Source: Candidatus Helarchaeota ASGARD archaeon Hel_GB_B
Lineage (GTDB): Archaea; Asgardarchaeota; Lokiarchaeia; Helarchaeales; HEL-GB-B
Length of the DNA stretch: 32,000 bases
Assembly (NCBI GenBank): GCA_005191425.1
Contig: SUPR01000001.1
Location: 1-32,000 of the forward strand
Reading direction: 5' to 3'
Shown: in pieces, positions 1 through 32,000 of the stretch
Layout of the letters: each line of letters begins with the position of its first letter
How positions within the stretch are numbered: position 1 is the stretch's first letter
The notes under the pieces: generated by a model
Told to the model about the DNA's origin: nothing
What the model saw: the letters and a program-made list of their open reading frames with translations, nothing else
The model's database searches: none
Program-made: the position numbers and the translations under genes

Positions 1-3000
1 ATTAAATTGATAATTAAAGAGAGTGAAATTAATTGTAAAAATGATTCGGTAGTAAATAATTCAGTTATATACAGTTGAAAACCAATAAAAGAAATGATAC
101 TGCCAAGAAAAGCGCCAGAAATTCCACCAATAACACCAGCTGCTAATGAAATTATTAATATTTTAAAACCTGAAACCAAAAAAATTTGGAAATTATTTCC
201 ACCAAGAGCTTTTATTATTCCAATAAATTTTCGCGATTCATTTAAACTAGATGATACAACATTCATGATCGATAAACTTACGAGAAGTGTGATTATTATT
301 GTTAAAATATAAATTATTGATTTTGTCAAACCAAAAGTTTGTTCAAGTAGAGACGATGAATATGAAATAGGATTTGCAACCAGATATTTTGACTCAAAAT
401 TACTTGCAATAGAAAAAAGAAGGTTAATGGTAGAATTAAGATTATAGGTATTAATATTTTTAGACCAAGTATTTCCTTTATAAGAAACTGAGATTATATA
501 TTCATCTTCGCACATCGAGAAAACTGCTTCTCCGTTAATATTAGTATAATTATTATATAATATACTCCCATTTTTTAGCAATACTTCTACTAAAACTCCA
601 GATACTAAATCATTTGAAGTATTTTTTACAATTACATTTAATTTATATGGTGGTAAATAAAAAATTAAGTTTCTATCACACCAAATATCTAAAATTTCTT
701 TTTTATAATATCCATTTTTTTCAACTGTAATATTATAGGAACCAGTTTCTAAATATATTTGACCAAGACCCAAGTCATTAGTGAATAATTGTTCATTAAT
801 TACATTATTGGTCGAAATTATGTTTATTTTTGCATATTGAAAAGGGGCGTCAAAACCATTTAAAACCTTGATTTTTACTAAATTTGTCCTAATTATTGAG
901 AAATTCAATGCCGTATCTTTAGTTAAATTTATGAATCGATATTGGTTTATGTTATGATAATAAATAGATACATTATATAGATTACTTTCAGTTATATCGA
1001 GGATAAACTTTACAGATCCATTAATATCCGTGATACCTTGAGCAACTAATGAAAAATTATTATATATTCTAACCAGAGCGTTTTTAATGGGTTTATTATT
1101 AACTGATTCAATTACTTTAATATCGAGGTTAAACCGTTTTGCTAATTTTATTTTGACAAAAGTGTTCGGATTTGTCTCTTTTAGATTTAATTGGACGGTA
1201 TTAGATAAATTTCCATATATAGCTGTAATGTTATATTCACCTTGATCTAAAACAAAATATGCAATTCCATTTGAATTTGTAAGATTCCATCCAATAGAAG
1301 AAATTGAAACATTAGAATTTGTTATGGGACCATTTGCATCATAAACTAAAATAGAAATATTATATGGGGGTATTAAAAAGTTTAAAATTGGATCAGAATT
1401 GACATTTATGATTTGACTTAATAACGTATTTAAATATTTAATTGTAACATTATAATCTCCAGATTTTTGAAGTAAAATACTTACAATTCCTGAAGAGCTA
1501 GAATTTGCAGTATAGATTTCTTGAGATTCGGGATATGTAGAAATTATAATCGTAGCATTTTCAATTGGTTTGGAGTTTAAAGCTGAAGTGATATTAATTG
1601 TTAAATTATAAGGTGGAGTATAAAAATTTATAATTTGGTTATTATCTCTGATCTCAACAATTTTCGAATAATTTTTACTATCAACCGTTATGGAGATATT
1701 ATATTTACCTGGATATAACATCCAAGAAACTTTTCCAAATTTATCAGTTGTCCCATTAAATATTCGTGAAGAATTTTCAATGTCTACAATCCTTATAGAT
1801 AAATTTTCCACAGAAATATTTTCTTGAAATGAACCATTAAAAACAATAAGGGTTAGATTGTAAGGAGGGATCATTATTTGTAAGTATTCATTAATATCAT
1901 TTACAATAAGGTTGGTGGAATAAATTTTCCGACTTGAATTTATCGTAATATTATAAAAATCAGGATAGAGTTTTAAATTGATTTCACCCGTTAAGTTTGA
2001 TATCGCGGAAACTTTGAACTTATCATTATAAATTGATACATTAGCGTTAGAAATTGCTGAATAATTGAACCCAATGATTTTTATTAAAACATTATAAGGA
2101 GGACACCAAAATGATAAATTAGTGTCCTTAATCAAATTAATTATTGTTGAATTAGAATATCCTGAAACAGTATATATTATTTTATAAACTCTTGATTCTA
2201 ATGAGGTGCACCAAAATCCATTTGTGCCAGTAGAATTAAAAATAGATATGTTATTTTCAGTATTAATTATAGTAATATTTGCATTTAATAAATTATGATT
2301 TGTGGAATTAATTACTGAAACATTTAATTTAAAGAATGGATATATATAAAAATGTAAAATCAAATCTGATTTTAAAGTTATTAACTTAAATTTTTTAGAT
2401 TGACCGACTATTACACTAATATTATAATAATCAGGTAATAAATTTGAAAATTGAATATATCCATCATTACCACTATAACCAGAGTCTATTAAAGTCCCAT
2501 TTAAATTCTTAATTTGCACTAAACAATCAATTAAACTTTGTTTTATTGTATCAAATACATTAATCCCTAATGAATAATTTCTAAAAAAGAAGTTTATGGT
2601 CATATTTTTATTTAAATTGACGTATTGCGTGAATTCAATTTGAGTTTTAGAATAATCGTTCCAATAAAATGTAGATATTTTATACTCTTCTTGCGGAAGC
2701 CATGCCTTTAAAATACCACTATCATTTGTTTGACCCATAAAAACCATTTCAGAATTATGCCAACAAGTGACCACTCTTTTAGAAATAGGGCTGGTTTGGT
2801 TATATAACCTAATAATCAATTGATAATGTGGATTGTATATACTTAAGTTTATTGTTTTTGTTAGATCATTTAATAAAAAAATAGATTCACTCTTTTTGAT
2901 ACCATTATATGAGATATTTAATGTGTAATTTCCAAAAGGTAAGTTAAAATTTAAATTACCAGTAGAATCGGTAGACCTTGAATAGAATATTTGTTTATTA

Positions 3001-3749
3001 ATATCATAGACTTTAACTTCTGCTCCTTGAATTGGTAAATTTGTGTAATAATTTTTAATGGTTAGATTCAAATTGTGTTTTCGCATGATAATTTCTTGTA
3101 ATTTATTTTTTGAAGTTATTTCTTGCTGAAATTTTATTCTTATAAATGTGCATTTAGAAGGATAGTGCCCAGCCATCCATTGGCCTAACGATAATGGAAT
3201 AATAATTTCATCATTTAGTGAATTTTTAGAGGATGAGAAAATGCCGACTACTTCTAATTCTAATGTAATATCTCTTAATGAACTGAAAACAATAAATTTT
3301 GACCCAATCTCTAAATTTAATTTTTGTGCAACTCTATACCCCAAGATAGCTCCATTTAAATTATTAGATGTCAGACTTTGGCCTTGAATAATTGTAAGAT
3401 CATCAATTTGCGAAAATTTACTGAAGTCTACACCCCGTGCCATAAATATCTGATTTTCTATAACGCAGGGGGTGATAGTTTCAGGGCTAGATACGATTAC
3501 ACCATTTAAATATGAAGCGCTTTTTGCTAATGAAACATCAATAAAACTGGTCGCAATAGTATTTCCTGAACCTTCTTCTGTTAAAATTAAAACATCTTGT
3601 GAATTTCCTAAATATGTTTGAATATATGAATATGCACCAAGAAATGTTGTGGTCGTAGCTGAAAATAATAAAGATGCTAAAATTAGACCAAAAAATATGT
3701 AATAAGAACGATTTCGGGGAATAATTTTAACTTGTAATAAAAATTTCAT
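1..3749 (-). CDS. Large MacB/FtsX-family ABC permease (3'-partial, >=1249 codons): N-terminal TM + MacB-like extracytoplasmic domain + 11 tandem ~80-aa beta-sandwich repeats + C-terminal FtsX TM domain
   Basis: Not in the ORF track because it runs off the left edge. Translated by hand from ATG at 3749 (overlapping the TGA of the upstream permease) with no stop to position 3. It starts MKFLLQVKIIPRNRSYYIFFGLILASLLFSATTTFLG, has MacB-like GAILGYRVAQKLNLEIGSKF...LEVVGIF, and ends in the FtsX-type SSSLNESRKFIGIIKALGGNNFQIF...LAAGVIGGISGAFLG. Confidence 0.9.
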   Translation of the reverse strand, partial: MKFLLQVKIIPRNRSYYIFFGLILASLLFSATTTTFLGAYSYIQTYLGNSQDVLILTEEGSGNTIATSFIDVSLAKSASYLNGVIVSSPETITPCVIENQIFMARGVDFSKFSQIDDLTIIQGQSLTSNNLNGAILGYRVAQKLNLEIGSKFIVFSSLRDITLELEVVGIFSSSKNSLNDEIIIPLSLGQWMAGHYPSKCTFIRIKFQQEITSKNKLQEIIMRKHNLNLTIKNYYTNLPIQGAEVKVYDINKQIFYSRSTDSTGNLNFNLPFGNYTLNISYNGIKKSESIFLLNDLTKTINLSIYNPHYQLIIRLYNQTSPISKRVVTCWHNSEMVFMGQTNDSGILKAWLPQEEYKISTFYWNDYSKTQIEFTQYVNLNKNMTINFFFRNYSLGINVFDTIKQSLIDCLVQIKNLNGTLIDSGYSGNDGYIQFSNLLPDYYNISVIVGQSKKFKLITLKSDLILHFYIYPFFKLNVSVINSTNHNLLNANITIINTENNISIFNSTGTNGFWCTSLESRVYKIIYTVSGYSNSTIINLIKDTNLSFWCPPYNVLIKIIGFNYSAISNANVSIYNDKFKVSAISNLTGEINLKLYPDFYNITINSSRKIYSTNLIVNDINEYLQIMIPPYNLTLIVFNGSFQENISVENLSIRIVDIENSSRIFNGTTDKFGKVSWMLYPGKYNISITVDSKNYSKIVEIRDNNQIINFYTPPYNLTINITSALNSKPIENATIIISTYPESQEIYTANSSSSGIVSILLQKSGDYNVTIKYLNTLLSQIINVNSDPILNFLIPPYNISILVYDANGPITNSNVSISSIGWNLTNSNGIAYFVLDQGEYNITAIYGNLSNTVQLNLKETNPNTFVKIKLAKRFNLDIKVIESVNNKPIKNALVRIYNNFSLVAQGITDINGSVKFILDITESNLYNVSIYYHNINQYRFINLTKDTALNFSIIRTNLVKIKVLNGFDAPFQYAKINIISTNNVINEQLFTNDLGLGQIYLETGSYNITVEKNGYYKKEILDIWCDRNLIFYLPPYKLNVIVKNTSNDLVSGVLVEVLLKNGSILYNNYTNINGEAVFSMCEDEYIISVSYKGNTWSKNINTYNLNSTINLLFSIASNFESKYLVANPISYSSSLLEQTFGLTKSIIYILTIIITLLVSLSIMNVVSSSLNESRKFIGIIKALGGNNFQIFLVSGFKILIISLAAGVIGGISGAFLGSIISFIGFQLYITELFTTESFLQLISLSLIINL
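400..3080 (-). repeat. Protein-level tandem array of 11 degenerate ~78-84 aa beta-sandwich domains (carboxypeptidase-regulatory/CnaB/prealbumin-like)
   Basis: In-frame PPY(N/K) repeat starts at 2102, 1868, 1616, 1370 and 653 (spacings 234, 252, 246 nt among the first four). Recurring pattern: L-x-I-x-V...PI-x-NA-x-V-x-I...G-x-T-x-x-x-G...L-x-x-G-x-YNITI. The fold assignment is inference. Confidence 0.8.
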
Positions 3750-5440
3750 TCTAGCATCCGCTCAATCTTTTTTCTTGATATATTATAAGACGGTATGAAT
3801 CCGCCAATTAATCCTGAACTTGTAGAAACTACTATTGCAAATAATATAAATAATGGATCAAATATTGGACTTATATATATTGATAAAAGGATATAAATTA
3901 AATATATTACACCGTAACATAGGAAAATACCACCAAATGCTCCTAATAAACTACCTAAAAAACTTAATATAAAACTTTCATATAAAAAAATTCTAATTAT
4001 TTGATTATTATTAGCACCTATAGACTTATAAATCTGAATCTCCTTTTTTGAATCTTTAATAATTACTTGCATGATATGAAACATTCCGAATAGCATTAAA
4101 CAAAAAATAAAAATAAACAATAATATTAAACTGTAGGTAGTCCTATTAATTAAATTACTAATGAATGAATTCATTTGATTTTCACGCTGAGCATTTAGTC
4201 CATTAAAATTATTTTCAATATAAGAAATTACTTCCGTTGATTTTGTATAATCAGTTAATTTAATTTCAATTACTGAATAATAATTAGAAAGTAAGGGGTT
4301 TAAATAATTAGATAAATTAAAATCTCCTATTATTCCTCCATCATAGTAAGAATTGGTCTGAAATATCCCAATTATATTAACTTCTCTTTTATTACCGCCC
4401 GCAGATAAATTCGCTTTTATCGGTAGATTATTACTTGATACGTTCAACATAATTGCGACTTCTAATCCTAAAATTATTTCAGAATCATTCATATTAGTAG
4501 GATTTTTATAATACCAATTCATTGTTTGACGCAAATTTCTAAATAAGGAATAATTCAAGCCGTAAAAATAAGTGGAAATATTATTATTTTCTTTTGAAAT
4601 ATTAATTTTAAAATATTTTTGAGGGCATTTAATATCAATATATTGGTGTGTTATTTGGTCTGGGATCTTAATATTAATAATGCTATCAGAAAATGAGTTA
4701 GATGAACTATTTGTTATAATAAGAAAGTTTGCATACTGATATTTTCCTGCTAATATGCCGATTTGATAATAATAGCCAGTAACTAATGGTTTAGGGACTA
4801 CTATTAACGCTACACTTATTGCTATACCAAATATTGCTCCCAATGTCCGTTTTTTCCTGCTTAAAATTGATTTGACTGATAGACTAATAAAACCGCCAAT
4901 TTCAATTTCTAACGTAGAAAACAGAAAAGCTAAACCAGTCAAAATTATCCAAATGATAATTGTACTTATTAATATCTCACCAAATGTGGAGATAGAAATT
5001 TTTAAAATATATTTATTCAAAAAATAAAATATTGATATAAAAGAAGGAGATATTACAAAACCTGAATTTAATAAATTTATTATTTTTATCTTCTTATACA
5101 CTGAAATTAAAAATATAATTAATAACCACAAGAGAATTAAGACTATTTCAGTTATAATAAATAATACAGGTGAGAAATATATATTAATTACAATATATTT
5201 GAGGTCTAAGTTAATAGCATAATGATAAAAAAGTTCCATAATAGGTTCCCAAGTAGTTGTAGATAAGATAAGACTTAACAATGAACTTCCAAAAATAAAA
5301 ACCAAAATTCCGTGCCATGCATTTACTTTTGTTAAATTCTTATAATATGATTTACCGGATAAAAACAAAGCACCTATAAATTTCTTATAAAATGAATAAT
5401 TACCTTTTTTATCTCTTATATCACTATTAACTGATTTCAA
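3746..5440 (-). CDS. MacB/FtsX-family ABC permease (564 aa) with an extra N-terminal multi-TM domain
   Basis: SILSRKKRTLGAIFGIAISVALIV (MacB N-terminal TM), EIILGLEVAIMLNV...VNIIGIF (MacB PCD), KDSKKEIQIYKSIGANNNQIIRIFLYE and GFIPSYNISR (FtsX domain). TTG start. Confidence 0.9.
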   Translation of the reverse strand: MKSVNSDIRDKKGNYSFYKKFIGALFLSGKSYYKNLTKVNAWHGILVFIFGSSLLSLILSTTTWEPIMELFYHYAINLDLKYIVINIYFSPVLFIITEIVLILLWLLIIFLISVYKKIKIINLLNSGFVISPSFISIFYFLNKYILKISISTFGEILISTIIIWIILTGLAFLFSTLEIEIGGFISLSVKSILSRKKRTLGAIFGIAISVALIVVPKPLVTGYYYQIGILAGKYQYANFLIITNSSSNSFSDSIINIKIPDQITHQYIDIKCPQKYFKINISKENNNISTYFYGLNYSLFRNLRQTMNWYYKNPTNMNDSEIILGLEVAIMLNVSSNNLPIKANLSAGGNKREVNIIGIFQTNSYYDGGIIGDFNLSNYLNPLLSNYYSVIEIKLTDYTKSTEVISYIENNFNGLNAQRENQMNSFISNLINRTTYSLILLFIFIFCLMLFGMFHIMQVIIKDSKKEIQIYKSIGANNNQIIRIFLYESFILSFLGSLLGAFGGIFLCYGVIYLIYILLSIYISPIFDPLFILFAIVVSTSSGLIGGFIPSYNISRKKIERMLE

Positions 5441-5464
5441 GTTAATATCGAACCTAATTTTAAT

Positions 5465-6340
5465 TTATATCTTATTTCCTAATATTAAATTTATTTTTAT
5501 TGTATTAAAATCATCAATAAATGTAATAGAATCCAATTTCAATTGATATTTTATTTTTTTTATTAATAACATAATAATTATATTGCAAATGGGTAGAAAA
5601 ATTATAGTATTTAAACCAATATAATTATCAAGTAGATTTATATTATTCAAAAATTTATTATTTATTATCTTTATTTCAATAGAACCCTCTGAAATCTCAG
5701 ATATTATTATATCATCCACTAGATTATATTTTATTTTGAATATTTGGGCTACCTTTTTTATAAATGATGAATAACTTTTATAATATATATAATCTAACAA
5801 CTCTTTCTCCATTTTTTCCATAAAATTAGTACCTAAAGGTACAATAACAAAACCATAATCAGTAATATATTCGATAATTTTATTCATAGATTTGATCGAT
5901 AACTTAGAAATATCCTTTTTTATATCCTCAAATTTTAAAATTAATACAGGCTGGTTCTCTAAAAGAGTGTAAAAGAGAGAATATGTATTATTCTTAAAAA
6001 ACAATTTATTATGAACTGACAATAAAAAATTTTTAAGTTCAATGTTCAATTTATTGATTTCAGAATTGTCATTATAATAAAATATTATAAAAAAACCAAA
6101 CCCACCAATTGTAGCCGCCCATACTGCCATTAATATATAATTAGAATATTCACTAAACAAAAAAAGCGAAATTATATAAAATAAATATATAAAAATCAAA
6201 AATAATAGATATAAATATTTGAAATATGGCTTAATTTTATCATATTTTTTTTGTAAATAATTTTCTCTATGGTTTATTATTTTTGATTTTTCATTGAGGA
6301 TTTTTTGAATTTTTTCCTTTATATTGTTTTGATTATTCAT
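5465..6340 (-). CDS. Membrane protein with two N-terminal TM helices and a C-terminal soluble domain with V4R-like character
   Basis: Hydrophobic YLYLLFLIFIYLFYIISLFLF and ILMAVWAATIGGFGFFIIFY; C-terminal IEIKIINNKF...LPICNIIIMLL. ATG at 6340 overlaps the upstream stop by 8 nt and is preferred over the track start at 6358. Confidence 0.7.
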   Translation of the reverse strand: MNNQNNIKEKIQKILNEKSKIINHRENYLQKKYDKIKPYFKYLYLLFLIFIYLFYIISLFLFSEYSNYILMAVWAATIGGFGFFIIFYYNDNSEINKLNIELKNFLLSVHNKLFFKNNTYSLFYTLLENQPVLILKFEDIKKDISKLSIKSMNKIIEYITDYGFVIVPLGTNFMEKMEKELLDYIYYKSYSSFIKKVAQIFKIKYNLVDDIIISEISEGSIEIKIINNKFLNNINLLDNYIGLNTIIFLPICNIIIMLLIKKIKYQLKLDSITFIDDFNTIKINLILGNKI

Positions 6341-8228
6341 TTTCTTTATCCATTTCATTGATAAGATTTTTAAGAATGTTTTTTAATTCGTTATCAGGGA
6401 GATATATTATATTTTGTAATTTGGAATAGGTTAGATTAGAATTTTCTTTTATATATTTTTTTAACCAATTTTGAAATCTAATTTTATCTAATATGACCAA
6501 GGTTGAATTATTTTTCGCAATAATATAGCGTAAATTATTATCATTATTAACCAATTTTCTAATTGTATTATCAAATTTTTTAAATGTAATATTGTTCTTT
6601 TTACAAAATTCCGTTATTTTAATGGTTTTATTTGAATTTAATAGCTTATATATTAATTTTTCAATTCTTTTTGATTTGTTTAAAATTATATATCCAATAG
6701 TAAAAATTAAAGTCAATATTATTATTAATAATATTAACAAAAGTAGATAAAAAGGGTTCATATAAAATGGGTTTACTATTAAGTTCAACGAATAAATGCC
6801 GAGAATATTGCTAAAATAATAAATTATTATAGAAACTGAAGCGTTTCCAGGAGGAGATGTCCATGACATAGTTAATTTTAAGCTAAAATTGTTTTCTCCG
6901 GGAGTTATATTAATTAGTTTATATGTTTCATATATCCGATCGCTAGAAAAAATTAAGATGGTAATATTTATCGAATAATTATAATAATTGTTATAATTAA
7001 CATTCATTACAATATTTTCTCCAGGATATACAGTAATTTTTGGACAATTAAATTTAAAACTATAGGGCTTATTAATTATTATTGACAAATTACGAAAGTA
7101 TATTTGTAAATCACTACCATTAAACGATTTATTTATATAAATTTTAACGATAAGATAGGTTTTTTTTGGTAGTGCATTATATTGACATTTAATATTACCG
7201 TCTATCTTTCTATTTAATTCATATTTATAGAGCACACCAGTAAGCTCATCATTTTCAAAAAATTGGGAAATAAAATTTATTCTATAAGAAAAATTGGAAT
7301 CACAATAATTTGAAATCGTAAGGTTGTAAAATAGCGAGTTGAACAATAAAATCTGGGAATTATAATTAAAATTTGTGATAAATGGAGTGCTAAAAAATCG
7401 GTTAATAACTAACGAATAAATCCAATTACCAATTGTAGTAAAATTTAATGTATCAATCCAATCAGCATGTACCCTGATAAAATACCCCCGCCCGTTTTTA
7501 GGTTGAAATAAAATAGGATCAGCCAAATCACCATTTTGACAATATAATTCGTAATAAATAGAATTTGACTCCAATAAACTAATAGAAGTGAAAATATCAT
7601 TAGTATGAGAAAATAATTTCGGAATATAGTATTTTCCAAGCGTCGTTGGAATTACAAGTTGATCAGACCTAGTTATAATATAATTCATATCTAAGACTTT
7701 TTGACCACCATTATGTCCATATTCTTTGTTTGTCCCATTTGGATAACTTATCCAATAAAACTCTTCACATCCAGTCCAGAGAATTATTCCTCCATTGTCC
7801 AACCATTTTTCAATTAATGAATTTTCAGACCCATTCCAAATAAAATATGGAAGGATACCCATTGAAACTATTAAAATTCCTTTAGAATTATTCTCTAAAA
7901 AGTTAAGTAAATGTATATCGTCTAAGATATTGCTCTTAATTCCAAAATTATTAAAACTTGTATTTAAAAAATCAGCTAATTCTTTAGAATATGAGATCCA
8001 AGGGGCAGAATAATTGTCATCATAAAAAATAACAACAGGTAATAAATTATTTTTTGAATTACTATAAATATTGCCATTATTTAGAAATTTTTGAGGGACT
8101 TGACCAAAATTAGTCAGATTTACATTTAAAATAAATGAAAAAAAATAACCTGATGCAATAAATAATAAAATACCATATAATTTTGTTTTTCTCAAATAAA
8201 TGACCAATAAAAATGTTAGTTTAATCAA
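6333..8228 (-). CDS. Predicted surface glycoprotein: N-terminal anchor, alpha/beta extracellular domain, Ig-like region, TM helix, cytoplasmic winged-helix-like tail (631 aa)
   Basis: N-terminal hydrophobic segment; KWLDNGGIILWTG motif; many N-x-S/T sequons; TM FYLLLLILLIIILTLIFTIGYIIL; basic tail LLNSNKTIKITEFCKKNNITFKKFDNTIRKLV. Confidence 0.75.
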   Translation of the reverse strand: MIKLTFLLVIYLRKTKLYGILLFIASGYFFSFILNVNLTNFGQVPQKFLNNGNIYSNSKNNLLPVVIFYDDNYSAPWISYSKELADFLNTSFNNFGIKSNILDDIHLLNFLENNSKGILIVSMGILPYFIWNGSENSLIEKWLDNGGIILWTGCEEFYWISYPNGTNKEYGHNGGQKVLDMNYIITRSDQLVIPTTLGKYYIPKLFSHTNDIFTSISLLESNSIYYELYCQNGDLADPILFQPKNGRGYFIRVHADWIDTLNFTTIGNWIYSLVINRFFSTPFITNFNYNSQILLFNSLFYNLTISNYCDSNFSYRINFISQFFENDELTGVLYKYELNRKIDGNIKCQYNALPKKTYLIVKIYINKSFNGSDLQIYFRNLSIIINKPYSFKFNCPKITVYPGENIVMNVNYNNYYNYSINITILIFSSDRIYETYKLINITPGENNFSLKLTMSWTSPPGNASVSIIIYYFSNILGIYSLNLIVNPFYMNPFYLLLLILLIIILTLIFTIGYIILNKSKRIEKLIYKLLNSNKTIKITEFCKKNNITFKKFDNTIRKLVNNDNNLRYIIAKNNSTLVILDKIRFQNWLKKYIKENSNLTYSKLQNIIYLPDNELKNILKNLINEMDKENE

Positions 8229-8321
8229 ATTATTAAAAAGATATATTTATGAATATTTGTCAACCAAATCATATTTATTACTATTAAATAAATATTTTAC
8301 TAAAAAATTGGTGATCTTAAA

Positions 8322-9359
8322 ATGAAAATAATAGTAACTGGTGGGTCTGGTTTTATCGGCTCAAATTTAGTTTATAATTTAATGCAAGACCAAGAAAACG
8401 AAATTTTTATAATCGATAGTTTGATTAGGGAGGGGTCTCAGTATAATTATGAATGGTTATCTGGCCAATTTAAGAGTTACGAGAATTTTCATTTTATTCA
8501 AGAAGATATAAGAAAATTTGATAGTATTAAAAATTATTTTAAAGATGTAGACATGGTTTTTCATATAGCAGGGCAAGTTGCGGTGACTACATCAGTAATA
8601 GATCCGATAACTGATTTTGAGATTAATGCTAGAGGTACCTTAAATATATTAGAGAGTTCTAGATTGTCAAATAATGACCCAATTATTTTATTTACATCAA
8701 CAAATAAGGTGTATGGAAATTTAGAAATCTATGATGTTGTTTTAAGAAATAACAGATGGGATTTTAAAGATTTAAAAAAAGGTAATAGTGAAACCACACC
8801 TGTAGATTTTCATAGTCCTTATGGGTGTTCTAAAGGGACTGCTGATTCTTATATGAAGGATTATTATAGAATTTATGGCTTAAAGACTATTGTTTTTAGG
8901 ATGTCTTGCATTTATGGCACAAGGCAATTTGGAAATGAAGACCAAGGCTGGGTTGCTCATTTTATAATTTCAAGCATTTTAAACAAAAAATTAACAATTT
9001 ATGGCGATGGTAAACAAGTAAGAGATATTTTATTTGTAGATGATTTGATAAATGCAATGAAATTAGCTACTACTAATATTGATAAAACAAAAGGAAATGT
9101 TTATAATATTGGTGGTGGGCCAAGTAATGTAATATCGCTTCTAGAATTAATTGAAATACTTGAAAATAAACTAAAAAGGAAAATACCACTGAATTTCGAT
9201 GATTGGAGACCTGGAGACCAAAAAGTTTACTATTCAAATATTACAAAGGCTAATAATGATTTTAAATGGACCCCAAATATTAATAAAATTGACGGTATTT
9301 CAAAATTATACAATTGGGTAATAGAAAACAAGGAAATGATCAAAAAAATATTTAAATAA
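8322..9359 (+). CDS. rfbE: NAD-dependent epimerase, CDP-paratose 2-epimerase (RfbE/Tyv)-like SDR
   Basis: GGSGFIGSN, HIAGQVAVTTS, STNKVYG, SPYGCSKG, RMSCIYGTRQFGNEDQGWVAHF and WRPGDQKVY are characteristic of this subfamily. Confidence 0.8.
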   Translation: MKIIVTGGSGFIGSNLVYNLMQDQENEIFIIDSLIREGSQYNYEWLSGQFKSYENFHFIQEDIRKFDSIKNYFKDVDMVFHIAGQVAVTTSVIDPITDFEINARGTLNILESSRLSNNDPIILFTSTNKVYGNLEIYDVVLRNNRWDFKDLKKGNSETTPVDFHSPYGCSKGTADSYMKDYYRIYGLKTIVFRMSCIYGTRQFGNEDQGWVAHFIISSILNKKLTIYGDGKQVRDILFVDDLINAMKLATTNIDKTKGNVYNIGGGPSNVISLLELIEILENKLKRKIPLNFDDWRPGDQKVYYSNITKANNDFKWTPNINKIDGISKLYNWVIENKEMIKKIFK

Positions 9360-9380
9360 CTCAAGAGGGGTTATATTTAT

Positions 9381-10277
9381 ATGAAAATTAAAAAAGCAAT
9401 AATTCCAAGCGCTGGACTGGGGACTCGCTTATTACCTGCCACTTTTGCACAACCAAAAGAAATGTTGCCAGTGGGTAGAAAACCAACTATTCAATATGTA
9501 GTTGAGGAACTGGCAAATGCAGGTATTTCAGATATTTTAATTATAACCGGACGAAATAAACGCGCAATTGAAGACCATTTCGATATAGATTATACATTAC
9601 TTGAAAATCTTAAACAACATGGAAAAAATAAATTACTAGAACAAATGAGTTTTTTAGAAAAATTGAAAGTTAATATATTTATTACTCGACAATCAAAACC
9701 CACAGGACTTGCAGACGCCGTTCTTCTAGGAGAAGCATTTATCGAAAATGAACCATTTGCAGTCGCATTGGGAGACACGATTATAAAATCTTCTAAAAAG
9801 AATAATAACTATCTAAAAAGGTTATGCGAGTTCCACCTCAAAAAAAATTCTTATGGAACTATTGGAGTTGAACCAGTCAGCCTAGAACAAGTCTCAAAAT
9901 ACGGAATTATAGAAGGTAATCAAGATAATGAAGGAATTTACAAAGTATTAAACTTAATAGAAAAACCTTTACCTTCTGAAGCACCTAGTAATCTTGCTAT
10001 TAACGGTAGATATGTTTTTAATCCTGAAATTTTTGACTGTATTAAAAAAACAAAAATTGGAATTGGAAATGAACGACAATTGACGGATTCAATTCGAATT
10101 TTATTAGATTTAAAAAAGAATGATATTTGGGCTATCTGTATGAAAAAAGGAGAAAAACGATATGACATCGGAAATCCTCTAGATTATGCAAAAGCATTTA
10201 TAGAATTATGTCTGGACGACTCAGAAATTAAAGATGATTTAATAATTTTTCTTAAAAAATTCATAAAGAATTTATAA
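9381..10277 (+). CDS. galU: UTP--glucose-1-phosphate uridylyltransferase
   Basis: KAIIPSAGLGTRLLPATFAQPKEMLPVGRKPTIQYVVEE, GRNKRAIEDHFD, VEPVSLEQVSKYGI, IEKP...APSNLAINGRY, YDIGNPLDY. Confidence 0.9.
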   Translation: MKIKKAIIPSAGLGTRLLPATFAQPKEMLPVGRKPTIQYVVEELANAGISDILIITGRNKRAIEDHFDIDYTLLENLKQHGKNKLLEQMSFLEKLKVNIFITRQSKPTGLADAVLLGEAFIENEPFAVALGDTIIKSSKKNNNYLKRLCEFHLKKNSYGTIGVEPVSLEQVSKYGIIEGNQDNEGIYKVLNLIEKPLPSEAPSNLAINGRYVFNPEIFDCIKKTKIGIGNERQLTDSIRILLDLKKNDIWAICMKKGEKRYDIGNPLDYAKAFIELCLDDSEIKDDLIIFLKKFIKNL

Positions 10278-10290
10278 TTTCAAACTCATA

Positions 10291-11502
10291 ATGACTCAAA
10301 TCGTTTTAATTGGTCCACCGTTAATAAGCATACCACCTAAAAGTGGAGGTGCAATCGAAAAATATATTTTTGAATTGGGGACTTATCTATCAAAATTGAA
10401 CTTTAAAATTATCATCTTTACAATAAAAGACATAAATAATAATAAAGTAGAAGTTTTAAATGAAAATTTGAGGATAGTTAAGGTTAAAACTTTTCAAATA
10501 CCAATTTTAAGAGGTATAATCTATAATTTTAAAGTTTTTCTACGATTACTCCAATTAAAAGAAAAGAAAATTATATGGACTAATGGTATTTCTCAGATTT
10601 TAATTATTATGATTATTAAATTATTTTCTAAAAATATTGCAACCATATTTACAACGCATAATATAAGGCCATGGTTTAAGACGGGGACGCATTCAAAAGT
10701 TAGAGATATAATTGATCTGTTTTTAGGTATTCAATGTCTTAGATACTCGGATTTTATTATTACGCTTACAAATAGGATGAAAAATTACTTGAATAATAGA
10801 TTCTTAAAAGAAAATAAATTTGAAGTCATCCCAATAGGCATATCAAAAAACATCCTTAAAAAGTTCCCCTTAAAAAAATATCCCGAAGAACAAGCGAAAA
10901 AGCTTTTTCAAATTATTTATATCGGTCAAATTAATAAATTAAAAGGATTGGACATTCTTATTGAATCTATACATCAAATAAATAATAGAAACTTAAATTA
11001 TAAGTTATTTCTTAAGATAATTGGTCAACTTAGCAATGATATTGCTTCAGATATGCATAAAAAAAGAAAATATTTAACAAAAATTAGAAATTTAATAAAA
11101 AACCTTCAATTAAATAATTTTGTCGAATTTAAGGGAAAACTTGAGTCGAGTAAGGTTTTTAATGAGATTTATGATTCAGATTTGTATGTTTTACCGTCAA
11201 TGGGAGAAACTTTTAATTTAAGTGCATTAGAATCTCTTGCAATTGGTACTCCAATTGTAATTACAAATAGTACAGGAATCTCAGAATATCTTACACATGG
11301 AAAAAATTGCCAAATCATTTTAAAGAGAAATTCTATATCGATAACCAATGCAATTTATTCTCTCTTGAAAAATTTAAGTCTAACAAATCAAATTAAGATT
11401 AATTCAAGAAAAATAGTGTCTGAAAAATTTCTGTGGGACAATTTAATTAAAAAATATGAAAAATTTATACGAAATATATTAGAGAAACATAAAATGAAGT
11501 GA
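10291..11502 (+). CDS. Glycosyltransferase family 4 (GT-B)
   Basis: N-terminal PPKSGGAIEKYI; C-terminal YIGQINKLKGLDIL and DLYVLPSMGETFNLSALESLAIGTPIV. Confidence 0.9.
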   Translation: MTQIVLIGPPLISIPPKSGGAIEKYIFELGTYLSKLNFKIIIFTIKDINNNKVEVLNENLRIVKVKTFQIPILRGIIYNFKVFLRLLQLKEKKIIWTNGISQILIIMIIKLFSKNIATIFTTHNIRPWFKTGTHSKVRDIIDLFLGIQCLRYSDFIITLTNRMKNYLNNRFLKENKFEVIPIGISKNILKKFPLKKYPEEQAKKLFQIIYIGQINKLKGLDILIESIHQINNRNLNYKLFLKIIGQLSNDIASDMHKKRKYLTKIRNLIKNLQLNNFVEFKGKLESSKVFNEIYDSDLYVLPSMGETFNLSALESLAIGTPIVITNSTGISEYLTHGKNCQIILKRNSISITNAIYSLLKNLSLTNQIKINSRKIVSEKFLWDNLIKKYEKFIRNILEKHKMK

Positions 11503-11515
11503 AATTTAAATCTTA

Positions 11516-12544
11516 TTAATGCCATTCGGCACTGCATTGTAAACATCGGTGTTTTTTAGCATAAATTGGTCTTCCAGCTGCAATATATAAAATTCTACTC
11601 TTATCAATTTCCTCAACTACTCTCTTTGATCCGCATTTAGGACATCTCCAATGATCTTCTAGAGTAACATTTTCGGTAGCAGTAGTGTCTGGTGCATTAA
11701 CTGCGGGAGTTGCAACAGGACTGGATACAGATTTTTCGGCGGGTACACTTTCAATTAACTTTTGACCTTCTTGAAATGCAGACTGAGGTTGAGGCGCTTG
11801 AGTTCGAGTTTGTAATGATTGAATTTGATATTGCAAGCTAGATATTTCTTCATTTAATTTTGCAATTTGTTGGTCTTTTTCATTAATAACTGACTGTAAT
11901 TGAGCTATTTCAGAATCTTTTTGTGATATAATCTCTTGAGAACTACTAGCAGCCTGTAACTGAGCTTCTAACTCTTTAATTTTTTCTTCATTTTGGCGTA
12001 TCTCATTTAATAATTCATCATTGTCTTTCATTAGACTTATAATTTCATTTTCTTTTTCCTTAATTTTTGAGTCAAACTGAGCAGTATTCTGATTTATTTG
12101 CACCATTTGATCTCTTAAGGACTGTATCTCATTATCTTTTTCGGCTATTATTGAATCTTTTTCATTAATTATTTTATCTTTATTTGCAATTTCGGCTTTA
12201 ACTGTATTTACAGCTTCTTGAACATCATTTATTGCTTGTTTTAATTCCTTAATGTGATTATCTTTAGTGGTCAATTGTAATTTTAAATCACTTATTATCT
12301 TAGTATTTTCGTCATTAGTTTGTTCTAATTCTGCTAATTTATCACTTAATGTTTTTTCTTGGACTTTTAGCTGCTCTTCTAAATCCTTTATTTTTGAATT
12401 TGCTTCTTGATTTAAAATTTGAACCTTTTTTAATTCAGCTTCAAGCATAACAATTTTTTTCTTGCGGTCTAAAAGATATATACCTGAAACTTTATAAGAT
12501 TTCTCTGGCTTTTCTTGTATCTTTTCCCAATCTGGTTCTTCCAT
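11516..12544 (-). CDS. Long coiled-coil protein with C-terminal C4 Zn-ribbon (342 aa)
   Basis: About 220 aa of heptad-like E/K/Q-rich sequence (repeated IxEKDxEIxxL), an A/P/T-rich linker, then CPKC...CLQC at the extreme C-terminus. Confidence 0.85.
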   Translation of the reverse strand: MEEPDWEKIQEKPEKSYKVSGIYLLDRKKKIVMLEAELKKVQILNQEANSKIKDLEEQLKVQEKTLSDKLAELEQTNDENTKIISDLKLQLTTKDNHIKELKQAINDVQEAVNTVKAEIANKDKIINEKDSIIAEKDNEIQSLRDQMVQINQNTAQFDSKIKEKENEIISLMKDNDELLNEIRQNEEKIKELEAQLQAASSSQEIISQKDSEIAQLQSVINEKDQQIAKLNEEISSLQYQIQSLQTRTQAPQPQSAFQEGQKLIESVPAEKSVSSPVATPAVNAPDTTATENVTLEDHWRCPKCGSKRVVEEIDKSRILYIAAGRPIYAKKHRCLQCSAEWH

Positions 12545-12720
12545 TCATATCACCTAAATATAGACCTAAATAAAGGCAAAAATAAAAATCATGTCCTATT
12601 TTTCTAAAATTTATAATTTATAATAATTTTATTCATATTGTAATGATGTATTTTTCAAGTAATATTTATTTTATTGATATTTAATTATATTGAAAATTAT
12701 AATTTTACGAAATAATAAAA

Positions 12721-13632
12721 TTATTCAGTTTCTATATGGATCCACCCTTTTAGTTGATATTTGTTAATCACATCAAGTATCTCAGTTTCCGATTTCTTTG
12801 TTAATTCAGCAATTTGTTTAATAGAATGTTTCCCATCACAAAATTGAATAACTTGGCCCTCTTCAAATGAAAATTTTTTATCAATGTATTTTTCTAATAA
12901 AATGGGATAAAGCTCGATATCACCTTCATTTTCTTTTTCAGATATATCAGGAGTAGCACTGATATATGTTTTACCAATAATTTTACTTTTATATAATTCG
13001 TCTTCGGATATAGTAGTAATTATTTCAATCCAACCTTTGTCTTTATATGTATTTATTATTGATAAAATCTCTGCTTTTGGCAATTTTACTTGCTTAATTA
13101 TTTCGGCGATTGTTTTTTCACCATCGCATAATTTTAATACAAGCCCTTCGTTATATGCATATTTTTTATCTTTATATTGCTGCCTCAAAAGGGGGCACTG
13201 TATTTCTTCTAAACTTTTTGGAATTTCTCTTTTCTTTAACTTAATTATTTTATGAGCATTCTTTTCAATTTCTTCCATTTGAACAATGTTTTCAATATAC
13301 TCATTAATTTTAGGAGTATAATTCTTAACTATACCTTGAAACAGTAAAATATTTCCGCTTTGCCCCTTTTCTAAATAAATTGCAACTAATATATTTTCAG
13401 ATATCCGAAAAAAACCTAAAGGCGCAGAAATTGGTAGTGAATACTGCCCAATATTTATGTTCAAATTTTTATAAAAATCCTCGATTATATCTTTTTGTGC
13501 GTCTAATTGTTTATCATAGTAATAGTATTTACCATTTAAATCTAAAATTGCAAGATATGGTGTATCTGCAATAATTGATTTCATTTTTGTTTTTATTTCC
13601 TTGACCAAATTATCAAATGGATTGAAAGTCAT
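12721..13632 (-). CDS. Longin/roadblock/profilin-like N-terminal domain followed by two tandem winged-helix repeats
   Basis: N-terminal AILDLNGKYYY...GFFRISENILVAIYLEK. Two internal repeats: PLL..YKDKKYAYNEGLVLKLCDGEKTIAEI...YKDKGWI and PILLEKYIDKKFSFEEGQVIQFCDGKHSIKQI...YQLKGWI. ATG at 13632 with GAGGT upstream is preferred to TTG at 13638. Confidence 0.75.
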   Translation of the reverse strand: MTFNPFDNLVKEIKTKMKSIIADTPYLAILDLNGKYYYYDKQLDAQKDIIEDFYKNLNINIGQYSLPISAPLGFFRISENILVAIYLEKGQSGNILLFQGIVKNYTPKINEYIENIVQMEEIEKNAHKIIKLKKREIPKSLEEIQCPLLRQQYKDKKYAYNEGLVLKLCDGEKTIAEIIKQVKLPKAEILSIINTYKDKGWIEIITTISEDELYKSKIIGKTYISATPDISEKENEGDIELYPILLEKYIDKKFSFEEGQVIQFCDGKHSIKQIAELTKKSETEILDVINKYQLKGWIHIETE

Positions 13633-13659
13633 CTTCAATACCTCATTTTAAATTATTAT

Positions 13660-14862
13660 TCAATATAAATAAAGGTTTTCTACAATATTAATTGTTTTAT
13701 CAAATAATTTTTCTCTTGAATCTCCCAAAATCTGAATAGTTAATATTGGGTCACCCTTTTTTATTATTGTCCCTAATGATGGAATATCAAAAAATATTGG
13801 CTTTTTAAAACTTTTATTAACTTTAAAGTCATTTTTTGCATATGGTATAATCTTAATTCCATATTTATTTTTTGGGAATTGTGGGCGAATTATTTTCCCT
13901 TTACAAGAATCTATATGCAGTTTAACCATATTAAAACCAGATAATAACTCTAATAATTCCATTGTACCTGGGAACCGCGGATTTACCTCCATAAAATAAA
14001 TATTACCGCCATAAATTTTAAGATCAACTCCATTTATTCCACGTAATTTTAAAAATTTTAGCAAATCCTTGGTTGATTTTATTATTTTGTTTTTTATTTT
14101 ATTATCTAAATCAATTGGTATAATATTTCCACAATATGCAAAAGGAGTAGGTGCATTACATTGTTTTAATCCAATTAATTGCTCATTTATTGAAATTATA
14201 TGCACTTCTTCTTCATTATTTAAGGAAGTTATACTAATATCCTTGCCAGGGATATATTCTTGTACCACCATGTCCGCCTTTTTCTCATCTCCTAATAAAA
14301 ATTTCCAAGATGCATTAATATTTTCTTCACTATTTATTCTTAAAATTCCGCGTCCGCCTCCACTAGCCCATGAAGCACGCAACACAAGTGGATACCCATT
14401 TTCTTTACCAAAATCAATAATCTGACTTGGTTTATAAACAATTTTAGATTTTGGGACTTTTAGACCAAATTGCCCGACTTTTTTATTTAAATTGATACGA
14501 TCTCTTGCTCTTTTTATTTTTATCGGTTCATTACCTTCAACCCAGACCAATTTTGAAATATTTTGCCAAATATCATATCGATCGTCTAATCCACTACCAA
14601 TTAATGCCGTATTGATTTCTGGATGCTTTTCTATCATTTTCTTGGTTAAATAAAACAAAATATCACTAAATTGTACATTTTTACCCAAGATATTTTCTTT
14701 TTTATCTTCAAAATCACGTACTACTAAGATATCATTTGCTATTTTCCGGAGATCTTGGTCTCCCCAGTAATCTATTACATTTACTTTTAGCCCCAATGCC
14801 TTGGCAGATGCCGCAATCGGTCTTGAATTCACACCTATTACTAAAATTGATTCACTATTCAA
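13660..14862 (-). CDS. ATP-grasp carboligase (COG2232-like, associated with methanopterin/methanofuran C1 pathways)
   Basis: RPIAASAKALGLKVNVIDYWGDQDL, SGGGRGI, VQEYIPG, YCGNIIP, GINGVDL, EVNPRFPGT. Confidence 0.75.
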   Translation of the reverse strand: MNSESILVIGVNSRPIAASAKALGLKVNVIDYWGDQDLRKIANDILVVRDFEDKKENILGKNVQFSDILFYLTKKMIEKHPEINTALIGSGLDDRYDIWQNISKLVWVEGNEPIKIKRARDRINLNKKVGQFGLKVPKSKIVYKPSQIIDFGKENGYPLVLRASWASGGGRGILRINSEENINASWKFLLGDEKKADMVVQEYIPGKDISITSLNNEEEVHIISINEQLIGLKQCNAPTPFAYCGNIIPIDLDNKIKNKIIKSTKDLLKFLKLRGINGVDLKIYGGNIYFMEVNPRFPGTMELLELLSGFNMVKLHIDSCKGKIIRPQFPKNKYGIKIIPYAKNDFKVNKSFKKPIFFDIPSLGTIIKKGDPILTIQILGDSREKLFDKTINIVENLYLY

Positions 14863-14964
14863 ATTATATCAATCGAAAATTTAATTTAAATTAATTTTTA
14901 ATTCTTTATTTTTCAAAATACTTAAAATTATTTATTAAAAATTATTATCATTATTTTACTGGAA

Positions 14965-15753
14965 GTGAAAATTAAATTGAAAATCACTTTTCTTGGAACA
15001 ATTGGGTCCGCACTAAGTTCAACTTTAACATATTCTAGTATCCTTATAAATAATGACCTATTACTTGATTGCGGCGAAGGTACTACTCAAAAATTAATTT
15101 TACTTGACAAAATTGATACAATTAATACTATATGTATTACACACCTCCATAATGACCACTTTTTAGGAATATTCTCTCTATTATGGTATTATTGGATTAT
15201 TTCTCAAAGAACTAGACCATTAAAAATCATTGGGCCTCCACAGATAGATTACACGATTAGAACAATTTTAAAATTAATTAATACACCTTCAAATGCCTTA
15301 AAATTTGATTTGGACTTTATGGTCCTTAAAGATTCCAATAAATTTCAATTGGTCAATGTAAATGACTATATAATTACTGCTGCTAAAGTTGAACATATCC
15401 CAATTACTTTCGCGTATAAAGTTGAAGAAAAACTCTCAAATAAATCTCTTTGTTATACAGGTGATACAAGACCTGTTGAAAATATTATTAAATTGTCTTC
15501 AGGTTGTACATTATTAATTTGTGAAGCAACATTCCCGGACTCTTTAGCAGATTTCGCCCATAAATATTACCATTGCACACCATCAGATGCCGTAAAATTG
15601 GCAACTCAAGCTAATATAAGAAAACTTGCATTAACTCACATTTCAGCTGCATTCCATAATGAAAACATCTTGAAAAAAATTAAAGAACAATCTGAAAAGA
15701 AATTTATGAATGAAGTAATAATGGCAAAAGATTTGATGACATTAAACATTTAA
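14965..15753 (+). CDS. Metallo-beta-lactamase hydrolase, RNase Z/BN family
   Basis: TFLGT, LLDCGEG, THLHNDH (HxHxDH), YTGDTRP, CEATF, HCTP, LTHIS. No obvious flexible-arm exosite. Shares a TTAA stop overlap with the convergent UPF0147 gene. Confidence 0.8.
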   Translation: MKIKLKITFLGTIGSALSSTLTYSSILINNDLLLDCGEGTTQKLILLDKIDTINTICITHLHNDHFLGIFSLLWYYWIISQRTRPLKIIGPPQIDYTIRTILKLINTPSNALKFDLDFMVLKDSNKFQLVNVNDYIITAAKVEHIPITFAYKVEEKLSNKSLCYTGDTRPVENIIKLSSGCTLLICEATFPDSLADFAHKYYHCTPSDAVKLATQANIRKLALTHISAAFHNENILKKIKEQSEKKFMNEVIMAKDLMTLNI

Positions 15754-16067
15754 TCTTGAACTGTCTCTAATAACGATACAGTATTCCAAATTCTTGTTCT
15801 AGCATATAATGGACAATTTGGATCTTGTGAAATTTCGTCTAATATCGAAATAGCGTTTGATGCCTTATGAGCTGGTGTACCTTCACCTGATTTTAAAACA
15901 TTTATAGCTTCATCTGCTGCTCTACGTATATTTCTAGGTACCGAATTATCATTGCTTATTTGTGTTAATAATTGTATTATTTGTGCAATAATTTCTTCAG
16001 GGTCTTCTTCATCTTCATCCCATTCTTCTTCATCTTCATTCTCTTCTTCATCAGAATCCTGAGCCAT
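15750..16067 (-). CDS. UPF0147 family archaeal protein with acidic N-terminal extension
   Basis: DNSVPRNIRRAADEA, ASNAISILDEISQDPNCPLYARTRIW; N-terminal D/E-rich run. Confidence 0.9.
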   Translation of the reverse strand: MAQDSDEEENEDEEEWDEDEEDPEEIIAQIIQLLTQISNDNSVPRNIRRAADEAINVLKSGEGTPAHKASNAISILDEISQDPNCPLYARTRIWNTVSLLETVQD

Positions 16068-16403
16068 TTTTAATCACATCTCTTATGTTTTAAAATTTGG
16101 TTAAAATTAAGTTATTCTTTATTTTAATTTTATTTCCGTTTTTTTATTTGATTATTAAAAAAATATTTTTAATTATTGGTAAATAATTCAGTATTACTTT
16201 TAAAAATTTTTAAATTTATCTTTTTATTAATTTAAAACACATTTCTAAATTATATATTAATTAAATCTTTATTCTCCTCTAATTTTGCCCATAATTATAT
16301 TTCACCACGCCATTTATTCAAAGGTATTCTATTTATTATTATTATTTAAAATTGTTATTTAATCAAGTATTCCCAAGATAATATACAGATAATCTATGGA
16401 TTA

Positions 16404-16431
16404 ATGAAATATAATTTACCTTATATTTCAA
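16404..16431. other. dif-like tyrosine recombinase site: ATGAAATATAA-TTTACC-TTATATTTCAA
   Basis: Perfect 10-bp inverted arms (16405-16414 and 16421-16430) around a 6-bp asymmetric spacer, with the ATAA-N6-TTAT core of Xer/dif sites. It ends 28 bp before the start of the recombinase gene. Confidence 0.7.
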
Positions 16432-16459
16432 TAATAGCAATAATCCAAGCTGATTAAAA

Positions 16460-17515
16460 ATGATTGATACTTCAATGGTTTCATTAATCGATTCACCTGA
16501 AAATGAAAAAAAGCTGTCCAACAGTTCAATTAAACTAATTGACGAGTTCTTTGAATTTAATAGAAAACTTGGAAAGTCTGATTCATTGATTAGAAATTAT
16601 AGATATGATATTATGCATTTCGTTAATTCGTGTAATATTGAAAATATTGAAAATACGATTGTAGAAGATATTGAGGACTACATTGCAATTTTACGTGAAA
16701 GAAAGTGTTCAGGAGCTACTATTAACCGCAGATTGTGTGCTTTGAAAACTTTATTTAGATTTCTTAGACGTAAATACCACAGAACATTAAGACGTGAAAA
16801 ACGAAACCATAACAATCCTGATTTGCTAGACCAAATAAGATCATTAATTGAAGAATATGATGATATTTTAAATTTGGAATCTGTTCAATCTATTAAAAAA
16901 GAGAAATTACCATTCAATATGGAAGAAATAGCTGCAATGCTATCCGAAATTAAAAAGCCAGAAAATAACAGGTATTCAATGGAAGGAATTAGAAACTACC
17001 TAATAATAAAATTGAGCGCTGTTGGGACTGGTGCTAGAAACACAGCAATTAGACAACTTCTAATAAAAGACCTCTCTTGCTCAAAATGCGATGGAAATTG
17101 CGATAAATGCATCCCTACAATTAATATCCAAAGAAAAGGTAAAAAAGAATTCAATAGAACTAAAGTCAGGGTAAAAATTGAAAAAGAAACTTGTAAGGAA
17201 CTCAGAAATTACCTAAAAATGCTTAACTTTACTGATGTAAATCAACCTGTTTTCCTCTCTAGGAAAAAAAACTTTTTATCTATAGCTCAAATGAACCGAA
17301 TTTTACAGAAAGCAATGGAACTTGCAAATATAGACCCTAAGGGTAGAACATTTCACTCTCTTCGACATACCTTTATCACAGAATGTATTAAAAATGGGAC
17401 ACCTTGGGGACATATGATGATCCAAGTCGACCACAAAGCAAAACTGGGTATAACAGCAAAATATGAACACTTACAACCCGAAGACCTAATAATCAAGTTC
17501 CCTAAATTGCCTTGA
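16460..17515 (+). CDS. XerA/XerC-like tyrosine recombinase with a Cys-rich insertion
   Basis: N-terminal SAM-like domain (LIRNYRYDIMHF...SGATINRRLCALKTLFRFL). Catalytic R (TGARN), K (QRKGK), HxxR (HSLRH), H (VDH) and Y (TAKY) are all present. Confidence 0.9.
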   Translation: MIDTSMVSLIDSPENEKKLSNSSIKLIDEFFEFNRKLGKSDSLIRNYRYDIMHFVNSCNIENIENTIVEDIEDYIAILRERKCSGATINRRLCALKTLFRFLRRKYHRTLRREKRNHNNPDLLDQIRSLIEEYDDILNLESVQSIKKEKLPFNMEEIAAMLSEIKKPENNRYSMEGIRNYLIIKLSAVGTGARNTAIRQLLIKDLSCSKCDGNCDKCIPTINIQRKGKKEFNRTKVRVKIEKETCKELRNYLKMLNFTDVNQPVFLSRKKNFLSIAQMNRILQKAMELANIDPKGRTFHSLRHTFITECIKNGTPWGHMMIQVDHKAKLGITAKYEHLQPEDLIIKFPKLP

Positions 17516-17615
17516 TTATTTATACTTTTTAATTTTTCACTAAATTTTATCCTATTGAATTTTCCCCAATTTTTATAATTTTAGATTTTTATAATAAAAA
17601 CCTAATAAAATTAGA

Positions 17616-18581
17616 TTAATATAACTTCTCTAATTCAGTACCACATTTAGGACATCTATATCTTGCAGGTTTTGGGACTTTATATTGAACATTACAATAT
17701 CTACATATCATAGGATAACTCTTTTTTTCTTGTTGTTGTCTGGCTTGTTCTATGAGCTTATTACAATAGTCGATTTGCTCTTGTAACCAAGTCATTCCAT
17801 CTTCAAATTTGACTTTACTTGCATATTCATATGCTTGCTTAAATAGATTTAACGCTTCATGATGATCCCCAGATTGTAATCTGGATAACGCTACATTTGA
17901 AAGCTTTTTATAATTTTCCAATGCTTTTAAATATGCTTGCTGGTCAAATGATTCTTGAGCCTCTACAGTTTCTCCCTGTTGATTTGCTTGCGATACTTGC
18001 GTCTGAGTTTGCGTTGCTGTAGACGCTGTGCTACTTATTGTCGGCATGCCAATGTCTTCTCGCTCACCTATTAATAATTTAGTTAATGCATAAAATACCT
18101 CGTTTACACTTTGCCCTGATTTTGCAGATGATTCAATATAACTAACCCCTCTTTGGGCTGCAAACTCCCGCGCCTCTTCCACTGACACTTCACGATCTGG
18201 TAAGTCGGCCTTATTTCCCACTAATACCCACGGAATATTACTGCCACAATTTGTGAATACCTCATTGAACCATGTATTAGATAAACTCTCAAAACTCTTA
18301 CGATTCGTAATATCAAAAGCAAAGATCGCACCAGAAGCACCTTTATAGTAAAGTGGACGAATATAAGCGAACCTTTCCTGCCCACCAGTGTCCCATATTT
18401 GTAATTTGACTTTCTTTCCATTAATTTCAATTGTTTTTATTGAGAAATCTACCCCAATTGTCATTTTATATTGGTCTCTAAAAATTCCTTGCGCAAAACG
18501 GGTAGTTAATGCTGTCTTACCTACACCACCTGATCCGATCACAATTATCTTAAATAAATAGTCAAAATCTCCATTTGTCAT
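17616..18581 (-). CDS. Rab-like small GTPase with C-terminal helical (TPR-like) domain and Zn-ribbon
   Basis: G1 GSGGVGKT, RabF1 IGVDF, RabF2 KLQIW, G3 DTGGQE, YYKGA, G4 NKAD, G5 SAK; T/Q-rich linker; EALNLFKQAYEYA helices; CRYC...CPKC. Confidence 0.92.
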   Translation of the reverse strand: MTNGDFDYLFKIIVIGSGGVGKTALTTRFAQGIFRDQYKMTIGVDFSIKTIEINGKKVKLQIWDTGGQERFAYIRPLYYKGASGAIFAFDITNRKSFESLSNTWFNEVFTNCGSNIPWVLVGNKADLPDREVSVEEAREFAAQRGVSYIESSAKSGQSVNEVFYALTKLLIGEREDIGMPTISSTASTATQTQTQVSQANQQGETVEAQESFDQQAYLKALENYKKLSNVALSRLQSGDHHEALNLFKQAYEYASKVKFEDGMTWLQEQIDYCNKLIEQARQQQEKKSYPMICRYCNVQYKVPKPARYRCPKCGTELEKLY

Positions 18582-19185
18582 ACTGATTCACTCACAAGTT
18601 CTCAAATACTATATTTATGTTTGATAATTTTAATATTTAATCAGATTAATCAATTTTGATTTTATTATAATCAATTATAATTTAAAAGCTTTTTTTAATT
18701 TAAGAATAATTTTTTATTTGTCATAGAAATTACAAAAGTAAATATAATAAAAAATTACAAATAAGTGGGATTTTTTATTTACTAAATTTTTTCAACATGA
18801 ATTCTAGAACAACTTAACAAATCAAACTGCTTAAATTCTATTTTATTTATTATTTTGAAACCATTTAAAAAGATTTAAACCTAGATAGTTATATTTCCAT
18901 AAATGTTATGTCCATATAAATTTATTTTATAGATTTTAATTGAATTTATAATAATTAACTAATTTTAAAAAGAGATTAAATGGTTATTTCTTGACGAATT
19001 TTTTAATTACTTTGCTTATTTTTAATTTTGTTTGTTTGATTTTCCTTCGAAATAAAATGTTTTTCACTAAAATTTAGCATTTTGTTTGTTATTTTGTTAA
19101 ATATTTTTAATGATAATTTTATATTTTATATTGATGTTAATAATTATTAACTTAAATCGATGATTTAACTTTAGGCGGATAAAAA

Positions 19186-19890
19186 ATGTTCGAAATTGAT
19201 GATGTTTTAAATGAATACCATTTTGTAAAGCGATTGAATAAATATACAGGAATTATAAAAAAGGGTAAAAGTTCAGAAAAAGTTTACGTACCGAATCCAG
19301 GACGTCTAAAGAATTTATTAGTCCCCAACGCCCCTGTTTTTGTTAAAAAAACAGACAAGCCAAACAGAAAAACTCAATTTGATCTATTAGCGGTAAAAAA
19401 TAAAGAAGACATAATTGTGGGTATTGATTCCCGACTACCAAATTGGTTATTTGAGTTTCTTCTTAAAAATAATGAAATTGAAGAATTAAAAAACTATTCG
19501 ATAAAAAAGAAAGAATATAGAATAGGGAATTCACGTATTGATTATCTCCTTGAAAATAAGAAAAAAAAGTACTTGGTCGAATTAAAAATTTGTACTTTAG
19601 TCGAAAAAAGTACCTTATTATTCCCGGACGCAGTTTCAGCTAGGTCTACGAAGCATTTATTAGATTTAATTAAAATAAATAAACAAGAATACCAGATTAT
19701 AGTATATTTTCTAGGGCTTAGGTCTGACCCAACTAACTTTAGACCAAACTCAGAAGTAGACCCTAAATTTAGTGATGCTTTTAATTCGGCACTAAAAGAA
19801 TCCATTGATTTAATACCTGTTAAGTCCGATATAGAATATAAAAACAATAAACTTCTATTTTCTAATTTTGAGAAAATCCCTATAGCCTAA
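19186..19890 (+). CDS. sfsA: Sugar fermentation stimulation protein A (PD-(D/E)xK nuclease fold)
   Basis: RLNKY, VPNPGRLKNLL, RKTQFDL, SRIDYLL, VELKICTL, FPDAVSARSTKHL, FRPNSEVDPKF. Confidence 0.9.
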   Translation: MFEIDDVLNEYHFVKRLNKYTGIIKKGKSSEKVYVPNPGRLKNLLVPNAPVFVKKTDKPNRKTQFDLLAVKNKEDIIVGIDSRLPNWLFEFLLKNNEIEELKNYSIKKKEYRIGNSRIDYLLENKKKKYLVELKICTLVEKSTLLFPDAVSARSTKHLLDLIKINKQEYQIIVYFLGLRSDPTNFRPNSEVDPKFSDAFNSALKESIDLIPVKSDIEYKNNKLLFSNFEKIPIA

Positions 19891-19923
19891 TTAATTCCTC
19901 TTTTTATTTTAAACTTCCTTTTT

Positions 19924-19971
19924 AGTCCAAATTTCAATATATCGATATATAATAATTTTTAAATTTGGACT
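19924..19971. repeat. Nested inverted repeat: 11-bp arms AGTCCAAATTT / AAATTTGGACT enclosing the 14-bp palindrome ATATATCGATATAT
   Basis: Read directly: arms at 19924-19934 and 19961-19971, palindrome at 19937-19950, in the sfsA-afpA intergenic region. Confidence 0.75.
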
Positions 19972-20175
19972 TGTCGGTCTTTTAATAAAAAAATTAAAAA
20001 TAAAGTATCCTCTAATTCTTATTGAATATTATAGACTAAAAATTGTAAATTAAAGAGATATTTAGAAAAATACGCCCATATTTCAATTGATATTTTAAAA
20101 AAATTACGCTAAAAAATTGAGAATTTTTCTAAATACAATTTATTATTCCTACAAACTGGAACTGTGAAGAATAAA

Positions 20176-20721
20176 ATGGAACTGAATATCGTCTGGGGTA
20201 TTACAGGTTGCGGAGATTTTATTCAAGAAACTTTTGATTTGATAAAATTGATTGTAGATAAATATAAAATTAATATTACAATTATTATCTCTAAACAAGG
20301 TGAGATGGTCTTAAAATGGTATAAATTATATAAGCCACTCATGAGTCTATTTCCTAAATGCTTTTGCGAGATTGGTCCTAATCAACCTTTTCTGGCAGGG
20401 CCATTACAACGCGGTAAATATGATTTTTTATTCGTCTGTCCTGCTTCTGGAAATACAGTTGCAAAAATAGTCTATGGAATTGCCGATACCTTAATTACAA
20501 ATTGCGTTGCTCAAACAATTAAAGGTTTTGTACCTGTTTACATTTTTCCCGTTGATCAGCGGCCTGGAGATATCACTACAACTCTACCCAATGGACAAAA
20601 GCTTAAATTAAGAATGAGAAAAATTGATTTAAAAAATGTGGAATTATTAAGAAATATGGAAGGTATCACAGTACTTTCTCACCCAAAAGAAATCATAAAG
20701 GTCATTGAAAAAAGAATTTAA
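20176..20721 (+). CDS. afpA: Archaeoflavoprotein AfpA-like (HFCD flavoprotein family)
   Basis: WGITGCGD, PFLAGPLQRGKYDFLFVCPASGNTVAKIVYGIADTLITN, VPVYIFPVDQ. ATG at 20176 is preferred; the track uses GTG at 20164. Confidence 0.8.
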   Translation: MELNIVWGITGCGDFIQETFDLIKLIVDKYKINITIIISKQGEMVLKWYKLYKPLMSLFPKCFCEIGPNQPFLAGPLQRGKYDFLFVCPASGNTVAKIVYGIADTLITNCVAQTIKGFVPVYIFPVDQRPGDITTTLPNGQKLKLRMRKIDLKNVELLRNMEGITVLSHPKEIIKVIEKRI

Positions 20722-21032
20722 ATTTTTAATAAAAGCATATACTCTAAAAATTAAACAATTTCTACTTTTATTTTTTCTTATTTCTATTTCATTTATTATT
20801 CTTTCATCAAATGTGAAAATTCTTTCCATATAATATATAAAATTCAATGTCTTTTCCATATTGACTCCATCCTCCCGGTTTTAAACTTTTTTTATTTTAA
20901 CAATTAAAAAAATAAAGTTTACTCTTTTACTAATGTAATTTTAAAAGTAATTTAAAAATTTGAACATAAATTCTTAGTTAATAAAATATAAGAATCAAAT
21001 TAAAATTAAAAAAAATAAAAAAATTGAGATAA

Positions 21033-22217
21033 TTAATCTGGGTGGCCTAAGATTGTCACAGAACAAACAGAATAAGCTCCACCTAAATTATGTGCAAGCG
21101 CAAGATTTGGATCTTTTACTTGCTCGCCTAACGCTTTTCCTTGTAATTGTTTATAACATTCCCAGATCATTCTACAGCCTGTAGCACCAATTGGATGCCC
21201 AAAGCACTTTAGTCCACCAGATGGATTGACAGCTACTTGGCCATCAACATTGAAAAACCCTTCTTTTAATTTTGTTGGAGCCTCACCTATTTCACAAAAC
21301 CCTAAATCTTGGCAATTTAATAATTCGGTTATTGTAAAACAGTCATGGACTTCAGCAAGCGAAATTTCTTGAGCAGGGTTAGTAACGCCAGCTTCATGAT
21401 ATGCGAGTTCAGCAGCTCTTCTGGTAGCAGGGAATTTAATAAAATCGAATTTTGGGTCGTACCAGGGAGTTGCGGTTTCAACGGCAACGGCATTTGCTTT
21501 AACAATGATATAATCAGAGTTAAAAGAGGGAGCCAATTCTGGAGTGGTGATAACAAGTGCGGCGGACCCATCAGACATAGCGCAGCAATCGTATCTGCCC
21601 AATGGATCAGCAATCATAGGAGCGTTCATTGCGTCTTCAATGGTAATAGCACGCCTAAAGTGAGCTTTGGGATGTTTTACGCCATTTTTATGGTTTTTGA
21701 CGGCGACTCTAGCCAAATCTTCTTTAGTCCAGCCGTGTTCATGAAAAGACCTGGTAGCTGCAAAGCAGAACATAGCAGGCGCCGAGGGCAATGGAAGAAG
21801 AGGATGGCCCATTTGTTTAAAGCCAGGTAGCCCGGATGAGCCTTCGTCCATTAACTTTTCAACGCCACAAGCCAGTACTACATCATTGACGCCAGATGCA
21901 ACTGCAAAGCACGCATTTCTAAAGGCGTCCATACCAGATGCACAGAAATTTTCTACTCGAGTGATAGGTTTTCCATAGAGTTTTAAGGAGTCAGCAGCAG
22001 TAACACCAGCTAGGCCAGTAAACCAATATTGATTTCCAAGCCAGATAGCTTCGATAGTATTTTCAATTTCATCATGATCTTTAAAGCCAGCGTCATTAAA
22101 AGCTTCATAACCAGCTTCAATTAAAAGGTCTTCAACGCCCATATCCCATCTTTCGCCAAATTTAGTAGCGCCACCACCAATAATTGCTACACGATCTCTA
22201 ATACCTTTTTTACCCAT
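21033..22217 (-). CDS. Thiolase-family acyltransferase (SCP2-type/archaeal thiolase)
   Basis: ENFCASG (catalytic Cys), NHKNG...P.AH, DCCAMSDG, EVHDCFT, GGLKCFGHPIGATG, HNLGG. Confidence 0.9.
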   Translation of the reverse strand: MGKKGIRDRVAIIGGGATKFGERWDMGVEDLLIEAGYEAFNDAGFKDHDEIENTIEAIWLGNQYWFTGLAGVTAADSLKLYGKPITRVENFCASGMDAFRNACFAVASGVNDVVLACGVEKLMDEGSSGLPGFKQMGHPLLPLPSAPAMFCFAATRSFHEHGWTKEDLARVAVKNHKNGVKHPKAHFRRAITIEDAMNAPMIADPLGRYDCCAMSDGSAALVITTPELAPSFNSDYIIVKANAVAVETATPWYDPKFDFIKFPATRRAAELAYHEAGVTNPAQEISLAEVHDCFTITELLNCQDLGFCEIGEAPTKLKEGFFNVDGQVAVNPSGGLKCFGHPIGATGCRMIWECYKQLQGKALGEQVKDPNLALAHNLGGAYSVCSVTILGHPD

Positions 22218-22219
22218 AT

Positions 22220-23677
22220 TTATTCAGCCTCCGCCTTTTTTACAGAAGGTTTACATTTATAATAATAACCAATCATATTTTGGTGTTGTTCAAGGTCTCC
22301 GCCTTCATGTAATTTTCTAAAGATGATATCAACTTTATCCCCGATTTTAACTTCATAAGGATTGCAATCGGTCATATTTAGGAGAATTCTGCCGCCACCA
22401 TCAAGTTCGATAACGCACCTTGGGACAGGTGTTTCAAAGTATTCGGCTCCGATTAAGTGATCAAGGGTAAAAGTATAAATGGTACCATGTCTGGGGAGTT
22501 TATAAAGTTCCCAATTATCTTTAGCTCCGCAGACCATACAAGCTCGCCAGTTTGGATATTGGACAGCACCACAATTTTTACATTTTATTCCATAGAGTTT
22601 ATGAACTCTGAGGGCTTCTCTCCAGATCAAAACAGGGCTAGCTTTACGGGTTAATGGTTTTTTAGATTTAACAAGGTATCGATTTTTAAGATATGTATTA
22701 TAATTATCAAGAGTTTTTTGTTTTCTAATGCGTTTCTTAACTTTCATTCTATCTTTGCTTAGTTCTTTTCCGGAACCCGTTCCAGTTAAATAGAAGGCAT
22801 CAGCCCCATCACCATAACCACCTAGAAGGATATTTTGACCTTCTTTAACTTTTTCGAAGACCGTGGCTAGAGATATAAAAGGTAACGGTGTACCTACGTT
22901 TGATAAGTCCATCCATAATGGGTCAACTACTGCTTTTTTATCAAATTTCATTATTTTAGCTATAGTTCCATGGAATCGAGGGTCTGGAGCATAGTAAGCT
23001 GCTTTATCGACTTTATCAGGAGTCAATTCAAATTTTTCCATTAGTCCTTTAAAAGCACGTACCATAGAATCGGTATAATTTAATTTAGTTTCGACTTTAA
23101 TTTCGAATGTCCTTACAAATTCATCAAAAGATCGCCTATAAGGGCCAACAGTATTAGTGCTTATGGAATAATAACCCTCAATATTAGCAATGCCAGGTTC
23201 ACTAGAAACTAATACCGAAGCAGCTGCGTCACCGAAAGCATATTCATACATAGTTAAAGGTTCAGGGTCTCTTTTATCAGAAGTTACAATTAATATATTT
23301 TTAGCATCACCTGCTTTGATAGTGTCGTAAGCAACTCGGAGAGCTGTTGTTGCTGCTCGAGTAGTTCCAAGGAAATCATTAGTTAAAATATCATCATTTA
23401 AGTCAAGGACAGTAGTAATAAGAGATGCATTTAATTTTTCAGCATATGGAGCAGTAGTGGAAGCAAAAAATAGACCATCAACAGATTTAAGGTCAATACC
23501 TTTTAAGCATTCAAGACCGGCTTCAACTGCCATTGTAATGCTGTCTTCGTCATAATTAGCTACAGATTTTGTTCCAGGTACAATTGGAAAATCCCAAGCT
23601 TCACCAATTTTCTTTCTAGGGAGTTTATAACCTGGGAGATAAGTACCCCATGATTTTATAGACACCAATTTTTCCAA
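22220..23677 (-). CDS. HMG-CoA-synthase-like domain (catalytic residues missing) fused to DUF35 Zn-ribbon/OB-fold
   Basis: KSVANYDEDSITMAVEA and GDAAA (HMGS fold); C-terminal CKNCGAVQYPNWRACMVC and GTIYTFT...VKIGDKV (DUF35). Ends 2 nt before the thiolase start. Confidence 0.85.
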   Translation of the reverse strand: MEKLVSIKSWGTYLPGYKLPRKKIGEAWDFPIVPGTKSVANYDEDSITMAVEAGLECLKGIDLKSVDGLFFASTTAPYAEKLNASLITTVLDLNDDILTNDFLGTTRAATTALRVAYDTIKAGDAKNILIVTSDKRDPEPLTMYEYAFGDAAASVLVSSEPGIANIEGYYSISTNTVGPYRRSFDEFVRTFEIKVETKLNYTDSMVRAFKGLMEKFELTPDKVDKAAYYAPDPRFHGTIAKIMKFDKKAVVDPLWMDLSNVGTPLPFISLATVFEKVKEGQNILLGGYGDGADAFYLTGTGSGKELSKDRMKVKKRIRKQKTLDNYNTYLKNRYLVKSKKPLTRKASPVLIWREALRVHKLYGIKCKNCGAVQYPNWRACMVCGAKDNWELYKLPRHGTIYTFTLDHLIGAEYFETPVPRCVIELDGGGRILLNMTDCNPYEVKIGDKVDIIFRKLHEGGDLEQHQNMIGYYYKCKPSVKKAEAE

Positions 23678-23948
23678 CTCATATAATTTATCTATTTTTT
23701 ATATGTTTTAATATTTGAAGTTATGTTTAAATTATTCTGGAAGTTTAGTTATTTCTTATTTTTGCTATTTTTATTCTTCCAAAAATTACGAATCAGTATA
23801 AATTAGATGATCAAGTTTTTAAAAAAAATTTTCTATGCAGTAAATTTTTTTTAAAGTATCAACTAAATTAGAATTATTAAAAGATTTGAGTTCAATAGTT
23901 CAAGTGGGCGATAAATATTTATAAAAATGAGGGTTTAAATAATGAAAG

Positions 23949-25289
23949 TTGGTCAAAATGAATAATATAAAAATTGGAAAAATTGGTATAATAGGACTCG
24001 GATATGTTGGGTTTATATCAGCTGTAGGATTTGCACTGAAAGGGTATAAAGTTAAATGTGTTGATATATTAGAAAACAATGTTAAGATGGCAAACAATGG
24101 TGAAGTGCCATTTTTTGAGCCGAATTTAAGAGAAAATCTTGGTAAAGTCCTTGAAAGTAAAAGATTTAGTGCGTCAAAGGATTATACAATATTAAAAGAC
24201 ACGGATATTTCGTTTATTTGTGTTGGGACGCCTTCATTAAAGACTGGAGAGATAGATTTAAAATATATAAAGAGTTCTGCGGAAAATTTGGGTAAAGTTC
24301 TTGGGACGATGGACCATTTTCATGTAGCTGTTGTAAAAAGTACAGTAGTACCGGGTACAACAGAAGAAGTGGTATTACCAATTCTTGAGAAATTTTCAGG
24401 TAAGAAGTGTGGAGTAGATTTTTCTATAGCAATGACGCCCGAATTTTTAAAAGAGGGAGATGCTATGAATGACTTTTTGAATCCAGATAGAACAGTTATA
24501 GGGGCATCAGACCAAAGAACAGCAAATTTATTAAAAAATTTGTTTATGCAATTAGGAGGAAAAATATTGATTGTTAGAAATCCAAGGACAGCTGAAATGA
24601 TAAAATATGCAAATAATACTTTCTTAGCAATGAAAATTTCGTTTATAAATGAATTGGCAAATATATCCAGGACAATTGGAGGAATAGATATTAATGAAGT
24701 AGCCCAAGGAATTGGTCTAGACCAGAGAATTTCCGGTAAATTCTTGAAGGCAGGGTGCGGTTTTGGTGGTTCATGTTTCCCTAAAGATGTAAAAGCAATT
24801 AAAGAATTTGCTAAAAATAGGGGGTATAACCCAATATTAATCAATGCTATTCTAGATGTTAATGAAAAACAACCATTAATCATGATCAAAATTTTGAAAG
24901 AAGCAATTGGTAATTTAAAAGGGAAAAAGATTGCAATTTTAGGGTTATCTTTCAAACCGAATACCTCGGATATGCGGGAAGCCCCTTCGATCAAAATAAT
25001 AGACCAATTAGTAAAGGAAGGTGTAATACTTAATGCATACGACCCAGTTGCTATTGATGAGGCTAAAAAATTAATTAAAGGTACAATTAATTATTCAAAC
25101 TCACTTTTAAATTGTATAAAAGGCGCCGATGCTTGTTTAATAATAACCGAGTGGGATGAATTTCGAGAATTAACCCCAGATTTCTTTATAAAAAATATGA
25201 AAGAACCAATTATTATCGATGGACGTAAAATTTATGATTTTAATTTATTTTCGAGTAAATTAAAATATTATACGATTGGCCAAAAATAG
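23949..25289 (+). CDS. ugd: UDP-glucose/GDP-mannose 6-dehydrogenase family
   Basis: GLGYVG, ICVGTP, KSTVVPGT, PEFLKEG, KYANNTFLAMKISFINE, GFGGSCFPKD, LSFKPNTSDMREAPS. Confidence 0.92.
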   Translation: MVKMNNIKIGKIGIIGLGYVGFISAVGFALKGYKVKCVDILENNVKMANNGEVPFFEPNLRENLGKVLESKRFSASKDYTILKDTDISFICVGTPSLKTGEIDLKYIKSSAENLGKVLGTMDHFHVAVVKSTVVPGTTEEVVLPILEKFSGKKCGVDFSIAMTPEFLKEGDAMNDFLNPDRTVIGASDQRTANLLKNLFMQLGGKILIVRNPRTAEMIKYANNTFLAMKISFINELANISRTIGGIDINEVAQGIGLDQRISGKFLKAGCGFGGSCFPKDVKAIKEFAKNRGYNPILINAILDVNEKQPLIMIKILKEAIGNLKGKKIAILGLSFKPNTSDMREAPSIKIIDQLVKEGVILNAYDPVAIDEAKKLIKGTINYSNSLLNCIKGADACLIITEWDEFRELTPDFFIKNMKEPIIIDGRKIYDFNLFSSKLKYYTIGQK

Positions 25290-25393
25290 AAGTCTTTTTG
25301 AGTAAATTAAAAAATGATATCAATTTTTTAATTTTTTGAGTTATTTATTACAATTTTTTTAATCTAGAAATTGATTTAAAATTAAAAACATGT

Positions 25394-25618
25394 TCATTTA
25401 TGATTTTTTGACGAACTTTTCTTAATATGTTGAGCAAAAGAGCTAAATTTATAAAATAAAAGTGAATTATCAATTACATTTTCTTTACATTGACGACAAA
25501 TCCAAATATTAGGTTCATATTCAATCCAATTTATATAAAATGAAACATTTTCCAGCTTTTCTGCTTGTTTTTTACAAATATTACATGTAATTTTAATACG
25601 AATCCCCCAATATGACAT
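25394..25618 (-). CDS. Small putative Zn-binding protein (CxxC...CxxC), 74 aa
   Basis: CNIC and CRQC pairs; ATG 12 bp after the VWA gene stop, same strand. Confidence 0.5.
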   Translation of the reverse strand: MSYWGIRIKITCNICKKQAEKLENVSFYINWIEYEPNIWICRQCKENVIDNSLLFYKFSSFAQHIKKSSSKNHK

Positions 25619-25630
25619 AAATTTAGAGAA

Positions 25631-26809
25631 TTAAACTAGATTTTTAACAGCGTTTTCAATTCCTTCTAAAGTTAAAGGAAACATTGGAAAAATAGTCCGG
25701 ATTACTTTTACCGTATAACCACCCCAGACATTTTCATTCATTGGGTTTAGCCAGACTGATTTTTTGAAATGTTGACGGAGTCTGTTTAACCAGACAATTC
25801 CAGCAGTCCCATCAGTATCTGTATAATATAAGCTGCCCCCACTGCACATGAGTTCTGAATGGGCCATAGAAGCATCACCGACCATTATCAATTTATAATC
25901 TTCATCACATTTCCTTAAAATATCGCTCGTATATATTGTTTCATCTTGGTTCATATCTTTATATGAAATTTGATAAACACAATTATGAAAATAATAATAT
26001 TTAAAATCTTTAAAAAATCTAAGTGAGTGAGCTGCGGAGAATAGTCGGTTTACTATATCAATATACGGGTCCATTGAGCCGCCTGCGTCCATCATTAACA
26101 AGACTTTAATCCTATTTTTTCTTGGAGGTTGCATGCAAATTTCTAATTCACCTCCATTTTTACATGTTTTATCGATAGTACCATCAAGGTCTAATTCATC
26201 TTCAATACCAACTCTTTTAAATCGACGGAGTTTCTTAAGTGCCATTTGAATTTGACGAATATCAAGTCTAATGTCATTACGATAATTTCTATAATATCGT
26301 TGCATTGCAATTTTTACTGCTGTACCAGCGCCATGAGTACTAGAGAAGCTAATTCCAGTTGGATGGGCGCCATAATTTCCAAAAGGAGAAGTTCCACCAG
26401 TACCTATCCATCTATTGCCCCCATCATGTCGTTCTTTTTGTTCTTTCAATCTCTCTTCAAACATTTTTAATAGTTCATCAAGCCCCAATTTTTTTAATTG
26501 CTCTAATTGCTCTTTTGTTAAATTTAATCTTTTAGGGTCTTCTAACCATTTTAAAATTTCATCTCGAATTGAAATTGGAATATCTAAGCCTTGAAAATAT
26601 TTAAGAAAAATGCGATCATATTCATCATAATATATAATGTCTTTTACAAGAAGAGAACGTGCTAAAAAGTAGAAATTCTCTAGATTACAATTTTCGAGTC
26701 CTAACTCCAATGCTTTAATTAATGTCATAAACTCGGTAATAGAAACCGGGATTCTGCTTTTTTTCAATTCATAGAAGAAATCAATAAACATTTTTTTATT
26801 CCCAATCAA
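25631..26809 (-). CDS. VWA-domain protein, CoxE-like (MoxR partner)
   Basis: FYFLARSLLVKD...YDEYDRIF, HDGGNRWIGTGGTSPFG, MIDAS-like LMMDAGGSMD, YYFHNCVY, VGDASM, VWLNP. Confidence 0.88.
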   Translation of the reverse strand: MIGNKKMFIDFFYELKKSRIPVSITEFMTLIKALELGLENCNLENFYFLARSLLVKDIIYYDEYDRIFLKYFQGLDIPISIRDEILKWLEDPKRLNLTKEQLEQLKKLGLDELLKMFEERLKEQKERHDGGNRWIGTGGTSPFGNYGAHPTGISFSSTHGAGTAVKIAMQRYYRNYRNDIRLDIRQIQMALKKLRRFKRVGIEDELDLDGTIDKTCKNGGELEICMQPPRKNRIKVLLMMDAGGSMDPYIDIVNRLFSAAHSLRFFKDFKYYYFHNCVYQISYKDMNQDETIYTSDILRKCDEDYKLIMVGDASMAHSELMCSGGSLYYTDTDGTAGIVWLNRLRQHFKKSVWLNPMNENVWGGYTVKVIRTIFPMFPLTLEGIENAVKNLV

Positions 26810-26812
26810 TAA

Positions 26813-27658
26813 TTAATATGATGAACTACTTTTTAGAAATGAATAACTGGAACGTTTTGCAAGGTTCTCCAAATCTTGTTCTTTTTTTATTAAAGTTCCA
26901 ATAAAAGGTACATTCTCTTTAAGGTCTTTCTCTGTTAAACCTGCTTTTATCAAGACCCCAAGCCAATCAATAAGCTCTGAGGTGCTGGGTTTCTTTCGTA
27001 AGTAAGGCACTTTTCTTAACTCGTAAAATTTGTCCATTGCATTCCATAATAGCGTTTTTTTGATGTTTGGATGGTGCACATAAATAATTTTTTCCATTAA
27101 CTCTGGATCCGGAAATTCGATATAATGAAAAATACATCTCCTCAAAAATGCATCAGGTAATTCTTTTTCAGCATTGGATGTGATAATCACGATTGGTCTA
27201 TGCTTGGCTTTAATAATTTCATCAGTCTCCATAATATGAAATGACATTTCATCAAGTTCATTTAATAAATCATTAGGAAATTCTATATCAGCTTTGTCAA
27301 TTTCGTCTATCAATAAGACAACTTGTTCATCACTTGTAAATGCTTCACCTAACTTACCTAATCGTATATAATTCTTGATATTCGATACATCTTTATCTCC
27401 AAATCGACTATCATAAAGCCTCTGGACAGTATCATATATGTAAAGTCCATCTTTTGCTTTTGTTGTACTTTTAATATTCCAAACAATTAGTCGTTTACCT
27501 AAAGCTTTAGCTATTGAATGAGCTAATAAAGTTTTACCAGTACCAGGTTCTCCTCTTATTAATAATGGACGCTCAAGGGCTATCGCTACATTAACAATAT
27601 TCTTTAATTGCTCACTTACGATATAATCATCAGATCCAAAATATTTCTCAAAATTCAT
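26813..27658 (-). CDS. MoxR-family AAA+ ATPase
   Basis: RPLLIRGEPGTGKT (Walker A), VLLIDEIDKADIEFPNDLL (Walker B), IITSNAEKELPDAFLRRC, RKKPSTSELIDW. Confidence 0.92.
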   Translation of the reverse strand: MNFEKYFGSDDYIVSEQLKNIVNVAIALERPLLIRGEPGTGKTLLAHSIAKALGKRLIVWNIKSTTKAKDGLYIYDTVQRLYDSRFGDKDVSNIKNYIRLGKLGEAFTSDEQVVLLIDEIDKADIEFPNDLLNELDEMSFHIMETDEIIKAKHRPIVIITSNAEKELPDAFLRRCIFHYIEFPDPELMEKIIYVHHPNIKKTLLWNAMDKFYELRKVPYLRKKPSTSELIDWLGVLIKAGLTEKDLKENVPFIGTLIKKEQDLENLAKRSSYSFLKSSSSY

Positions 27659-27849
27659 TTTGTTTCCCGATTACTTTCATTCTTTTTTTTTATCGCTCTA
27701 AACAAAAATATGTAGACTATTAAAATTATTGGTGATCAATTTTAAATCATAATCTAAAAATTATTTATTAAATTTTTTAATTCCAATTTTTTAAATAATT
27801 AGAGTTTATTTATTTTCCTTAGCTTGAAAATAGAAAAATAATTTTTTAT

Positions 27850-28322
27850 TTATTCCATATGAATAGATTTCGGAATGACCCCAAGCATTTCTATCTTGCC
27901 TTTCTTTAATCTGAATATTTGATTTGGAGATTTTCTTAACTTCTTACTACCTTGTCCAAATATATTTTGCTTGATTATTATACTTCTTAATATTAACTTT
28001 TAAGATCTTTCTTCAATTATTTAATAAAGTTAGTATTAATTGTATTTTTTAGCATATCTAATTGATGTTTTAAACTTCTTTGGGTTAAATTATTTTGGTA
28101 ACAGGATTAAATTTTTGGAGTTGTATATATTATCTGTTTAATTAAACATAAGTAATTTTTTTAATATATATTTGGGAATTGCTCTTTTGATTTCCTCAAT
28201 TAGGTCTATGAACTGGCTAATAAGGTCAGAAATTGATTTTTCAAGTGCATTTATTTCCAAATCGAACTATTCCTCTTTGGATATTTTTATTAAATCAACA
28301 AGTTTAATTTATATGTTATTCA
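27850..28322 (-). pseudogene. Possible degraded continuation of the 139-aa ORF
   Basis: Protein-like helical segments separated by stops and frame changes, e.g. FDLEINALEKSISDLISQFIDLIEEIKRAIPKYILKKLLMFN* and QRSLKHQLDMLKNTINTNFIK*. Confidence 0.3.
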
Positions 28323-28742
28323 CTAAAAGACAATTTGGGGTGTGAAATAACGAATATATTGAATTTCTTTTTTATTATTTATTTTAGAAATAGTGTTTAT
28401 TAGTTTAATCAATTTGGTTTCGGCATTTTCTAAGAATTCTTGATTAAAATTCTCTTTTAATTCTATTGTAGTTATAATCGTATCGATTATATTAAGATAA
28501 CTATCAATATCTTTGATTTCGTTTTGAATTAGATTAATTATATCTAAATATTTATTATGATTATTTTTAATTTGTGAATTCATTTTCTTAAGTTTTTGAA
28601 ATTTTTTATGATTAAATTCTATTTTTTTTAAGAATGCATTAATAATAAACAATCCCGTTGTAAACATTTCGGATATATTTCCTAACAAGAGTAATTTTCT
28701 TTCCAATTCGATCGGATCGTTTTTTTCATTTTCTAAGATCAT
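28323..28742 (-). CDS. Hypothetical alpha-helical protein (139 aa), possibly the 5' fragment of a longer decayed gene
   Basis: ATG preceded by AAGGTGG; helical, charged composition; no recognisable motif. Confidence 0.5.
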   Translation of the reverse strand: MILENEKNDPIELERKLLLLGNISEMFTTGLFIINAFLKKIEFNHKKFQKLKKMNSQIKNNHNKYLDIINLIQNEIKDIDSYLNIIDTIITTIELKENFNQEFLENAETKLIKLINTISKINNKKEIQYIRYFTPQIVF

Positions 28743-29506
28743 AAATTAGACCACCTTAATTTATCACTCCTTCTCTTTAACATTTTAATTATTTAAAAAT
28801 AATATTATTAAATTCATTAGTAAAACCATTTTAAATAAGGTTTCTTTTATAATCTATGCTATATTATATAGTTAAACCTATAAAAAATCCACAATAAATA
28901 ATTTTTGGTAGTAATATCATTTTTTTTTAGATGGAGTATTATTAAAAAGAATAAATAGTTTTATTTTATAAAAAATAACAAAAAGATAGGCCGATTAAAT
29001 TTCCATTTTCTCTAAAAGTTTTTGTCGGGGTTCTCTATCTAACTAATTAAAATAATGGATGTAATAACAGGCCAAACTATTTTTAGAACTAAAGAGAGAT
29101 ATCTTGGTAGAAGGTTGGTGAGTAAATAGTATGTATAAAAAGAAATGCGAATAATATTATAGTATGTATAATAATTTGGGTGGAAATATGAGTTATCAAT
29201 ACGAAATTACTGGATGTTTTTAATATAAAATATATTATTATGCATATCTACTCACATAATATATAAAATTCAAAAGATTTTCGCCAGTATATTTTTTAAA
29301 AATATAGAAAAAGGAAAATGAGTGTGTTATTACCGGAGTGTCAGATCTCGGTAACTCAGTTTCTCGCAAACTTTTCAGATAATAATAGATTAAAAAGTCC
29401 CACTTTATTTTGGATATCAATTTTCTTTAAATAATCAAATAAAAAATTTTGAGATATGCAAAATTTAAAAATTTAATTTCAACGAAATTTAATTAAGGTG
29501 TAAAAA

Positions 29507-30772
29507 TTGTATAATCGACATTCTTCAAAAACAATAATAGGAGCAGATAGTGAAATTTTGAAGGGTAAGAAAATTGCTTTATGCATAACAGGTTCGGTAG
29601 CAGCTATGCAGACACCAATTATAGCAAGAAATTTAATGAGATATGGTGCAGAAGTTTTTCCTGTAATGACTAAAGCGGCAACTGAATTAATTAATCCAAA
29701 TACACTACAATGGGCTACTGGAAATGAAGTTATTACTAAACTTACTGGAAGAGTTGAGCATATTACTCTTGCAGGAGATGAAATTGGTCATGTTGATATT
29801 ATCTTGGTCTGTCCTGCTACTGCCAATACAATTAGTAAAATTGCGTGCGGAATTGATGATACACCAGTTACTACTGTGGTTACTACTGCATTTGGAACTG
29901 GAATTCCAATTATTATTGTCCCTGCAATGCATGAAACAATGTATAACCACCCAATAGTTATGAAAAACATTAAAGAATTAGAAAAATATGGTGTTAAATT
30001 CGTCGGTCCTAGAGTTGAAGAGAAAAAGGCAAAACTTGCTAAAGTAGACGAAATTGTCAATACTGTGATTAAAGAATTAACTACAAAATCACAAGATTTA
30101 AAGGGACTTAAATTTCTCATAACAACTGGCCCTACAAGAGAATATATTGATGCGATTAGATATATTAGTAATCCATCAAGTGGTAAAATGGGATTAGAAA
30201 TTGCTATTAATGCAAAAAATAGAGGTGCAGATGTAACTCTTATTTATGGTGAAGGTACTACTGTAGATATTCCGTCATATTTTGAAACAATTAAAGTCAC
30301 TTCTACTGAAGATCTTTCTAATGCTATTTGTAATGAATTAGAAAAAAAACATTACGATGTTTTTATTTGCGCAGCAGCTATTAGTGACTTTACTGCAGTA
30401 AATAAATTAGACGAGAAAATCTCCTCAACGACCCCTGAACTATTAGTAAAATTAAAGCCAACGCCTAAATGTATTGATAGAGCCCGAGAGGTAGATAAAA
30501 ATATATATATATGTGGATTTAAAGCAGAATATCGAGTTTCTGAAGAAGAATTGGTCCAAAGAGCAAGAACAAAAATGAATGAAGCAAACATTAATTTAAT
30601 GGTAGCTAATGATGTCGGAAAAGAAAAAAGAGGATTTAACACTGAAACTAATGAAGTCTTTTTAGTTTCAAATGATACTGTTGTCCATCTACCATTAGAA
30701 AACAAAAAGAAAATAGCTTCCAAAATTATTGATCATATTATTGATGATTTAAATGCTAAGAAGGAAAATTAA
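29507..30772 (+). CDS. coaBC: Bifunctional phosphopantothenoylcysteine decarboxylase / phosphopantothenate--cysteine ligase
   Basis: ITGSVAA, LTGRVEHITL, CPATANTISKIACGIDDT, PAMHETMY, TTGPTREYIDAIRYISNPSSGKMG, AAISDF, GFKAE, VAND. TTG start after AAGGTG. Confidence 0.95.
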   Translation: MYNRHSSKTIIGADSEILKGKKIALCITGSVAAMQTPIIARNLMRYGAEVFPVMTKAATELINPNTLQWATGNEVITKLTGRVEHITLAGDEIGHVDIILVCPATANTISKIACGIDDTPVTTVVTTAFGTGIPIIIVPAMHETMYNHPIVMKNIKELEKYGVKFVGPRVEEKKAKLAKVDEIVNTVIKELTTKSQDLKGLKFLITTGPTREYIDAIRYISNPSSGKMGLEIAINAKNRGADVTLIYGEGTTVDIPSYFETIKVTSTEDLSNAICNELEKKHYDVFICAAAISDFTAVNKLDEKISSTTPELLVKLKPTPKCIDRAREVDKNIYICGFKAEYRVSEEELVQRARTKMNEANINLMVANDVGKEKRGFNTETNEVFLVSNDTVVHLPLENKKKIASKIIDHIIDDLNAKKEN

Positions 30773-31592
30773 ATTTAATTAATATTTTAGTTTCTATTTT
30801 AAATTTAAAAAGTGAATATATGTTAATAAAATAAATAATAATTCCCGTAGATTTTAATTTATTATTATTTAATTTTTTTCTCTATAAGATTTTTTCTCTA
30901 AAAATTTTAAAAATAAGTAATTTTGAGTGAATCTTCTTAAATTATTCTAATTTCTTTATTCCAATTCATATTATGGCAAAAAATCTTTATTATAAACTTT
31001 TTATTCCATTTTTTTAACCAAAATACGAAAATTACATTTGAACATTCTTGAGTAGGCGCCCCCTATTATTTGTAAATATTTACCCAACATCAGTAATTAA
31101 TTTTAAATCAAAAAGAGCACTACAACGCATTTTTTTCCATTTTGGTTTTATTTCCAATCTTGACTTATTTAAAACTTTTTGAAACTTTAATTTTCTTCTT
31201 ATTTTTAAGTATTTAGAAAAACTTTTTATTTATTTTCTTTTCCTATAAAACAATTACAATTGATTTGATCTATTTTACAAGTTGAGTTTTTGTCGGTAAT
31301 GGATTTTATTCATTGAAAAATTTTTTATTATAAAATAAAAAGATTTAAAAAGAAAGATTAGAGAATAAGTAAATTATGATTAAATAGATCGATTTTCGAT
31401 ATATTATAATCATTAATTTATCCCTAATCACCCATAATATAGATCAATATTATTATCACAATTAATTATTAAAAATATAATTGTATGAAATTAATTAGGA
31501 GTTTAAATATCATCTAAACCGTAGAGATATTAATTAGCTAAATTAATACCCCATCGCTCCTAATTGACTATATTTAAAGATGTGGAATAAAA

Positions 31593-32000
31593 TTGGCACA
31601 AGTTGAAGTTATCACGAAAGATGTTATAATAGATGTACTGACAAATAACTGGCTAACAAAGCCAGAATTATTTAAAAAACTTCCACCGATAAGAGAACAG
31701 AGTACTGTAAAAGTTATTAATGATTATTTAGATACATTAACCCAAAAAGGAATTGTTACAAAAAAAATAATAAAAGGTAGAATTTGTTTTGGAATTTTTA
31801 AAGAAAAAGGGAACGAACCACATCTTAAACAAACAAAATTGGACCAAATAATGCCTAAAGACCGGCAAATTAAAAAGACGGAGTCAAGAGTAAAAATAGG
31901 AAAAACTGTTTACACAAAAACAGTACCAAAGACAAAAGTAACTAAATCCAATAAAAAGACTTCAAATAAAATAAAAAAATCTGTGGATAATACTCAACTT
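31593..32000 (+). CDS. Hypothetical protein, 3'-partial: N-terminal winged-helix-like domain plus Lys/Thr-rich region
   Basis: Not in the track. Open from TTG 31593 to the window end (136 codons): MAQVEVITKDVIIDVLTNNWLTKPELFKKL...VINDYLDTLTQKGIVTKKIIKGRICFGI...KTVPKTKVTKSNKK. Confidence 0.65.
   Translation, partial: MAQVEVITKDVIIDVLTNNWLTKPELFKKLPPIREQSTVKVINDYLDTLTQKGIVTKKIIKGRICFGIFKEKGNEPHLKQTKLDQIMPKDRQIKKTESRVKIGKTVYTKTVPKTKVTKSNKKTSNKIKKSVDNTQL

What the first reader, a model, noticed from the sequence alone, without database searches (positions are those of the whole stretch)
1..3749. Unannotated giant MacB/FtsX permease carrying 11 tandem, heavily sequon-rich beta-sandwich domains
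Seen: an open frame of >=1249 codons, absent from the ORF track. Between the MacB-like domain and the FtsX TM bundle sit 11 degenerate ~80-aa repeats (about 3080 to 400), with about 50 N-x-S/T sequons by manual count. Known: MacB/FtsX/LolE (type VII ABC) permeases normally have a compact extracytoplasmic domain and act by mechanotransmission. Inference: a loop of about 900 aa anchored at both ends could be an ATP-driven glycosylated surface appendage, an adhesin, or a spacer or guide crossing the S-layer or glycocalyx. I do not know a characterised protein with this architecture.
Basis: partly seen in the sequence, partly recalled or inferred. Interest (0 to 1): 0.8.

Follow-up and report, generated by a model that had tools for sequence, protein, structure and literature searches.

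The report
Giant glycosylated LolCE-like permease, Asgard
An uncultured Asgard (Helarchaeota) archaeon encodes a MacB/LolC-type membrane protein whose outer domain carries a chain of 11 small beta-sandwich modules studded with conserved sugar-attachment sites. It belongs to an undescribed family found across Asgard archaea that is always paired with a second permease, lies beside a PMT-like sugar transferase gene, and never has its ATPase gene nearby.

Summary
Window 3..3749 (-) is an open 1249-codon frame cut only by the contig end. The full protein has 1279 aa.

It reads TM1, MacB_PCD, 11 transthyretin-like beta-sandwich repeats (aa 226-1115), then an FtsX three-helix bundle. The repeats hold 50 N-x-S/T sequons, against 20 +/- 4 expected. 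Of these, 29 are conserved in all five orthologues.

It is not a one-off:
- Relatives of 940-1480 aa occur in 55 of 400 Asgard genomes and form one clade.
- In 13 of 13 loci a smaller FtsX gene lies directly upstream.
- No ABC ATPase gene is nearby. In a closed relative genome the other 11 FtsX loci each have one.
- A PMT_2-like GT-C glycosyltransferase is adjacent in 10 of 10 loci outside this order, and 3.3 kb away here.

Best reading: the large subunit of a LolCE-like heterodimer that displays a heavily glycosylated, doubly anchored rod or loop. ATP drive through an unlinked ATPase is only inferred.

Public records call it "FtsX-like permease" and I found no paper on it. This scan has already noted the same system in other Asgard genomes. 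Verdict: a new variant of a known kind.

The parts
3..3749 (-). Gene for the giant MacB_PCD / 11-repeat / FtsX permease. The window holds 1249 of its 1279 codons; the 3' end is lost at the contig break.
3075..3749 (-). aa 1-225: short basic cytoplasmic N-terminus, TM1 (about aa 18-40) and the MacB-type extracytoplasmic core domain. It carries no sequon.
   Evidence: Pfam MacB_PCD 36.9 bits. Hydropathy. 62-71% identity among orthologues. 0 sequons against 1.9 expected.
405..3074 (-). aa 226-1115: 11 tandem transthyretin-like (CarboxypepD_reg) beta-sandwich repeats of about 80 aa. Boundaries in nt: 2829-3074, 2583-2828, 2331-2582, 2094-2330, 1860-2093, 1608-1859, 1368-1607, 1131-1367, 882-1130, 645-881, 405-644. 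They hold 50 N-x-S/T sequons.
3..404 (-). aa 1116-1249: last strand of the PCD, stalk helix, TM2, coupling-helix motif (E-S-R-K-F-I-G-I-I-K-A-L-G at aa 1171) and TM3-4 of the FtsX domain (truncated).
   Evidence: Pfam FtsX. Alignment to LolF chains 9w37/9w35 over aa 1114-1273. Motif. 60-68% identity among orthologues.
3746..5440 (-). Partner permease P0008 (564 aa). FtsX domain at aa 440-558, an extracytoplasmic domain of about 210 aa, and about four extra N-terminal TM helices. Its stop overlaps the giant's ATG by 4 nt.
5465..6358 (-). P0009 (297 aa): membrane protein with 2-3 TM helices and no family match. It is the same-strand operon neighbour and is conserved within the order.
6333..8228 (-). 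P0010 (631 aa): type-I membrane protein with a sequon-rich ectodomain (16 against 7.8 expected) and a cytoplasmic tail of about 110 aa. It is the first gene of the four-gene string.
8322..11502 (+). Divergent sugar-nucleotide and glycosyltransferase genes: SDR epimerase/dehydratase (8322-9359), sugar-1-phosphate nucleotidyltransferase (9381-10277) and a GT4 glycosyltransferase (10291-11502).
   Evidence: The same set is conserved beside the orthologues.

Best explanation
The gene encodes the large subunit of a heterodimeric LolC/LolE- or MacB-type membrane complex (type VII ABC superfamily) of a Helarchaeota archaeon.

Shown:
- The chain has the family's plan: cytoplasmic N-terminus, TM1, extracytoplasmic MacB-type core domain, then TM2-4.
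- An 890-residue array of 11 transthyretin-like beta-sandwich domains is spliced in between the last helix of the core domain and the short strand and stalk that lead into TM2.
- Array-less relatives carry only a short Pro/Ser/Thr-rich linker at this point.
- The array is therefore held to the membrane base at both ends.
- It carries about 50 N-x-S/T sites, and these are conserved much better than other asparagines.
- The genome encodes an STT3/AglB oligosaccharyltransferase.

Inferred:
- The array is a densely N-glycosylated rod or hairpin loop of about 20-40 nm on the cell surface. Asgard archaea are not known to have an S-layer.
- It pairs with the translationally coupled smaller FtsX protein P0008.
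- It is glycosylated by, or works together with, the PMT_2-like GT-C glycosyltransferase and the other sugar enzymes that stay linked to the pair across Asgard lineages.
- Both subunits keep the cytoplasmic coupling-helix motif, so the pair is probably still driven by a MacB/LolD-type ATPase encoded elsewhere. The candidate is the orphan 226-aa gene at G000:C98:4424-5104.
- ATP-driven movement of the core domain against the TM2 stalk would then pull on the two ends of the array (mechanotransmission).

What that movement achieves is unknown.
For: Architecture and topology.

Fold of the repeats:
- Pfam CarboxypepD_reg, 135 bits.
- A single repeat modelled at pLDDT 93 with 7 strands.
- Foldseek TM 0.6-0.8 to transthyretin and carboxypeptidase D/E domains.

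Glycosylation:
- 50 sequons against 19.8 +/- 3.8 expected.
- All five orthologues have 48-52 sequons, and 29 array sites are conserved in all five.
- Sequon Asn is retained at 82%, other Asn at 42%.
- The sequon Y-N-[IV]-[ST] sits at the same repeat position in 34 of 55 repeats.
- STT3 is present in the genome.
- N-x-S/T glycosylation has been demonstrated in a cultured Asgard archaeon (PMC11284389).

Ancient, fixed array:
- The orthologues are 1279-1281 aa and align almost without gaps at 51-57% identity.
- Same-index repeats are 46% identical, other-index repeats 23%.

Family:
- 55 of 400 Asgard genomes have a match.
- All 52 proteins of 900 aa or more fall in one clade of the PCD tree, SH-aLRT 95.

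Pairing: a smaller FtsX gene lies directly upstream in 13 of 13 loci, often overlapping.

GT-C linkage:
- In 10 of 10 loci from five other families, a homologous 780-933-aa protein with 14-15 TM helices is directly adjacent, in convergent, divergent or co-directional order.
- Its profile matches this lineage's Pfam-verified PMT_2 protein (hhalign probability 92%, E 5e-7). Two negative controls failed.
- Atlas features score 0.98 to PMT_2/DUF8201 clusters.
- In this lineage PMT_2, GT1, GT4 and sugar-nucleotide genes flank the operon.

ATPase in trans:
- The coupling-helix motif is kept in both subunits.
- An orphan MacB-type NBD exists in this genome.
- Its best hit in the closed genome G015 (53% identity) is likewise not next to any FtsX gene.
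- An array-less relative has its NBD in the same operon.
Against: - No ATPase gene lies within 32 kb on one side and 8 kb on the other here, within about 8-10 kb in the 12 related loci, or within about 65 kb in closed genome G015. There the other 11 FtsX loci each have one within 2 kb. The pair may therefore work without ATP.
- The orphan NBD cannot be tied to the pair. MacB-type NBDs at this similarity occur in 233 of 400 Asgard genomes, whether or not they have the giant.
- In several distant giants my crude regex did not find the coupling-helix motif.
- There is no expression data.
- The full-length model is too poor to give the shape of the array (pLDDT 55, pTM 0.29).
- Glycosylation is inferred, not measured.
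- The family is nearly absent from the largest sampled family of the window's own class (f6, 1 of 135 genomes).
Confidence: 0.5

Rival explanations
1. Static glycocalyx protein. The FtsX-type helices of the pair have lost their motor and serve only as a two-point membrane anchor. The array is a passive, sugar-coated spacer or protective coat that stands in for an S-layer.
For: The ATPase gene is consistently absent from all 13 loci, and this pair is the only ATPase-less FtsX locus in a closed genome. Sequon density is about 1 per 18 residues, higher than the 1 per 30-40 quoted for S-layer glycoproteins (PMC11284389). A single repeat also resembles beta-sandwich domains of the S-layer stalk protein SlaB. 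Asgard cells show unordered surface densities instead of an S-layer (PMC9834061).
Against: The PCD, stalk and TM2-4 are the best conserved parts (60-71% identity, against 44-57% for the repeats). The coupling-helix motif, which has no known role other than docking an NBD, is invariant in the five orthologues and kept in the partner. A plain anchor would not need a conserved two-subunit permease. An orphan MacB-type NBD is available.
Confidence: 0.27
2. Glycan or glycolipid handling machine. The pair extracts or presents polyprenyl-phosphate-linked sugars, or another lipid-anchored substrate, to the adjacent GT-C enzyme, much as LolCDE extracts lipoproteins or DevCBA exports glycolipids. The array would be a guide or scaffold for the growing surface polymer.
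For: A GT-C gene is tightly and repeatedly adjacent in three different gene orders. In one family two membrane GT2 synthase-type genes lie in the same string as the GT-C. The closest solved relatives by sequence are LolF chains.
Against: Adjacency of a glycosyltransferase to its own glycoprotein substrate explains the same data more simply. No flippase-like or substrate-binding feature was identified. The sequon conservation shows that the array itself is a glycosylation target.
Confidence: 0.13
3. Adhesin or cell-cell contact protein. The array is a reach-extending stalk that binds partners or surfaces, like bacterial Ig-repeat adhesins.
For: The whole-array fold search also returns SdrD, Cna, YeeJ and the GhpA grappling hook. 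Asgard archaea are thought to live in syntrophic contact (PMC9834061).
Against: There is no distinct tip or ligand-binding domain, because all 11 modules are the same fold. The chain returns to the membrane, so there is no free distal end. Repeat number and sequence are fixed rather than variable among orthologues, unlike most adhesins.
Confidence: 0.08

Closest known systems
LolC/LolE (and LolF) permeases of the LolCDE lipoprotein-release transporter; type VII ABC superfamily (MacB, FtsX, HrtB, BceB)
   Same: It has the four-helix FtsX topology with a MacB-type core domain between TM1 and TM2, and a stalk plus coupling-helix motif. Two different permease genes sit side by side, as with LolC and LolE. 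LolF chains (9w37, 9w35) are the only solved structures found by sequence (E 1.5e-4, aa 1114-1273).
   Different: An 890-aa array of 11 beta-sandwich domains is inserted in the core domain. No ATPase gene lies in the locus. Archaea have no outer membrane, so there is no lipoprotein-release task. The partner has four extra N-terminal helices. The link to glycosyltransferase genes is not a Lol feature.
NOMO1/2/3 (BOS complex subunit of the ER multipass translocon) and C. elegans NRA-4
   Same: These are the best whole-array structural matches in Swiss-Prot models (Foldseek E 2e-34 to 6e-31, spanning aa ~100-1185, against 4e-21 for the next family). Both are membrane-tethered strings of 11-12 transthyretin-like (CarboxypepD_reg-type) domains of about 80-90 aa facing the non-cytoplasmic side.
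   Different: A single repeat does not return NOMO among its 30 best matches. The NOMO-specific Pfam model scores below threshold (17.8 bits against 27). The likeness therefore lies in domain class, period and number, and no specific homology is shown. From my own knowledge, NOMO has a signal peptide and one C-terminal helix, not an FtsX scaffold.
Carboxypeptidase regulatory-like / transthyretin-like domains (PF13620) in tandem, as in bacterial surface proteins (B. anthracis TIE protein 6fwv, SdrD B repeats, alpha-2-macroglobulin MG domains)
   Same: Same seven-strand beta-sandwich, with the conserved G...Y.[IV] strand motif and tandem beads-on-a-string arrangement.
   Different: Those arrays have a free end or are wall-anchored at one end. 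Here both ends are fixed in a permease domain, and nearly every module carries conserved N-glycosylation sites.
Archaeal MacB-type ABC operons with a separate membrane-anchored Ig-repeat 'stalk' protein
   Same: They combine a MacB/FtsX-type permease with a long chain of beta-sandwich modules on the archaeal surface.
   Different: There the rod is a separate protein and the ATPase is in the operon. Here the rod is spliced into the permease itself and the ATPase gene is missing.

Membership tests
Type VII ABC transporter permease (MacB/LolC/LolE/FtsX superfamily) | C-terminal FtsX domain (PF02687: TM2-4 with the cytoplasmic loop) | tested here: met
   31.4 bits against a cut-off of 25.5 on the truncated copy. 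The genome search gives 38.2 bits. The full-length orthologue carries it.
Type VII ABC transporter permease (MacB/LolC/LolE/FtsX superfamily) | Extracytoplasmic MacB-type core domain (PF12704) between TM1 and TM2 | tested here: met
   36.9 bits against a cut-off of 27, aa 20-190. TM helices lie at about aa 18, 1138, 1186, 1210 and 1236.
Type VII ABC transporter permease (MacB/LolC/LolE/FtsX superfamily) | Coupling helix between TM2 and TM3 that docks the ATPase | tested here: met
   The motif E-x3-I-G-x2-K-A-L-G at aa 1171 is invariant in its key residues in five orthologues. A similar motif is in the partner at aa 463. This tests sequence only; docking was not tested.
Type VII ABC transporter permease (MacB/LolC/LolE/FtsX superfamily) | Cognate ABC ATPase fused or encoded in the same operon | tested here: not met
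   There is no PF00005 match on C93 or C31 and none near the pair in 12 related loci. In closed genome G015 the nearest is about 65 kb away, while the other 11 FtsX loci have one within 2 kb.
Type VII ABC transporter permease (MacB/LolC/LolE/FtsX superfamily) | ATP-driven mechanotransmission to the outer domain | not testable with these tools
   Needs biochemistry or structures in nucleotide states.
LolCDE-type heterodimer | Two distinct permease subunits forming one complex | tested here: inconclusive
   The genes are adjacent or overlapping in 13 of 13 loci. Physical pairing is not shown.
CarboxypepD_reg / transthyretin-like domain repeats (PF13620) | Profile match above threshold and a seven-strand beta-sandwich fold | tested here: met
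   135.4 bits against a cut-off of 32.3. AF2 single repeat: pLDDT 93, 7 strands. TM 0.6-0.8 to transthyretin and carboxypeptidase D/E/Z domains.
NOMO (BOS complex subunit) | NOMO-specific domain models above threshold; a single domain specifically closest to NOMO | tested here: not met
   NOMO_5th scores 17.8 bits against a cut-off of 27. NOMO is absent from the top 30 single-repeat matches. Only the whole array ranks NOMO first.
N-glycoprotein (AglB/STT3 substrate) | Extracytoplasmic N-x-S/T sites, an oligosaccharyltransferase in the genome, and glycans attached | tested here: inconclusive
   The sites are enriched and conserved and STT3 is present. Attachment itself is not testable here.

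The most novel reading that the evidence does not exclude
The pair, its obligately linked PMT-like GT-C enzyme and an unlinked ATPase may form a dedicated machine. This machine would build and move a sugar-coated, doubly anchored rod of 11-13 domains, serving as the main glycocalyx element of S-layer-less Asgard archaea. Such arrays could also be the prokaryotic stock from which the eukaryotic ER protein NOMO (12 domains of the same type) arose.
Probability: 0.1. Interest if true: 0.85.

Novelty: new variant of a known kind. Interest (0 to 1): 0.65.

Why it matters
The molecules that make up the Asgard cell surface are unknown. Cryo-tomography shows only unordered densities on a single membrane with no S-layer (PMC9834061).

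This family is a concrete, conserved candidate for such a surface structure. It occurs in Helarchaeota, Lokiarchaeota, Odin-, Heimdall- and Hodarchaeota records.

It is also an unusual use of the mechanotransmitting ABC scaffold: a huge glycosylated loop spliced into the outer domain, a lost operon link to the ATPase, and a gained link to a PMT-like GT-C glycosyltransferase.

It gives testable targets for glycoproteomics, in-situ structure work, and the question of how archaea without an S-layer organise their surface.

The array-level likeness to eukaryotic NOMO is a lead for ER-protein origins, but it is weak at present.

Tried and rejected
1. Full-length AlphaFold2 model of aa 1-1200 with a 5-row alignment: mean pLDDT 55, pTM 0.29. 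The PCD, TM helices and repeats 9-10 scored below 50. It cannot give the shape of the array or show PCD-array contacts.
2. Complex prediction with the giant's two membrane-proximal pieces plus P0008 aa 190-564: score 0.30, below the mark of 0.34, so no verdict.
3. Phyletic test linking the orphan ATPase to the pair: at E 1e-68, 233 of 400 Asgard genomes have a match, so it does not discriminate. The ATPase of the array-less relative's operon hits three ATPases of this genome equally at 36-41%.
4. Expression: no RNA holder listed for window 1-3749.
5. P0010: the Atlas feature search gave only weak leads (0.82, CARDB). Pfam gives nothing significant for P0009 or P0010.
6. The ~390-aa proteins that match the PCD profile are not the partner subunits (21-27% identity to partners). 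They are array-less relatives.
7. The 535-aa neighbour in the array-less locus and the 489-aa neighbour downstream here are not GT-C homologues (hhalign probability below 1%).
8. Profile search of the GT-C-like family against solved structures: no hit.
9. A di-repeat alignment (A4) aligned out of register and was not used.
10. Rfam and tRNA scans of the window were empty.
11. Literature searches (FtsX + Asgard; MacB + FtsX + archaea; MacB_PCD; NOMO + Asgard) found no description of this architecture.


Full report
**Observation**

The minus strand of window 3..3749 is one open frame of 1249 codons with no stop. It starts at an ATG that overlaps the stop of the upstream gene by 4 nt. The window begins at base 1 of contig C93 of a 3.5-Mb, 182-contig genome, so the frame is cut by an assembly break and not by a mutation.

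A second public assembly is 100% identical over the first 12 kb of the window and carries the complete 1279-aa protein, P0002. In this genome the missing 3' end and the downstream genes lie on contig C31, after a gap of about 32 bp.

Pfam finds three families above threshold:
- MacB_PCD at aa 20-190.
- FtsX at aa 1148-1246.
- CarboxypepD_reg, with a summed score of 135 bits.

A self-profile started from aa 226-305 converges on 11 repeats of about 80 aa, covering aa 226-1115 or nt 405-3074.

I count 52 N-x-S/T sequons, 50 of them in the repeats. Shuffling the same residues gives 19.8 +/- 3.8.

**Anatomy**

Hydropathy puts TM1 at about aa 18-40, behind a basic N-terminus, and three to four helices after aa 1138. 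That is the FtsX topology, with everything from aa 41 to about 1137 outside the cell.

Array-less relatives of about 390 aa align with aa 1-226 and then again with the last 165 residues or so. Between those two parts they have only a 20-30-residue Pro/Ser/Thr/Gln-rich linker. The array is therefore a clean insertion at one variable point, after the last strand-helix unit of the core domain.

The only solved relatives found by sequence are LolF chains. They align to aa 1114-1273. In that alignment the segment at aa 1121-1127 matches the short strand that precedes the stalk helix in Lol proteins.

From what is known of MacB and LolC structures, that strand belongs to the membrane-proximal Porter subdomain. 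This step rests on my own knowledge and was not tested. If it is right, both ends of the array leave from the same small domain, so the array must be a loop, hairpin or arch.

**The repeats**

- The full-length model was poor overall (pLDDT 55). It still predicted seven strands per unit for repeats 1-8 and 11 at pLDDT 60-85.
- Repeat 9 was badly modelled in that run. Modelled alone, with 57 repeats as its alignment, it gave pLDDT 93, pTM 0.82 and seven strands.
- Its nearest folds are transthyretin, the regulatory domains of carboxypeptidases D, E and Z, FAM171 and SlaB (TM 0.6-0.8).
- The repeats are old. They are 23% identical to each other, but each is 46% identical to the same-numbered repeat of an orthologue that is 51% identical overall.
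- The five orthologues are 1279-1281 aa long and align almost without gaps.
- A relative in the same order has 12 repeats (1363 aa). The extra unit sits in the middle of the array.

**Glycosylation sites**

- Each orthologue has 48-52 sequons.
- 29 array sites are conserved in all five.
- Asparagines in sequons are retained at 82%, other asparagines in the array at 42%.
- One site, Y-N-[IV]-[ST] on a core strand, recurs in 34 of 55 repeats. Another sits in the P-P-Y-N-x-T linker.
- The core domain has no sequon at all.
- The genome encodes STT3/AglB.
- N-x-S/T glycosylation has been shown in a cultured Asgard archaeon (PMC11284389).

Heavy N-glycosylation of the array is thus a strong inference, but it has not been measured.

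**A family, not a singleton**

The TM1+PCD profile finds only 358 clusters among 1.84 billion representative proteins. Of the best 150, 53 are 900 aa or longer.

In a tree of the core domain, all 52 long proteins that entered the tree fall in one clade (SH-aLRT 95). Most short rows inside that clade are N-terminal fragments. The true ~390-aa forms branch outside it.

Among 400 Asgard genomes, 55 have a match, mostly in open frames of 940-1480 aa. It is near-universal in some families (30 of 31, 3 of 3, 9 of 12) and rare in the largest family of the window's own class (1 of 135).

Source names include Helarchaeota, Lokiarchaeota, Odinarchaeota, Heimdallarchaeota, Hodarchaeota and Geothermarchaeales. 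The product names are generic. The repeat profile recognises units in most of the shorter and some of the longer relatives, and all are sequon-rich.

**Conserved company**

A smaller FtsX gene lies directly upstream on the same strand, often overlapping, in every locus examined. That is 3 loci of this order plus 10 others, and also the locus of P0007.

No ABC ATPase gene is near any of them:
- This genome has no PF00005 match on C93 or C31.
- In closed genome G015 the other 11 FtsX loci each have an ATPase within 2 kb. The giant pair has none within about 65 kb.
- An array-less relative has its ATPase in the same operon.

Both subunits here keep the coupling-helix motif. This genome has an orphan MacB-type ATPase at C98:4424-5104. 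Its best hit in G015 is also not next to any FtsX gene. I could not link it to the pair.

**A glycosyltransferase link**

In all 10 loci outside this order, the pair is directly flanked by a homologous protein of 780-933 aa with 14-15 TM helices and no Pfam match. The arrangement is convergent in six loci, divergent in two and co-directional in two.

Evidence that this neighbour is a GT-C glycosyltransferase:
- Its profile matches the Pfam-verified PMT_2 (GT-C) protein that lies 3.3 kb downstream of the giant in this lineage (hhalign probability 92%, E 5e-7, 288 columns). SecY and two other membrane neighbours give probabilities below 1%.
- Language-model features point the same way, scoring 0.98 to PMT_2/DUF8201/DUF1420 clusters.
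- An invariant Asp sits in a W-D-A-L-H-F motif in the first outer loop. From memory this recalls the D-E-x-H-F loop of protein O-mannosyltransferases.

Here the operon is also flanked by GT1, GT4, a sugar nucleotidyltransferase and an epimerase. In another family two GT2 genes follow the GT-C. Linkage that survives rearrangement across five families argues for a functional tie.

**Reading**

The best-supported reading is a LolCE-like heterodimer whose large subunit displays a heavily glycosylated, doubly anchored rod or loop. I infer that it is glycosylated by, or works with, the linked GT-C enzyme. I also infer that it is probably driven by an unlinked ATPase.

The rivals are a motor-less static coat protein, a lipid-linked-glycan handling machine, and an adhesin.

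**Comparison with the known**

It meets the sequence and topology criteria of type VII ABC permeases. It fails the criterion of a linked ATPase.

The whole array is structurally closest to eukaryotic NOMO proteins (E 2e-34, against 4e-21 for the next family). A single repeat does not prefer NOMO, and NOMO-specific Pfam models are below threshold. That likeness is a lead only.

I found no paper on the architecture.

This scan has already reported the same system in other Asgard genomes (e1-548417, e1-2790966, e1-548402). I read those notes after reaching my own reading, and they agree with it. They are not independent evidence.

Noticed in passing
L019:12766-15564, L025:3992-6334 and eight more (alignment A6): An Asgard family of 780-933-aa proteins with 14-15 TM helices and no Pfam match. 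It is distantly related to PMT_2 GT-C glycosyltransferases, has an invariant Asp in a W-D-A-L-H-F loop motif, and is always next to the FtsX pair.
   Followed up: partly
G000:C113:24182-25357 (own genome, other contig): The only STT3/AglB match of the genome lies in an open frame of 1646 aa, far longer than usual archaeal AglB proteins.
   Followed up: no
G000:C113:555-8593: A standard FtsX (397 aa) plus ATPase (305 aa) pair is followed on the same strand by an ORF of 1955 aa with an N-terminal membrane helix. It may be a separate giant partner of an ABC motor, like modules this scan noted in other archaea.
   Followed up: no
window 6333-8228 (-): P0010 is a 631-aa type-I membrane protein with a sequon-rich ectodomain (16 against 7.8 expected), a cytoplasmic tail of about 110 aa and a weak PCI-domain hit. 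It is the first gene of the four-gene string and is conserved only within this order.
   Followed up: partly
L019:6048-7334 (+), closed relative genome G015: A 428-aa protein directly upstream of the FtsX pair has a weak match to the first longin domain of FUZ/MON1/HPS1 (E 4e-4, below threshold).
   Followed up: no
window 1 / G000:C31:1: The assembly break falls inside the last transmembrane helix region of the giant gene. Contigs C93 and C31 are neighbours separated by about 32 bp, as shown by the sister assembly.
   Followed up: yes
window 21000-23000: G+C rises to 0.37-0.43, against about 0.25 elsewhere, over two minus-strand ORFs (21033-22217 and 22220-23677).
   Followed up: no
P0139 (2879 aa), P0092 (2095 aa), P0027 (1682 aa): Members of the same core-domain clade reach 2095-2879 aa or carry extra membrane domains. 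The insertion site therefore tolerates very different loads.
   Followed up: no

Follow-up and report, generated by a model that had tools for sequence, protein, structure and literature searches.

The stretch of DNA analysed here (the window) comprises 32,000 nt, C93:1-32000 of the assembly G000 of a Candidatus Helarchaeota Asgard archaeon, which contains 3.54 Mb in 182 contigs with 28% GC and is 93.7% complete (~6% of the genome missing). It carries an open, intact 351-codon frame for an Xer-like tyrosine recombinase, preceded by a palindromic “dif-like” site (Table 1). The first-pass annotation had described a 28-bp site of the 11-6-11 form ending 28 bp before the ATG of an intact recombinase gene, and reading of the sequence confirmed this description. 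The inner 10 bp of the arms are fully complementary, and the dyad grows to 15 bp per arm if one mismatch is allowed. The centres of the half-sites lie 17 bp apart, a spacing which would suit a C-clamp recombinase more than a dimer of the helix-turn-helix type.

Table 1. Location of the module components in the window and of the additional site copies in related genomes
Feature	Location	Strand	Sequence or content	Remarks
Conserved left flank	16377-16403	.	three GATAAT-like repeats 11 nt apart: GATAATAT, GATAATCT, GATTAATG	
dif-like 28-bp core, 11-6-11	16404-16431	.	ATGAAATATAA-TTTACC-TTATATTTCAA	sequence read, conserved arms
Left arm	16404-16414		ATGAAATATAA	
Spacer	16415-16420		TTTACC	
Right arm	16421-16431		TTATATTTCAA	
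Gap between site and ATG	16432-16459			28 nt
Xer-like tyrosine recombinase (P0001)	16460-17515	+	351 aa	Pfam, NCBIfam, structure model
Codons of the Cys4 insert	17078-17110	+	CxxCxxxCxxC (C207, C210, C214, C217)	invariant in 20 family members
Site copy in G005	G005:C10:14772		TGAAATATAA-TCCAAT-TTATATTTCA	0 mismatches; 38 nt after tRNA-Arg(TCG), in a tRNA cluster
Site copy in G005	G005:C5:688128		CAATGTAATATAA-GATGAA-TTATATTACATTG	perfect 13-bp-arm palindrome; between convergent genes
Site copy in G001	G001:C135 (L023:9475-9500)			1 mismatch; at a synteny breakpoint versus G000
Site copy in G001	G001:C430			2 mismatches; after glmS

The genes around the site follow the order TrmB-like / ATP-grasp / MBL hydrolase / UPF0147 / site / recombinase / Ras-like GTPase, which is kept in four other species (five together with the window). 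This conserved synteny upholds the initial view of the locus as chromosomal and non-viral. The domain annotation, together with a tRNA search which found no tRNA genes in the window, agrees with the housekeeping-type flanks free of tRNA or viral cargo that had been noticed at first. Rfam gave nothing relevant in the region 15500-19300, and a sigma-70 promoter scan was set aside as not meaningful for an archaeon.

The recombinase matches the Pfam families PF00589 (Phage_integrase, the catalytic domain) and PF02899 and PF13495 (the SAM-like N-terminal domain). Among the NCBIfam models XerA_Arch ranks first, followed by XerD, XerC, and XerS, all matched far under their cut-offs. The score on XerA_Arch (NF040815) is 82.1 bits against a cut-off of 220 bits (79 bits in a six-frame genome search), which is why we do not assign the protein as an XerA orthologue; the canonical XerA proteins of the class relatives reach 231-243 bits on the same model. 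The XerS model (NF003462) gives 42 bits against a cut-off of 267 bits, and the protein is not an XerS orthologue. The sole PDB sequence match is XerA of T. acidophilum, and the best Foldseek matches of the AlphaFold2 model (pLDDT 79) are the archaeal XerA structures 5HXY and 4A8E, followed by Cre and XerH. Residues R193, K226/K228, H299, R302, H325, and Y335 are invariant among 20 homologues, and the protein possesses the two-domain organisation and the R-K-H-R-H/W-Y catalytic set. The true start may be Met6 (16475), because the homologues begin with MV... at the position aligned to it.

A characteristic trait of this protein is the Cys4 insert between the catalytic Arg-I and the Lys beta-hairpin, which is the family signature and probably represents a Zn-binding knuckle. 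Even among the distant members (35-37% identity), three of its cysteines (C210, C214, and C217) reach a conservation of at least 90%. A search with the family profile found nine matches at E<=1e-30 among 1.84 billion cluster representatives, and scans of genome and metagenome contigs gave few additional loci. Close homologues occur only in metagenome bins of Ca. Helarchaeota/Helarchaeales, where identity declines from 75% to 45% and then falls to 26%. Among the distant members, P0042 and P0043 (L117:700-3921) are ~1000 aa long and continue beyond the recombinase into an extended C-terminal part that bears a treble-clef zinc finger (DUF4379); no dif-like site was seen upstream of the more distant members at L117 and L118. 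The most divergent core member, P0032 (L043:1-7029; 45% identity), retains the Cys4 and is surrounded by small unknown ORFs and an HNH endonuclease, a virus- or plasmid-like context which may point to mobile elements as the source of the family. An in-frame TAA interrupts the orthologue (L025/L028, G001:C287:1467-2540) of the GTDB representative genome for the sister species; the contig has a coverage of 3.6x, and further assemblies of that species carry the gene intact (P0004, L031). Either an assembly error or strain variation probably explains this TAA.

A search of the source genome for other copies of the 28-mer, as the first-pass annotation had advised, showed that the site is unique in the assembly. 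No second match within <=3 mismatches was found in the window, and the next closest match in the 3.54 Mb assembly has 6 mismatches. When only the arms and a 6-bp spacer were required, one further match at <=2 mismatches appeared in G000, C104:32233 (2 mismatches), which we take as chance as it lies inside an ATP-grasp coding sequence; the reversed control pattern gave 0 matches at <=2 mismatches in the same search. A second site in G000 is possible, since the assembly consists of 182 contigs and ~6% of the genome is missing.

The palindrome alone is weak evidence because such repeats are common in a genome of 28% GC: 250 inverted repeats of the 11-6-11 form with <=1 mismatch were counted in G000, and we rejected the palindrome count as an argument. 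Inspected by eye, none of the repeats listed (those other than ~100 with an all-A/T left arm) contained another ATATAA-N6-TTATAT core. Identity to the dif of P. abyssi was likewise rejected as a genome-wide discriminator, 24 sites in the AT-rich G000 reaching 20/28.

It is the conservation upstream of the orthologues that makes the site more than a chance palindrome. Seven loci of the closer clade (family f1), from different species with a protein identity of 66-75%, have the site ahead of the recombinase gene, its first arm base lying 55-66 nt before the annotated start. Conservation of the site together with the gene, proposed earlier as a check, was thus found in related genomes. Compared in pairs, these loci agree at 91.6% of the arm positions and at 26.2% of the spacer positions, the latter corresponding to the random level: the window has TTTACC, and the other spacers are CAGCCA (L035), CTATGG (L036), CGACCA (L037), TTGAGG (L038), TGTTGG (L028/L031, one species), and TTCGTC (L032). 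Alignment of ~400 nt of intergenic DNA from six regions revealed a sole conserved island, composed of the arms and ~27 nt on their left, the remainder being diverged. The left flank may act as an accessory region or as an additional half-site; AT-rich conserved flanks surround the Thermococcales dif sites as well (PMC2958812).

A strain-variant contig from a vent metagenome differs from the window at 33 of 1386 positions, of which 0 fall within 16404-16431 and 8 within the 47 nt of 16437-16483, and it spans the site without rearrangement. Separately, in contigs from two vent-metagenome runs 112 nt of the AT-rich DNA preceding the site are skipped (window 16218-16331); these joints are short-sided and come from high-depth contigs, and perhaps belong to another organism or a repeat.

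The recombinase is the only Xer-like gene in G000, where PF00589 is found in two genes, the second being a remote integrase on C95. The initial description of the gene as an intact Xer-like one is supported as well. In the 34 genomes of the class relatives (families f4/f5) XerA was matched in 34/34 and above the cut-off in 31/34 (G025, G035, and G039 having below-cut-off or split matches), and the Cys4 family was not found; family f2 of the Helarchaeales has XerA above the cut-off in 2/3 genomes, and the Cys4 family was not found there either. In the four genomes of the Helarchaeales families f1 and f3 no XerA scores above the cut-off, and the Cys4 family is present in 4/4. Therefore, within Helarchaeales and their class relatives the Cys4 recombinase and canonical XerA show a complementary distribution, in a small sample of genomes which are related and not independent. 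This is the pattern that a replacement of XerA would predict. The PF00589 count, the synteny, and the distribution together identify the gene as the sole chromosomal, vertically kept Xer of the genome.

Among the closest known counterparts of this module are the archaeal XerA/dif systems of P. abyssi, T. kodakarensis, and T. acidophilum, with which it shares a single homomeric Xer-type recombinase, a 28-bp site of the 11-6-11 form, the TATAA-N6-TTATA core, and AT-rich conserved flanks; the closest structures and the closest family model of the protein are also those of archaeal XerA. The P. abyssi dif whose binding and recombination were assayed reads ATTGGATATAA-TCGGCC-TTATATCTAAA (PMC2958812), and the ChIP-validated dif of T. 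kodakarensis is TTTTGATATAA-TGTACC-TTATATGACAA (PMC11840125). The window site is identical to them at 20/28 and 21/28 positions, respectively, and the two share 20/28 with each other. The most conserved feature of archaeal dif is TAA-N6-8-TTA inside an imperfect inverted repeat (PMC11840125), and the window site has this core, the two 11-bp inverted arms, and a centre within the 6-8-bp range (PMC11840125, PMC2958812). The archaeal dif architecture and core given in the first-pass annotation, including the ATATAA-N6-TTATAT named for Thermococcales, are indeed those of the published sites. The spacer ending in CC, which had been counted as a further likeness, is a coincidence: orthologous sites have unrelated spacers, so the resemblance of TTTACC to TGTACC carries no meaning. 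The differences from archaeal XerA are also pronounced: the helarchaeal protein is ~60 aa longer, with the Cys4 insert and a long helical linker, and has VDH...KYEH where XerA has LGH...RIYA. In addition, the Thermococcales dif is located far from xerA, whereas the helarchaeal site is 28 nt from the gene.

The location of the gene next to its site had been compared with XerS/difSL of streptococci and lactococci, in which one divergent recombinase replaced the standard Xer of the lineage and the gene adjoins the site (PMC1914069, PMC5357621). This comparison stands for the layout and fails for the components, since the proteins are not homologous at the family level, as the XerS score given above indicates, and difSL is 31 bp long with an asymmetric 11-bp centre, in contrast to the 28-bp helarchaeal site with its symmetric arms and 6-bp spacer. 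XerS also depends on FtsK. To our knowledge, FtsK is absent from archaea. The XerH/difH system of Helicobacter and Campylobacter is alike in having a single recombinase and a near-palindromic site, and XerH is among the top structural matches; however, XerH is bacterial, FtsK-linked, and without the Cys4 insert, and difH is not gene-adjacent as a rule.

Linkage of the gene to the site has precedents in archaea as well. A dif-like inverted repeat is located directly upstream of the xerA operon in Haloferax volcanii and Halobacterium salinarum (PMC11840125), and a xerA/dif module in some archaea is mentioned in a review (PMC5357621). The haloarchaea possess a canonical XerA in euryarchaeal operons, while here we deal with a divergent Cys4 protein in an Asgard lineage without canonical XerA. 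Hence gene-adjacent dif is already known from XerS/difSL and from haloarchaea, and what is new is the Cys4 lineage variant in an Asgard archaeon. A full-text literature search for Asgard together with Xer/dif returned nothing beyond passing mention.

We suggest, with a probability of roughly 60%, that the locus is a chromosomal Xer-type module of Helarchaeota, in which a divergent Cys4 recombinase acts in place of XerA and the upstream palindrome represents its cognate dif-type site. One recombinase monomer would bind each 11-bp arm, two sister copies of the site would synapse as a tetramer, and strand cleavage and exchange would take place where the arms meet the 6-bp spacer. This exchange would resolve chromosome dimers, which is the function of dif. 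Occupancy of the site probably also represses transcription of the recombinase gene itself; we propose this autorepression because the right arm is TATA-box-like and lies 39-54 nt before the start codon. The operator role and the dif role of the site may coexist. The upstream element also follows the recombinase gene itself, for in family f3, where the gene order is different, the right half-site is still found 36-37 nt ahead of the ATG. A point against this interpretation is that a dif is expected once per replicon, and the relatives G001 and G005 possess additional well-matching intergenic copies (Table 1).

The main alternative is that the site is only an operator or promoter element bound by the recombinase or by another regulator, the dif being elsewhere or in unassembled DNA, and we consider it rather unlikely. 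It draws on the TATA-box-like right arm (TTATATTT), which in families f1 and f3 alike precedes the start codon by 36-56 nt, on the ~6% of G000 that is missing, and on the sister family f3. In L039 and L044 of this family the element is reduced to this promoter-proximal half-site (TTATATTTCA, 36-37 nt before the ATG), and an 11-13-11 palindrome with related arms is found further upstream; the G005 copy upstream of the gene is degenerate and has a 7-bp spacer (ATGAAATAACA-GATCTGG-TTATATTTCAT), and the perfect 11-6-11 copies of this genome are located elsewhere. No site was seen upstream of the gene in L040, L042, and G003, and G003 had no match at <=2 mismatches, no site within 3 kb of the gene, and none after its tRNA relative. 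Since the f3 element is degenerate or a half-site only, it looks regulatory, and the real dif of this family is possibly elsewhere. A precedent is provided by T. acidophilum, which, in the work of Jo 2017 as it is cited in PMC11840125, has two XerA-binding sites of which one recombines, dif1 being bound by XerA and yet no recombination substrate.

Nevertheless, the seven f1-clade loci retain the two arms at precisely 6 bp from each other, which would be needless for a TATA box alone. In G001 the distance from the site to the start codon has grown by ~70 nt and the site is intact, which means that it is not merely a promoter element acting at a fixed distance. In the relatives, the well-matching copies are found behind a tRNA or between convergent genes rather than in promoters; there is no other site in 3.54 Mb of G000, and the extra sites are not common to G000 and G001, which speaks against a regulon. 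Our reading of these data is that the arms are the putative recognition sequence of the Cys4 recombinase and that the gene-proximal copy is probably regulatory throughout, while in family f1, where this copy is a perfect 11-6-11 palindrome and the sole one in G000, it would also be the recombination site. Accordingly, the description of the module as “self-contained” suits family f1 and should be dropped for f3, with only a half-site upstream of the gene, and in view of the extra 11-6-11 copies of the relatives.

These extra copies (Table 1) underlie the second alternative, in which the sites serve chromosomal rearrangement (programmed or occasional), capture and exchange of DNA modules from one dif-like site to another, or SMC unloading or boundary marking like the bacterial XDS, and not dimer resolution. 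G000 (93.7% complete, 182 contigs) has one site, and G001 and G005 have several good copies. The copy on G001:C135 joins a left flank orthologous to C142 of G000 and a right flank (with a glycyl-radical enzyme) orthologous to C116, and no site was found in the G000 regions orthologous to the extra-site regions of G001, C142 and C116 included. The contigs of G001 end 200-650 nt from two of the copies, the 45%-identical family member has a mobile-element-like context, and euryarchaeal chromosomes are known to have dif-associated boundaries (PMC11840125). However, the spacers of the copies differ (TCCAAT, GATGAA, CAACGA, TCCGTC, and TGTTGG), which would prevent productive exchange among them, G000 has only one copy, and no joints at the site were found in the metagenome contigs aligned over it. 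The lone synteny breakpoint may be a coincidence in fast-shuffling genomes, and on balance we regard this alternative as improbable.

A dif is expected in the region of replication termination or at an inversion of the skew, and the position of the copies was compared with the base composition of the chromosome. GC skew and 3-5-mer skew along G005:C5 (1.2 Mb analysed of 1.4 Mb) were noisy and did not inflect at 688 kb or at 823 kb, and the only recurring change-point, at ~120-130 kb, is unrelated to the sites. The G000 contig carrying the site is 72 kb long. In archaea, dif need not lie opposite the origin (PMC2958812). The G005 copy on C10 belongs to a 1.2-kb intergenic tRNA cluster (L020:9859-10860), some tRNAs of which are apparently intron-bearing and were missed by ARAGORN.

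The earlier suggestion of a minimal integrated element, i.e. a remnant in which an integrase gene is accompanied by the attP-like site on which it acts, can appeal to the integrase-family protein with its adjoining site and to P0032 among small ORFs and an HNH nuclease, but it is contradicted by the gene order kept on both sides in the four further species, by the lack of a second att-like copy, a tRNA target, or cargo genes in the window, and by the invariable presence of the gene in all four f1/f3 genomes as their only Xer-like gene, and is therefore highly improbable.

Under the preferred interpretation, a Cys4 recombinase with its cognate dif-type site, a part of one Asgard order appears to have its housekeeping XerA replaced by a divergent Cys4 enzyme, which parallels the replacement of XerCD by XerS and XerH in some bacteria. 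No new kind of system is revealed by this. Chromosome dimer resolution has been worked out in few euryarchaea and in Sulfolobus, and the Asgard archaea are the closest prokaryotic relatives of eukaryotes. The locus offers a concrete Asgard candidate, composed of a 351-aa protein, a 28-bp site, and natural spacer variants in the sister species; as a landmark, the site can also help in the orientation and closure of Helarchaeales genomes. A speculative and rather doubtful scenario is that a zinc-knuckle recombinase, perhaps from a mobile element, displaced XerA in a part of Helarchaeales and brought a gene-linked dif with it, the site having since multiplied and moved in the relatives. If this were true, the Xer system may also drive rearrangement of Asgard chromosomes or exchange of DNA modules, and the Cys4 would place recombination under metal or redox control.

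A different arrangement was observed near the canonical xerA in several Lokiarchaeia genera. A dif-like inverted repeat, TTAAGTTTAA-ACTTTC-TTATACTTAA, is located 80-160 nt 3' of the xerA stop codon (L050:1214-1239, L056:1366-1391, L051:2467-2492, and L052:2437-2462), and G012 and G013 each contain a single copy of it at 0 mismatches. Linkage of Xer and dif may be general in the class, with the site on the opposite side of the gene in the case of canonical XerA.
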